Part shown: piece after piece, positions 1 through 37,816 of the stretch | How the letters are laid out: each line of letters starts with the position of its first letter | Numbering within the stretch: position 1 is the stretch's first letter | DNA from: a virus | Lineage: Duplodnaviria; Heunggongvirae; Uroviricota; Caudoviricetes | DNA length: 37,816 nucleotides | IMG/VR virus record: IMGVR_UViG_2563366922_000008 | Span: 1-37,816 of that record | Direction: 5' to 3' (one strand) | Program-made: the position numbers and the translations under genes | The notes under the pieces: model-generated | Told to the model about the DNA's origin: nothing | Databases searched by the model: none | Seen by the model: only the letters and a program-made list of their open reading frames with translations

Positions 1-117
1 ATGATTCTGAACCAGCCTGGTGCACGGCTGGGACGGAAGTCGCTGTCGTTCTCAAAATCGGTGGAGCTGCATGACAAAGTCATCGGGCATTATCTGAATA
101 TAAAACACTATCAGTAA
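1..117 (+). CDS. Possible 3' end of a gene truncated by the window edge (38 codons then TAA)
   Basis: Open frame from position 1 to stop at 115-117, convergent with the minus-strand gene ending at 111; no recognisable motif, could be non-coding. Confidence 0.2.
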
Positions 118-317
118 GTTGGAGTCATTACCGACAATGCGCAGGAATCACGAAACTCGTTCAGATCAGGCTTATTACCATCGACTTTAACGGCAGTATT
201 TGGCTTAAAATAAAAACCAGCGCCCCACCCGTTACCGCGCACCTCAATAATGGCAATGCTGTTAATTCCTTTAACCTCTCCACCGTCAAATTTGAAAGCA
301 CCGCTTTCTGTTTTCAT
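111..317 (-). CDS. Hypothetical 68-aa protein downstream of tailspike
   Basis: [20 protein letters not shown]...; ATG at 317 sits 9 nt after GGAGA and 1 nt after the stop of the upstream 61-aa gene (translational coupling); longer alternative starts at 326/344/356 exist. Confidence 0.4.
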
Positions 318-318
318 T

Positions 319-504
319 TTAATCATTCTCCGTAACAGGTTCATTGTGAGCAGCATTTAGTACTCGCTGGAGTGGCTGGTCATTTTCGCGATCTAATTCA
401 GCCTGTAATGCATTCATTGAAGAATTAAAAGCAGGAACTTCATGACCGCTAAGATTTACGCGAAGCATAAACTGCATGATATTTTGAATAGTTTGCTTAT
501 CCAT
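319..504 (-). CDS. Hypothetical 61-aa protein immediately downstream of tailspike
   Basis: ORF MDKQTIQNIMQFMLRVNLSGHEVP...; ATG at 504 preceded by AGGA; starts 12 nt after tailspike stop. Confidence 0.4.
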   Translation of the reverse strand: MDKQTIQNIMQFMLRVNLSGHEVPAFNSSMNALQAELDRENDQPLQRVLNAAHNEPVTEND

Positions 505-516
505 TTTATTGTCCTG

Positions 517-1953
517 TTAAGTTAAACCAATTAATCCATGCCCGGTTGAAGCATGTAAGTCCTGAATTAATGCTGCAACTACCTTTGCTAAATCTTCGTG
601 AGTTATTGTTCCAGAGTTAAATGCTGCTCGGGATACGGTGCCGGTTGGCGATCCCCATCCCGTCCTCCTCTCTGAAATAACTTGATTGCCATTAAGTCGT
701 ATTCTTAAGTTGTTGAAGTTAGCCCAGTTCTCAGCCCTGTTGAAACTCAAATGTGTTGTATTTGCCGGGCCCGTTCCTACCGTAATTCGTTGATTGTCGC
801 CCATCAAAATTGCGCAGTTGTTTGAAAATCTAGCTTCAGAAAATGAAATTCCACTCCTAAAATAATTTGTTCTAAATCTAATGCCGTTTGCAGCTCCAGA
901 TGATAGAGATCCCTCAAGTCTGATGTATTCGCCATTACCTACCTCGGTTAGTTCCTCTGTTGGAGTGGAAATAGAATTACCTCTAAACAACATTCCTGTC
1001 CAGATATAACCATTTGGAGCTTCACTCCCTCTTCCGATGGTAATCATCTGTGTTACTGGATTGCTTTTATCCTGAGTTACACATACCAACCCTCTTACAG
1101 ATCCTTGCAGTGCATTCTCCATCCATCCTTTATCGGGACCTCGATTATTCAGATTAAATTCATGTGCAATAGTGCTAATCGCTCCATTCTGCACTGCATC
1201 TCCTAATACTGCACCATATGACCACCCCCCCCATGTTTCGGCTTGCGGATTTCTTGATTCTCCACGCATGTGGTGACCAATTGAATGCCCATTCCCTCCC
1301 TCATGCTTAGCAACACTTGTAGTTGTGCATGTATATGCACTTCCTGACACCTTGCGCAAAGAGTTATAAATTACCCCCTGATCCCATCGTTTGATGCCGT
1401 CATCCCTAGTTGCAGAACTAATTTTTTCCAGCCAAATAATGGGATCTGGAATTGGTGTTTCTGGTATGGAGAATCTCTGTCGTGTAGCATTTTTATATAT
1501 GATAGTTTCATTGTTATAAATATTGTCACCAGCTGCATCTGAACCAGTCCATCCTGAGCCAGCATAAAAATTCTTAAGTCCATCACCAGACTGTCCAGTC
1601 AAAACTACTCTTAACTGATCCGGGTCATACTTCAGCACATTTGGGAATTTGAACTGCTGTGCACCATACGCATCATAAACAGCCATAGAATGGCCTTGCT
1701 CAGTTACGAATTTGGCAATCTGTCCGTTATATACAGGGTAACCAGCGGCGTTAATGATGATTGGTTGCGAAACGGGAACATGAGAGCCGTCTTCGTTCTC
1801 TACATAAACCTGAATCTGGTTTTCAGGATTTACTGGGTCAGTGTCAATTTTACCGATATAAATCTTTCCATTAGCTACGGCTTTAAAAGAACGAGCCATA
1901 GTGAAGAGTTGCGAAGGCATGCTGACTACAACATTGGCTGTAATGTCTGTCAT
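517..1953 (-). CDS. Tailspike / tail fiber protein with P22 gp9-type N-terminal head-binding domain and a divergent receptor-binding region
   Basis: 478-aa ORF; N-terminus [11 protein letters not shown]...[33 protein letters not shown]...NVLKYDPDQ matches the P22 tailspike head-binding domain as I recall it; rest unlike the P22 endorhamnosidase; GGAG 8 nt upstream of ATG. Confidence 0.8.
1225..1232 (-). repeat. Homopolymeric G8 tract (C8 on plus strand) inside tailspike coding sequence
   Basis: Plus strand ...accaCCCCCCCCatg...; encodes W-G-G-W (tgg ggg ggg tgg) in the tailspike frame. Confidence 0.9.
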
Positions 1954-2021
1954 TTAATTTGCTCCAGATACAAGGAATCGCCGCAGCATTGCCACAGTGA
2001 TGCATTATTAATCAAACAAAG

Positions 2022-2036
2022 AGACCACTGTGGTCT
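2022..2036. promoter_or_regulatory. 15-bp palindrome AGACCACTGTGGTCT in mnt-tailspike intergenic region; candidate Mnt operator
   Basis: Perfect 7-bp inverted arms around a central T, about 65 bp upstream of mnt; resembles the symmetric P22 mnt operator in style (recalled, not verified). Confidence 0.35.
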
Positions 2037-2099
2037 TATTGAGGATGCAACCAGCAGATAATAAGATGCCGATCCACTCACAAAAGCGAGGCATCAAGA

Positions 2100-2351
2100 A
2101 TGGGAAGAGATGACCCGCAATTTAATCTGCGGCTACCTTACGAATTAAAGGAAAAACTAAAACAGCGAGCCAAATCCAATGGCCGCTCTCTTAATTCAGA
2201 ATTAGTTCAGATAGTTACTGATGCTGTATCAAAGCCATCCAAAATTTCAGGCTATCGAGACGATGCGGAACGCATCGCTGATGAGCAGTCCGAACTTGTT
2301 AAGAAGATGGTGTTTGATACGCTGAAGGATTTGTACAAAAAACCCACCTGA
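2100..2351 (+). CDS. mnt: Mnt repressor (ribbon-helix-helix, P22 immI-type)
   Basis: 83-aa ORF MGRDDPQFNLRLPYELKEKLKQRAKSNGRSLNSELVQIVTDAVSKPS...ADEQSELVKKMVFDTLKDLYKK, matching P22 Mnt in length and sequence as recalled. Confidence 0.85.
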   Translation: MGRDDPQFNLRLPYELKEKLKQRAKSNGRSLNSELVQIVTDAVSKPSKISGYRDDAERIADEQSELVKKMVFDTLKDLYKKPT

Positions 2352-2367
2352 CGGTGGGTTAATTTTT
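2341..2367 (+). terminator. Rho-independent terminator-like hairpin at mnt 3' end
   Basis: aacccacc-tgac-ggtgggtt followed by aattttt; mnt stop codon lies in the loop. Confidence 0.5.
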
Positions 2368-2450
2368 GCATTTACCTGGGCCATATTGACTACTTATAAA
2401 ATGAGATCAATATTTAATCGCCCAATAACGGGTGTATGTTGAGGTATATC

Positions 2451-2630
2451 ATGGCGAAAAAACCAGGTGAAAACACAGGAAAAAACGGCGGAATATACCA
2501 AGAAGTTGGCCCGCGCGGCGGTAAGAAAGACAATTTTGCCACCGTCAAGGACAACGAAAGGCTTCCACCAACAACAAAGCCAGGTCATGGCTGGGTATTA
2601 GATAAGCGAACTCCAGACAGCAAAAAGTAA
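2451..2630 (+). CDS. Hypothetical small basic Gly/Lys-rich protein (59 aa)
   Basis: ATG at 2451 with GAGGT 5 nt upstream; MAKKPGENTGKNGGIYQEVGPRGGKKDNFATVKDNERLPPTTKPGHGWVLDKRTPDSKK; followed by a terminator hairpin; table ORF starts at an upstream TTG. Confidence 0.45.
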   Translation: MAKKPGENTGKNGGIYQEVGPRGGKKDNFATVKDNERLPPTTKPGHGWVLDKRTPDSKK

Positions 2631-2636
2631 TAATCA

Positions 2637-2658
2637 AGCCGGATCACTCCGGCTTTTT
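2637..2658 (+). terminator. Rho-independent terminator (aagccgga-tcact-ccggctt + TTTTT) between convergent genes
   Basis: Perfect 7-bp stem with T5 run on plus strand directly after the 2451-2630 ORF; stop codon of the minus-strand gene lies inside the hairpin. Confidence 0.5.
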
Positions 2659-3009
2659 GATATGTCGCTCGCAGAACTCAACAAGCCTGCTCATTAAGTA
2701 GCAGTAAGTCTCGTTGGCTCTTCCTGGTTCAACATCAACACCGACCCTTGAGCAGATATCGAATGCCATGTGAGCGCACTCATGGGCAATAGTAGATAGT
2801 TTGCCATTGAACACGCCTATCACATGCAAAACACCATTCTCGCTACTCATTGTATGAGACGCTCCGTTGGCGTCCGAGTCATGCACGTCAACGCCAAGTT
2901 TTTGATGCAGGCGTTGCCATTCTGGAAAGTCTCTACAAAACACAATTGTACCGCTCTCAAAGAGCGGTACTAGCATCTTTGGTACGTTTCCAATGTTAAC
3001 TTTTTTCAT
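2644..3009 (-). CDS. Hypothetical 121-aa protein with HExxH motif (possible small zinc-metallopeptidase-like protein)
   Basis: ORF MKKVNIGNVPKMLVPLFESG...STIAHECAHMAFDICSRVG...; ATG at 3009 with AGGA 5 nt upstream; HECAH is a candidate zincin motif; no family assigned. Confidence 0.5.
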   Translation of the reverse strand: MKKVNIGNVPKMLVPLFESGTIVFCRDFPEWQRLHQKLGVDVHDSDANGASHTMSSENGVLHVIGVFNGKLSTIAHECAHMAFDICSRVGVDVEPGRANETYCYLMSRLVEFCERHIKKPE

Positions 3010-3043
3010 GGTATCCTGCGCAAAACTAAGGAGAGTTAATTAT

Positions 3044-3529
3044 ATGAAAAAATCACTGTTAATTATCCCGCTTCTGCTGGCTGGGTGCGCAAAAGTAAGC
3101 GACTATCAGGCAAGTTGCGAGCAACGCTATCCAAAGCTTAGCGATATGGCTAATTGCCTTGATGCCAGCTTGAAGAACGACTCTCGCATGGCATCAGCAC
3201 CAACACCTAAGCTGTATGTCCTTGCTGCGAAGATGCTCGGGCAAGGTGTCGATGAAGGCAAGATAAGTGACACACAGGCAAGACTTGAACTTCAGAATCT
3301 TTATGTTCAATTACAAAGCCAAGAACAAGCCCAACAAATAGCGCAAAGCCAAGCATTCCAGCAGGCTTTATTGAATTATCAGGCTGTAAACACAATGCAA
3401 GCGATCGAGCAAAAAGCGCGCCAGCCTGTTATAACTCAACCTTACCCAACACGCGTTGACACATATACAAACTGCAATTCAGGATTTGGAAACACGGTAA
3501 CATGCAACAGTAGCAGTAATATCAGGTAG
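3044..3529 (+). CDS. Putative lipoprotein (161 aa) with Gln-rich helical region, in the P22 sieA slot
   Basis: ATG at 3044 with AAGGAGAG upstream; N-terminus MKKSLLIIPLLLAGCAK has signal peptide plus lipobox LAGC; Q-rich middle (QLQSQEQAQQIAQSQAFQQALLNYQ); Cys-containing C-terminus. Confidence 0.6.
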   Translation: MKKSLLIIPLLLAGCAKVSDYQASCEQRYPKLSDMANCLDASLKNDSRMASAPTPKLYVLAAKMLGQGVDEGKISDTQARLELQNLYVQLQSQEQAQQIAQSQAFQQALLNYQAVNTMQAIEQKARQPVITQPYPTRVDTYTNCNSGFGNTVTCNSSSNIR

Positions 3530-3543
3530 TTATATCTTATCTT

Positions 3544-5391
3544 TTATTGCTGTTCTGCTGTAATTTGGCTTGAAAGTATAGGGCGTATCGCATTTGCAGC
3601 ATTATTTAGCGCTCTTTCATAGGCTGGCGTTCCTGCTTTGGTGTTTGCCAAACGTAAGAGAGCATTCCTTGCTGCTTTGGACTCATACAAGCGCATCATT
3701 GCACCGAAACCAGCCTCAAGCCCCATTGATACGCCAAGAGTCGCAGTTGCGCCAATCGTCCTTATCCTGTTGGCTTGCGATTGCCCCGTCTGAGTTACTA
3801 CATTTGCGGTGTCTGACCTTGCTGTTTGCTGTAGAACTTCATGAAGAGCATCAAGCTCTTTCATGTGCTTTCCAGAAAAAATAGTGTTGTAAATTTCACC
3901 GCCTGACTGAGATTTCAGCTTATTAACTTCAGTGATGAACTTGGCTGGAGAGTCACCGGATTTTTCCGCTATTTTGCTGACGTAAGCTGCACGCATAGCA
4001 TCTTTCCCTTTATCATCCAATGCGCTCCAGATTCGTTTCACGTCAGATGGTTTTCTGCTTAATACAACGGTATTTATAAGTTCAGGACTGGCTTCACTGC
4101 TTGCCTTGTTGAGCTTGTTAGCAATGTTTTTATTAAGCACCTTATTATAAACGTTTGCATAATCGGAATTTGCTTTAAGGTATTTTGCTGCGTCTGATGC
4201 ACCGAGGTTTTTAGCAACTGCGTTACGAAGGTCTTTTGACATTGCATTCTCTACCATATTGGTAGCTGCTTTTGCCTGGTTGGGGAAGACCATAGCATCT
4301 CCCTGAACATTAGATCTAAATGCTGTTCTGTGCTGACGCAAGAGATCAAACGTAACATCCAAATCAGTTGCAGGGTTTGCTAATTCTTCACGTAGGTTAC
4401 GCAAGGATGTAAGCAGGCTTTGATTGGCAGATGTCCCAAGCCGTTCCTGTCTTGCGATCGCTGTATTCAGAGCATTCATGGTATTTGTGGTATCAACTGA
4501 GGCATTACCCATTTTATTGGTGACGTCATTGATAACAGCGCCATCGGCATCCTTCCGCCCCCTTAACGTGGTGGTCAGAGATTTCACCACATCATCAGGG
4601 TTGTACTCACCAAAACGGTCAAAATAATTACTTACCAGCTTACTACGCGTTGCATATTGCTCAGCTCGCTTTGAGCCTGTCCCGAGCAAAGCCCCCTCGG
4701 CATCCTGAGTAAGGCCACGAGTGAAAGCATTTTTCGGTGGGATGACATCAGATGTCATTGGCGTCACACCCATTGATTCTGAGGTGGCAATTTTTTTCGC
4801 TACTTCTGGCGCGATATCGCCTTTTATAGCCGTTATTCCACGCCCTATTCCCTTTGCTGCTGCGGAAAGAACACCCTGAGCGGCAAGGTTAACTCCGGCA
4901 TTTATGGCTGCATTTTGCGCGAAATCACCTTTCTGGTTTGCGGCTTCTGCCAGTGATCCAATAGCCATGCTTCCTGCCGTTCCAACTCCTGGAACTAAAT
5001 ACCCGCCAATTGTTTCTCCAGCTTGCGCATAAGGGTCTGTCGGTCGATCGACAGGGCGATAAACATCATCCAAAACCTTGGGGCCACCAAGCCCCTGGCT
5101 GATTGCATTAATCAGACTTGCGCCACCCTGCAATACGTCAAATGGTATGTTTACCAGACCACGACCAGCCTGTTCTGCAATTTGCCCTGCACTTTGAGCA
5201 CCTGTGAGCCAATCGCCAGCTTGTTGCATCAATGATGGTTCTTCACGTGCTGGTTCATTATTGGCCTGATTAACTGTTTGTTGCTGAACAGCCTGACCAG
5301 CAAAATACTCATCAATGGCGGTGCCAATATCTTCCGTGCTCGTACCATCAGGGAAGGTAAATGTCTTACCGTTTGCAGTTACTTTCATCAT
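3544..5391 (-). CDS. Ejection (injection) protein, P22 gp16-like
   Basis: 615-aa [36 protein letters not shown]...; position and size as P22 gene 16; start ATG overlaps gp20 stop. Confidence 0.85.
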
Positions 5392-6860
5392 TCCACCGTA
5401 AATTGAATGCCTGATTTTGAGGTATATGATCCGGATTGACTCTGCTGCTGTTGGGTATTTGCCGGTTGTTGGCTATTGCTCTGTTGTTGACTATTTGCAG
5501 CACTTGAAACCACCAAAGCATCATAAACGCGACCAGACTGACCACGTAATGAGTTATATTGGCCCTGCATTTTTCGCATTTTTGTTTCAGTAGCATCCTT
5601 GGAATCACCGGGCTGAGGCAGGTACATTTTGGAATACTCCTGCATCTCTGGCAGAGTAATTGCTGCACCTGTTTCTGGGCGCAAAATTGCATACAAGGCG
5701 TCTCTCGCATTTACCATATATTGCTGCTCCGCTGGTGATAGGCTTAAATTTGCAATAGTCCCATCACCAAGAGAGCGATTTATTAATGCAACTCGCTTAG
5801 GGTCAATGCTTTTACTAAGCTGATTCATTGAGTCCATTGAATCTTTTAATCGCAAAGCAAATCCTGCCGCCTTCTTGGAACCCTCATTAGCCTTATCTAT
5901 GATGCTTTGCGCTTGTGGCAAGCTAATTGGTTTAATGCCATCACCAGATATAGGTTGGTTTAGTTTTCCGGCTTCCTCGCTGCCATCGGTGTAATACTTA
6001 GTTACCGAGCCATCAGGATTGGTTTCAACCTTAAGTAATTTCTTAGCATTGGGATTAATTCCCGCCGCTGCCGCAAATGCCGCTGCACCATCGGGATCCG
6101 CCTTTAACATTTGCGCGTACTGATTATAATTCTGCATTGCAGCTGTTGGTGCATATGCTGACGTTAACGCATTTGCTCGGCTAATATCCTGCCCTCTCGC
6201 CTGAAGCGCCTCTCCAGCCTGATTGCTGCGGATTGTCTCTGCCAGCCTTCCTCGGTCAATTTCACGACCAGCCATCTTGTCCTGAACATTGAAGTAATCA
6301 ATCGGACCAAGAGCAGCCATTCCAAGGTGATCAACAAACTCACCAAATCCTGAAGGATTCTGCTGATACATCTGAGCAACGTTATTAGGGTCAACACCGA
6401 CGAGCGCCAGCTCATTGGCGTTGTTTTGCAGCCATGATTGCATTGCTTCTGGAGACGATGACGCAAGGCGTGCGCCAGCCGCTAAGGTGCCGATAGAATT
6501 GCGCTGGTCTTCGTCTGCCCACTTCATACCAGACTGAATCTTCTCTAATTGACCAGGATATTTGGTCATCAGATCTCGAACCTGCTGTCGATCACCGGAC
6601 TGGATGGCTGCCGCATATTCTTTTTGGAATGCAGCATCCGCTTCCTTTTGCTTTGCGGCTTGATATGTTTGAGCGACACTACCAAGTCCATGCAACGCCT
6701 GAAGGCCGATGTTATTGCGATCTGACCGCTCCATTTCGTTGTTCTGGCGAATATAGGCCAACGCCTCACTTACATCACTTGCCTTTGGCGCATTTGAGTT
6801 TTGCCCACCGATACCAGCAAGAAAACCGCCTGAGTTGATTCCTTGTTGCCAAGTAGCCAT
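5388..6860 (-). CDS. Ejection protein, P22 gp20-like
   Basis: 490-aa ORF between gp7 and gp16 homologues; AAGGTGGG RBS upstream of ATG. Confidence 0.85.
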
Positions 6861-6869
6861 ATTCCCACC

Positions 6870-7544
6870 TTAAAACAATGATCCAAGACCACCGATAACA
6901 CCGCCAGCAAGAGCACCAATACCAGTCCCAATAACAGGAACTGCACTACCAATCATTGCACCTGATGCCGCACCGCTCATGGCACCGCCCAAAGCTGATT
7001 GCAATCCTGATGGTCGGTTAGCATTCGCCGCAGATGCTGCCGCCTGCTGTTGATACAATTGGCTGACGTTGTTAGCGTAGTTCTGTCCGGCGTTTGCCTG
7101 ACCTGTAAGAGCACCAAGGCCGATATTTGCCAGATTGTTGTAGTTGTTCATCTGACCTGACAGCCAGTTTTGACCGAGTGTAGGTGCGATTGCTGCCAGC
7201 TGGTTTCCGGTTGCTGTAGAGCCTAATCCACCAGTTGCCTCTGCTGCTGCCAGACTCTGATAGCGCGCCTGCCATGCAAGGTCTTTGTACTGCTGAGAGT
7301 TGTAATACTGGTTAAGAGCCTGACCTTGCCCCTGAAGAGAGGAAAGATTCTGCAACTCTGATACATACTGCTGAGCAAGTGGCGTGAACGGTGCAAGGTT
7401 TTGCATGTTCGTCTGCCACATTTCACGCTGCAGTTCGATGTTCTTTTCAGTTGCGCGTGCCTGGGCTTTAGAGCCGCCATCACTGCCACCTTTGCAGTAA
7501 ACAGCTTTGCTGAGGTGCTTATTGGCAATCTGGAAAATTAACAT
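6870..7544 (-). CDS. Ejection protein, P22 gp7-like
   Basis: 224-aa ORF ...KAQARATEKNIELQREMWQTNMQNLAPFTPL... with Gly/Ala-rich C-terminus; GAGGAG RBS; P22 gene order. Confidence 0.8.
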   Translation of the reverse strand: MLIFQIANKHLSKAVYCKGGSDGGSKAQARATEKNIELQREMWQTNMQNLAPFTPLAQQYVSELQNLSSLQGQGQALNQYYNSQQYKDLAWQARYQSLAAAEATGGLGSTATGNQLAAIAPTLGQNWLSGQMNNYNNLANIGLGALTGQANAGQNYANNVSQLYQQQAAASAANANRPSGLQSALGGAMSGAASGAMIGSAVPVIGTGIGALAGGVIGGLGSLF

Positions 7545-7998
7545 TCTTTAGCTCCTCGTATTTTGAGCGCGGTAACTGATAAATCGTGATGCCTACAGGC
7601 TTTCCATTGCTGGTATAAGCATCATCAAGGTGACCAACACGGGTAGCGCCAAGCAAACGGATAATTGACCGTCCGTATTTGGTGGTGTCAGGAACCATGG
7701 TGATGCTGTTAAGGAATGGTGAGTTTTCGAGAAGCCATTTGCAGAATAATCGATGCCCTTGCAGTGCATATTCACCACGGAATCCGGGGTCGTACACCGC
7801 ATGGCATTCCACAACGCTATGCCAGAAGTTACGCACTTCATGAACGCCAGACAGCACTAATCCTTCGTAGATGCCGAGATATACCGCATCAGGCTTGATG
7901 TAGTATTTATCTCCACTGTCTACGATATTTCCCGTGTTTGCCGGGTTGTTGAGGAATTCTGCAAGCTTCACCGGATTATCGATGAGCTTTATTTCCAT
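7519..7998 (-). CDS. gp14-like virion assembly protein (assigned by position)
   Basis: 159-aa [26 protein letters not shown]... between needle and gp7 genes; ATG at 7998 overlaps needle stop (table start 8001 is GTG). Confidence 0.65.
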   Translation of the reverse strand: MEIKLIDNPVKLAEFLNNPANTGNIVDSGDKYYIKPDAVYLGIYEGLVLSGVHEVRNFWHSVVECHAVYDPGFRGEYALQGHRLFCKWLLENSPFLNSITMVPDTTKYGRSIIRLLGATRVGHLDDAYTSNGKPVGITIYQLPRSKYEELKNVNFPDCQ

Positions 7999-8951
7999 CA
8001 CTGCTCCGCAATGATTTTGATGGTTGTGGCAGTAAACGCCGCACCATTTGACTGAATGGTTAACGTGCTGCCATTTGTGGCAAGAAAGCCGTCTTTATCC
8101 ACGCTGAAGAACGTAGCTAACAGGATGTTGTCGGTTGTTGTCGCCGCATTACGACTGCTAACCAACGTATCAGGAACAGAACCGGAAAAAGTTAGCTGCA
8201 TTGACCTGTTGGCGGTTCCACTGGGCCACGTCCCGACAATTGATAGCTTGAAGAACAATGTTTTGTTCTCGTTGAACACAACCATCTTGTTGTTAACGGT
8301 GTCGAAGAATGGTGCCAACGTGCCGGATGACGGCGTGAGCGTTTTCAGCAGGCTAACAAGGTTGGTCGGCGCTATCGGGATGGTTACAGATACTCCTGAG
8401 TAAACAACCTCTGATTTCTTGCGCGTGATGGCATACTCAAGCGCAGATATTCTTGTTGAGTGATCACCAACTGTGCTTTGTAGCGTCGAAATACTTCCCT
8501 CTGCCGCTGTGAGCCTGGTATCAAGTGCGTCGATATCGGTTGTATTCTGAGTTATTCGCGCATCATGGTTTGCTAACTCAGATTCATTGGCAGCAATTCG
8601 CGTCTCGTGATCAGCCAGGTCTGTTTCGGCAGCCGTAATCCTTGTTTCATGATCTGCAAGAGTGCTTTCCGCTGCTGCGATTCTATGTTCATGATTGACG
8701 AGAGTTGCTTCAGCAGCAGCAATTCTGGATTCATGGTCTGCAAGGGTGACATCCTGCTCATCATTCTTCACCTGTGCATCATAAGCCCCCTTCCCTGCTT
8801 CGTTGGCCTTGTTAGCCACGTTACCAACATCAGTGCCCTGTGCGATAACGTACAGCAGATATGACTGCGAGAAGATATTGCGTGGAAGGACTGATGTGTC
8901 GAGTCGTGTAGCCTGAATGATTACCGGCTCATTGAGATTCGAATCAGCCAT
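7998..8951 (-). CDS. Tail needle protein, P22 gp26-like N-terminus with extended C-terminal domain
   Basis: 317-aa ORF; N-terminus [43 protein letters not shown] matches P22 gp26 as recalled; central tandem 14-residue repeats; about 85 aa longer than P22 gp26. Confidence 0.8.
8545..8745 (-). repeat. In-frame tandem repeats (about 42 bp units) encoding ADHE(S/T)RI(A/T)AAE.. repeats of the needle coiled coil
   Basis: Four to five consecutive near-identical 14-aa units ([15 protein letters not shown] / [14 protein letters not shown] / [14 protein letters not shown] / [14 protein letters not shown]) visible in translation and DNA; coordinates approximate. Confidence 0.6.
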
Positions 8952-10369
8952 TACTCGATCCTTATCTGGCAGCCTGACAGAGTGACAGGTGACTTAGTGA
9001 TAACACGCAATTTGAAGCCGACATTTTTCCTGATGCGCCCAACTCGCTTCCACAAAACGCGTTTGTCGTAAACGAACGGTTCATTCTGCTCAATCATCTG
9101 CTCACGACCGTAATTGATGCCGTCAGTGGTTGCAGAGAGGAACAGGCGGTCGGCGTACTGAGCTACGCCAGTGGATGATTCCACCTCCAGATCGAAGCAT
9201 CTGGCGTTATCCGCTTTGAACAGTGGAGTAAACAGCAGGTGTTCCTGTTGAAGCCCATACTGGCTGCTGATATCGAACTGCAATTTGCCGGTAACAGATT
9301 CCAGCTTATCGCCGCACGTTATCTGATTGCCTTCGTAAATGAAGTCGATAGCGCGGTACACATCGTCATACAGGCCTGTTTTCAGCACACACCATTGCGG
9401 ACCATTGGCGCTTGAAGATGCGTCGTACACCAGAACATGGCGCGGAAGATGGATAATCAGCAGCTCATGCGCATCAAATCGCAGAGACTCCATTACGCCA
9501 TCAGCCAGTTCATCAGCAGTGTAGGAGCGTAGTATTTTCTCAATGCTCGCACTGGCGATTGGTGATACCTGGCCGGAGCCGATGATGTATACAGACGGAG
9601 CACCTGTTGCCGGATTGCTGATGAACGCATAGGAATCAGCGAATGGCGTTTTGCAATAGGTTCCGGCAATACCTTTCTGCACCATCAGCGATGGTTGTGC
9701 AACATACAAAGCGGCACCAACGGTGGTTGCACCAGTCAGGGAAAAATACTCAATCGTCGATGAACCAAAGCAGACGATGAAGTCTCGCCATGTTCCGATT
9801 CCGATGATGCCGTCAGGCTGCGACTCGGCACGATATTGTGCGCTGTAGCGGTCAGGATGCGATTCGTCTTCAAGGTCAGTGATAAACCATGAATCAGTGC
9901 CGTCTTTTGACCACGCATAACGCCCGCGTAAGCGCGTAATGTCACGAACAGAACCTAACTCATACTGCGTGAATCCGCTGTCTGTAGGCCAGTTTGAGAC
10001 GGTTTTAACCGTGCCATCATAACGATACTCGACCAGGTGACCATTAACGCCTACCGCCTGTGATGTCCGACCATGCGCCATTGATACGCGACCACTTCCG
10101 GCAACATCACCGACTTCACTTTCGCCCTTATACAGCTTGCCACCACACACGCGATAAACAGCATTCTGCGCCATGTTGTACTCGACGCCTCGCGATACGC
10201 CGTTCACATCAGAACGTTTGGCAATGCCCGGGAATGAGCGAAGATATCCGCTGCTGTTGAGGATTTCTTTGGGTGTAGCCAGCATATTCACTGGAAGATA
10301 GTCGATATAGTCGGCGTTTCGAAAGTCTTTGCCGACACCTTTCATAAGCGGAAGTTGCTGAATCGGCAT
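8951..10369 (-). CDS. Tail accessory / head completion protein, P22 gp10-like
   Basis: 472-aa ORF in gene-10 position; stop overlaps needle start (TAATG). Confidence 0.85.
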
Positions 10370-10869
10370 TATTCGCTCCCGTTATCGCAAGGTTCCTTTC
10401 GGTGGAAGTAATTCCAACCGTTCCACTTCGCCAACTGGTTACCGCTACCAACAGGCATACGGTTTGGATAACCGGACTTACATTTAGCGGCTTTTGCTCT
10501 GTCCATTGCAGACAGTTTGACGAGTCGCTCTTTCCCGTATCTGGCAGTGGTTATAAGTTTTGCAGACGCTTCCAGCGCATAATCTGGAGCAATGCGGCAG
10601 GCAAGGTTGAAAATGACGGCATTGATAGCGTTATTTGATAAACCGTGCTCATCGCCCGGATCCGGAGCAACATCTGCATCAGCAAAAATGTAGCCAACGC
10701 TGATACCAGGTGACGCATCACCGCCAAGCCATTCCGCCATCATCATTTCAAGGTCGTTGATACCATCTTCCATGGACTGAGGTTCGACATCGGTTAACGT
10801 GGCATTTGATGCCACACCGAGCTTACGTAATGCCGCAAGAACTAAATCACCCTTCGTTGTCAGGTTCAT
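10369..10869 (-). CDS. Tail accessory / head completion protein, P22 gp4-like
   Basis: ATG at 10869 gives 166 aa [33 protein letters not shown]...[14 protein letters not shown]..., the size of P22 gp4; table start 10935 is TTG. Confidence 0.8.
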
Positions 10870-11077
10870 CTGCTGCCGCCTTAGGTTTTCGACCAGGCTT
10901 TTTACGCTGCTTTTCTTCTGGCTCTGGCTCCGCAACGTCCTTCAGAAGGTCATCGGGATGTGCAAACCAACCAGCATCCAGATATTCCTGAATCTCTTCG
11001 GCTTTCACAATTTCAAAGTCGTAGCCAACGCCTTTCCACTTCTTCATGTCGCCATGACGAAAGATCATGTGTGTCAT
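10847..11077 (-). CDS. Hypothetical 76-aa protein between coat and gp4 genes
   Basis: ATG at 11077 with GGAG 8 nt upstream; [45 protein letters not shown]...; charged C-terminal tail; an alternative GTG at 11125 overlaps coat stop. Confidence 0.4.
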
Positions 11078-11121
11078 GCTTGTCTCCAGATAAAAAAGGG
11101 AGCCGAAGCTCCCTCTGGTTA

Positions 11122-12417
11122 TCACGCGGTCTGGTTAGGCAGACCAACACCAATTGCCTCTGGTCGTACAGCACATGCTGAATACCACACAGCAATACGG
11201 CACTTACCAGACAGAGTATTGATATCACCCTGCGTTGCGAAGATGCCGTTAACACCAATACCAGGAATGCTGAAGGAAGAAGTTTTCATGCCAGCAAACA
11301 GTTCATGGGTTACCGGAATCGGCTGAGACAGCAGGCGGATTGAGTCATCAGCCCAGAACACGTTAGCGGTGGTTGTTGCCACGTTCAGAACGTTTACCGG
11401 AGTGGTATCAGCAAGAGAGGTGTTTACGTTAGCGTAAGCCTTCTCTTCTTTTGTCAGTGACGCGTCATCCAGCGCAATCGGCTTCGGCGTGATTTCGATG
11501 TGAGTACTATCGATCACACGGGTGATTGAGAAAGTCGCGTCATCAGTCAGCACATTCTTCGCCATCTGAGACAGGAACTTCACACCAGTGAAGCTGATTT
11601 TGTCGCCGCGCTTAAATCCGGTGGTGGAGGATACGGTCACCGTTGCAACACGGTTGTCGACGTTCTCTTTGTTACCATCGGTATCAAGGGTGTACGCCTG
11701 CGGCTTAAACTTCTGCGCACCAGAAACAGTCACACCAGTAGCGGTTGACTTGGTAACTGCCGGAAGTTTCGGTGAGCGCAGAATTTCATCAAAGCCAGCA
11801 ATCTGACGCTGAATAGTACCGTTGCGATACGCGTCTTCAGGAACGCGACCGAAGATGTCACCATCTACCAGGTTACGGCCTGCTTTGCGGTAATCGTCAG
11901 GGTTCAGGAAGTAACTGATGCCCATGTCGCGGTTGAGTTCTCGGGAGAACATCAGGCGCTCTGCATCAGACACAAAATCCCAGCCAGACAGGCCAGTAGA
12001 TGGACCAATTGCGCGGGTATCGTGAACAACAAGCGAGCCAATTTCAGTTGCCTGTTTGGCAATCGCTGACTCAATGTTATTCGCCAGTTTTTTGGCGGAT
12101 GCCTGGATGCGGCGACGGTAAGAACGCTCATCACGCAGGTCATCTGCACGAAGCTCGAAGAAATCGTTATCCGGATCGCCCATGTTGCATTTCACGGACA
12201 GTTCCAGAATACCGGTAGCGTTGCCAGTTAAATCCCAGCCAGTCTGAGTTGGCGCTTCCTGCTCAACAGGCATCCACACGGTGTTGCTTGAACGTTGCAT
12301 GGATTCTGCCGGAGGGGTGTATTTTGTCACTTTAGACGCCATTGGCGTCAGGTTCTGGATGGTTTCGATGATTTCATCCAGAGCATACGTGACCAGTTGA
12401 CCTTCATTTAATGCCAT
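11122..12417 (-). CDS. Major capsid (coat) protein, P22 gp5-like
   Basis: 431-aa [30 protein letters not shown]...[15 protein letters not shown]...; closely resembles P22 coat protein as recalled. Confidence 0.9.
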
Positions 12418-13328
12418 TATCGAATTCCTTTATTCAGTTGCGCCTTGAGCTTGCGGTATGTCTCTACATCCCCTTTGTTTGCTGCCGCTTCCATCTGCTT
12501 TTCAATCGCAGAAATATTTGCAGCAACAGCGTGTCCCTGAATGGGTTCATCAGGTAACGGGGCTTCTGAAACAGGCTTGGCTCGAGGCTTGAGAGTTAAA
12601 CGTTCTGACAGTCGAGTGAGTTCAATCAGCGCGGATTGCCCGTCCATCGCCAGCAACTGGCGTGTTTTCTCAGGATTAGCACCAAGGTGATACATGAGAG
12701 CGGCGGATTTCTCCGGGAAGAGGCGCATGATGTCGGCACCGACTGCTGGCGGCACCAGTTGCATGAATGCATCCTCTTTCTCCTGATAGTCAGGGATATT
12801 GAGCTTTTCCGCTGCGTCGTAGTGCTTACGGGCTGCCTCGACGTATTGCGCTGATTGCTGGGTGAACTCCTGAGTTTTGCGACCCTGCTCGGCGACAGCC
12901 TGGCTTCGTGCGTCCATAGCCTTGATCTGCCATTCACTGTTTGCCTGCTGGAAGGCAGCCAGTGCGCGGCTCTGGTCATAGTCGTACTTAGCCAGTGCAT
13001 CTTCGGAAAGATAATCGTTAGGGTCTGGTTGTTTTGGTAACTCAGGGTTCACCCGCAGGTGCTCCGGCAACTCTCCACGCTTAACCGCTTCCATCTGCTG
13101 CTCAAGCTCACGCTGGCGTTTGCGTTCAATGCGGCGACGGGCAAATTCAGCATTAGTTGCCGGGTCTTGTTTTGGTTTCTCATCGTCTTTCAGGACAATC
13201 TCGAAGCCTTCTTCCTGACCTGCGTTGTCGTTGGCATTATCGACAACTAAGCCATCAGCAGATGCCGCTGCATGATTGTCGGGCAGGGTTAATTCTTCAG
13301 AAGCCTGAATGTCGGTGGTTTGGTCCAT
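12417..13328 (-). CDS. Scaffolding protein, P22 gp8-like
   Basis: 303-aa ORF ...[21 protein letters not shown]...[30 protein letters not shown]...; same length as P22 gp8; stop overlaps coat start. Confidence 0.9.
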
Positions 13329-13341
13329 GGTTAACTCTCTC

Positions 13342-15507
13342 TTATTGAGGTGTCTCGGCTACTCCGCCGGAGGGGATTTGAACTTGACGCATAAGATTCG
13401 CGAAATCCATGCGTTGTGAATGAGTCTGGTCTGCATCTTTAAGAAGCAGCTCAGCGTTAGCACGAGCATCTTTGCTGCGCTGTTGCTGGAATTGACCTAC
13501 GAGCTTGAGGTACTCACGCAGTTCTGCCTGCTTGTCTAGGTCCATATTGTTGAAGATTTCCGCAATCTTCGCGGCGTTGAGTTGGTTTTGGGCTTCAACC
13601 TTGGCGGCTTCAACCTGAATCTGCGCCTGTTGGTTCTCTGCCTTGAGCAATTCAGCCTGACCTTGCAGAAGGATACCCTGCGCCTGAATTTGCTCTGCTG
13701 ATGGCTGCTGCGGCTGCTGTTGAGCCTGCTGTACCATCTCCATCTCTTCAGGTGTTTCTGGTTTCTTCAGCCCCATCATCACCAGTTGCTTGTTCGCGTA
13801 CTCTCGCATCATCTCGACGCCTTTACCGTCAAGCAGCGTGAAGTATTGCAGCATCAGCATCTGGAACTCTGGAGTACCTTGCGGAACCTTGGTGAGTAAC
13901 TCCTGAATCTCTGCGCGGTTCTGTTCCTTCATGCTCTGGAAGGATGGCCCAACGTCCGTATAGCACTCATAGCGACCACGAATGTCGTTGAGTGTGACCA
14001 CATTGCCGGACTGGTAATCGACAACTTGTGCATAGAGTTGAACGTCTTTCTCGCTTCCATCTTCAAGTGTCAGCGTTACATGACGAGGAACGTCATAAAT
14101 ATCGTTGACCATTGAGGCATAAATCTCGCCATCACGTCGCATTGCGGTAGCCAGGTTATCCTGAAACACGTATGTCTCAAGGTCTGCCCGCATGTTCAGT
14201 TGATTGACGGTATCGAAAGCTACCTGACCATTTGCCGCCTGCGCATCCACGCCAAGACTAGCCACCTCTTTCACTGCGTTGGTGGCAGCCTCAAGCATGT
14301 AAGCGTTGGCTTGCGGCACTTCAGGGTTTTCCATGTAGGAGATTGGACCAATCGGCAGGTCGTTACCGTTTTCATCGGTCCTGTTCTGCAGATAGTACGG
14401 ATAGTCATCATTTCCACCGTACATGTATTCGTAGCCTTCGATTTGCTCAGGGAAGAAGGTCGGTTTCTTCTTCGGTGAACGAGCAACGATATCGGCGTTG
14501 AACGACATGATCATGTTACGAAGGCGCTGACCGTCTTTCGTCAGCCTTACCACTCCTTCGTAGCACTCCTTGTCACCAGCGAATGACCATTCGCCATACA
14601 CTGGAACGATTGGAATATGCTCTCCGGCTATCTTCTCGCGGTCTTTCAGTATCTGCGTGCAGGTGATGATCGACTTATACACACGCCGACGCTTGACCTT
14701 ACGCTCTGCTACCTTAATGAATCCACGATTAGCCAGGTCGTCGATGACGTCTTTGATATCCTGCTGGTAATAGCTGACCGGCTCACCTGTCAGCGGGTCG
14801 CGGTAGATGAAGACCTTCTCTTTCTTCTCTTCGACCTCGTAATACTCAGCGACGTAGACGACATCATTCGATACCCACGGAAACAGCCATGTATCGTTCG
14901 GATTCTGGAAAGATGGCAAGGTGTCCGGATCAATACCGTAATCCTCTGCGAACTCTTTCCAGCCATTGCGCGACAAGGCGTTAATCACCGTGCAGTGCTT
15001 AGCGTCGCTCTTATCCATCTGCTTGCTGTTGGCGTCCCATATGACGTGTGAGCAGGCTTCATGAATTGGCAGGCGTCTGATTACCTGATTGTTGCTTGTT
15101 GGGTCGTTGTCTTCGTACTGTGTGACCAGACGCCATGCACCAACGCCGGACTCTATCTGCTCACGAACGCCAACGTTAACGGCAATCTTTGCCGTGTTAT
15201 GGCGCATATCAGTACGATACATCCCCATCAACACATCGGCTGCATCAGGACTAGCGCCGTCTTTGGGTCGGAAGAGAACGTCGATAGGGTTCCGGCGCAT
15301 CTCTGCGACCAGTTTCCTGACCACCGGGCGAACAACATCGAATTGTCCGCGATATTGCAGGGTGGTGTAGTTTGATAGCCAGTCATCCCATTGCGACACT
15401 CGGCTAAAATACAGGTCATTTGTCGCCTCGGTTCTGGCTTCATCGCTCGCCATCCAGTCTGCGTCAAACTTACACAGAATGGAATTGAGTCTGTTTTCGT
15501 CGGCCAT
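13342..15507 (-). CDS. Portal protein, P22 gp1-like
   Basis: 721-aa ORF ...[73 protein letters not shown]...; size and order as P22 gene 1. Confidence 0.9.
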
Positions 15508-17007
15508 TTAAGTTCTCCGTGCGATGGGCCTGATTGGGGCTGGTATCTTTTTCTCTTTTGGTTTTTTGATGTCGCGCATCATTTTGGCGAAGCGGCGCAT
15601 CATGTATGCATAGCGAACGGCGGAGAGAACGTCATCGTTAAGCTTGACGATCTTCCCGTTTTCATCACGGTGATAGAGGCGAAACTCCTCAAAGAATGGC
15701 TCACAGGTGTTGAATACTTTGAAGCGACCATCAAGCATCATGTCTCGCAATTCAGTGATGCCAGGCTCAACAGCATTACCGCCATCAGGCCATGTCGCAT
15801 GCTCCTGCAACATCATAAAACCAGCATCTGCATACTGCCCTTTGAGCTGCTCACCGCCGCCCTTCTCATGCTGGTTTCCGTCATGAGGCCATGCTGTTGG
15901 CACTTTATGCGCCCATGATTTAACAGCTCCCCATGCCTGAACGGCTGTTTTTTCTTTCGCCTTCCACACGCGTGAAACGTAGATTGTGTCTGCGTCCTTA
16001 TCCCACCAAAGCTGAACCTGCGCCTGCGGGTGATCCCATCCGAAATCCATCCCGCCAATTACGTAGAAGTGATCAGGGCACTCAAACGGCTGACACTTAA
16101 TCGTCTCTTCCGGTATCTGGAAGATTCGCCCGCTACCCATCGTAGGAATACCGCGAGCACGCGCCTCTCTCTCATGCTCAGGATAGGATGCGATGATTTG
16201 CTCTTTCTGCTCGTCGGTGTAGTGCTCAGCGTCATAGATGGTCATGTTGACCACTTTCTGCGACTTGCTGGGATTCTTCAGGAACTTGGTAACAACGTCA
16301 GACATCCCCATCAGCGGGGTAAACGTCAGAATTGAGAATTGCCCGTATTTGTTGGTACGGGTAAGACCTTCGCCATAAATGCTGTATGGTGGCTCTTCGT
16401 CAAACCACACGCCGTGGATTGTGTCACCCTGCCAGCGAGCACGGCCTTGCGAGTATGGTTTGAAGTAGCAGATTGAAATGCCATCTTCAACGCCATCAGC
16501 CGTGTGATGCTTAACCAGAAGGTGATCAACAAGGTTCGGAAAGAAAGGAGACTTCTTCCAGCTAATGATGTCTTCTTTAGGTATGGAACCGTAGCCTGGC
16601 TCATCATTCTCTTCGATACGACCACACAGGATGCGTTGAGTCGTTTTGGTTACAGTCTCGTTTGTCTCGCCGCCAATCCAGAAGACAACAGGCTCATAGA
16701 AACGCTTACCTTTCCACTCCCCACCATATTTACCATCAGCAGGATAGCCTTTTGTGCCCGGATAACGCCCTGTAAGGTGAAACGCGACTTCAGCAGCACC
16801 AGTAAATGACTTACCAAGCTGGTTACCAGCCATAAAACATCGCTCTGGATAGTCATGTCCGGCGTCGATGAACTCACGCTGTTTGCTGTATGGCGTAAAT
16901 TCATATAGCAGGTGTGTGTTCCGGTAGTTCTCTTCTTCTTCGAGTAGCTCGAGCAATTCGATTTGCTCTTCGTCGCTCAAGTTATCAAGAATCGCGTCCA
17001 GTTCCAC
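15508..17007 (-). CDS. Terminase large subunit, P22 gp2-like
   Basis: 499-aa [70 protein letters not shown]...; apparent GTG start with AAGGAG upstream. Confidence 0.9.
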
Positions 17008-17473
17008 GGTTGAATAGCTCCTTGATACGAGAGCGTCGCTTATCGCGATCTCCCTTATCAGGTGTCACGTCTTCAACTTGCGACTGCTCTTTGAGGCCCA
17101 AATCACGGGCGATGATATTAGCGTTGAGAAGGTCAGCGGCTGCGCCAGAGAATTTCTGGTCGTAGATGACCTGCTCTGCTCGCGTAACGACTTCAGATAA
17201 ATCTTCTCGCAGGCGATATGTGCGCCATGTTTCAAGCGTCACATCAATGAACAGAGTGAGGCCGGTAATGGTCATCGCTCGCATCTTGGCGATAGGCTCT
17301 TGTATCACTTCACCCTGATACGAGAACGCCTTCATCTCCCATAGCGGGTTAGCTTCAACCCACTCGAAGTATTCACAACAAGCAGCCCACAGCGCCTCGG
17401 GCGATTCGAATTTAGGGTTTCGCCCATGACTACTGCGGGCCTCCCAAAATCGGTTGCCCTTTGGTGCTGCCAT
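16985..17473 (-). CDS. Terminase small subunit, P22 gp3-like
   Basis: ATG at 17473 gives 162 aa [48 protein letters not shown]...; overlaps terminase large subunit start as in P22. Confidence 0.85.
17185..17206 (-). other. pac-like packaging site inside small terminase gene
   Basis: Minus-strand GAAGATTTATCTGAAGTCGTTA resembles the 22-bp P22 pac sequence (recalled from memory, about 20/22) and encodes ...LSEVVT... in the gp3 frame. Confidence 0.4.
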
Positions 17474-17496
17474 ATTCATCTCACTTAGTTGTTATT

Positions 17497-17676
17497 TCAG
17501 GCTGAGGACTCTTTCGCGCCTTCAATCAGTGACTGCTTCAGCAATTCGAGTGTGCCAATCGCCTCGCATAAACTGATTTCACCATCGTAATCATGGATGA
17601 CGCTTTCAAGCCGCTCGTATAGCTCTTGAGTAATTGGGAATTTCTTCTCCTTACCAAGATCAACGACGCTTGTCAT
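17497..17676 (-). CDS. Hypothetical 59-aa protein upstream of small terminase
   Basis: ATG at 17676; MTSVVDLGKEKKFPITQELYERLESVIHDYDGEISLCEAIGTLELLKQSLIEGAKESSA; below the 60-aa cutoff of the ORF table, translated by hand. Confidence 0.3.
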   Translation of the reverse strand: MTSVVDLGKEKKFPITQELYERLESVIHDYDGEISLCEAIGTLELLKQSLIEGAKESSA

Positions 17677-17685
17677 AGAGGATTC

Positions 17686-17973
17686 CTATAATTTTGAATA
17701 TCCAGACTCAAATACCTCAGCAGGAGAATATGATTCATATCCATCCTCATAGACAACGTAATAGCCTCCAGACATTGGTCGGTGCTTACAGATATATTCC
17801 GCGCTAACATCAAATGCTGCGTATTTCTTATCATCCGGATGAATAATTGCCCCATAACTAGAAGAGCCAGTCTTACCAGACTGATCTGGGTTTGGCTTAT
17901 GTTCTATAGAGCCAATCTTCAGGGCGCGAACTTTTTTGTGGCACTGGTATCTCGGCATTTCTTGTTCAGTCAT
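17686..17973 (-). CDS. Hypothetical 95-aa protein
   Basis: ORF MTEQEMPRYQCHKKVRALKIGSIEHKPNPDQSGKTG...YVVYEDGYESYSPAEVFESGYSKL; GGAG 9 nt upstream. Confidence 0.5.
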   Translation of the reverse strand: MTEQEMPRYQCHKKVRALKIGSIEHKPNPDQSGKTGSSSYGAIIHPDDKKYAAFDVSAEYICKHRPMSGGYYVVYEDGYESYSPAEVFESGYSKL

Positions 17974-17976
17974 CTC

Positions 17977-18231
17977 TTACACTCCGGTAGTGAACAGGTC
18001 TAACGCTTCCTTCGATTTACGCACCGCTTCGATAGTGCGGGTCGTGATATCTGAATTAGCGCCGCCTGACTGGAAGTGAATTTTGAATAGCTCAAGCTTC
18101 AGCTCGTCAGTGCCAATGAATTGAAATGCTTCTTCTGCGGCTGCGTTCTGGTTCATGACCAGTTTGTAAATCTCTAACTGGAATTTCTGTTCTTCAGTCA
18201 TGGGAATAATCTCTGCCATTGTTGGCTCCAT
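17977..18231 (-). CDS. Hypothetical 84-aa protein
   Basis: ORF MEPTMAEIIPMTEEQKFQLEIYKLVMNQNAAAEEAFQFIG...; start ambiguous (ATG 18231 or 18219). Confidence 0.45.
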   Translation of the reverse strand: MEPTMAEIIPMTEEQKFQLEIYKLVMNQNAAAEEAFQFIGTDELKLELFKIHFQSGGANSDITTRTIEAVRKSKEALDLFTTGV

Positions 18232-18322
18232 TTATCCGTTAAAAGGGATATCAGTTAAGTTATCCCGTGTAGGGTATAAGCCATTATCAAAGCCACTCTG
18301 TAGGGAATGGCTTTTGTAATAA

Positions 18323-18703
18323 CTACTGTTCGCTTAGCTTCTGCTTCAGCAAGTAACCTTCGAGCATCCAGATTTTGTTTACAGCATTCTGCCGGGCAAT
18401 CTTCCGACCAATTTCTGCATCAAAATTTTCCGGACTTGCACAGGCACTCTCTCCGGTGACGGTGAAGCCATTCTTCAGCACCAGTACGCAGAAAGTGAGC
18501 AACTTCAATGGTGATAAATCACGATCGCCTTCTTCTGGTTTTTCCCTGCCACAATATTCGTTGCTGGAAATGGCACCATTTCGTCCATCATAAGCAGTAA
18601 AGTAATGCTCGCTTTTAATCACGTCTTCGATGTGCTGCGGGGTGATTCGCGGTGCCGTTTTGCCTTTCTCAACGATTTCTTTTTCGATTTGCTGGTCGTT
18701 CAT
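18323..18703 (-). CDS. Hypothetical 126-aa protein
   Basis: ORF MNDQQIEKEIVEKGKTAPRITPQHIEDVIKSEHYFTAYDG...; ATG start. Confidence 0.5.
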   Translation of the reverse strand: MNDQQIEKEIVEKGKTAPRITPQHIEDVIKSEHYFTAYDGRNGAISSNEYCGREKPEEGDRDLSPLKLLTFCVLVLKNGFTVTGESACASPENFDAEIGRKIARQNAVNKIWMLEGYLLKQKLSEQ

Positions 18704-18986
18704 AATTATGACCCTGTGGAGTGGTTGCTTGATTAGGATGTCTTTCCATCAGTCCGCCACCACAAAGAATCTTTTTTGCCATAAGGCAGGAGGTTCATCT
18801 TTCAGTGGCTGCCAGTGTTATTTCCCCACTTACTGGCTTGGGTTGTTTCGCGGTACTGCCGTAACTGGTGGTGCACAGATTTAGTTAAATCTGTTCTCGC
18901 CTGAACTATCTTTTACATACCCGGATTGTGGGGATGTAAATCACGGTTTCATTATCAAGCCCACCCGTAGATGGGCTTTGGAATGG

Positions 18987-19505
18987 TCACTTTGGCAGTC
19001 CGGGGATCGATATTTGCGCCTGCTGCTCAAGCCTTTTGATTCTTGCTATGAGTTGCGGTTTTTTGATCCTGCCCCAGCGGTTCAGCAAGCGTCCTGACAT
19101 ACTGGCAACATCCTTTTCCTTCATGAACTCCAGCATTAACTCGTTGTGCTCTCTTTGGTATGAGTGAGCCATCTCCATCAGCCTGTCACGCATCCAATTA
19201 AATGCTTTGATAAACGCCTCTTTGATGGCGGCAGCTTTTTTGCCGGTAAACGACATGATGATGTACATCGCACCGTCTTTGGAAATTTCATATTCAACAT
19301 ACTGATTACCCTTGTGTTCATAGGTAACCCGCGAAAAGTTGCTGGTTAGAAATTCATCCGAACATTCTAGCTTTTCGATTTTCTGAATGATGTGGTGATG
19401 CTGCTTGTCGAAGTAAGCTGCTACCTTGCGGGAGGTTGTGATCACGCGATCACCAGAAACAACCACCATGTCCCGGAAATCGAGATTAGCCAATTGATGA
19501 TTCAT
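18987..19505 (-). CDS. Rha-family phage regulatory protein
   Basis: ATG at 19505 gives MNHQLANLDFRDMVVVSGDRVITTSRKVAAYFDKQHHHIIQKIEKLE...YEHKGNQYVEYEISKDGAMYIIMSFTGKKAAAIKEAFIKAFNWM, typical of the Rha (Phage_pRha) family; table start 19541 is GTG. Confidence 0.7.
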   Translation of the reverse strand: MNHQLANLDFRDMVVVSGDRVITTSRKVAAYFDKQHHHIIQKIEKLECSDEFLTSNFSRVTYEHKGNQYVEYEISKDGAMYIIMSFTGKKAAAIKEAFIKAFNWMRDRLMEMAHSYQREHNELMLEFMKEKDVASMSGRLLNRWGRIKKPQLIARIKRLEQQAQISIPGLPK

Positions 19506-19846
19506 AGCGTCTTTACCTTTTAGAAAGTGAGCCTGTCTCACAGAAAAGCCGCCCGAGAGAGGTCGCCACCTATAACGGCATTTCTCAGGCTCGCTTACTG
19601 AAAGGCTCTCGTTAATATGCGCGTGAGATGCGCTGTGAAATTCAGATATAAAAAGCCCCGCGAATGCGAGGCTAAATCCTGGTGTTTGTGATGACTGGCT
19701 CTTATCTCAACGCAGCCCCTTACCGCGCGCCAGATGCTCAATATCAAGCATCAGCAATGAGATGTTTAATCTGGATTCACTCCAGAAGTGATCACCACCC
19801 TGTCTACAGAGCCAAATGTGAAGGATGATGAGTAAAATTATCGCTA

Positions 19847-20314
19847 TCATCGAAGGCATTGCGTCCTGATATATTCCTGAAGCGTTCTCAGTGCTGTCTG
19901 GTCTCTGATGATTCCGTCCCGGATACCGAGAACGTTTCGTCCAGCAACTGGAGAGAGTTCGACGGTGGCATCATTGCCCATGCCGGAGGAGCTGGAGGTT
20001 TCGGCTGAGGATGGCACAGGGCATTTTCCTTTGACGAGCACCCGACCACCATTATCAAGCTTGCGCCGAAGAGCATCATTTTCAGCTTTCGCATCAGCTA
20101 ACTCCTTCGTGTATTTAGCATCGAGTGCATCAGCATCACGCTGGCGCTGTTGCATGTCAGTAATGGTGGCGTTCGCCTTCTCCAGTTCACTGGCCTTGTT
20201 ATCGCGCTGTTCTTTGTAGGCGATGGCGTTATCATGGTAATGGTTAACAGCCCATGACAGGCAGACGATGATGCAAATAACCAGAGCGGAGATAATCGCG
20301 GTTACTCTGCTCAT
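19847..20314 (-). CDS. Rz: Spanin inner-membrane subunit Rz (lambda-like)
   Basis: ATG at 20314 overlapping endolysin stop; [26 protein letters not shown]...[30 protein letters not shown] matches lambda Rz as recalled. Confidence 0.8.
19888..20094 (-). CDS. Rz1: Spanin outer-membrane lipoprotein Rz1, embedded in +1 frame of Rz
   Basis: [24 protein letters not shown]... with lipobox VVGC, Pro-rich, fully inside Rz as in lambda. Confidence 0.7.
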
Positions 20315-20814
20315 TGCTGCCCCCACAAACAGACTTCACGCTCAATCTCACGACGAGTCATCAGACCTTTCCATTGCTTACCGCCAGCGTATGTCCAGCG
20401 ACGTAGCTGATCACATGCGCCTTTGATATCGCCCTGGTTGATTTTGTGCAGAAGCGTCGATGTTCTGAAATTGCCAGCGCCCACGTTGTAGACGAACGAG
20501 TAAAGAGCGCCGCGCGTTGTTTCCGGTATATCGACTTTGATGTACGGGTTAATTTGTCTGGCGACCGTGGCAAGGTCTTTATTCAGGAGGGCTTTGCATT
20601 CTGCTTCGGTATACGTTTTACCGGGAATGATGTCTTTTCCGGTGTGCCCGTAACATACAGTCCATACACCAACTATGTCTTTGTAAGGATTATGTCTCAC
20701 ACCTTCCAGACCATCGTTACCACTCGGTCCAGTGATTAACACAGATGCTATAGCAATAGCCCCGCCACTTATCGCCGCTATTACGCTATTTCGTAGTGCC
20801 GGTGACATTGCCAT
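20311..20814 (-). CDS. SAR endolysin (T4-lysozyme-like muramidase with N-terminal signal-arrest-release domain)
   Basis: 167-aa ORF with Gly/Ala-rich weakly hydrophobic N-terminus ([23 protein letters not shown]) followed by LEG....Y.D..G.WT.CYGHTG lysozyme catalytic region; phage 21 R-type. Confidence 0.85.
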
Positions 20815-20989
20815 TCAATCTGTCCTCGCGCTCTTTGCGCTTGTAGTACCAGTTGATGCCAAATGTGCCGACAGTACAAAGAATACCAATAATGACAGCC
20901 CAGTCATTCAGGGAGAGAATGCCACCCATCGCAGTCAGTCCTCCGAAACTGTAACTGAACCATTCTCTGATTTTGTCCATACGGTACAT
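20786..20989 (-). CDS. Class II holin / pinholin-like protein with dual-start motif
   Basis: 67-aa [56 protein letters not shown]...; two TM segments; Met1-Tyr-Arg-Met4 dual start; AAGGGG RBS; overlaps endolysin start. Confidence 0.7.
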
Positions 20990-21282
20990 GCTCTACCCCT
21001 TCATTGAGGGGATTTGCTCTATTTAATTAGGAATAAGGTCGATTACTGATAGAACAAATCAAGGCTACTGTGTTTAGTAATCAGATTTGTTCGTGACCGA
21101 TATGCACGGGCAAAACGGCAGGAGGTTGTTAGCGCAACCTCTTGCCACCCGCTTTCACGAAGCCAGTCATTGAGCTGGTTTTCTTTTATGCAAAGCACAC
21201 CGCACCGTAGCCACAGCGGATAAGGTGATTATTTTGGTCTGTCTGGTATTTGGTTTGATGCGCTTTCAGAAAGGTCGTGCTT

Positions 21283-21321
21283 AAAACGCAAAAAGCCCCG
21301 AGCTATTAACTCAGGGCTTTA
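21283..21321 (-). terminator. tR'-like rho-independent terminator about 60 nt downstream of pR'
   Basis: Minus strand AAAGCCCUGAG-uuaauagc-UCGGGGCUUUUUGCGUUUU. Confidence 0.6.
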
Positions 21322-21353
21322 TTTAACGAGTGCATTTATCCATCGTTGAGTCA

Positions 21354-21382
21354 AATTTACCCAACTTTATTCAAAAAGTCAA
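21354..21382 (-). promoter_or_regulatory. Late promoter pR' (-35 TTGACT, 17-bp spacer, -10 TAAATT) with adjacent qut region
   Basis: Minus strand TTGACTTTTTGAATAAAGTTGGGTAAATTTGACTCAACGATGG matches lambda pR'/qut as recalled; directly downstream of Q. Confidence 0.6.
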
Positions 21383-21424
21383 TATTATGCCGTTAATATG
21401 TTGCCATCCGTGGCAATCATGCTG

Positions 21425-22048
21425 CTAACGTGTGACCGCATTCAAAATGTTGTCTGCGATTGACTCTTCTTTGTGGCATTGCACCACCAGAGCGTCATAC
21501 AGCGGCTTAACAGTGCGTGACCAGGTGGGTTGGGTAAGATTTGGGATTAGCATCGTCACAGCGCGATATGCGGCGCTTGCTGGCATCCTTGAATAGCCGA
21601 CACCTTTGCATCTTCCGCATTCTTTCTCAACAACTCTCCCCCACTGCTCTGTTTTTGCTATATCAACCGCACGGCCTGTACCGTGACAATCTCTGCATCT
21701 TGCGCCCGGCGTCGCGGCACTACGGCAATAATCCGCATAAGCGAATGTTGCGAGCACTTGCAGTACCTTTGCCTTAGTATTTCCTTCGAGCTTTGCCACA
21801 CCCCGGTATTTCCCCGATACCTTGTGTGCAAATTGCATCAGATAGTTGATAGCCTTTTGTTTGTCGTTCTGGCTGAGTTCGTGCTTACCGCAGAATGCAG
21901 CCATACCGAATCCGGCTTGTGATTGCGCCATCCCCATAGCAGCCATCACATCAGTACCGGAAAGAGAGTCAGAAGCCGTAGCCCGTGGTGAGTCGCTCAT
22001 CATCGGGCTTTTTGGCGAATGAAATTTAGCTACGCTTTCGAGTCTCAT
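21425..22048 (-). CDS. Q: Late antiterminator Q (lambda-type)
   Basis: 207-aa ORF MRLESVAKFHSPKSPMMSDSPRATASDSLSGTDVMAAMGMAQSQAGFGMAAFCGKHELSQNDKQKAINYL... matches lambda Q as recalled. Confidence 0.9.
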   Translation of the reverse strand: MRLESVAKFHSPKSPMMSDSPRATASDSLSGTDVMAAMGMAQSQAGFGMAAFCGKHELSQNDKQKAINYLMQFAHKVSGKYRGVAKLEGNTKAKVLQVLATFAYADYCRSAATPGARCRDCHGTGRAVDIAKTEQWGRVVEKECGRCKGVGYSRMPASAAYRAVTMLIPNLTQPTWSRTVKPLYDALVVQCHKEESIADNILNAVTR

Positions 22049-22233
22049 CGTCTTCCTCTCTTGCCCTGTTTGACCATCAGGACGCCGTTAACTATTACGT
22101 GACGTTCGCCTTTGCTGTCTCGGTTGTACTTGAGCACCGTTCCTCTTGCGCAGGAAAGCATCCTCGCCACTTCGGTCTGATTGCCTCGTGTCTGTATAAG
22201 AAGCTCTGGTATCGTTTGAATTGTGGCGTTCAT
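22045..22233 (-). CDS. ninH: NinH-like protein
   Basis: 62-aa ORF MNATIQTIPELLIQTRGNQTEVARMLSCARGTVLKYNRDSKGERHVIVNGVLMV resembles lambda NinH; overlaps Q start. Confidence 0.65.
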   Translation of the reverse strand: MNATIQTIPELLIQTRGNQTEVARMLSCARGTVLKYNRDSKGERHVIVNGVLMVKQGKRGRR

Positions 22234-22592
22234 ACGTTCTCCAGTTCGGTGATTTTTATTCCAAGCCGTCCGCCTGGTACTTTCACGCCACGAATTACGC
22301 GAATGTCATCGAATTGCTCGTCGTCTTCCGCAAATCCGGCGTGGATAAGGGAGTCGAGTAAACCTTTCAGGATGTTGTCGAGGTCGCGGCGGCGGGAGTC
22401 TGGAACGTCTGCGATGACTTTGATGCGGAGTCGTGATTTGGTGAAAATGTCTAACTTAAGTTGGCGGATGATTTGCTGAACGTCTTTTCGGTATTTCTGG
22501 CCTTTATCGCTGATGTAGTATTGGCTTCCCCGTCTTCGCCAGTAGGTGTTCACCGACGGCGGGTATGGAAGCACAAACTGATATTCGTTCAT
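22230..22592 (-). CDS. rusA: Holliday junction resolvase RusA
   Basis: 120-aa ORF ...LPYPPSVNTYWRRRG....ISDKGQKYRKDV..........RIKVIADVPDSRRRDLDNILKGLLDSLIHAGF..DDEQ..DIRV....V.GGRL.I.ITE, RusA motifs incl. RRRDLDN. Confidence 0.85.
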   Translation of the reverse strand: MNEYQFVLPYPPSVNTYWRRRGSQYYISDKGQKYRKDVQQIIRQLKLDIFTKSRLRIKVIADVPDSRRRDLDNILKGLLDSLIHAGFAEDDEQFDDIRVIRGVKVPGGRLGIKITELENV

Positions 22593-22879
22593 GACTTAAT
22601 CTTCCCCTCCTTCAGCAGTATCGCCTGCGTCCTGATCACGCCTTCGAGGTGGTAAAGTCTGGCGTCTTTGTTGTCGAGGTTATGGGTGCGTCGGTCGATT
22701 TCATCGTGACACGCGCTACAAGCCCATGCACCGATCAGGTCGTCAGGCTTCATTCCCGTTCCGCAAATTCCAGCCATCCGGTAATGTGCCAGAACTGTAG
22801 TTTCAGGGTTGCCATTGCATACGCCGTAAATACGTACCTGGCATTCTCTGCCGCGTGCTTCTTTGCGTAGGTTAGCCAT
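22589..22879 (-). CDS. ybcO: YbcO-like (DUF1364) putative nuclease
   Basis: 96-aa ORF MANLRKEARGRECQVRIYGVCNGNPETTVLAHYRMAGICGTGMKPDDLIGAWACSACHDEIDRRTH resembles E. coli DLP12 YbcO as recalled. Confidence 0.7.
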   Translation of the reverse strand: MANLRKEARGRECQVRIYGVCNGNPETTVLAHYRMAGICGTGMKPDDLIGAWACSACHDEIDRRTHNLDNKDARLYHLEGVIRTQAILLKEGKIKS

Positions 22880-23601
22880 TAAGCAGCCTCCCCTGTTACT
22901 TTCAGCATTCCGTTATCGAGCAGCTTTCTGGTCAGCCACTGTTGACCACGCCCGGTGATTTTTGTGGTGAACGATATCTGTATCCCGTGATTTGTGTTGA
23001 TCGCTGTTTCTTTCACTGTGAAATAGCCGCGATCCATATATTCCTGCATTGGCACATTGCGCCGGGAACCTGAAGCAATAAGGATTTTGTGATCGCGCAT
23101 CCACGCAAACAGTTTGTTTGGACCAATTCCAACAACCTTTGCAAAGTTTCCAATCAAAATTCCGCTGGCCTCGCCAACGCGATCGGCAAACTCAACTTTA
23201 GGTGCGGCAATTGCGAGCTGGTTTTCCAGTTGCATTTTCTTCTCAGCAAGATCAGCAGCAAGGCGCAACGCTTCCGGTAGCGTTTTGGGGATATTAACCG
23301 TAGTTTCTTCAAGCTCTCGCCAACGATCAACAAGACGAGCGGTGAATTCCGGCGACAACTGGGCTACAACGACAATACTGTCTCGCTTACCTTGTTCGCC
23401 CTCAAAAACGTAAGCCTCTACGCCACGAAGTAATCCTAAGTTATTGATTTTTTCGAAAACCACCATTGGGGGATTTCGGATCACACCTCGAGCCGCCAGT
23501 CGTTCAATAGATTGTTTCACCTTGTCATGACGACTTCCCACCAACTCAGCGATTTCAATGCTTGTCATTTTGATGGCGTTGCCATTTATTAACTCATTCA
23601 T
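22879..23601 (-). CDS. Phage antirepressor-like protein (Rha-like N-terminus plus KilA-C domain)
   Basis: 240-aa ORF; N-terminus MTSIEIAELVGSRHDKVKQSIERL (Rha/AntA-like), C-terminus ...NFAKVVGIGPNKLFAWMRDHKILI...YFTVKE...ISFTTKITGRGQQWLTRKL typical KilA-C. Confidence 0.75.
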   Translation of the reverse strand: MNELINGNAIKMTSIEIAELVGSRHDKVKQSIERLAARGVIRNPPMVVFEKINNLGLLRGVEAYVFEGEQGKRDSIVVVAQLSPEFTARLVDRWRELEETTVNIPKTLPEALRLAADLAEKKMQLENQLAIAAPKVEFADRVGEASGILIGNFAKVVGIGPNKLFAWMRDHKILIASGSRRNVPMQEYMDRGYFTVKETAINTNHGIQISFTTKITGRGQQWLTRKLLDNGMLKVTGEAA

Positions 23602-23770
23602 CGTCTTCTTCCTCGTACATTGAGCTATTCGGATCGCTCATCAGTTCTGCGCAGCAGTGCTCACACACATGAACTTCCAGCACATGCAGCTTCTGACCGC
23701 AGTTAGCGCACGTTAAAGCTCGCTCGACGCTTTCTTTCTGGTATTGAAGGGATTGGGATGGGCTAAGCAT
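23594..23770 (-). CDS. ninF: NinF-like protein (58 aa)
   Basis: Hand-translated: [58 protein letters not shown]; resembles lambda NinF; absent from ORF table (<60 aa); 3' end overlaps antirepressor start by 8 nt. Confidence 0.65.
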
Positions 23771-24110
23771 TATTGGCGTCCTGCATCAGGAGAAAGACAA
23801 TCATGGCGGCGCGGAGAGGTCTGGTATCAAATATTGGGCTTACGCCTTTTGCATCCACACACCATTCAGTTAACTGGTCTAAGATAGAAATCCTGTATTT
23901 CTCAATAATCGGCCATGAAGCGCTCGGATCATTGCAGTAGTCAGGCAAAGGGTTTAATGGCTCAAGACTTACATCGGCATTTCCGTAATACCATTTGTTG
24001 GTGTTATTCCCTGATGTTTCAGGCTTACATGCCCAAAGGCCTTTAAAAATTATGTCTCCTACCATTCGGTTAATTTCAAAATCACTTAACTGTGAATAAT
24101 CCATTGTCAT
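23763..24110 (-). CDS. Hypothetical nin-region protein (NinX-like by position)
   Basis: ATG at 24110 overlapping NinE stop (ATGA); [34 protein letters not shown]...; family uncertain. Confidence 0.5.
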
Positions 24111-24283
24111 TTCCTCGCACGATGTCTTAGCCACCGGATATCCCACAGGTGAGCCGTGTAGTTGAAGGTTTTTACGTCAGATTCTTTTGGGATTGGCTTG
24201 CGTTTATTTCTGGAGCGTTTCGTTGGAAGGTATTTGCAGTTTTCACAGATTATGTCGGTGATACTTCGTCGCTGTCGTCTCAT
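24107..24283 (-). CDS. ninE: NinE-like protein
   Basis: ATG at 24283 overlapping NinB stop; [58 protein letters not shown] resembles lambda NinE (or NinD) as recalled. Confidence 0.65.
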
Positions 24284-24690
24284 TCGTACCTCCTGTCGGT
24301 AAATCTGACACCCTGACCAATAGCCCAAGCTGTTGTGTACTCGATAAGACTTGCCATACGCTTCACACTCATCTGCGCGCTGCTTTCGCGAATGTTGACG
24401 TATTCGCCTTCAAGCCCAGGCAAAACATCAGCTTCCTGTTTTGTTGCCACTGCATGACCGCTGATCAACAAAACCTTCCATTGTTCCGGTTTTAACCATT
24501 TTCCGCACCATTGAACCTGACGTGCGATATCCGCCAGCATCGCGTGAAATTTTGCGTTCTGGTCAAGGTTGCGCTTGTAGTCAGTAATGCGGATGGTGAC
24601 TGGCTTGTCTTTATCGAGTGGTGTTGCGAGGATGGCATTTATTGCAGCTTGCTGTTGTTGCTTAGTTCGGAGGAAGATTGTTTGCTTCAC
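24280..24690 (-). CDS. ninB: NinB (Orf-family recombination mediator)
   Basis: 136-aa [24 protein letters not shown]...[32 protein letters not shown] resembles lambda NinB; apparent GTG start with AAGGAG 7 nt upstream. Confidence 0.8.
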
Positions 24691-24701
24691 TGAATACTCC
24701 T

Positions 24702-24887
24702 TTATTTTTTATGCCTGTAACCCCATTCTTCCAGCAACCTTGCGGCGTACCACCCAAGAAACAAAGGAAAGAACATTACAATGAGATATTCCCCGCCACG
24801 GTCAATGTTCGAAATTGACCAGATTACGATGTAACCAGTGCAGGACAGGAATATTACAAACCCCAAAAAGCTACTTCGTCGACTCAT
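24702..24887 (-). CDS. Small membrane protein (61 aa, two predicted TM helices)
   Basis: ATG at 24887 with AAGGAG 5 nt upstream; MSRRSSFLGFVIFLSCTGYIVIWSISNIDRGGEYLIVMFFPLFLGWYAARLLEEWGYRHKK. Confidence 0.45.
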   Translation of the reverse strand: MSRRSSFLGFVIFLSCTGYIVIWSISNIDRGGEYLIVMFFPLFLGWYAARLLEEWGYRHKK

Positions 24888-24889
24888 GC

Positions 24890-25204
24890 TCACTCCTTCA
24901 CTTTTATTCCAGCGGCGCGGATGTTTTCCTCATAAGCATCCATTGCATCACCGAAGCCATTGGAATAATCAACAGTAAACCCTTTGGCTAATGCTTCTCT
25001 GCTGTCGATAAACTTTGGCGCGATTATTTCAATAGCTGCTCGCGATGCCTGCCATAAAGCCCACCACTCATTTAAGGAGTGACGAATATCCATGCTTGAA
25101 AATGCAAAGTACCTATCACCATTTCGTGCCTCGGTTATCATCTCGAATGGTAATCTCAATTTTTTGGCAACGTATTCCTCAAACTGCTTTCTTGATTCGT
25201 CCAT
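24890..25204 (-). CDS. Hypothetical 104-aa nin-region protein
   Basis: ORF MDESRKQFEEYVAKKLRLPFEMITEARNGDRYFAFSSMDIRHSLNEWWALWQASRAAIEII...; ATG start. Confidence 0.5.
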   Translation of the reverse strand: MDESRKQFEEYVAKKLRLPFEMITEARNGDRYFAFSSMDIRHSLNEWWALWQASRAAIEIIAPKFIDSREALAKGFTVDYSNGFGDAMDAYEENIRAAGIKVKE

Positions 25205-25221
25205 CGATACTTACCCTCAAT

Positions 25222-25428
25222 TCAACTAACAAAACGCCACGCCATTTTTGCTACGACAACAGGCATAACACCGATAATCACCCAGACAAATGCAGCGCCA
25301 AACAACGTATACCATGGGTCTTTACCGTCATTCACAAGACGAATGTAGCTATGCAGAACAATAAAAAACGTCAGAAGAATCCATCCAACGCCAACGCATT
25401 TGAATGCGACGAGCATAAACTCAGCCAC
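25222..25428 (-). CDS. Small membrane protein (68 aa, two predicted TM helices)
   Basis: ORF (GTG start, GGAG upstream) MAEFMLVAFKCVGVGWILLTFFIVLHSYIRLVNDGKDPWYTLFGAAFVWVIIGVMPVVVAKMAWRFVS. Confidence 0.45.
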   Translation of the reverse strand: MAEFMLVAFKCVGVGWILLTFFIVLHSYIRLVNDGKDPWYTLFGAAFVWVIIGVMPVVVAKMAWRFVS

Positions 25429-25443
25429 GATTTACTCTCCCCC

Positions 25444-25477
25444 AAATAAAAAGGCCTGCGATTACCAGCAGGCCTGT
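25444..25477 (-). terminator. Rho-independent terminator after replication genes (tR2-like position)
   Basis: Perfect 8-bp inverted repeat aggcctgc...gcaggcct with U-tract on the minus-strand transcript, 25 bp downstream of the helicase gene stop. Confidence 0.5.
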
Positions 25478-25500
25478 TATTAGCTCAGTGATGTAGATGG

Positions 25501-26877
25501 TCATACGTCAGCCCCTTGTGCATATCGCCTGCCACGCGCAGCAGGTGCATTTGATGCTGTGCAAATCTGTCTGGCTTCATCCTGGTCACATGCAACAAAG
25601 TGTCCGTTGCAGAACCGCTGGTAAACCGTACCAAGTGAGCCAAAACGGTTTTTCGTCACGATGATTTCAGCAAATGGCGCGGCGCTACTGCTCTCGTCAT
25701 ATACCGCTTCCCGATAGAGCATGATGATTGAGTCTGCGTCCTGCTCAATGCTTCCTGAATCACGCAAATCTGCGTTTGTCGGGCGTTTGTTTGGTCGCTT
25801 CTCAACATCGCGCGAAAGCTGACTCAGGGAGATAACAGGCGTTTTCAGGTCTTTCGCCATCGCCTTCAGGCTTCCGGAGATGTGAGCAATTGCGAGGTCG
25901 TTGCGGTCTGCTTTCGGCTTCTCAATCAGGCCAAGATAATCTGCCATGATGAGTGACAGGTTTGGATTTTCCTGTTTGTGCCGTTCTGCGATTGAGCGAA
26001 TTTCTTCGACCGATAACCGCGAGGCATCGACTACCCATACATCCAAATCTGCAAGCTGACTCATGCCGTTAGCAACACGTGCCCAGCCCTCGTCATCCAT
26101 CGATGCAGGATTTCGCAGTACGCTAACCGACATCCTCCCGGCGTTGGCAATGCTTCGCTCTGCAATCTGCAATGCGCTCATTTCCATTGAGAAAATCAAT
26201 ACCCCGCGCCGGACGTCAGAACCAGGAATAACGCGGCTTGCAACGCCTTCGGCAATCTTCAGCGCCAGTTCGGTTTTCCCCATACCAGGACGAGCAGCGA
26301 TTATCACAAGGTCTTCCGCGTTCATCCCTCCGGTGATGGCATCAAGTTCTTCGATTCCGGTCTTCAGGGTATCTGACTCTTCTCCGTTCCTCAGACGCCT
26401 GTCAAGCGTGTCAGTGTAGTCAGTGATGATTTCCCCTAACCGTACAGGTTTAACCTCGTCACGGGGCTTTCTGATGGCTGAGAGACGTTTTACAAGTTCA
26501 TCCATCGCCTGACTCGATGCGTCGATGGTTCCGCTTTGGATTGGTTCACGCATTTCATCCATGATTTCCAGCACCAGACGGCGGTGATAGTTATCCGCGA
26601 CCATTCCGGCATATCCCTTCAGGTTTGCGGCACTCGGGCAGTTTTTGCTGGTCATCAGGATTGACGTGAAATGCTCCTCTCCGCACTCCTCGGCAACCAT
26701 CAGCGCGTCGATTAGGTTTCTGTTTCGCGCCTGCTTGCGGATAACCTCGAAGGCTTTCCGGTAGAGCGGAATTGAAAACGCTTCCGGCTCCAGCGTTGCC
26801 AGAACGTCGCTGGCGGTTGGAGTTAATCCACCAATCAGCAGGCCACCGATAACGCTCGCTTCGATATCCTGTCTCAT
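25501..26877 (-). CDS. Replicative DNA helicase, DnaB-like (P22 gene 12-type)
   Basis: 458-aa ORF with Walker [10 protein letters not shown], DnaB-type motifs ([35 protein letters not shown]); start overlaps O-like gene stop. Confidence 0.9.
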
Positions 26878-27695
26878 GCAATCCCCCTGTCTGCAAACTT
26901 CCCTTCCCGAACTCCCGTTAACGAGTCTTCCCTCAGCAGGTAATCAAAATCGGCCGTCCAGCCCGTGTCGTTGTCTCCGAAGTAAAACGGCTTGGCCTGA
27001 TGCACAAACGCCCTGACATACGCTCTGAAACCGTCCACGTTTGGCGTTTTCAGTTGCGGGATGATTTTCTTCAGGCGGCGTTTGCGTTTCTCGTTGACCG
27101 CAACAGCGTGTGGCAGTCTGTCACCGACTTCGGCGTTGTAGGCGTTCAGGAAGGATTCGTAGTCGATTCGTTCTGCCTTGCGACGTTCAGGTTTAACCTG
27201 CCCATCGCCTCCCCCATTGGGGGGTAGGGGGGTATTTGTATTTATTGTCTTTTGTATATTGTCTTTTGTGTTTAGCTGACTTGGCTTATACCCATTAGCC
27301 GACTTGGCTAATGTTTTATTAGCTGTTTTAGCTAATGTTAAGCTGTCCTGGCTAATCCACTGAGAAACCACCTTGTTCACTCCGATTTTCACGCCATCAG
27401 CAATGAGGAATTTACGCTCGATAAGCTGGCGCTTGGCAGCGCAAACATGAGTGTGATGAATACCTGTCATGGCTGCTATCTGCGTGTTTGTGAGTCGATC
27501 CATCGGCTTATTGAATCCGTATGTCTTGCGCATGATAGCGAGCATCACCTTCAACTGCCGGACGGTTAAATCAGCCATCAGCAGACTGTCGGTAATCTCG
27601 TTAGCAACGCGCATGAAACCATCTTCGGTATCTGCCACGCGATGCTCCACGACCTCAAGTTGAGTCCTGTAATCAGCTAACTTAACGACGCCCAT
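26874..27695 (-). CDS. Replication initiator, lambda O-like / P22 gene 18-type
   Basis: 273-aa ORF with O-type N-terminal domain ([36 protein letters not shown]), Pro/Gly-rich linker encoded by the iteron region; AGGAG RBS. Confidence 0.8.
27236..27358 (-). repeat. Replication origin-like element inside the O-like gene: four ~19-bp iterons plus AT-rich tract
   Basis: Plus strand TTAGCTGACTTGGCTTATA / TTAGCCGACTTGGCTAATG / TTAGCTGTTTTAGCTAATG / TTAAGCTGTCCTGGCTAATCC at 27272-27358, preceded by tatttgtatttattgtcttttgtatattgtcttttgtg; arrangement as in ori-lambda. Confidence 0.55.
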
Positions 27696-27843
27696 GTTTC
27701 ACTCCTGCTTTGGCTAGTCTGTAAACACCAACAAGGCGCTCTGCGAACGCCCTGTTATTTGCTGCGGCTACCACTAATCCCTCAGGTGAATCAGGGTGTC
27801 GAATCTCTTCTTTTTCCTGGTATTTCTTACGACGTTTTGTCAT
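27682..27843 (-). CDS. Hypothetical small basic protein (53 aa) between cII and O-like gene
   Basis: Hand-translated: ATG at 27843 with AGGAG 5 nt upstream; [53 protein letters not shown]; overlaps O start by about 12 nt. Confidence 0.3.
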   Translation of the reverse strand: MTKRRKKYQEKEEIRHPDSPEGLVVAAANNRAFAERLVGVYRLAKAGVKHGRR

Positions 27844-27875
27844 AATGACTCCTGTGGATTGATCCAGTAATGACC

Positions 27876-28169
27876 TCAGAATTCCATCTGGATTTGTTCA
27901 GAACGCTCGGTTGCCGCCGGGCGTTTTTTATTGGTGAGAATCGAAGCAACTTGTCGTGCCAATCGAGCCATGTCGTCGTCGACGACACCCCATTCAAGAA
28001 CAGCAAGCAGCATTGAGAACTTTGGAATCCAATCCCTCTTCCACCTGCTGATCTGCGACTTATCAACTCCCACAGCTTCCGCTGTCTTCTCAGTTCCAAG
28101 CATTGCGATTTTGTTAAGCAACGCACTCTCGATTCGTAGAGCCTCGTTGCGTTTGTTTGCACGAACCAT
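27876..28169 (-). CDS. cII: Transcriptional activator cII (lambda-type)
   Basis: ATG at 28169: MVRANKRNEALRIESALLNKIAMLGTEKTAEAVGVDKSQISRWKRDWIPKFSMLLAVLEWGVVDDDMARLARQVASILTNKKRPAATERSEQIQMEF, essentially lambda cII as recalled. Confidence 0.9.
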   Translation of the reverse strand: MVRANKRNEALRIESALLNKIAMLGTEKTAEAVGVDKSQISRWKRDWIPKFSMLLAVLEWGVVDDDMARLARQVASILTNKKRPAATERSEQIQMEF

Positions 28170-28202
28170 ATGTAAGTATTTCCTTAGATAACAATTGATT
28201 GA

Positions 28203-28226
28203 ATGTATGCAAATAAATGCATACAC
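28203..28226 (-). terminator. Hairpin in cro-cII intergenic region (tR1 region)
   Basis: Inverted repeat gtatgca/tgcatac; region matches the lambda nutR-tR1 leader as recalled; exact termination point not determinable. Confidence 0.35.
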
Positions 28227-28248
28227 CATAGGTGTGGTTTAATTTGAT

Positions 28249-28280
28249 GCCCTTTTTCAGGGCTGGGATGTGTAAGAGCG
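28249..28280 (-). promoter_or_regulatory. nutR (boxA CGCTCTTAC, boxB GCCCTGAAAAAGGGC)
   Basis: Minus strand reads CGCTCTTACACATCCCAGCCCTGAAAAAGGGC just downstream of cro. Confidence 0.75.
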
Positions 28281-28288
28281 GGAATGTC

Positions 28289-29641
<1,353 letters not shown>

Positions 29642-29691
29642 TCCCCACCTCAATCTCAGTAACCCAAAAACAAACTATTTTCCGTTTAAAA

Positions 29692-29759
29692 ACAATGGAG
29701 TTTGTTTTTTGCACCTCCATTTACAATATTTCTTGTTTACAACATACAATCTTTCTTGT
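29692..29759. promoter_or_regulatory. Left operator OL (three 434-type sites) with PL
   Basis: ACAATGGAGTTTGT (29692-29705), ACAATATTTCTTGT (29723-29736), ACAATCTTTCTTGT (29746-29759) upstream of nutL and N. Confidence 0.8.
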
Positions 29760-29804
29760 AATTTTAAGCCATCAGCAGGACGCACTGACCACCATTGAAG
29801 GTGA

Positions 29805-29835
29805 CGCTCTTAAAAATTAAGCCCTGAAGAAGGGC
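29805..29835 (+). promoter_or_regulatory. nutL (boxA CGCTCTTAA, boxB GCCCTGAAGAAGGGC)
   Basis: gaCGCTCTTAAaaattaaGCCCTGAAGAAGGGCag in the N leader. Confidence 0.8.
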
Positions 29836-30033
29836 AGCATTCAAAGCAGAAGGCTTTGGGATTGGATGAATGAGCAGGCTGATGCTCGACCAATGTATAA
29901 ACAGCGCTCATGGCAAGCAGTAACCAATCTGCGCCTCAAGACAGCGTCACTGGTAGTGCGGGCGCTCTAACCAGTAAGCCGGGGTTCAGCGCCGGCCATC
30001 CAATCACCAAAGCTAACTGACAGGAGAATCCAG

Positions 30034-30360
30034 ATGGATGCACAAACACGCCGCCGCGAACGTCGCGCAGAGAAACAGGCTCAATGGAAAGCAGCAAATC
30101 CCCTGTTGGTTGGGGTAAGCGCAAAACCAGTTAACCGCCCTATTCTCTCGCTGAATCGCAAACCGAAATCACGAGTAGAAAGCGCACTGAATCCGATAGA
30201 CCTTACGGTGCTGGCTGAATACCACGAACAGATTGAAAGCAACCTGCAGCGTATTGAGCGCAAGAATCAGCGCACATGGTACAGCAAGCCACGCAGTGAA
30301 ATGGGTGTGACTTGTGTTGGTCGCCAGAAAATGAAATTAGGCAGCAAACCACTTATTTGA
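30034..30360 (+). CDS. N: Antitermination protein N (lambda-type)
   Basis: 108-aa ORF MDAQTRRRERRAEKQAQWKAANPLLVGVSAKPVNRPILSLNRKPKSRVESALNPIDLTVLAEYHEQIESNLQRIERKNQRTWYSKP... with Arg-rich N-terminus; AGGAG RBS. Confidence 0.9.
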   Translation: MDAQTRRRERRAEKQAQWKAANPLLVGVSAKPVNRPILSLNRKPKSRVESALNPIDLTVLAEYHEQIESNLQRIERKNQRTWYSKPRSEMGVTCVGRQKMKLGSKPLI

Positions 30361-30368
30361 GGTGAGAT

Positions 30369-30455
30369 ATGGAAGAAGATTTTGAAGAGTTCGAAGAGCA
30401 TCCGCAGGATGTGATGGAACAATACCAGGACTATCCGTATGACTACGACTATTGA
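30369..30455 (+). CDS. Possible acidic microprotein (28 aa)
   Basis: ATG 8 nt after N stop, GAGGTGAG upstream; MEEDFEEFEEHPQDVMEQYQDYPYDYDY; overlaps ral start by 17 nt; coding status uncertain. Confidence 0.25.
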   Translation: MEEDFEEFEEHPQDVMEQYQDYPYDYDY

Positions 30456-30639
30456 TAAGAATCAATGGTGTGGACAATTCAAGCGATGCAATGGATGCAA
30501 GCTGCAATCGGAATGCATGGTTAAGCCTGAAGAAATGTTTCCTGTAATGGAAGATGGGAAATATGTCGATAAATGGGCAATACGAACGACGGCAATGATT
30601 GCCAGAGAAATTGGTAAACAGAACAACAAGGCTGCCTAA
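30439..30639 (+). CDS. ral: Restriction alleviation protein Ral
   Basis: 66-aa ORF MTTTIDKNQWCGQFKRCNGCKLQSECMVKPEEMFPVMEDGKYVDKWAIRTTAMIAREIGKQNNKAA matches lambda Ral as recalled. Confidence 0.8.
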   Translation: MTTTIDKNQWCGQFKRCNGCKLQSECMVKPEEMFPVMEDGKYVDKWAIRTTAMIAREIGKQNNKAA

Positions 30640-30679
30640 TGGTGGCCTTTATTTTTGGTATAAACAATATGGGGTAAAA

Positions 30680-31006
30680 ATGAAAGTTTTAATGGTTTAT
30701 GAAAATGTTCCAGAGTCGACTGAAATCTATATTTTTGATGCCAATGAAGATGAAGTTAACGATTTGAAATTGTCTCACGGCAATTACACAAATGCTAATT
30801 GTGATGAAAGTATCGAAAAAGCACTATCACGTGTTCTTGTCAGAATTAGTGATCCAGAACATTGTGATGATGATTGGCTTTCTTATTGTGGAGCGGTAAA
30901 AACTGATGCAGGAAAATGGAGTAAAAGTAAAGTTGATAACTCAACTCCAATCATTATGAAAGATAGCGATATTGAAATGGTAATAATAACCGGAATGATT
31001 ATGTAG
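30680..31006 (+). CDS. Hypothetical acidic Cys-containing protein (108 aa), AT-rich gene in the sieB slot
   Basis: ATG at 30680 with GGGG upstream; MKVLMVYENVPESTEIYIFDANEDEVNDLKLSHGNYTNANCDESIEKALSRVLVRISDPEHCDDDWLSYCGAVKTD...; G+C visibly lower than flanking genes. Confidence 0.55.
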   Translation: MKVLMVYENVPESTEIYIFDANEDEVNDLKLSHGNYTNANCDESIEKALSRVLVRISDPEHCDDDWLSYCGAVKTDAGKWSKSKVDNSTPIIMKDSDIEMVIITGMIM

Positions 31007-31022
31007 GCTGCGAATAAGCACT

Positions 31023-31050
31023 GTGTATTCATTCCAACGAGTGAATACAC
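31023..31050. repeat. Perfect 9-bp inverted repeat GTGTATTCA-N10-TGAATACAC
   Basis: Seen directly in the intergenic region after the AT-rich gene; could be an RNA hairpin or a dimeric protein binding site. Confidence 0.5.
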
Positions 31051-31112
31051 GGAGCAATGTCGCTCGTAACTAAACAGGAGCCGACTTGTTCTGATTATTG
31101 GAAATCTTCTTT

Positions 31113-31139
31113 GCCCTCCAGTGTGAGGGCATTTTTTTG
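31113..31139 (+). terminator. Rho-independent terminator (gccctc-cagtgtg-agggc + T7)
   Basis: GC-rich stem followed by attttttt on the plus strand, before the next RBS. Confidence 0.6.
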
Positions 31140-31150
31140 ACGGAGGAAAT

Positions 31151-31462
31151 ATGAAATTACGTGTCTGGCATATCCCGCAAGTACCTATGAAGCCGTTCAT
31201 TGTAGAAGTGGCAAGTGTTGAAGAGGGTGTTCGCCTGATGGACGCACTGGCTGATTATGACGCCTTTCAGTATGACAACAACATCAAGCCTGATTACTGC
31301 AATGCTAACGGCCTTGAGATGTGGGATGAGAGCCTTACCGATGAAGATTTATCAGAGATGGAGCTTACGGATCGCTGGGTAGATTGGTACAGCGAATGCC
31401 AATGTTACGACGACCCACGTAAATATATCGAAAGCCTGAAAGAAGAAACCTCAGCATCCTGA
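31151..31462 (+). CDS. Hypothetical highly acidic protein (103 aa)
   Basis: GGAGG RBS; MKLRVWHIPQVPMKPFIVEVASVEEGVRLMDALADYDAFQYDNNIKPDYCNANGLEMWDESLTDEDLSEMELTDRWVDWYSECQCYDDPRKYIESLKEETSAS; many D/E, few K/R. Confidence 0.55.
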   Translation: MKLRVWHIPQVPMKPFIVEVASVEEGVRLMDALADYDAFQYDNNIKPDYCNANGLEMWDESLTDEDLSEMELTDRWVDWYSECQCYDDPRKYIESLKEETSAS

Positions 31463-31497
31463 GCGCGGATTTGACGCATACAAATTAAGGAGGATAT

Positions 31498-32466
31498 ATG
31501 AGTGAAGTAACAGATTTAGTTGTTATTGAAAAAGCAAATGCAATGACTGTATTTCAGTCTGCCGACCAGATTGAAGAAATCCTTCAAAAGGTTGAACGTG
31601 AAGTTATGTCCTTTGTGCCTGATATCACAACGGCAAAGGGCAGAAAGGAGATCGCTTCTCTGGCGTATAAAGTTGCGCAGACGAAAACATATCTCGATGG
31701 TCTTGGCAAAGACCTTGTTGCTGAACTGAAGGAAATTCCAAAGCTAATTGATGCCAACCGCAAGACAGTGCGCGATCGCCTTGATGAACTGAAAGCCAAG
31801 GCACGCCAGCCTCTTACTGATTATGAAGAGGAACAGGCGCGGATTAAAGCCGAAGAAGAAGCTAAGGCAGCAGCTGAAGCTCTCGCAAGGCAAATTGAGT
31901 CTGACCATGAAATAGCGATTTTGATGGATCGCGAATTTGACCGCCAAAGAGAAGAGGAAAGACTCAAAGCGGAGCAGGAAAAGCGAGAGCATGAAGAACG
32001 CTTAAAAAGAGAAGCTGAAGAGAAAGCCAGAGCAGAAGCCGAAGCAAAGGCAAAAGCCGAAATTGAAGCAGCAGCAAGACGAGAAGCAGAGGCTAAGGCC
32101 GCAGCGGAACGTGCAGAGCGTGAACGCATTGAAGCCGAGCAACGAGCACAGCGCGAAGCAAAAGAGGCAGCAGAACGAGCTGAAAGAGAAAAGCAGGCGG
32201 CAATTGAAGCAGAACGCCGAAAAGCACAGGAGGAGGCTGAACGAATCCGGCGCGAGGCTGAAGCAAAAGAGCAAGCCAGAATAGCAGAAGAAAAAAGAAT
32301 CAAGGACGAAGAAGAGCGTAGAGCAAAGGATAAAGCTCACCGGAAAGAAGTAAATAACAAAATACTTGCTGACCTTATCAAGGTTGGCGCATCAGAAGAT
32401 GTTGCTAAAAATATCATAATAGCCATCGCAAAAGGCGAAGTATTCGCAACAAAAATAACCTACTAA
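31498..32466 (+). CDS. Hypothetical protein with long E/K/R/A-rich helical (single-alpha-helix or coiled-coil-like) region
   Basis: 322-aa ORF, AAGGAGG RBS; globular N-terminus, then about 180 aa of AEEEAKAAAEALARQ...EERLKAEQEKREHEERLKREAEEKARAEAEAKAKAEIEAAARREAEAKAAAERAERERIEAEQRAQREAKEAAERAEREKQ... Confidence 0.65.
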   Translation: MSEVTDLVVIEKANAMTVFQSADQIEEILQKVEREVMSFVPDITTAKGRKEIASLAYKVAQTKTYLDGLGKDLVAELKEIPKLIDANRKTVRDRLDELKAKARQPLTDYEEEQARIKAEEEAKAAAEALARQIESDHEIAILMDREFDRQREEERLKAEQEKREHEERLKREAEEKARAEAEAKAKAEIEAAARREAEAKAAAERAERERIEAEQRAQREAKEAAERAEREKQAAIEAERRKAQEEAERIRREAEAKEQARIAEEKRIKDEEERRAKDKAHRKEVNNKILADLIKVGASEDVAKNIIIAIAKGEVFATKITY

Positions 32467-32490
32467 TAAAACCAACATAAGGAACCACCC

Positions 32491-32637
32491 ATGATTTACG
32501 CAATCGCGGGAGGCGCTCGCATGGGTGCCTTCCAACTAAATGAATCTTTACTTGAACGAATCACCCGTAAATTACGTGACGGATGGAAACGCCTTATCGA
32601 CATACTTAATCAGCCAGGAGTCCCCAAAAATGGATAA
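32491..32637 (+). CDS. cIII: cIII (FtsH/HflB inhibitor, stabiliser of cII)
   Basis: Hand-translated 48 aa: MIYAIAGGARMGAFQLNESLLERITRKLRDGWKRLIDILNQPGVPKNG, matches lambda cIII core; AAGGA RBS; absent from ORF table (<60 aa). Confidence 0.8.
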   Translation: MIYAIAGGARMGAFQLNESLLERITRKLRDGWKRLIDILNQPGVPKNG

Positions 32638-32743
32638 AACACTTATGGCTATCCAGACTAAATTCACTATCGCCGCTTTTATTGGCGATGAAAAGATGTT
32701 TCGTGAGGCCGTCGAAGCCTACAGAAAATGGAGGTCAAAATGA
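32630..32743 (+). CDS. kil: Kil-like host-killing (cell division inhibitor) protein
   Basis: Hand-translated 37 aa: MDKTLMAIQTKFTIAAFIGDEKMFREAVEAYRKWRSK; resembles lambda Kil N-terminus as recalled; start overlaps cIII end. Confidence 0.55.
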   Translation: MDKTLMAIQTKFTIAAFIGDEKMFREAVEAYRKWRSK

Positions 32744-32928
32744 TTCCGGTAGAGCTGGCGAAAACTCCAGAGTTAAGTCGATTAAAAAGAGAATATCACA
32801 TTGCTGAGGCTCGTTACTGGCGTAAAGCGGGAGATAAATCAAAGAAACAACTTTGTTTATGGCAAGCACAAAGAGAGCGCATGAATGAGCGCGAATTTCT
32901 TTCCTCCCCATCCGAATTACCATTCTGA
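32740..32928 (+). CDS. Hypothetical 62-aa protein
   Basis: ATG at 32740 overlapping kil stop (ATGA), GGAGG 5 nt upstream; MIPVELAKTPELSRLKREYHIAEARYWRKAGDKSKKQLCLWQAQRERMNEREFLSSPSELPF. Confidence 0.45.
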   Translation: MIPVELAKTPELSRLKREYHIAEARYWRKAGDKSKKQLCLWQAQRERMNEREFLSSPSELPF

Positions 32929-32936
32929 GGTGAATT

Positions 32937-33644
32937 ATGGATTTGAACAAATTCGATGAGCCATTCAGCCCTGAAGATATCGAATGGCGAATACAGCAAA
33001 GCGGTAAAACACGCGATGGCAAGGTGTGGGCTATGGTGCTGGCTTATGTCACGAACCGGGCAATCATGAAACGCCTGGACGATGTTTGCGGCAAATCAGG
33101 ATGGCGCAATGAATACCGCGATATTCCCAACAACGGCGGAGTTGAATGCGGCATATCAATCAAGATTGATTCCGAATGGGTAACCAAATGGGATGCCGCT
33201 GAAAACACGCAGGTAGAAGCCGTCAAAGGTGGTCGTTCCGGTGCAATGAAGCGCGCTGCCGTTCAATGGGGAATCGGTCGGTATCTGTATAACCTTGAGG
33301 AAGGTTTCGCACAAACATCTCTCGATAAAAAGCAGGGGTGGCACAGGGCAAAACTGAAGGATGGAACAGGGTTTTACTGGCTCCCTCCAACGCTGCCCGG
33401 CTGGGCAATCCCAGCATCAGATAACAAACCATCACCAGAAAATACCAACCAGAAATCTCCATCGGTTGACTGCGAACAAATCCTGAAAGACTTCAGCGAT
33501 TATGCATCGAAAGAAACTGATAAGAAAAAACTCATCGAGCGTTATCAGCGTGACTGGCAATTAATGGCTGGCAATGAGGAGGCGCAGGCTAAATGCGTTC
33601 AGGTAATGAACATCAGAGTTAACGAACTAAAACAGGCGGCATAA
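32937..33644 (+). CDS. Single-strand annealing protein, Rad52/Sak-like
   Basis: 235-aa ORF; ...GKVWAMVLAYVTNRAIMKRLDDVCGKSGWRNEY...GGRSGAMKRAAVQWGIGRYLYNLEEGF typical of Rad52-family phage SSAPs; sits with SSB in the recombination module. Confidence 0.7.
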   Translation: MDLNKFDEPFSPEDIEWRIQQSGKTRDGKVWAMVLAYVTNRAIMKRLDDVCGKSGWRNEYRDIPNNGGVECGISIKIDSEWVTKWDAAENTQVEAVKGGRSGAMKRAAVQWGIGRYLYNLEEGFAQTSLDKKQGWHRAKLKDGTGFYWLPPTLPGWAIPASDNKPSPENTNQKSPSVDCEQILKDFSDYASKETDKKKLIERYQRDWQLMAGNEEAQAKCVQVMNIRVNELKQAA

Positions 33645-34118
33645 ATGGCAAGCAGAGGCGTAAATAAGGTGATCATTATTGGTCGCCTTGGGCATGATCC
33701 AGAAATCAGATATTCACCATCAGGAACGGCATTTGCAAACCTTACAGTTGCTACGTCAGAACAATGGCGTGATAAGCAAACTGGAGAGCAAAAGGAGCAG
33801 ACGGAGTGGCACCGCGTGGTAATGAGCGGGAAACTGGCAGAAATTGCCAGCGAATATCTGCGAAAAGGCTCTGAGGTTTATCTTGAAGGAAAATTGCGGA
33901 CAAGAAAATGGCAGGATCAAAGCGGACAGGATAGGTTCACTACCGAAGTCATCGTGGGCGTTGGTGGAACCATGCAAATGCTTGGTGGCAAGCAAGGAGG
34001 CAATGAACAGTCTTCACCTCAGCGAAATAATGGTCATCAACAAAGACAGCAACCTCAGCAGCATGGAAATCACAGCGAACCACCTATGAACTTCGACGAT
34101 TCGGATATTCCGTTCTAG
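33645..34118 (+). CDS. ssb: Single-stranded DNA-binding protein
   Basis: 157-aa [62 protein letters not shown]..., Gly/Gln-rich linker and acidic tail ending DDSDIPF. Confidence 0.9.
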
Positions 34119-34127
34119 GAGCTGAAT

Positions 34128-34607
34128 ATGAAAATCTGCTCAAGATGCCATCAACAGAAGGAAGAAAGGGACTTTCAAATCAGAAGAGCATCCAGAGATG
34201 GATTAACTGCCGCTTGCCGGGCTTGCCTGGCTGAATATGACAAAGAGCGCGCGGGATTGCCACATCGAGTATCAGCAAGGAGAGAATATCAATCATCGGA
34301 ACGCGGCAGAGAACGGTGTAACGCAGCCAAAAAGCGGTTCATTCAGAGCAACCCATGGAAAAGAAAAGCCCACATCATCGTGGGTAATTTTTTGCGCGAC
34401 GGTAAGCTAATCCGACCACCACAATGTGAGTGCTGCGGATCAGAATGTAAACCACAGGCGCACCACTGCGACTACAGCAAACCAACCGATGTGATGTGGC
34501 TCTGCAAGTCATGTCATGTCGAGTGGCACAAACATAACAAACCTATCTACCCAGACGAGGAGCCAGTAACTCTCCCCTTCCCTCGTCACGCTATTCACGC
34601 AATTTAA
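34128..34607 (+). CDS. HNH endonuclease-domain zinc-finger protein
   Basis: 159-aa ORF; N-terminal CSRC...CRAC and C-terminal CECCGSECKPQAHHCDYSKPTDVMWLCKSCHVEWHK (HNH pattern). Confidence 0.65.
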   Translation: MKICSRCHQQKEERDFQIRRASRDGLTAACRACLAEYDKERAGLPHRVSARREYQSSERGRERCNAAKKRFIQSNPWKRKAHIIVGNFLRDGKLIRPPQCECCGSECKPQAHHCDYSKPTDVMWLCKSCHVEWHKHNKPIYPDEEPVTLPFPRHAIHAI

Positions 34608-34620
34608 TCAGGAGAAAATC

Positions 34621-34914
34621 ATGCCAGCGCCTCTGTATGGTGCGGATGACCCGCGCCGCTGTTCCGGCAATTCCGTATCGGAGGTGCTGGATAAATTCAG
34701 AAAAAACTACGATCGGATAATGTCGCTACCGCAGGAAACGAAAGAGGAAAAGGAATTTCGCCACTGTATATGGCTTGCAGCGAAAGAAGAACGCGAGCGA
34801 ATTTACCAGACATCAATCCGACCATTCCGCAAAGCCACATATACCCACTTCCCTGAAATTGACCCGCGCCTGCGTAATTACCGCTCACGCTATGGCGCTA
34901 TCAGTAATGACTGA
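34621..34914 (+). CDS. Hypothetical 97-aa protein
   Basis: AGGAG RBS; [63 protein letters not shown]... Confidence 0.5.
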
Positions 34915-34924
34915 GGAATTTACC

Positions 34925-35092
34925 ATGAGAGGACTTGCATACAATCCCGGCATTCTTCCGGCAGAAATGATTATTCGCCAACGCGTAAAGCCAATGCCAT
35001 CGAGAGAGGAATTGCTTAAAAGAAATTCTTTTCCGTCAGTGAATCAAAACAAATATCTGAATGCGATGTGGCGTAAAGGAGGCAAGCAGTGA
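34925..35092 (+). CDS. Hypothetical 55-aa protein
   Basis: ATG at 34925 with GAGGA 8 nt upstream; [55 protein letters not shown]. Confidence 0.35.
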
Positions 35093-35388
35093 GTGTATGT
35101 CTTATTGATAAACGTCGACGTGGGCAACAAATACCATCTGTTGAAATGCCGAATCACACATGGTTTTGCGTACTTGATATCGATGGTATGGATACGTTGG
35201 TTGACACTCGTCATTACTGCGATACCGCAACAGCTACTCCGGCGAAAGCAAAGAAAATTGCTGCTCTGATAGAAAACTGGACTCCACCTGATGGTTGGTG
35301 CAATGGGAATGATCGAGATTGGCATGAAAAAATGAAGGGCTATATCTGCGATTTCTTACGTAAATGCAACGGATTCAGGGTGATGTGA
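35089..35388 (+). CDS. Hypothetical 99-aa Cys-rich protein
   Basis: Apparent GTG start with AAGGAGG 5 nt upstream, overlapping previous stop; ...[70 protein letters not shown]. Confidence 0.45.
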
Positions 35389-35389
35389 C

Positions 35390-35968
35390 ATGAACAAGAT
35401 TGACTATCAGGCACTGCGTGAAGCGGCGGAACGTGCAATTCCAGCAATGGAACGCCTGTTAATGTTGCCAGCTGATGATGATTTGTTAAGTGAACAGGAA
35501 CTTAAAGATTACGGTGTGGATATTGATGCGCTCAACGCCTTCAAATTTCTGGCCGGACCAGAAACCGTGCTGGCACTACTGGATGAACGGGAAAGAAACC
35601 AGCAATACATCAAACGCCGCGACCAGGAGAACGAGGAAATTGCGCTAACGGTAGGGAAGCTGCGTGTTGAGCTGGAAGCCGCAGAGAAGCGCATTGCAGA
35701 ACTGGAAACACGGGAAATAAAACCAGCCAAAGGTGAAGTTCTTGTCGTTGTTTCTGGTTTTACTGGTTGCGGAAAAAGCGCCATTGCCGGGGAAATAGAA
35801 ATTGCGATGAAGGCTATTGGTGTACCGGTTCAGAGAACTAATGGCGATGCGGAAAAGCGCATGACAGGAGCTGACTGGCTGACAGCGATTGAGATGTACA
35901 AACCAACAGTGCGCATCGTGGAAGTTAATGTGCCACGCGCCGCTGGCATCAAGGAGGAGTCTGAGTGA
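35390..35968 (+). CDS. Ead/Ea22-like protein
   Basis: 192-aa ORF MNKIDYQALREAAERAIPAMERLLM...KLRVELEAAEKRIAELETRE..., N-terminus and coiled-coil typical of lambdoid Ea22-like proteins as recalled. Confidence 0.6.
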   Translation: MNKIDYQALREAAERAIPAMERLLMLPADDDLLSEQELKDYGVDIDALNAFKFLAGPETVLALLDERERNQQYIKRRDQENEEIALTVGKLRVELEAAEKRIAELETREIKPAKGEVLVVVSGFTGCGKSAIAGEIEIAMKAIGVPVQRTNGDAEKRMTGADWLTAIEMYKPTVRIVEVNVPRAAGIKEESE

Positions 35969-36459
35969 TGGTCATTTCACCTATAACGCTGAAAGCGGCG
36001 CAGGAATTTATCGCACAGCACCACCGACACAATAAACCACCAGTGGGGCATAAATTCAGCATTGGTCTGAGAAATAATGCCGGAGAATTGATAGGTGTGG
36101 CGACAGCTGGTCGACCTGTTGCACGACATTTCGACGATGGATTAACGCTTGAAGTAAATCGCACATGTACCACAGGAGAACGCAACGCTAACAGCGCGCT
36201 TTATGGTGCTATCTGGCGGGCAGCAAAAGCTATGGGTTATCAACGTTGTATTACGTACACCCAGGCAGATGAATCAGGAGCATCTCTTCGCGCAGTTGGT
36301 TTTGTTCGTGTGAAAGAGCTTCCTCCAAGAAAAAGCTGGGCGGAATCAAGCGTCGCCTTGCGGAGTAAACGCGATCCGGTCGGAAACGGTGGTATTCCTC
36401 GTGTGCTCTGGGAAATCAGGAGAATGAGTACCACTGGCATTCGCATCAAAGGAGAGTGA
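35968..36459 (+). CDS. Hypothetical 163-aa protein
   Basis: ATG at 35968 overlapping previous stop (TGATG), AGGAGG upstream; MVISPITLKAAQEFIAQHHRHNKPPVGHKFSIGLRNNAGELIGVATAGRPVARHFDDGLTLEVNRTCTTG...; possible acyltransferase-like fold is only a guess. Confidence 0.5.
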   Translation: MVISPITLKAAQEFIAQHHRHNKPPVGHKFSIGLRNNAGELIGVATAGRPVARHFDDGLTLEVNRTCTTGERNANSALYGAIWRAAKAMGYQRCITYTQADESGASLRAVGFVRVKELPPRKSWAESSVALRSKRDPVGNGGIPRVLWEIRRMSTTGIRIKGE

Positions 36460-36460
36460 T

Positions 36461-36826
36461 ATGAGCACTATCACTAAAGAACGTATCGAATTATTCATTA
36501 AAAATCCGCTTGATAACGGACTTACCCGTGGCGAACAAATGGAAGTGGCACGAATTGCTCTGGCATCGCTGGAAGTCGAGCCTGTAAGCCAGACTTACAA
36601 GTTGAACGAGCTGTCGGGCAACTCTCCGGTAACTCCGGATGGTTGGATAAGCTGTAGTGAGCGAATGCCAAGCGAAGAAGATGTTTTGGTTTATTGCTCA
36701 GACACAAAAGAGCAGATGGTAGGGTTTCACAAAGGTAAAGGGTTATTTCAATTCTTTTACATGAATGGTGTTGAGGGGGTATGTGAGCCGTCACACTGGA
36801 TGCCGCTACCAGAGCCTCCACTTTGA
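36461..36826 (+). CDS. Hypothetical phage protein (DUF551-like C-terminus ...HWMPLPEPP)
   Basis: 121-aa ORF, GGAGAG RBS; C-terminal ...CEPSHWMPLPEPPL resembles DUF551 phage proteins as recalled. Confidence 0.5.
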   Translation: MSTITKERIELFIKNPLDNGLTRGEQMEVARIALASLEVEPVSQTYKLNELSGNSPVTPDGWISCSERMPSEEDVLVYCSDTKEQMVGFHKGKGLFQFFYMNGVEGVCEPSHWMPLPEPPL

Positions 36827-36922
36827 AAGCGAAGCTTATACATATCTTTTACATCAGCAATCTATTGTTAATCTCCAATCAATGTTACGTTGTCATCTCA
36901 CTCATGCTTTGGAGGTAGTGAT

Positions 36923-37102
36923 ATGTCTTGTCCAAAATGCGGTTCTGGAAATATTGCAAAAGAAAAAACAATGCGTGGATGGTCTGGTGATTATGTGTGC
37001 TGCGATTGCGGATACAACGACTCTAAAGACGCATTTGGAGAGCGTGGTAAAAACGAGTTTGTCAAAATTAATAAAGAACGCGAAGGCAACGAAAAAAGCT
37101 AA
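36923..37102 (+). CDS. Small zinc-ribbon protein (59 aa)
   Basis: ATG at 36923 with GGAGG 8 nt upstream; MSCPKCGSGNIAKEKTMRGWSGDYVCCDCGYNDSKDAFG... (CxxC...CxxC). Confidence 0.45.
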   Translation: MSCPKCGSGNIAKEKTMRGWSGDYVCCDCGYNDSKDAFGERGKNEFVKINKEREGNEKS

Positions 37103-37165
37103 TTTATTTATTCATATATGAAAACAATGTAACCAATATTCGATTTGAAGAACTGAAAGAACACC

Positions 37166-37189
37166 AAGCCGCCTGATGGCGGTTTTTTA
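37166..37189 (+). terminator. Terminator-like hairpin (agccgcc-tgat-ggcggtt + T6)
   Basis: Short GC stem followed by tttttt, immediately before the next RBS. Confidence 0.4.
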
Positions 37190-37202
37190 TTGGAGACAAG
37201 AA

Positions 37203-37547
37203 ATGTCAGATTTGGCTATGAAGGTTTTGAAATGGCAATCGACTGGCGATGTCGGCATCAGTAGCGCAACTCTTGCCTCAATCGCATGTGGACTGAAAAA
37301 GAATATCTATGGTCATCACTTCGGCGCTCCACATGACGCAGCCGATTTCCGACGATGCGTTGCGCTTGTCGAGCAGATTCCAGAAATCAGAGATTCATTC
37401 GACAAGGTTGCAAATCGCGTTCCTGCATTCAAAGGCATCCTCAACGAATGGGATTCTCTCGTTGCTCTGTTGAAGTCTGAAATGAAGATACACGGAAACA
37501 AAGCACCAGAGACTTACAGAAGAATCAGCGAGCTACGCAAGGACTAA
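37203..37547 (+). CDS. Hypothetical 114-aa protein
   Basis: ATG at 37203 with GGAGA 5 nt upstream; MSDLAMKVLKWQSTGDVGISSATLASIACGLKKNIYGHHFGAPHDAADFRRCVALVEQIPEIRD... Confidence 0.5.
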   Translation: MSDLAMKVLKWQSTGDVGISSATLASIACGLKKNIYGHHFGAPHDAADFRRCVALVEQIPEIRDSFDKVANRVPAFKGILNEWDSLVALLKSEMKIHGNKAPETYRRISELRKD

Positions 37548-37624
37548 CGCCTCACACTCGATGAGGCCTGTACATATCTGATAGAGCCGCTATATGGCGG
37601 TTTCTTTTTGCCTGGAGAATTAAG

Positions 37625-37816
37625 ATGACCGATACCAGCCTGATTCCTGAGAAAGAAGTGATGAACAAGCTCGGTGTTTCATCACGTCAGACAATCTGGA
37701 ACTATACCAAACGGCACGGATTTCCGAAGCCAGTCAGAACCCACCCCAAATCATACCTTCGTGAAGCTGTTGAAGGGTGGATTCTTAACGGTGGCGTTAA
37801 TCAGAAATGCTCCTGA
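37625..37816 (+). CDS. AlpA-family DNA-binding protein / putative excisionase
   Basis: 63-aa ORF MTDTSLIPEKEVMNKLGVSSRQTIWNYTKRHGFPKPVRTHPKSYLREAVEGWILNG, AlpA/Xis-like HTH pattern; stop is the last codon of the window. Confidence 0.65.
   Translation: MTDTSLIPEKEVMNKLGVSSRQTIWNYTKRHGFPKPVRTHPKSYLREAVEGWILNGGVNQKCS

Follow-up and report, generated by a model that had tools for sequence, protein, structure and literature searches.

The window, which is the whole stretch of viral DNA that was analysed (37,816 nt), shows a P22-like phage or prophage in reverse orientation, with HZ41 and IME10 as its best matches. Its nin region holds the string ninB-ninE-ninX-ninF-roi-ybcO-rusA-ninH-Q, in which a gene of 240 codons, roi, overlaps both of its neighbours.

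22879..23601, minus strand: roi coding sequence (240 aa plus stop), with an ATG start, from the list of open reading frames
23594..23770, minus strand: ninF (Pfam NinF, 47.3 bits)
22589..22879, minus strand: ybcO/hkbD, a DUF1364 putative nuclease gene (Pfam YbcO, 150 bits)
21425..22048: Q, assigned by the gene order shared with HK022 and Kapi1

Two further nin neighbours are recognised by Pfam as RusA (62 bits) and NinX (60 bits). In the raw sequence, the ATG of roi (23599-23601) lies within the last codons of ninF, and the 3' end of ninF shares the roi start in an 8-nt overlap (23594-23601, ATGAATGA). At the other end of the gene, the TAA stop codon of roi and the ATG of ybcO share 1 nt (TAATG). 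A GAGG Shine-Dalgarno motif can be read in the sequence 9 nt upstream of the roi start. Through these overlapping start and stop codons roi is translationally coupled within the nin operon, and it has no regulatory space of its own, its start being located inside ninF and its stop inside ybcO. An earlier note on this DNA had described a gene of 240 codons between ybcO and ninF with an 8-nt start overlap with ninF, and the ORF list, the sequence and Pfam bear out all three points. The overlap was also considered as a special feature of this locus, but this idea was dropped, since HK022 and Kapi1 have it as a standard feature too. In both phages the genes are annotated as ninB-ninE-(ninX)-ninF-roi-ybcO/hkbD-rusA-ninH-Q, and the overlaps again measure 8 nt and 1 nt. 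In the related phage Kapi1, genes for tRNA-Thr and tRNA-Asn separate Q from the holin gene, whereas ARAGORN finds no tRNA gene in the whole window.

The window protein aligns with HK022 Roi over 240 of 241 residues at 88% identity (E 2e-158), and this likeness identifies the gene as roi, which was named in 1996 and is thus already known and an ordinary member of its family. The two proteins are near-identical, with scattered substitutions only, outside residues 22-65, whereas this block, which contains a predicted helix (residues 25-38) and a hairpin, is a different allele. The carriers also differ: HK022 represents a siphovirus type, whereas the carrier in the window is a podovirus that resembles P22 and has 434-type immunity. 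The original work of 1996 reportedly found that lytic growth of HK022 requires IHF owing to roi, located between P and Q. Roi is said to carry a helix-turn-helix and to recognise a DNA site within roi itself, not far from an IHF site, and this binding is said to be stabilised by IHF. Single amino-acid changes in Roi reportedly allow growth on hosts without IHF, and its C-terminal half is said to resemble Ant1 and KilA of P1.

Megablast of positions 22500-24200 against phage records matches 426 records, under which the gene or protein is annotated as roi/Roi ('DNA-binding protein Roi', 'anti-repressor') in HK022, HK97, HK620, CUS-3, HK629, mEpX1/2, Kapi1 and others. Orthologues are also annotated in VT2-Sakai. 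Of 5426 complete E. coli genomes, 1039 (about a fifth) contain similar DNA, and PGAP names the product 'phage antirepressor KilAC domain-containing protein'. In IMG/VR there are 554 confirmed relatives of Roi, and the identical protein (100%) occurs at three loci. Roi matches phrog_63, 'anti-repressor Ant' (1.4e-94), while an NCBIfam search returns no family for it, and an exhaustive profile search reaches 6807 cluster representatives at E ≤ 1e-3. Because of the PHROG 63 match and these 6807 representatives, the gene is far beyond chance, and its family is large and long known.

Domain organisation and predicted structure of Roi

Roi consists of an N-terminal domain and a C-terminal KilAC domain joined by a long helix. 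The second Rha-type gene claimed for the window by the earlier note does exist and is the true rha.

23302..23574, minus strand: N-terminal Rha-type domain of Roi, residues 10-100 (Pfam Phage_pRha and the AlphaFold2 model)
23167..23280, minus strand: long connecting helix of Roi, residues 108-145 (AlphaFold2 element H108-145)
22918..23226, minus strand: KilAC/ANT domain of Roi, residues 126-228 (Pfam PF03374, 113.7 bits, cut-off 25.3; the match spans profile positions 1-106 of 108)
18987..19541, minus strand: rha (Phage_pRha 84 bits, TIGR02681 76 bits, plus ORF11CD3)

The KilAC half of the proposed Rha-N/KilA-C architecture is firmly established by its Pfam score, whereas the Rha-N half is weak for this sequence alone: Phage_pRha (PF09669) covers residues 12-99 with 27.2 bits, below its cut-off of 29.9, and TIGR02681 of NCBIfam does not match. 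However, 46 of 48 diverse full-length relatives of Roi match Phage_pRha (best 8.8e-18), and ANT is found in every one of the 48, with additional winged-helix matches in a few. Because 46 of these 48 relatives match PF09669, the N-terminal domain of Roi is assigned to the Rha type. By transitivity through the relatives it is judged to be homologous to the Rha domain, although Roi is not an Rha equivalog. When Roi and the Rha of the window are compared directly by BLASTP, their N-terminal domains do not align significantly, and the putative homology between the two runs through the Pfam profile and the relatives only.

The Rha proteins of phi80 and P22 (PF09669/TIGR02681) have a related type of N-terminal domain and the same historical phenotype on IHF-defective hosts as Roi. 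In contrast to Roi, which has a KilAC C-terminus and is encoded in the nin region, Rha has an ORF11CD3 C-terminus and is encoded in the late operon. The rha family is defined by the block that the Rha product imposes on phage growth in IHF-defective hosts (PMC4936722). The C-terminal KilAC domain is common to Roi and to Ant1 and KilA of P1, the founders of KilAC/ANT. As a side observation, the phage carries both rha and roi, each belonging to a family historically defined by a growth block on IHF-deficient hosts.

An AlphaFold2 model of Roi, for which the 48 diverse full-length relatives (39-60% identity) served as input, has a mean pLDDT of 91.5, with values above 90 in the N-terminal domain. 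The elements of this domain are E11-13, H14-21, H25-38, E46-52, E58-67 (hairpin 46-67), H68-80 and H84-100, and it is predicted to form a helix-turn-helix-like pair followed by a beta-hairpin. The long helix (residues 108-145) may have a role in dimerisation. The C-terminal domain is modelled as compact, with H150-157 and H161-170 resembling a helix-turn-helix, a hairpin at 194-215 and H217-229. When the PDB is searched with the Roi sequence, no solved relative is found, and Foldseek against the PDB returns nothing at E ≤ 0.001 with either the full model or its C-terminal half. The top matches below significance are winged-helix regulators, which is at most suggestive. Within the codons of the long helix there is also a terminator-like hairpin, CGTTGGCGAGGCCAGCG then GAATTTTGAT, at 23163-23179 (minus strand), which is probably due to chance because 9 such sites turned up where 5.8 were expected.

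A candidate IHF site and an allelic segment within roi

A putative IHF site is located inside the coding sequence of roi, within the only segment in which the window gene diverges from that of HK022.

23437..23449, minus strand: perfect match (AATCAATAACTTA) to the IHF core consensus WATCAANNNNTTR, gene nt 153-165 (consensus scan)
23407..23538, minus strand: allelic (mosaic) segment, residues 22-65, covering helix 25-38 and the hairpin (HK022 comparison and allele survey)

The site is a candidate, namely a consensus match preceded by an A/T-rich run. Perfect matches to WATCAANNNNTTR occur only twice in the 37.8-kb window, against 2.36 expected by chance, and one of them is inside roi. The roi gene of HK022 has the sole match in a 4.4-kb stretch, at the same position in the gene (nt 153-165). 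A comparison of the two DNA sequences by eye shows that conservation drops to about half of the columns at gene nt ~60-200 and is almost complete elsewhere, and in the pairwise alignment the IHF motif forms a conserved island within this one diverged block. Among 85 roi genes there are at least five alleles of the block encoding residues 22-65, in which mean conservation is 0.83, compared with 0.92-0.98 elsewhere in the protein (43 distinct Roi proteins). The motif is kept in all 81 sequences scanned for it (the window, HK022 and 79 IMG/VR genes), across four alleles, and is absent from a fifth allele, that of Stx phages, found at two loci. The DNA flanking the motif is near-identical in three of the four motif-bearing alleles, and therefore the support for selection on the motif amounts to about two independent lineages.

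The block of residues 22-65 coincides with the second predicted helix of the helix-turn-helix-like pair and with the beta-hairpin, and its alleles may encode different specificities for DNA or for a partner. Because the window allele differs from HK022 exactly at these residues, its DNA specificity or its partner may differ from those of HK022. A far-reaching extension, which is rather unlikely, is that each roi allele represents a self-contained specificity cassette in which the reading head and its operator are inherited together, and that with rha these cassettes provide distinct IHF-gated checkpoints before Q and late transcription. The codons of residues 22-65 specify the predicted DNA-reading helix and hairpin, and the same DNA carries the candidate IHF site. 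As the codons for the reading head would themselves spell out the operator, the two would be passed on as a unit. By the precedent of HK022, the binding site of Roi would be near this block, and the cassette requires that it lie within the block. A repeat search inside roi yields short and weak repeats only. A GCTTAC...GTAAGC pair was considered as the Roi site and rejected, the arm nearest to the IHF site not being conserved in HK022.

Expression of roi and its role in the lytic cycle

The genes and signals that bear on the expression of roi are the following.

28608..29240: cI repressor gene, 434-type (133 bits to the N-domain of the 434 repressor)
25452..25475, minus strand: tR2-like intrinsic terminator between the helicase gene and the nin region (8-bp stem with 6 GC pairs, then TTTTTATTT)
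21382-21354, minus strand: pR'-like promoter just downstream of Q (promoter scan)
21320-21292, minus strand: tR'-like terminator after the pR'-like promoter (terminator scan)
2100..2351, plus strand: mnt (Arc and Repressor_Mnt domains)

The delayed-early operon to which roi belongs ends at the pR'-like promoter and the tR'-like terminator. In a promoter scan of positions 21000-26000, no promoter-like site is found in front of roi. Only two weak sites are found on the minus strand in this range, against a shuffled expectation of 5.9: one (24278-24249) is located where ninB and ninE overlap, about 650 nt upstream of roi, and the other is the pR'-like site below Q. Between the tR2-like terminator and ninB there are three small minus-strand ORFs (24702-25428; 63, 104 and 68 aa), two of which belong to PHROGs of unknown function (phrog_343 and phrog_1165) and one of which has no family.

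As judged from this layout, the product of roi would be a delayed-early protein made from the pR transcript once cI repression has been lifted and N has allowed read-through of the tR2-like terminator. Because roi lies behind pR and the tR2-like terminator, it would be expressed only after derepression and could not start the induction of its own prophage. Expression of roi should therefore follow, not precede, the loss of cI repression. A LexA box (CTGTN8ACAG) is found nowhere in the window. The palindrome AGACCACTGTGGTCT, which resembles an Mnt operator, is found with up to three mismatches beside mnt alone, and nothing of the kind is present near roi; because it has no relative elsewhere, nothing links Mnt to roi.

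By orthology with HK022, the window Roi would bind DNA in a sequence-specific manner at a place within roi that adjoins the IHF site, and IHF would stabilise this binding. When IHF is absent, the wild-type protein would block lytic development. Passages in papers that cite Clerget and Boccard 1996 (J Bacteriol 178:4077) describe HK022 Roi as a DNA-binding protein implicated in lytic growth and ascribe to it an inhibition of lytic growth or of lytic-cycle activation (PMC3430580, PMC4587872). We infer that roi is very probably a standard optional nin-region module of lambdoid phages of the HK022/HK97/HK620 type, here carried by a P22-like phage with 434-type immunity, and that its product is an IHF-dependent modulator of lytic growth rather than an induction trigger. 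The earlier note had correctly recognised the 434-type immunity region, through the cI match, and the orphan state of mnt, which has neither arc nor ant beside it. However, its proposal of a secondary induction or anti-immunity role for the KilAC gene is not supported: roi lacks both a promoter-like site of its own and a LexA box and lies behind the tR2-like terminator, and the record of HK022 Roi is one of inhibition of lytic growth in IHF-deficient hosts, not of repressor inactivation. The suggested effect of Mnt on roi expression is likewise unsupported, the only operator-like palindrome being that at 2022-2036, beside mnt.

Three other readings of Roi have to be weighed against a role as an IHF-dependent modulator. 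It could be a true antirepressor, whose KilAC half, as in P1 Ant1, binds and inactivates a phage repressor, be it the 434-type cI of this phage or one made by another prophage in the cell, and thereby reinforces or spreads induction. The KilAC domain, named after KilA and Ant1 of P1, is strong in Roi, both PHROG and RefSeq label the family 'anti-repressor', and in Stx phages a distinct Ant is found beside Roi. However, such labels derive from homology, and on KilAC proteins they are inherited names, not functions. We know of no repressor-binding experiment for Roi. Functional antirepressors of the P22 Ant, P1 Ant1 and Gifsy/186-Tum type are marked by a promoter of their own that escapes the main immunity repressor, through a Mnt/Arc operator or a LexA box, and the scans reveal nothing of this kind for roi. 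In a Pfam search Roi matches only ANT and Phage_pRha and none of the P22 antirepressor families; unlike P22 Ant, it has neither an Ant-type domain nor a promoter controlled by Mnt and Arc. The position of roi behind pR and the tR2-like terminator, with neither a promoter-like site nor an operator of its own, also argues against this reading, as do the statements on inhibition of lytic growth in the passages of the papers that cite the HK022 work, and we consider it decidedly unlikely. The gene should be named roi, for an IHF-linked DNA-binding protein of the KilAC family, not 'antirepressor', and it gives no grounds for assuming that the phage has a second induction circuit.

It is very improbable that Roi acts like AriS of the Listeria phage phi10403S, in which case SOS induction in the host would be dampened by the KilAC domain, probably at the step of RecA, and phage genes would be regulated by the N-terminal domain, so that the response of co-resident prophages is tuned. 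Roi does have the AriS-like architecture, a pRha-like N-terminal domain with a C-terminal KilAC domain: AriS-like proteins pair KilAC with AntA/B, Bro-N or pRha, and the overexpressed ANT/KilAC domain of AriS alone blocked both SOS gene induction and lysis (PMC9043618). However, AriS itself has an AntA/AntB N-terminal domain and comes from a different host phylum. The effect was shown in Firmicutes only and on overexpression only, and deletion of the KilAC domain left SOS transcription unchanged at native levels (PMC9043618). No connection of AriS with IHF is described, and SOS damping would explain neither the link of Roi with IHF nor the intragenic IHF site; if it did occur, it would be the opposite of what an induction factor does. 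Least probable, and hardly credible, is that roi is dispensable cargo with no part in regulating its own phage, for instance a superinfection or inter-phage competition factor acting on incoming DNA. The gene is widely kept intact at one fixed position, translationally coupled to its neighbours, and no PADLOC defence family matches Roi. The module is nevertheless optional: in one E. coli prophage roi is followed by ninG, P22 itself has ninG after ninF, and IS629 disrupts roi in some viable Stx2a phages. For the preferred role in IHF-dependent lytic growth, the mechanism, including the target and the parts played by IHF and the KilAC domain, has been essentially unstudied since 1996, although the gene occurs in about one-fifth of complete E. 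coli genomes.

The mnt-tailspike region

The orphan mnt gene directly faces the tailspike gene.

517..1953, minus strand: tailspike gene (P22 Head_binding domain), next to mnt on the other strand

The perfect 15-bp palindrome at 2022-2036 lies 64 nt upstream of the mnt start, and Mnt may control a Pant-like promoter that reads into the tailspike gene. The tailspike protein is only 478 aa long, with a P22-type head-binding domain at residues 1-113, and the PHROG matches listed for it cover the first ~150 residues only; its receptor-binding part looks unusual. Downstream of the tailspike gene, two small minus-strand ORFs (319-504 and 111-356) have no PHROG family. On the plus strand, a small lysine- and glycine-rich ORF (2452-2630; 59 aa from an internal ATG) has a YjzC-like match of 19.4 bits, the cut-off being 25. 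This ORF may be a moron between mnt and the genes for the ejection proteins, and it is followed at ~2636-2660 by a terminator-like hairpin with a T-run.

Follow-up and report, generated by a model that had tools for sequence, protein, structure and literature searches.

The window, by which we mean the whole stretch of 37,816 nucleotides that was analyzed, comes from a P22-like lambdoid phage of E. coli. On its minus strand, the genes run in the order helicase gene, ninA/tR2, orf68, orf104, orf61 and ninB. A preliminary description of this DNA had reported ORFs of 68, 104 and 61 aa; all three were found, at 25428-25222, 25204-24890 and 24887-24702 of the minus strand, and their position is as that description had claimed: the replication module is closed by the terminator, and the three ORFs come next, opening the nin region in the lambdoid early-right operon. 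The replication module ends with the helicase gene (25501..26877), which is given here as a context gene. The features of the locus are as follows:

25501..26877, minus strand: DnaB-type replicative helicase gene (Pfam DnaB_C, E = 1e-77; DnaB, E = 2e-13)
25421..25504, minus strand: ninA, a hydrophobic ORF of 27 aa (phrog_5907, E = 1e-18)
25442..25475, minus strand: tR2 intrinsic terminator, with an 8-bp GC-rich stem (AGGCCTGC/GCAGGCCT), an 8-nt loop and a T-run
25435..25443, minus strand: Shine-Dalgarno sequence GGGGGAGAG of orf68, read from the sequence
25222..25428, minus strand: orf68, encoding a predicted two-helix inner-membrane hairpin of 68 aa (phrog_1165, E = 2e-38; AlphaFold2 model)
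25222..25284, minus strand: last 20 codons of orf68 (WVIIGVMPVVVAKMAWRFVS and stop), delimited by windowed identity and by alignment with the related loci L089, L093 and L088
24890..25204, minus strand: orf104, encoding a soluble, acidic, mostly helical protein (PF26207 / phrog_343)
24702..24887, minus strand: orf61, encoding a probable small membrane protein of 61 aa (hydropathy, dN/dS and intact copies)
24280..24690, minus strand: ninB, encoding an Orf-family recombination mediator (Pfam NinB, E = 1e-55)

The genes are packed tightly. The TGA stop of the helicase gene and the ATG of ninA overlap as ATGA, the TGA stop of ninA overlaps the start of orf68 (GTGGCTGA), and the Shine-Dalgarno sequence of orf61 lies within orf104. 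The ninA ORF, a third small hydrophobic ORF (27 aa, 25504-25421) that the earlier reading had overlooked, encloses the tR2 hairpin and encodes a single predicted transmembrane 19-mer. The ninA/tR2 block (~76 nt) is near-identical in lambda (ren-ninB spacer), in Sf6 gene 45 and in loci with different replication modules; an alignment of lambda, Sf6 and four further sequences contains 70 invariant columns, and the records of HK620 and SPN9CC label the block ninA, with tR2 within. By its identity to lambda and HK620, the tR2 hairpin inside it and its place directly after the replication genes, the 27-aa ORF is assignable to NinA/tR2. The hairpin was detected by a terminator scan (RNA fold −16.1 kcal/mol, z = −2.4), is identical to tR2 of lambda and Sf6, and precedes orf68 in exactly this form in 74 of 80 related loci. 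The "post-replication terminator" described previously is thus present and can be specified as lambda tR2. Its termination efficiency is ~0.9, which translation of NinA reduces by only ~10% (PMC4824070).

The locus resembles the nin regions of lambda, P22 and HK620 in the order of replication genes, ninA/tR2, accessory ORFs, ninB, ninE, ninX and ninF, and in its tight packing with ATGA-type overlaps. In lambda and P22, by contrast, tR2 leads straight to ninB, and GGGGGAGAG, which serves orf68 here, serves ninB in lambda; Sf6 carries other genes (46 and 47) in the same slot. Two further candidates were rejected. A plus-strand ORF of 134 aa (25045-25449) only shadows the genes of the minus strand, the antisense frames showing no pS/pN contrast, and a terminator-like match inside orf68 (25392-25367) has only three GC pairs and a T-run made of Phe and Ile codons, the count of such matches being within the shuffle expectation.

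We analyzed orf68, which starts with GTG, for membrane segments, a check that the preliminary description had proposed. For two hydrophobic segments of 19 residues (6-24 and 42-60), the Hessa free energies sum to ~0 kcal/mol and the Kyte-Doolittle hydropathy peaks at 2.3 and 2.5; two such segments occur in no other of the 288 frames (stop to stop, 50-120 aa) that the window contains. AlphaFold2 modeled the protein as a helical hairpin (H2-33 and H38-67, pLDDT 89) with a short inter-helix loop carrying a conserved G-K-D, so that both the hydropathy and the model bear out the two helices described earlier. The topology is predicted to be N-in/C-in, a call made by the positive-inside rule only. 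The PHROG 1165 profile aligned residues 1-68 of orf68 with positions 1-68 of its 68 (E = 1.6e-38); members of this family include SPN9CC_0027, mEp235_046, Stx2-86 gp69-like proteins and an unannotated HK620 ORF. With the same length of 68 aa and the same site right after tR2, orf68 differs from them in nothing of substance and is one more member of an unnamed family of hypothetical proteins.

Relatives of orf68 fall into 43 protein clusters with 50-100% identity, all 17 full-length aligned members being 68 aa long, and the gene is carried by ~10% of complete E. coli genomes and also by Salmonella. In the divergent core, pS was 0.81 versus a pN of 0.44, the best contrast among the six frames. 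The ORF is intact in 112 of 121 copies; an allele with a stop at codon 15 was found in eight loci. In many Salmonella prophages, ninA and orf68 are fused in frame to encode a three-helix protein of 93-94 aa. We regard orf68 as a genuine protein-coding gene on these sequence data. At the DNA level, subfamilies with core identities of only 40-57% share 97-100% identity over the last 20 codons of the gene, and pS in this 3' block drops to 0.15. Conservation of the 3' end alongside diverging cores indicates a mosaic joint within the gene.

We then consider what the two hairpin proteins, orf68 and orf61, might do; the preliminary description had raised exclusion factors or toxins as possibilities. 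NCBIfam, Pfam, PHROG annotation, Rfam, PDB and BFVD yielded no functional match for either. Sub-threshold matches of orf68 to T4SS_pilin (15.3 bits against a cut-off of 26.6) and of orf61 to Acyl_transf_3 (15.4 against 31), as well as a match to a cation antiporter subunit G model of NCBIfam (E = 0.029), were rejected as compositional matches of hydrophobic helices. A structure search with the orf68 hairpin returned only generic helical hairpins (E > 2). A PDB sequence search produced nothing below E = 0.14. Equivalence of orf61 to RonA, a 61-aa Ronin membrane effector, was also rejected: BLASTP against RonA of E. coli D5 gave 6/14 identities (E = 0.03 in a two-sequence comparison), and the equal length is a coincidence. 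Nothing functional turned up in a literature search on small membrane proteins encoded in the nin region.

Class II holins and pinholins, such as S68 of phage 21, have two transmembrane helices with N-in/C-in topology. The hairpins might likewise be membrane-damaging effectors, that is, holin- or pinholin-like proteins, small toxins or modulators of lysis timing that oligomerize and depolarize or permeabilize the inner membrane. Such a role would fit the length of orf68 and its two helices in predicted N-in/C-in topology, as well as the small residues (G, A and S) in both of them, and the premature-stop allele in eight loci could reflect counter-selection of a toxic product. However, at E ≤ 1 neither Pfam nor PHROGs gave a holin or toxin family for the hairpins, and their genes are located in the early operon between the helicase gene and ninB, far from the late lysis cassette beside the endolysin gene. 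The C-terminal tails are short and weakly charged, orf68 lacking the long charged tail of holins, and a search of both strands of 24200-25700 against the curated families of Rfam (E ≤ 1) found no antisense or antitoxin RNA family such as a type I toxin-antitoxin pair would have, though an uncharacterized RNA could escape such a search; nor was an antisense promoter-like site found. In addition, depolarization at an early stage would hurt the phage's own development. Membrane damage is thus an unlikely function for these proteins.

The 104-aa ORF between the hairpin genes, previously left unassigned, belongs to PF26207 (Phage_phiTE_015) and phrog_343 (E = 1.3e-26), together with Sf6 gp48 and 933W L0091. 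Membership in PF26207 was established through the precomputed annotation of relatives and PGAP naming: the family is annotated on all 120 of the orf104 relatives listed, one of which is 94% identical over 100% of the length, and in a locus of 91% identity PGAP calls the 104-aa gene a "phiTE_015 family protein". The gene has an ATG start preceded by the Shine-Dalgarno sequence GAGGG. Both ends of the protein are conserved (MDESRKQFE...W..WQASR..IE at the N-terminus, IRAAGIKVKE at the C-terminus) and the part between them varies; within the family, orf104 differs in having its own combination of variable middle segment. A fold search with the AlphaFold2 model (pLDDT 76) returned nothing below E = 7 in PDB and, as the best hit in BFVD, uncharacterized proteins (E = 0.027, TM-score 0.33), and literature searches on 933W L0091, PF26207 and phiTE_015 found nothing.

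The third gene, orf61, starts with ATG, and its Shine-Dalgarno sequence AAGGAG, 5 nt upstream, falls within the final codons of orf104; an alternative in-frame GTG at 24893, which would give 63 aa, was rejected since the Shine-Dalgarno sequence would be too close. Two helices had been described in this ORF. The first is strong (residues 7-25, −0.55 kcal/mol), and the second (~35-51, with a Pro and an Arg inside) is likely but less secure: its Kyte-Doolittle peak is 1.7, and hand-summed Hessa values for its 19-mer amount to ~+2.7 kcal/mol, over the cutoff of +1.0. With the loop SNIDRGGE between them and basic ends (MSRR... and ...RHKK), orf61 is probably a small membrane hairpin. It occurs in 195 of 5426 complete E. 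coli genomes (3.6%) and forms only four protein clusters; no PHROG and no remote relative was found. A phmmer search against 1.84 billion representatives gave four matches that were judged spurious, the two inspected being long repetitive proteins. As far as sequence comparison goes, orf61 is an ORFan.

Such a narrow distribution might suggest that orf61 is a chance ORF in the mosaic spacer between the phiTE_015 gene and ninB. Consistent with this, no annotated feature lies beneath the match in the 12 listed of the 195 genomes or in two carrier loci inspected, near-identical copies differ almost entirely by non-synonymous changes, and the second helix is marginal. By contrast, a 72%-identical copy elsewhere (25% nucleotide divergence) keeps exactly 61 codons in a different genomic context and has a dN/dS of 0.19 (dS ~1.0, dN 0.19; Fisher p = 5e-6), and this one distant pair points to purifying selection on orf61. 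The distant copy has its own Shine-Dalgarno sequence, GGAGGAG, just as AAGGAG is ideally spaced here, and the ORF is intact in all 34 copies with the other frames closed. A chance ORF is improbable against this record, and orf61, judged by its sequence, is a genuine protein-coding gene. The conservation analysis proposed in the preliminary description thus detected signals of coding selection for both hairpin genes.

To locate signals for expression, we scanned 24000-26000 for promoters with a simple sigma-70 consensus search, which weak or non-canonical promoters could escape. The sole promoter-like site was at 24278-24249, below the chance expectation, and none was found between tR2 and ninB; a scan likewise detected no terminator downstream of orf68, orf104 or orf61. 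Since no promoter was found, expression would need antitermination through tR2. In lambda, PR is repressed in lysogens. orf68, orf104 and orf61 would therefore be silent in the lysogen and made as delayed-early products of infection or induction, when N-type antitermination would carry PR transcription through tR2. Literature searches found no translation or phenotype data for these ORFs, and the C-terminal peptide of orf68 is absent from the supplements of a Ribo-seq paper on small genes of E. coli Sakai.

HK97 gp15 and P22 SieA are inner-membrane exclusion proteins expressed by the prophage from their own promoters. As small or medium inner-membrane proteins of lambdoid phages, they are the best-known precedent for proteins like orf68 and orf61, which might on this model be lysogenic-conversion or exclusion factors (morons). 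However, the hairpins show no homology to them, and the consensus scan found for the hairpin genes neither the promoter-like site nor the terminator of their own that marks a moron. The genes begin 7 nt past the T-run of a strong terminator, share the coupled translation of the operon and would depend on the PR that lysogens repress, and we give the moron reading very little weight.

The description of the two membrane proteins as "flanking" orf104 implied a unit, which the comparison of related loci does not support. Among 79 such loci, orf68 is followed directly by ninB in 11, by a phiTE_015 gene and then ninB in 45, and by arrangements including orf61 in only 23; a phiTE_015-family gene accompanies it in 68. 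orf61 is also found right behind a helicase gene, both partners being absent, and the replication modules that precede orf68 are of at least four kinds, its divergent versions being paired with DUF7301 or Lar-type genes. Among 74 loci, the gene immediately following tR2 was ninB (38), orf68 (17), an Sf6 g46-like gene (6), a phiTE_015 gene (5) or another (8). The two hairpins are unrelated (hhalign probability 0.4%), which ruled out their being paralogs. The genes are adjacent and tightly coupled here, E. coli 55989 and 44 complete genomes carry the trio with 99.5% identity, and orf61 usually follows a phiTE_015-family gene in related loci. Nevertheless, a single system of membrane, soluble and membrane proteins (for exclusion, abortive infection or toxin-antitoxin action, for instance) is hardly credible in view of this free recombination, in which phiTE_015 genes also follow tR2 immediately in loci that lack orf68, and of PADLOC-DB 2.0, where none of the three proteins matched any family (E ≤ 1).

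On balance, we slightly favor three accessory cassettes, mutually independent and non-essential, inserted as a stack between tR2 and ninB in the early-right (PR) operon. The cassettes would be non-essential because they are absent from lambda, P22 and Sf6 and because the orf68 allele with a stop at codon 15 occurs in eight loci. The conserved gene ends (the 3' end of orf68, the 5' and 3' ends of the phiTE_015 gene, and the tR2/ninA block) are best read as putative recombination linkers for cassette shuffling. Independent swapping of accessory cassettes is ordinary in the mosaic tR2-ninB slot.

Within this stack, the products of orf68 and orf61 consist almost entirely of membrane helices and have no soluble domain; hence their action would have to take place within the inner membrane, by contacts between helices. 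Each hairpin could conceivably bind an inner-membrane component of the host or of an incoming phage during lytic growth and so alter the envelope of the committed cell. One such alteration would be a block to DNA entry by secondary phages, as exerted by Imm of T4, a small inner-membrane protein made early that keeps the DNA of superinfecting phage out of the cell. The likeness to Imm is an analogy only, that of a tiny early lytic membrane protein without a soluble domain; Imm belongs to another phage lineage and has no sequence or profile similarity to the hairpins. To our knowledge, lambdoid exclusion proteins are prophage-expressed, which the position behind tR2 does not allow, and this counts against the exclusion reading. 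It is rather doubtful that the hairpins instead perturb the membrane or modulate the timing of lysis, and the rest of the likelihood lies with other or negligible roles. Our best guess is that they are accessory inner-membrane proteins that bind membrane partners and perhaps exclude secondary infection.

For annotation, these results supply a family name for orf104, identify the terminator as tR2 with NinA, and flag orf61 as a conserved small gene that is unannotated in the E. coli RefSeq records inspected. Nothing here points to a new kind of system, and the practical value is modest. Nevertheless, orf68 is a common and unstudied small membrane protein that can be tested cheaply; in a large share of the lambdoid prophages of E. 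coli and Salmonella, its gene invariably comes first after tR2. There is a slim prospect that orf68, possibly with the NinA peptide, is a widespread, antitermination-gated lambdoid membrane effector acting on a conserved inner-membrane target, with orf61 as a second, young ORFan hairpin of similar role. If so, the targets may be, for example, ManYZ, PtsG or another DNA-entry factor, resulting in lytic-phase exclusion, or FtsH/HflKC, resulting in an influence on the lysis-lysogeny decision. Were one of the hairpins found to block secondary infection or to hit a host membrane machine, the lambdoid toolkit would gain a membrane effector of the lytic phase.

In mosaic pieces, the window shows 96-97% identity to lambdoid phages that infect E. 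coli and Shigella, both P22-like (Lederbergvirus) and otherwise (for example HZ41, Gally, Sf6, HK633, and CUS-3). Its minus strand carries the early-right operon, in which the O-type replication gene and the DnaB-type helicase gene are followed by the locus studied here, by ninB, and by more nin genes. In the preliminary description, three small ORFs had been placed directly downstream of a terminator at the start of the nin region. All three positions proved exact and lie on the minus strand, and orf68 is the first gene after the terminator, tR2. The features of the locus are as follows.

27695-26874, minus strand, replication O-type gene
26877-25501, minus strand, DnaB-type helicase
25504-25421, minus strand, NinA, 27-aa hydrophobic ORF containing the whole tR2 hairpin (phrog_5907 match)
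25475-25442, minus strand, tR2 hairpin, AGGCCTGC-N8-GCAGGCCT plus T-run (terminator scan, RNA fold)
25428-25222, minus strand, orf68, 68 aa, GTG start, SD GGGGGAGAG
25204-24890, minus strand, orf104, 104 aa, ATG start, SD GAGGG
24887-24702, minus strand, orf61, 61 aa, ATG start, ideally spaced AAGGAG
24690-24280, minus strand, ninB

Judged by its sequence, the terminator before orf68 is lambda tR2, lying inside an ORF that had previously been overlooked. It sits in a block of ~76 nt that matches the ren-ninB spacer of lambda and Sf6 gene 45/tR2 almost base for base, and that is near-identical also in HK620 and in loci with at least four different, unrelated replication modules. The ninA ATG overlaps the helicase stop (ATGA), and the ninA stop overlaps the orf68 start (GTGGCTGA); ninA with an internal tR2 is so annotated in HK620 and SPN9CC. 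In lambda, the post-tR2 SD serves ninB directly; thus, orf68, orf104, and orf61 constitute an insertion between tR2 and ninB relative to lambda. A 240-aa gene in the nin region (22879-23601, minus strand), with ninF on one side and YbcO/RusA genes on the other, is a further accessory insertion relative to lambda; at related loci, the corresponding gene encodes a KilAC-domain antirepressor (E. coli 55989, PGAP) or a Phage_pRha + ANT protein.

For tR2, published work reports a termination efficiency of ~0.9 and an active NinA start site that reduces termination by only ~10% (PMC4824070). The sole promoter-like site between 24000 and 26000 lies at 24278-24249, fewer than shuffled sequence yields. 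From these observations we infer that the three genes are delayed-early, made only by antiterminated transcription from the early-right promoter PR, and silent in the lysogen.

The two hydrophobic helices proposed for orf68 were borne out. Its two segments peak at 2.3 and 2.5 on the Kyte-Doolittle scale, and their summed Hessa free energies lie close to 0 kcal/mol; of the window's 288 frames that run 50-120 aa from stop to stop, orf68 alone has two such segments, indicating that the pattern did not arise by chance. An AlphaFold2 model built with 17 relatives is a helical hairpin (H2-33 and H38-67, pLDDT 89). Relatives of orf68 from Escherichia (coli, albertii, and marmotae) and Salmonella fall into 43 protein clusters, with identity from 100% down to 50%, and all 17 aligned full-length members are 68 aa long. 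The gene is intact in 112 of 121 fetched copies, and orf68-type DNA is present in 539 of 5,426 complete E. coli genomes. One allele, found in eight viral contigs (IMG/VR loci among L009-L088), has codon 15 replaced by an in-frame stop (G15*), showing that orf68 can be lost without removal of the prophage. The protein is a full-length match to PHROG 1165, a family without functional annotation; its counterparts are not annotated in HK620 and are 'hypothetical' elsewhere. A 134-aa plus-strand ORF (25045-25449) antisense to orf104 and orf68 was rejected as a shadow ORF, the antisense frames having no synonymous/non-synonymous contrast. In one E. coli genome, a 115-aa protein (P0012) is a chimaera that joins the first ~50 residues of orf68 to the C-terminal part of NinX and probably arose by a deletion across the accessory slot.

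In the orf68 core (codons 4-48), synonymous difference from a divergent subfamily (pS) was 0.81 and non-synonymous difference (pN) 0.44, the largest contrast among the six frames. Between subfamilies, this core shares only 40-57% DNA identity, against 97-100% for the ninA/tR2 block ahead of the gene and for the final ~60 nt of the gene; for codons 49-68 (WVIIGVMPVVVAKMAWRFVS; window 25222-25284, minus strand), pS was 0.15. The last 20 codons are an intragenic mosaic joint, which may also harbor an unrecognised nucleic-acid element. Near-identity of the 3' DNA at this pS indicates that the unchanging C-terminal motif of the protein alignment is mostly a product of shared or recombined DNA rather than of independent constraint on the protein.

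For orf61, which is unrelated to orf68 by hhalign profile comparison, the two-helix proposal held in part: the first segment (residues 7-25) is strong, and the second (~35-51), which contains Pro and ends in Arg, is only marginally hydrophobic. Basic residues at both ends (MSRR... and ...RHKK) would fit an N-in/C-in hairpin. A 63-aa version from the ORF list, with a GTG two codons upstream, was rejected because this start is too near the SD, which falls within the final codons of orf104. Relatives form only four protein clusters, and the gene is intact in 34 of 34 fetched copies. One distant copy, 72% identical, lies directly after a helicase gene, a different context, with its own GGAGGAG, and has exactly 61 codons, with dS of ~1.0 and dN of 0.19 (Fisher p=5e-6). 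Near-identical copies show few differences, almost all non-synonymous, so the case for selection consists of this single distant pair. Both orf68 and orf61 are real coding genes. Among complete E. coli genomes, 195 of 5,426 carry orf61; the match coincides with no annotated feature in the 12 of these that were listed or in two carrier loci inspected, and some phage submitters annotate it. No family match was obtained in PHROG, Pfam, NCBIfam, or PADLOC, and four exhaustive-phmmer matches were all judged spurious, the two inspected being repetitive proteins.

The 104-aa ORF, previously called unassigned, belongs to a catalogued family. It matches PHROG 343; its relatives, one of them 94% identical, carry Pfam PF26207 (Phage_phiTE_015); and at a locus with 91% identity, PGAP gives the 104-aa gene the name 'phiTE_015 family protein'. 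Sf6 gp48 and 933W L0091 are its counterparts. The protein is acidic and has no hydrophobic segment; its predicted structure is largely helical (pLDDT 76). Family members share conserved ends (MDESRKQFE... and ...IRAAGIKVKE) and have swapped middles (family alignment A2). Their last codons (...KVKE*, AAAGTGAAGGAGTGA; window 24887-24905, minus strand) double as the SD of the next gene, orf61 here and ninB in mEp235.

In each of 80 IMG/VR loci chosen for having an orf68 relative, that relative is the first gene after tR2; 74 of them have the exact tR2 hairpin. Across the loci compared, the replication module ahead of orf68 is of four or more kinds (two DnaB types, one without a DnaB match, an IstB/DnaC type, and a Toprim primase-helicase type). 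Among the 79 IMG/VR loci that contain ninB, orf68 is followed directly by ninB in 11 and by a phiTE_015-family gene and then ninB in 45; orf61 is part of what follows in only 23, arguing against the three-ORF unit implied when the membrane proteins were described as flanking orf104. Six of the 23 (L025, L028, L042, L044, L074, and L080) have a second phiTE_015 paralogue beyond orf61, in the order orf68, phiTE_015, orf61, ~270 nt, phiTE_015, ninB. After divergent orf68 genes come DUF7301, HNH, or Lar-type genes. In 74 arbitrarily sampled contigs with tR2, the first gene after it was ninB in 38, orf68 in 17, a Sf6 gene-46 type in six, phiTE_015 in five, and another gene in eight. This position in the nin region is a classic site of mosaic accessory genes, and its cassettes are dispensable, since lambda, P22, and Sf6 do without them. 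Many Salmonella prophages carry an in-frame fusion of NinA to an orf68 homologue, which yields 93-94 aa with three predicted helices and keeps an intact tR2 hairpin within the coding sequence (L221 1501-1785; P0013, P0014, and P0018). This fusion, which the collection's index lists in 55 blocks, hints only weakly, by the 'Rosetta stone' argument, that NinA and orf68 could work together.

Homology and structure searches (NCBIfam, PADLOC, PDB, BFVD, and Rfam) and the literature gave no function. From the anatomy of orf68 and orf61, we infer that they can act only within the inner membrane and only in lytic development. Our preferred reading, put forward tentatively, is that in the committed cell each hairpin would bind a membrane component of host or phage, for example stopping DNA entry of secondary phages, for which T4 Imm provides a functional analogy. 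The main rival, judged somewhat less likely, is that the hairpins instead perturb the membrane or control lysis timing; their early-operon position, the lack of any holin or toxin profile match, and the shortness of their C-terminal tails count against it. Given tR2 and the lack of a promoter, expression from the prophage as a moron is unlikely, and the pattern of co-occurrence contradicts a three-component system. The finding is real but ordinary: a familiar mosaic slot filled by members of catalogued hypothetical-protein families and a single young ORFan.

Follow-up and report, generated by a model that had tools for sequence, protein, structure and literature searches.

In papers citing Semerjian et al. 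(1989), gp17 of Salmonella phage P22 is described as required against exclusion by the Fels-2 prophage, and PMC9409062 assigns the same anti-exclusion role to gp17 and describes the gene as a hallmark of Kuttervirus. Three papers describe the function, each citing older work, so that the phenotype rests on secondary citations. PMC4837284 is at odds with PMC6486243 and PMC9409062 as to whether Fels-1 or Fels-2 is the excluder that P22 gp17 counters. The gene 17 family (PF17420) has also been annotated in H-19B, ST64T, ST104, phage L, and Stx phages. The databases name every annotated homologue, as well as the Pfam and PHROG families, "superinfection exclusion protein". This label is regarded here as a misnomer, because the literature describes gp17 as countering exclusion. 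The value of the present analysis is mainly corrective, in that thousands of records carry the exclusion label and the literature describes an anti-exclusion factor.

The DNA analyzed here (the window; all 37,816 nt of IMG/VR record IMGVR_UViG_2563366922_000008) is a lambdoid mosaic of the P22/Sf6/HK type with its pL operon on the + strand. An ORF on that strand, with ATG at 31151 and a TGA ending at 31462, encodes an acidic, cytoplasmic protein of 103 aa. This protein matches Pfam PF17420 (GP17) with an E value of 2.3e-55 and 185.2 bits against a cut-off of 25, in an end-to-end alignment (residues 1–98 on positions 1–98 of the 98-position profile), and matches PHROG 1510 with an E value of 7.5e-58. 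Comparison by tblastn gives 87.4% amino-acid identity to P22 gene 17, the product of which is likewise 103 aa long, 93–94% identity to the ST104, ST160, and phage L genes, and 97% identity to a Stx1a phage gene. The window protein retains all 16 family-invariant residues (Trp6, Pro9, Gln10, Phe16, Leu33, Tyr36, Asp37, Phe39, Gln40, Lys46, Asp48, Tyr49, Asn51, Gly54, Trp76, and Trp79), which show no variation among 58 homologues and a conservation of at least 91% among 265 sequences. Judged by its sequence, the window gene is orthologous to gene 17 of Salmonella phage P22, and its family is one already known.

The gene is under purifying selection, with dS of 0.63, dN of 0.073, and dN/dS of 0.115 relative to P22 gene 17 and dN/dS of 0.225 relative to phage PA28. 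A GGAGG Shine-Dalgarno sequence (31142..31146, + strand), read directly from the DNA and conserved in P22, PA28, and IMG/VR loci, lies 4 nt 5′ of the ATG. Together with the low dN/dS and hundreds of homologues, this Shine-Dalgarno sequence indicates that gene 17 is a real gene. The best explanation overall, to which a probability of about 0.55 is given, is that this orthologue of P22 gene 17 encodes an N-dependent early counter-defence protein that neutralizes an Abi effector of a prophage.

The first feature of the protein to attract attention was its charge. An earlier note, made by a model from the DNA letters, had counted by hand roughly 24 Asp and Glu residues against about 9 Lys and Arg residues, and the count is exact (Asp 12 and Glu 12; Lys 5 and Arg 4), acidic residues making up 23% of the protein. 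The acidic clusters that it had described are likewise present: within WDESLTDEDLSEMELTD, residues 58–74, the charge summed over 15 residues reaches its minimum (−7). The calculation of pI and charge distribution that it had suggested gives a pI of 4.11, a net charge of −15, and a mass of 12.2 kDa. With −0.146 charge per residue, the protein is the most acidic product of the 71 ATG-initiated ORFs that reach 80 aa or more in the window, both strands included; the upstream neighbor of gene 17 comes second (−0.10 charge per residue).

This acidity is a property of the family. Net charge ranges from −8 to −19 and pI from 4.05 to 4.40 in 58 homologues, and the median pI of 149 representatives of 50%-identity clusters is 4.37, only nine of these, including fusions and aberrant or truncated sequences, having a pI above 5. 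In the 265-sequence profile alignment, at least 70% of sequences have an acidic residue at each of positions 25, 37, 42, 48, 59, 69, 71, 78, 82, 83, 87, and 88. Glu24, Asp31, Asp35, and Asp42 lie along one face of helix 1. The acidic cluster at residues 61–73 is an indel region, present in only about 75–185 of the 265 sequences, and is the least conserved part of the family. On sequence and secondary structure alone, the protein has an acidic stripe on helix 1 and conserved acidic positions at 59–88, and its densest cluster (61–73) is indel-prone.

These features bear on the proposal of the earlier note that the protein is a DNA mimic of the Ocr/ArdA type, with an acidic surface that would imitate B-form DNA and titrate type I or other restriction-modification enzymes or BREX enzymes. 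Ocr (T7 gp0.3) and ArdA resemble gp17 in being small, expressed early, and encoded among counter-defence genes, and the "pI ~4" quoted for both is comparable to the pI and Asp+Glu content of the window protein. The family-wide acidity at about a dozen positions, the acidic face of helix 1, and the presence of ral in the same operon also speak for mimicry. Against it, the named family PF17420 has a different reported phenotype, the acidic cluster that had been quoted is the least conserved, indel-prone segment of the family, comparison of the predicted fold with Ocr and ArdA revealed no related fold, and a 92%-identical orthologue is missing from the hits of a published restriction screen. A mimic of this kind is therefore quite improbable. 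The conserved acidity is compatible with mimicry and is not specific to it, and because strong negative charge is conserved throughout the family, electrostatic nucleic-acid mimicry toward some other target is possible.

The screen is that of Silas et al. (bioRxiv 10.1101/2023.04.06.535777), in which 200 phage accessory genes were synthesized, including ST64T gene 17 (AAL15493.1; UDP0144, annotated "17?"; orf144), whose product is 92% identical to the window protein. In the arm combining MG1655 and lambda, which reads out EcoKI restriction, the notes of all three replicates state that "ardA, ral, ocr are hits" (bioRxiv 10.1101/2023.04.06.535777). ST64T gene 17 is not among the hits, which, for a pooled screen, is weak evidence against relief of restriction, although relief of restriction on expression is exactly what the earlier note had proposed to test. 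The name orf144 is absent from the text and from the list of "all AGs that produced phenotypes", and no counter-defence phenotype is reported for ST64T gp17 in any ECOR host–phage combination tested (bioRxiv 10.1101/2023.04.06.535777). Two further genes of that study are distinct from gene 17: orf184, the trigger of gop-beta-cII, encodes a different acidic protein, and orf24 shares an accessory region with ocr rather than with ral.

The predicted model of the protein is a compact alpha+beta structure (pLDDT 92.4, pTM 0.80). Neither the single protein nor the family profile found more than chance matches (E of at least 0.1) among PDB-chain sequences, leaving the fold without a solved relative in those searches. 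Its nearest fold match is ERH (enhancer of rudimentary homologue), at a weak level below significance and with 5–9% sequence identity. ERH is a eukaryotic nuclear protein that acts as a small dimeric adaptor binding partner peptides, and its resemblance to gp17 is one of shape only and is not evidence of homology. The invariant core of the family is mostly aromatic or hydrophobic (Trp6, Pro9, Gln10, Phe16, Leu33, Tyr36, Phe39, Gln40, Tyr49, Trp76, and Trp79) and is joined by an IKPDYxNxxG loop (KPDYxNxxG, Lys46–Gly54). The protein contains no transmembrane segment (highest Kyte-Doolittle value of a 19-residue window, 1.02; GRAVY −0.64) and matches no catalytic family in Pfam, NCBIfam, or PADLOC. 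Because of its length of 103 aa, the lack of a transmembrane segment, the compact model, and the lack of a catalytic-family match, gp17 is read as a cytoplasmic binder rather than as an enzyme or a membrane protein.

The region upstream of gene 17 suggests when the protein is made. Nucleotide matches to Stx phages and PA28 begin at about 31011, which delimits a conserved leader (31011..31111, + strand) that travels with gene 17. The leader contains a 9-bp hairpin (31023–31031 paired with 31042–31050) followed by the invariant GAGCAATRTCGCTCGTAAC (31052–31070); in an alignment assessed by eye, the stem is swapped for other complementary sequences in P22 and in locus L064. Within GAGCAATRTCGCTCGTAAC, a boxA-like CGCTCGTAAC can be recognized. 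A search of Rfam found nothing significant in positions 29600–32000 of the window, leader included.

Directly 5′ of gene 17, a terminator scan detected an intrinsic-terminator-like hairpin with a T run (31112..31138, + strand), which sits 11 nt upstream of the Shine-Dalgarno sequence. The hairpin (31112–31131) comprises GCCCTC-CAGTGT-GAGGGC inside a 7-pair stem, five pairs of which are G-C, and is followed by TTTTTTT. The minimum free energy of the 56 nt around it is −14.9 kcal/mol, an unremarkable energy with a z score of only −1.1. At the equivalent position in P22 and in loci L079, L082, and L087, hairpins with different compensated stems are found, each with a T run, and at least five compensated versions of the stem can be distinguished (both by eye). 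A consensus scan found no sigma-70-like promoter between the terminator hairpin and the ATG, and the sole promoter-like site that it found on the + strand (30972–30999; 9 of 12 matches) lies upstream of the terminator. As gene 17 lies behind a terminator and lacks a promoter of its own in that scan, it is predicted to be read only by N-modified polymerase from pL, and therefore to be expressed early in infection or induction and not in the lysogen. Such early timing is in keeping with a counter-defence protein and speaks against an exclusion protein expressed by the prophage.

Taken literally, the label would mean that gp17 is made by a prophage in order to block incoming phages, a reading whose support is that all annotated homologues and the Pfam and PHROG families bear the name. 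A promoterless gene behind a terminator in an N-dependent pL operon should not be expressed by a repressed prophage, and the Sie, Imm, Cor, and Ltp superinfection exclusion proteins are membrane or envelope proteins, in contrast to gp17, which has neither a membrane segment nor a lipobox. Moreover, the gene is a hallmark of strictly virulent phages (e.g., Kuttervirus and N4-like phages), and the three papers on function state the opposite, namely that gp17 counteracts or releases exclusion. The literal meaning of the label is therefore extremely improbable, and a factor acting against exclusion is the preferred reading of the gene.

The operon surrounding gene 17 consists, on the + strand, of N (30034–30360), ral (30439–30639; 512 nt upstream of gene 17), orf109, encoding a protein of 109 aa between ral and gene 17 (30677–31006), the terminator, gene 17, orf322, encoding a highly charged protein of 322 aa (31498–32466), cIII (32491–32637), kil (about 32630–32743), and an erf-like gene for a Rad52/Erf-type annealing protein (32937–33644). 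In P22 the order is 24, sieB, ral, orf78, orf67, 17, cIII, kil, arf, and erf. The position of gene 17 in the operon therefore matches that in P22, with ral-side accessory genes on one flank and cIII and kil on the other. The earlier note had placed the gene in the early-left operon next to ral. The lambdoid pL operon is confirmed, but the adjacency is not, as orf109 and the terminator-like hairpin intervene. Its description of the region as a counter-defence context agrees with the literature, in which the P22 orthologue is described as a counter-exclusion factor.

The two sides of gene 17 were compared among lambdoid prophage loci of IMG/VR. The downstream neighbor is of the cIII type in about 65 of 80 loci; in eight of the 80 it is the 322-aa protein. 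The upstream neighbor falls into 26 unrelated clusters in 79 loci, and the gap between it and gene 17 is nearly constant at 145–175 nt. Because the upstream neighbors vary at a constant gap, gene 17 and its leader appear to form a stable unit that borders a hypervariable accessory slot. This slot looks like a hotspot of accessory or counter-defence genes. Its occupants (window 30640–31150; loci L008–L087) include ral and several small acidic proteins, and the sequence of one looks like a pentapeptide repeat, a fold for which DNA mimicry is known in Qnr and MfpA. In the window, the slot holds orf109, the product of which ranks second in acidity in the window (pI 4.45; net charge −10), belongs to PHROG 4658 (unknown function), and has no match in Pfam or PADLOC; it is as good a candidate for an acidic inhibitor as gene 17, and there are no reports on it. 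The 322-aa protein on the other side has 79 acidic and 70 basic residues, with Glu, Lys, Arg, and Ala strongly represented, and matches only PHROGs of unknown function. It is distinct from Gp33, the Old trigger of HK446, since HK446_033 is a protein of 56 aa. Neither gp17 nor these two neighbors match any PADLOC or NCBIfam model.

The family extends far beyond the lambdoid phages. Among 1.84 billion cluster representatives, a profile search recovered 1,195 members at E values of at most 0.001 and 773 at E values of at most 1e-10, mostly single-domain proteins of 90–130 aa, and strong acidity is a conserved feature of at least 1,195 clusters of the family. Phages in GenBank that carry the family include P22-like and Stx phages, Ackermannviridae (Vi01 and its relatives on Salmonella, E. 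coli, Klebsiella, Serratia, and Erwinia), N4-like phages, and the Bacillus phages SP-10 and PJN02; a Mycobacterium phage has a weak match. Among longer members, occasional fusions join the family only to other small phage domains (Phage_gp49_66, DUF6166, and a sub-threshold match to RNA polymerase alpha CTD). Two metagenomic homologues (P0050 and P0062) have related N-terminal extensions of about 55 aa with a Walker-A-like GxxxxGK[ST] motif, which are too short for a full NTPase.

This breadth, including virulent Ackermannviridae, N4-like phages, and SP-10, is compatible with a widely distributed target, for example the AIPR family. That virulent phages infecting distant hosts also carry the family could equally point to a conserved host target instead of an Abi protein of a prophage. 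In that case, gp17 would be a host-takeover factor that binds a conserved nucleic-acid-binding host protein (nucleoid, RNA-polymerase-associated, or repair), and escape from Fels-2 would be indirect, for example through removal of a signal sensed by the Abi system. The 1,195 clusters, with virulent phages among them, are hard to square with a single prophage-specific target, the acidity is conserved, and the nearest, weak, fold match is an adaptor that binds partner peptides, all of which favor such a role. Conversely, the gene is described as required against a prophage exclusion system, no host partner is known, and no toxicity or fitness phenotype was reported for ST64T gp17 in ECOR strains. 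A host-takeover factor is accordingly judged unlikely.

Fels-2 (NC_010463) is a prophage of the P2/186 type in which STM2723.1 (565 aa) and STM2726 (243 aa) lie at 22639–25335, flanked by the replication gene A region on one side and by the portal gene Q on the other. On the map of P2, the accessory genes tin and old lie between the same two genes. STM2723.1 matches AbiU in PADLOC with an E value of 2.7e-112 and AIPR (abortive infection phage resistance) in Pfam with an E value of 8.8e-43, and Fels-2 has been described as carrying abiU "of unknown function" (PMC3853940). On the simplest reading, AbiU constitutes the "exclusion system" of Fels-2 and is inhibited by gp17. Other accessory genes of Fels-2 could be the excluder, e.g., STM2726, which matches nothing, or STM2733.1, which has no PADLOC hit. 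None of the seven candidate accessory genes of Fels-1 has a PADLOC hit. Among the matches listed in a full-text literature search, no phage paper contained both AbiU and P22.

The distribution of the two genes in E. coli differs. The abiU allele of Fels-2 is present in seven of 5,426 complete E. coli genomes (six at 97% nucleotide identity and one at 84%), versus 135 of the 5,426 for gene 17, always at 95% nucleotide identity or more. Since the abiU allele is this rare relative to gene 17, the target in E. coli phages may differ.

In the mechanism proposed, gp17, a small and soluble protein of strong acidity, would be produced at an early stage of lytic growth, its mRNA being the N-antiterminated transcript from pL, and would enable the infecting phage to grow despite a resident P2-like prophage (Fels-2 in Salmonella LT2). 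It would act stoichiometrically, binding and neutralizing the abortive-infection effector of the prophage, probably the AbiU/AIPR-family protein that Fels-2 carries beside its portal gene. Binding may occur through the invariant aromatic/IKPDYxNxxG face of gp17, and its conserved acidic surface may dock on a target surface that is basic and probably binds nucleic acid. That AbiU is the target, and that binding is direct, is what we infer. The more specific proposal, that gp17-family proteins are the first known inhibitors of AIPR/AbiU, that the Fels-2 exclusion system of the 1980s is STM2723.1, and that gp17 binds it directly, possibly as an acidic nucleic-acid decoy, is speculative and, although possible, rather doubtful. 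Were it correct, the link to AbiU could give a 35-year-old phenotype its target and the AbiU family an inhibitor, none having been found, and AbiU inhibition would account for the spread of the family to virulent Ackermannviridae, N4-like phages, and Bacillus phages. The role of gp17 might also explain why the gene occurs in many virulent phages that are therapeutic candidates, e.g., Kuttervirus.

Among known systems, the P22 gene 17 product is the closest to the window protein, which resembles it in length, in operon position upstream of cIII and kil, in a terminator-bearing leader, and in the full-length HMM match. The window differs from P22 in that the 322-aa charged protein (31498–32466) is encoded between gene 17 and cIII, and in its host background, which is of the E. 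coli/Shigella type (a mosaic similar to Sf6 and HK phages) rather than Salmonella; the natural opponent of the window protein may therefore not be Fels-2 itself. Ral of lambda shares with gp17 the operon and the purpose of aiding the phage against host or prophage barriers. Unlike gp17, it is a basic protein (pI 8.8) of an unrelated family, PF11058, and type I methyltransferase activity is the object of its action. Among inhibitors of prophage-encoded Abi proteins, gp17 corresponds to neither of the reported anti-Old proteins, Oad1 being a vibriophage protein and Oad2 the EaE-like gp27 of HK446. Oad2 is unrelated to gp17 in sequence and its target is the ATPase-TOPRIM protein Old, whereas an AIPR protein is the candidate for gp17. 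Like gp17, Oad2 is a small protein of the early-left region of a lambdoid phage, and it binds and inhibits Old of prophage P2 (bioRxiv 10.64898/2026.07.10.737580). It thereby provides the precedent for the proposal made here for gp17, in which the Abi protein of a P2-type prophage would be neutralized by direct binding.

Follow-up and report, generated by a model that had tools for sequence, protein, structure and literature searches.

A prophage gene of the Sf6 gene 33/phi80 agt family encodes two conserved end modules joined by a charged helix and lies beside phage recombination genes

The window analyzed here, meaning the whole stretch of 37,816 nucleotides, carries a complete open reading frame at 31498..32466 on the plus strand (322 codons plus stop), which starts with ATG and encodes a 322-aa product. 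Direct reading of the sequence places a Shine-Dalgarno element, AAGGAGG (31487..31493, plus strand), 4 nt 5' of the ATG, and the ribosome-binding site is strong. A first-pass annotation had described a 322-aa ORF with an E/K/R/A-rich stretch of ~180 residues; the ORF list and the composition confirm this, and the peptide quoted there is found unchanged in the translation. The gene sits between N and cIII, in the variable accessory stretch, near ral and a homologue of P22 gene 17 (superinfection exclusion), which is its upstream neighbor (31151..31462, plus strand; Pfam GP17, E 2.3e-55). Phage lambda has ea10 between ral and cIII, in agreement with the earlier statement that lambda lacks such a gene at this position.

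The genes downstream are all on the plus strand. A cIII-like gene follows immediately (32491..32637), in the same position as the CIII gene annotated after gene 33 in the Sf6 record, and is followed by the cell-division inhibitor gene kil (32540..32743; Pfam Lambda_Kil, E 2.6e-20). Then come genes for a Rad52-type single-strand annealing protein (32937..33644; Pfam Rad52_Rad22, E 8.5e-26; phrog_1097), a phage SSB (33645..34118; Pfam SSB, E 1.1e-38), an endonuclease-family protein (34128..34607; phrog_2340 "endonuclease," E 2.6e-47), and Abc2, the P22-type anti-RecBCD protein (34621..34914; Pfam Anti-RecBCD_p2, E 4e-63). The endonuclease-family gene is HNH-type by cluster: scanned alone, it gave no Pfam match, and in a pool of 146 downstream proteins that included this ORF and its cluster partner, Pfam HNH_3 matched two. 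No gam or gamL gene was found in the window by tblastn with GamL and lambda Gam as queries.

The gene is a real and common prophage gene that has already been catalogued, as Sf6 gene 33, D3 Orf53, and phi80 agt, and is not new; this prior cataloguing was absent from the first-pass annotation. Its nucleotide identity to Sf6 gene 33 is 98.7%, with the same level of identity to ~35 other phages, and the two are the same gene in the same context, with nothing of substance different. A survey of 5,426 complete E. coli genomes found the gene in 530. The profile of PHROG 1376 (phrog_1376) matches the protein end to end (residues 1 to 322, E 4.4e-109); that entry carries no function label, and the family has no Pfam entry. 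No match above threshold was found in Pfam, NCBIfam, or PADLOC, whether with the full-length protein or with either end alone, and a Pfam scan of 116 relatives returned scattered low-complexity matches only. The phi80 (Lula) protein Agt, also called Mog (AFV29176.1), is likewise 322 aa long and is homologous over its full length (51% identity across 334 columns, collinear including both ends; BLASTP E 8e-66), whereas its N-terminal module is only ~40% identical to that of the window protein. Orf53 of D3 follows the same plan but is 354 aa long, and its N-terminal module is ~55% identical.

This plan has three parts, an N-terminal module, a charged helix, and a C-terminal module, and is shared by phi80 Agt and by almost all full-length members of the family. 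When the N-terminal part was searched alone with phmmer, in line with a BLASTP check proposed earlier, it retrieved 4,910 cluster representatives (50% identity clusters), and the match always fell at the N terminus of the protein. The conserved N-terminal module comprises residues 1 to 115 (31498..31842, plus strand), as delimited by alignments, phmmer, and AlphaFold2 secondary structure. The first-pass annotation had called this part a globular domain; AlphaFold2 models it as a conserved all-helical module rather than a demonstrably globular one, with a short extended segment (DLVVIE) and helices at residues 12 to 38 and from residue 46 on. The module carries the motif FVPDxxTAKGRKEIAS...KTYLDGxGK...K..PK.ID..RK..RD.LD.L....R.PLT.WE., and residues R49, G70, K78, D85, R88, and E110 are invariant across 116 sequences.

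A second conserved module, overlooked earlier, lies at the other end of the protein (residues ~278 to 322, ~45 aa; 32329..32463, plus strand). It was delimited from alignments and the C termini of 150 representatives and has the consensus D-x-x-H-R-x-x-I-N...L...G-L-x-E-x-x-A-K...A-I-A-x-G-x-I-x-x-V-x-I-x-Y, in which the final Tyr is nearly invariant; AlphaFold2 predicts a helix at residues 300 to 311. Used alone as a query for other domain architectures, this module retrieved only fragments of the same gene. Its profile matched designed helical repeats best in the PDB (E 1.7e-05), which we treat as a lead only, and its matches to UBA and RuvA-domain-III were nonsignificant (E 0.14 to 1.1). 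The N-terminal module had no match in the PDB by sequence or profile, and its model had none there with E below 6 by Foldseek. The full model, compared by Foldseek with viral predicted structures, matched same-family members only. Whole-protein matches in the PDB (Zuotin, ATP synthase b, and radial spoke proteins) were discarded as compositional only. Since no solved structure and no viral predicted fold was found to be similar to either end module, the label "binding module" is an assumption.

Between the two modules, residues 106 to 285 (31813..32352, plus strand) form the E/K/R/A-rich helical segment, defined by composition, charge statistics, and AlphaFold2. The E/K/R/A share is 75.8% in residues 106 to 295 and 81.5% in residues 150 to 295, compared with 37% in residues 1 to 105, and it reaches 100% in some 20-residue spans of the segment. 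The Ala content of the segment is 24%, and neither Gly nor Pro occurs between residues 106 and 295. Compared with shuffles of the same residues, opposite charges spaced i+4 are enriched (z = +4.5 for E to K/R and +6.7 for K/R to E), like-charge pairs at i+4 are depleted (z = -4.8), and the signal at other spacings is near zero. Bulky hydrophobic residues account for 6.6% of the segment. The ER/K core, residues 150 to 285 (31945..32352, plus strand), would be ~20 nm long if fully helical. AlphaFold2 gave an uninterrupted helix over residues 81 to 295 (block-mean pLDDT 82 to 97, and above 90 for residues 111 to 220), which is the long helix anticipated when such a check was first suggested. Among 116 diverged relatives, the segment is poorly conserved in sequence and 61 to 223 aa long, and despite this the ER/K signature is present in 96% of them.

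Such features are those of the ER/K single alpha-helix (SAH) domains, found, for example, in myosin VI/X and caldesmon. Like these, the segment is very rich in Glu, Lys, and Arg, has opposite charges at i/i+4, and lacks a hydrophobic seam as well as Gly and Pro; a long isolated helix joining two modules is likewise predicted for the window protein. It differs from the classic ER/K helices in having more Ala and in being long, at 136 to 215 residues, and its monomeric state is a prediction only.

The composition had originally been taken to fit either a single alpha-helix or a long coiled coil. A parallel or antiparallel dimeric coiled coil, Ala-rich as are portions of tropomyosin or of the TolA stalk, would make the protein a dimeric scaffold. 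The abundant Ala could occupy core positions, and the only hydrophobic cluster within the long helix, the patch QIESDHEIAILMDREFDR at residues 132 to 149 (31891..31944, plus strand), which is conserved across relatives and aligned as ExDHExALLMNxxFDR, could nucleate a dimer; this patch is deleted in the common 245-aa allele. The AlphaFold2 helix is compatible with a dimer too, as a monomer model shows one helix for every sequence of this kind and does not distinguish the two states. The periodicities of the segment point the other way. The power of hydrophobic periodicity at 3.5 and 3.6 residues was below the shuffle null even with Ala counted, there is no a/d heptad pattern, bulky hydrophobic residues occur only every 12 to 25 residues in 150 to 285, and the charge pattern peaks only at i+4, which is an intrahelical spacing. 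Because of this i/i+4 pattern, the few hydrophobic residues, the missing 3.5-residue periodicity, and the lack of Gly and Pro, the charged segment resembles an ER/K single alpha-helix more than a coiled coil, and we regard a dimeric coiled coil as unlikely. As an ER/K helix, the segment may serve as a rigid spacer.

The long helix is also where the gene varies in length. That the repeat region might be polymorphic had been raised before, and among close alleles it does vary, giving proteins of 245, 275, 290, 300, 309, 322, and 333 aa. In the alignment of these alleles, the indels fall in a length-variable zone at residues 128 to 237 (31879..32208, plus strand) and measure 11, 13, 22, 29, 32, 36, 47, and 48 residues; no length is divisible by 7, though several come within one residue of a multiple. 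Those of 11, 13, 22, 32, and 47 residues would break a heptad register, which further argues against the coiled coil. The idea that the segment is built of tandem DNA repeats did not hold, as the repetition seen is short, imperfect, and at the codon level, with no true tandem repeat.

Two antisense ORFs cross the segment on the minus strand, one of 160 aa with a Ser/Ala/Arg-rich low-complexity translation (31821..32303) and one of 112 aa, in register with the sense codons and with a Phe/Cys/Leu/Ser-rich translation (32002..32340). In codon-shuffled versions of the gene, antisense ORFs measured 163 +/- 44 aa and reached at least 112 aa in 91% of shuffles. The sense codons that yield antisense stops (TTA, CTA, and TCA) occur once in residues 106 to 295. 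The lengths of both ORFs are thus expected from the codon shuffles, neither has a Pfam match, and their initial dismissal as compositional artifacts holds.

In many database records, those of NCBI among them, the protein is named "cell envelope biogenesis protein TolA," and its E/K/A-rich helical composition does resemble the TolA stalk. This is the only likeness, and the name stems from low-complexity similarity. The NCBIfam model TIGR02794 (tolA_full) scores 8.7 bits against a cutoff of 59.45, there is no Pfam TolA domain and no TolA C-terminal domain, and no hydrophobic anchor is present, with a maximal hydrophobic fraction of 0.45 in any 20-residue span. Unlike tolA, the gene is an early prophage gene and does not belong to a tol-pal operon. 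A TolA-like envelope function is extremely improbable.

The gene neighborhood was compared in 53 diverse family loci from Enterobacterales, Pseudomonas, Achromobacter, Dyella, and alphaproteobacteria. A recombination gene lies within the next three genes downstream in 44 of them, and the annealing proteins encoded there belong to the ERF (12 loci), RecT (9 loci), Sak4 (8 loci), and Rad52 (4 loci) families. In Pseudomonas phage D3, the family gene overlaps the start of erf, and in Vibrio phage BT-1011 the gene order is reversed, with the genes still adjacent. Because lambdoid gene order is historically conserved, synteny among the enterobacterial members is weak evidence by itself. The upstream neighbors differ from locus to locus, whereas the recombination genes on the downstream side recur across bacterial classes. 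The first-pass annotation had overlooked this consistent link to recombination modules.

This persistence also bears on the possibility that the protein is a superinfection-exclusion or antidefense accessory unrelated to recombination, like its neighbors ral and gene 17. The location in the accessory stretch between N and cIII would suit such a role; the changing upstream neighbors do not, nor does the lack of any PADLOC match, and we consider it improbable.

The sole functional statement about a family member is found in the GenBank record of phi80, in which agt is described as "anti-toxin for Gam; Mog (modifier of Gam)" and gamL as "toxic without Mog"; the homologue is thus annotated as neutralizing the toxicity of GamL, an inhibitor of RecBCD and SbcCD. 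Literature text searches on agt, Mog, and GamL returned nothing further, and the passages covered of a 2025 survey of lambdoid recombination modules do not mention the gene. The source paper for phi80 agt is reportedly that of Rotman et al. 2012 (J Bacteriol 194:6802). In phi80 and in the window alike, the gene opens the recombination module of the pL operon. In phi80 the next genes are gamL and then recT and exo, whereas in the window they are cIII and kil, followed by the genes for the Rad52-type annealing protein, SSB, the endonuclease-family protein, and Abc2.

If the phi80 wording were taken at face value for the whole family, the protein would serve solely as an antitoxin against, or a modifier of, a Gam-type inhibitor of host nucleases, with no wider role. 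Gam or GamL genes occur in 5 of the 53 loci, and in all five this gene is the very next one, directly following or overlapping the family gene. The window does not conform to this arrangement, as it lacks gam and gamL and its anti-RecBCD gene, abc2, is 2.1 kb downstream with five genes between. Known anti-RecBCD genes (Gam, GamL, or Abc2) are recognizable in the fetched sequence of only 8 of the 53 loci, and therefore a Gam-specific role cannot be general; in the other 45, the gene stays beside an annealing-protein gene nonetheless. An exclusively Gam-directed function is accordingly unlikely.

A different comparison is offered by phages of Firmicutes, in which a published survey noted four types of genes (Mu-Gam-like, Sipho_Gp157, DUF2483, and DUF1351) upstream of erf-ssb and sak4 and proposed analogous functions for them (PMC8093625); with respect to annealing-protein genes, they take the position that the family gene takes here. 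In Oenococcus phage phi9805, for instance, a DUF1351 gene is directly upstream of sak4-ssb. The window protein could be the functional counterpart of these gene products in phages of Proteobacteria, that is, a factor that binds or protects DNA ends, and the stripe of invariant Lys and Arg residues in its N-terminal module would suit such a role. DUF1351 (PF07083) proteins are ~300 aa long, adjoin erf, sak4, or recT genes (PMC8093625), and begin with a basic helix in which a K/R-rich motif precedes "P...F/W-E," but they lack a long ER/K segment and have a different C terminus. An hhalign comparison of the family alignment with seven DUF1351 proteins from annotated phages was collinear over 97 columns, but its probability, 2.6% (P = 0.018), falls short of significance and dropped to 0.8% with the N-terminal alignment alone. 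The DUF1351 Pfam model matched neither the window protein nor its N-terminal part at E values up to 10 and none of the 116 relatives at E values up to 0.01, and in Pfam none of the 116 members matched DUF1351, Mu Gam, or Gp157. DUF1351 was absent from Staphylococcus phage 80alpha, Lactococcus phage TP901-1, and Streptococcus phage O1205. The shared adjacency to annealing-protein genes shows an analogous position rather than homology. The family might be a very distant relative of DUF1351. One locus has Sipho_Gp157 among the next three genes as well, which shows that the two are not simple substitutes, and no DNA-binding fold was detected by Foldseek in the PDB or among viral predicted structures. 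We regard a DNA-end factor of this type as doubtful, to about the same degree as the coiled-coil scaffold.

The explanation that we favor, with about an even chance of being correct, is that the window gene encodes an adaptor or modulator of the phage recombination module. The protein is a member of the Sf6 gp33/D3 Orf53/phi80 Agt ("Mog") family and an early product of the pL (leftward) operon of a P22/Sf6-like lambdoid prophage, where its gene is the first of the recombination module. Its N-terminal module (~115 aa) and C-terminal module (~45 aa) would be linked by an ER/K-type single alpha-helix, stabilized by i/i+4 Glu-Lys/Arg salt bridges and not by a hydrophobic seam, which would hold the ends of the protein ~20 to 30 nm apart. 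With both ends as putative binding sites, the protein could act in the cytoplasm as an adaptor or modulator for phage recombination and host-nuclease control. The identity of the gene, the architecture of the family, the helix signature, and the gene neighborhood are observed here, whereas we infer that the ends have binding partners and that the protein works as an adaptor or tether.

More tentatively, and with clearly less confidence than for the window gene itself, we suggest that the family forms a general part, so far unrecognized, of the recombination modules that temperate phages of alpha-, beta-, and gammaproteobacteria carry. On this view, a physical property, namely an ER/K helix whose length can be tuned, would be under selection and not the sequence of that helix, and the helix would be a tether or ruler that sets the distance, or the effective concentration, between the partners of the N- and C-terminal modules. 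Candidates for these partners are the annealing protein, SSB, a DNA end, and a host nuclease such as RecBCD or SbcCD.

The gene occurs in about 1 in 10 complete E. coli genomes and has relatives in thousands of clusters; even so, the family has no Pfam entry and bears the misleading name "TolA" in many records. If it is a true member of the recombination module, maps of phage recombination and the recombineering toolkits derived from them miss a common component, and the genetic hint from phi80 agt would gain a broader context. The protein would also be a clear phage case in which conservation has kept an ER/K single alpha-helix for use as a physical spacer, and the natural length variants, from 245 to 333 aa, allow one to ask whether the length of the helix matters.

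The 322-codon ORF at positions 31498 to 32466 (+) begins with ATG, four bases downstream of an AAGGAGG ribosome-binding site, and is a genuine gene, in which the peptide quoted in the first-pass annotation is found verbatim. Glutamate, lysine, arginine, and alanine account for 75.8% of residues 106 to 295, 81.5% of residues 150 to 295, and 37% of residues 1 to 105, and several 20-residue stretches are 95% to 100% E/K/R/A. The window corresponds to a lambdoid prophage of the P22/Sf6 type, whose early leftward operon is on the + strand. N (30034, +) and ral (30439, +) are followed by a 109-amino-acid (aa) ORF (30677 to 31003, +), which matched only phrog_4658 (function unknown) and had no match in Pfam or PADLOC scans, and by a homologue of P22 gene 17 (31151, +) directly before the 322-aa gene. 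Downstream, all on the + strand, are cIII (32491), directly adjacent, kil (32540), a small gene similar to HK97 gene 42, and the genes for a Rad52-type single-strand annealing protein (32937), a single-stranded DNA-binding protein (SSB; 33645), an endonuclease-family protein (34128), and the anti-RecBCD protein Abc2 (34621). Lambda indeed lacks such a gene here: its ral-cIII interval holds ea10, whereas that of the window prophage holds the 322-aa gene. A terminator-like hairpin and T-run (TGCCCTCCAGTGTGAGGGCA TTTTTTT; 31112 to 31131, +) was identified shortly before the gene 17 homologue; no such element was detected immediately before the 322-aa gene, even though the Sf6 record places terminator tL2A there. 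Elsewhere in the window, ORF 29165 to 29641 (+), directly downstream of a cI-like repressor gene (28608 to 29240), had no Pfam or PADLOC match; translation from its internal ATG (29237) would yield a signal-peptide-like N terminus, and the ORF may encode a secreted accessory protein made in the lysogen, at the position that rexAB occupies in lambda. A 164-aa ORF (35965 to 36459, +) showed a weak Mom-family match (E value, 6.3e-05; 23.2 bits, under the 27.1-bit cutoff).

The 322-aa gene is already known. It shares 97.8% to 98.8% nucleotide identity with genes of 35 sequenced phages, including Sf6, CUS-3, HK544, mEp043, mEp213, mEp234, IME10, and Stx1a phages, and is carried by 530 of 5,426 complete Escherichia coli genomes. 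Its Sf6 counterpart is gene 33, with the record remark "similar to phage D3 Orf53." The protein belongs to PHROG 1376, to which no function is assigned, and had no family in the Pfam scan and no PADLOC match. Database names are "hypothetical," "coiled-coil domain-containing," and, very often, "cell envelope biogenesis protein TolA." The last is a low-complexity artifact, contradicted by the absence of a membrane anchor and by a TolA model score of 8.7 bits, far under the cutoff of 59.45. The family gene is often split into two ORFs (138 plus 180 aa and 148 plus 214 aa in viral contigs L066 and L067), and many "partial" database proteins are truncated inside the low-complexity part; these copies are frameshifts or assembly breaks. 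The two antisense ORFs opposite the gene have low-complexity translations (Ser/Ala/Arg rich or Phe/Cys/Leu/Ser rich), and neither matched a family in the Pfam scan. Codons whose reverse complement is a stop are almost absent from residues 106 to 295, so long antisense ORFs are expected by chance; shuffling these codons gave antisense ORFs of 163 ± 44 aa, with 91% of shuffles reaching 112 aa, which bears out the earlier view of these ORFs as artifacts.

Searched exhaustively with phmmer, the N-terminal module matched 4,910 cluster representatives, 3,367 of them at an E value of ≤1e-10. Among the best 150 of the 4,910, the matched region is at the N terminus or close to it, and the proteins are mostly ~250 to 430 aa long. 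Hosts include Enterobacterales, Vibrio, Pseudomonas, Acinetobacter, Achromobacter, Dyella, and several alphaproteobacteria. Three parts recur in nearly all full-length members: a conserved N-terminal module, in which R49, G70, K78, D85, R88, and E110 do not vary across 116 sequences; a charged segment (62% to 88% E/K/R/A/Q/D in most members); and a conserved C-terminal module of ~45 residues with a nearly invariant final tyrosine, which the first-pass annotation had overlooked. The C-terminal profile matched UBA and RuvA domain III, neither significantly. Beyond the close enterobacterial group, many members have ~60 to 70 additional residues after the PLTxWE motif in the family alignment, with a conserved "...IDDSWxEF..." signature, suggesting an additional small helical subdomain.

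In an AlphaFold2 model built with the 116-sequence alignment (mean pLDDT, 84.8), residues 81 to 295 form a single unbroken helix, preceded by helices at residues 12 to 20, 22 to 38, and 46 to 74 and followed by a short one at 300 to 311. A globular N-terminal domain had been proposed; a distinct conserved module is present, but its globularity is not obvious, the N-terminal part being all-helical when modelled alone. Because a monomer model cannot decide oligomeric state, sequence statistics were used to compare a single alpha-helix with a coiled coil, the two options raised initially. Relative to same-residue shuffles, opposite-charge pairs in residues 106 to 285 are enriched at i+4 only (z = +4.5 and +6.7), like-charge pairs are depleted (z = -4.8), and spacings 1 to 3 and 5 to 7 are unremarkable. 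No 3.5-residue hydrophobic periodicity was found in the charged segment, whether or not alanine was counted; bulky hydrophobic residues make up 6.6% of residues 150 to 285, spaced 12 to 25 residues apart, and residues 106 to 295 contain no glycine or proline. Across the 116 relatives, the segment is poorly conserved in sequence and is 61 to 223 residues long (median, 144), while 96% show i+4 enrichment with z > 2 (median, 4.5). Length polymorphism, which had been suggested as a check, is seen in close alleles of 245, 275, 290, 300, 309, 322, and 333 aa, with indels of 11, 13, 22, 29, 32, 36, 47, and 48 residues within residues 128 to 237; none is a multiple of 7, several being within one residue of one. 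A DNA tandem-repeat array was rejected, as the gene has no true tandem repeat. Taken together, the i+4 pairing, missing heptad periodicity, few hydrophobic residues, lack of glycine and proline, relatives, and indels favor a predicted ER/K single alpha-helix that is conserved in its physical character; the same periodicity, spacing, pairing, and indel data make a dimeric coiled-coil scaffold unlikely. As a single alpha-helix, a fully helical 136-residue core would measure ~20 nm and the predicted helix as a whole ~32 nm. Its sole hydrophobic cluster (residues 132 to 149; ESDHEIAILMDREFDR) is conserved, yet it is absent from the 245-aa allele common in E. coli and Salmonella (P0166 to P0182), which lacks residues 128 to 156, including this patch, and 167 to 214. 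This allele offers a naturally occurring test of the importance of the patch and of helix length.

Used as the query in a translated search, residues 1 to 115 identified agt of phage phi80, whose 322-aa product aligns end to end with the 322-aa window protein (51% identity; E value, 8e-66). The GenBank record annotates agt as "anti-toxin for Gam; Mog (modifier of Gam)" and the adjacent gamL as "host RecBCD/SbcCD enzymes inhibitor; toxic without Mog"; agt lies directly 5' of gamL, followed by recT and exo. We surveyed the gene neighborhood at 53 diverse loci, drawn from viral contigs, species-representative genomes, and annotated phages, a nonrandom sample with crude gene calling, in which the family ORF was forced and the next three same-strand genes of ≥100 aa were classified. 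A recognized recombination gene was among these three in 44 loci and an annealing protein in 33 (ERF, 12; RecT, 9; Sak4/AAA_24, 8; Rad52, 4); the 146 proteins scanned included 21 YqaJ exonucleases and 19 SSBs. ERF was just upstream instead in three further loci, and the six loci with no recombination gene nearby include two truncated gene fragments and one at a contig end. The family gene overlaps the erf start in Pseudomonas phage D3 and follows the annealing protein and SSB genes in Vibrio phage BT-1011. Association with recombination modules thus outlasts changes in host class, annealing-protein family, and gene order.

In the five loci with lambda-type Gam (L082 and L084) or phi80-type GamL (L085, L079, and L072), it is always the immediate next gene; Gam overlaps the end of the family gene and GamL begins 8 nucleotides past its stop, an arrangement suggesting translational coupling. 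This pairing and the phi80 annotation fit a dedicated Gam-only antitoxin, but the window prophage, unlike phi80, has its agt homologue with neither gamL nor gam (searched with GamL and lambda Gam), and a Gam-specific role cannot account for the whole family, since known anti-RecBCD genes are recognizable in the retrieved sequence of just 8 of the 53 loci; we regard it as an improbable reading. A survey of Firmicutes phages places genes of four types, Mu-Gam-like, Sipho_Gp157, DUF2483, and DUF1351, upstream of erf-ssb and sak4 modules and proposes analogous functions for them (PMC8093625). The present family fills the equivalent slot in Proteobacteria phages, which would suit a DNA-end-binding factor. 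However, profile-profile comparison with seven DUF1351 proteins from annotated phages (collinear alignment; probability, 2.6%; P = 0.018; 0.8% with the N-terminal alignment alone) gave no evidence of common descent, and the end modules resemble neither solved structures nor predicted viral structures outside the family, leaving a DNA-end-binding factor improbable.

With gene identity, family architecture, helix signature, and neighborhood settled, we infer, with middling confidence, that the protein would serve the module for recombination and host-nuclease control as a cytoplasmic accessory or adaptor, its ER/K helix keeping the two conserved end modules apart. As a find in the window the gene is ordinary; the family, of a known but uncharacterized kind, is itself a reasonable experimental target.
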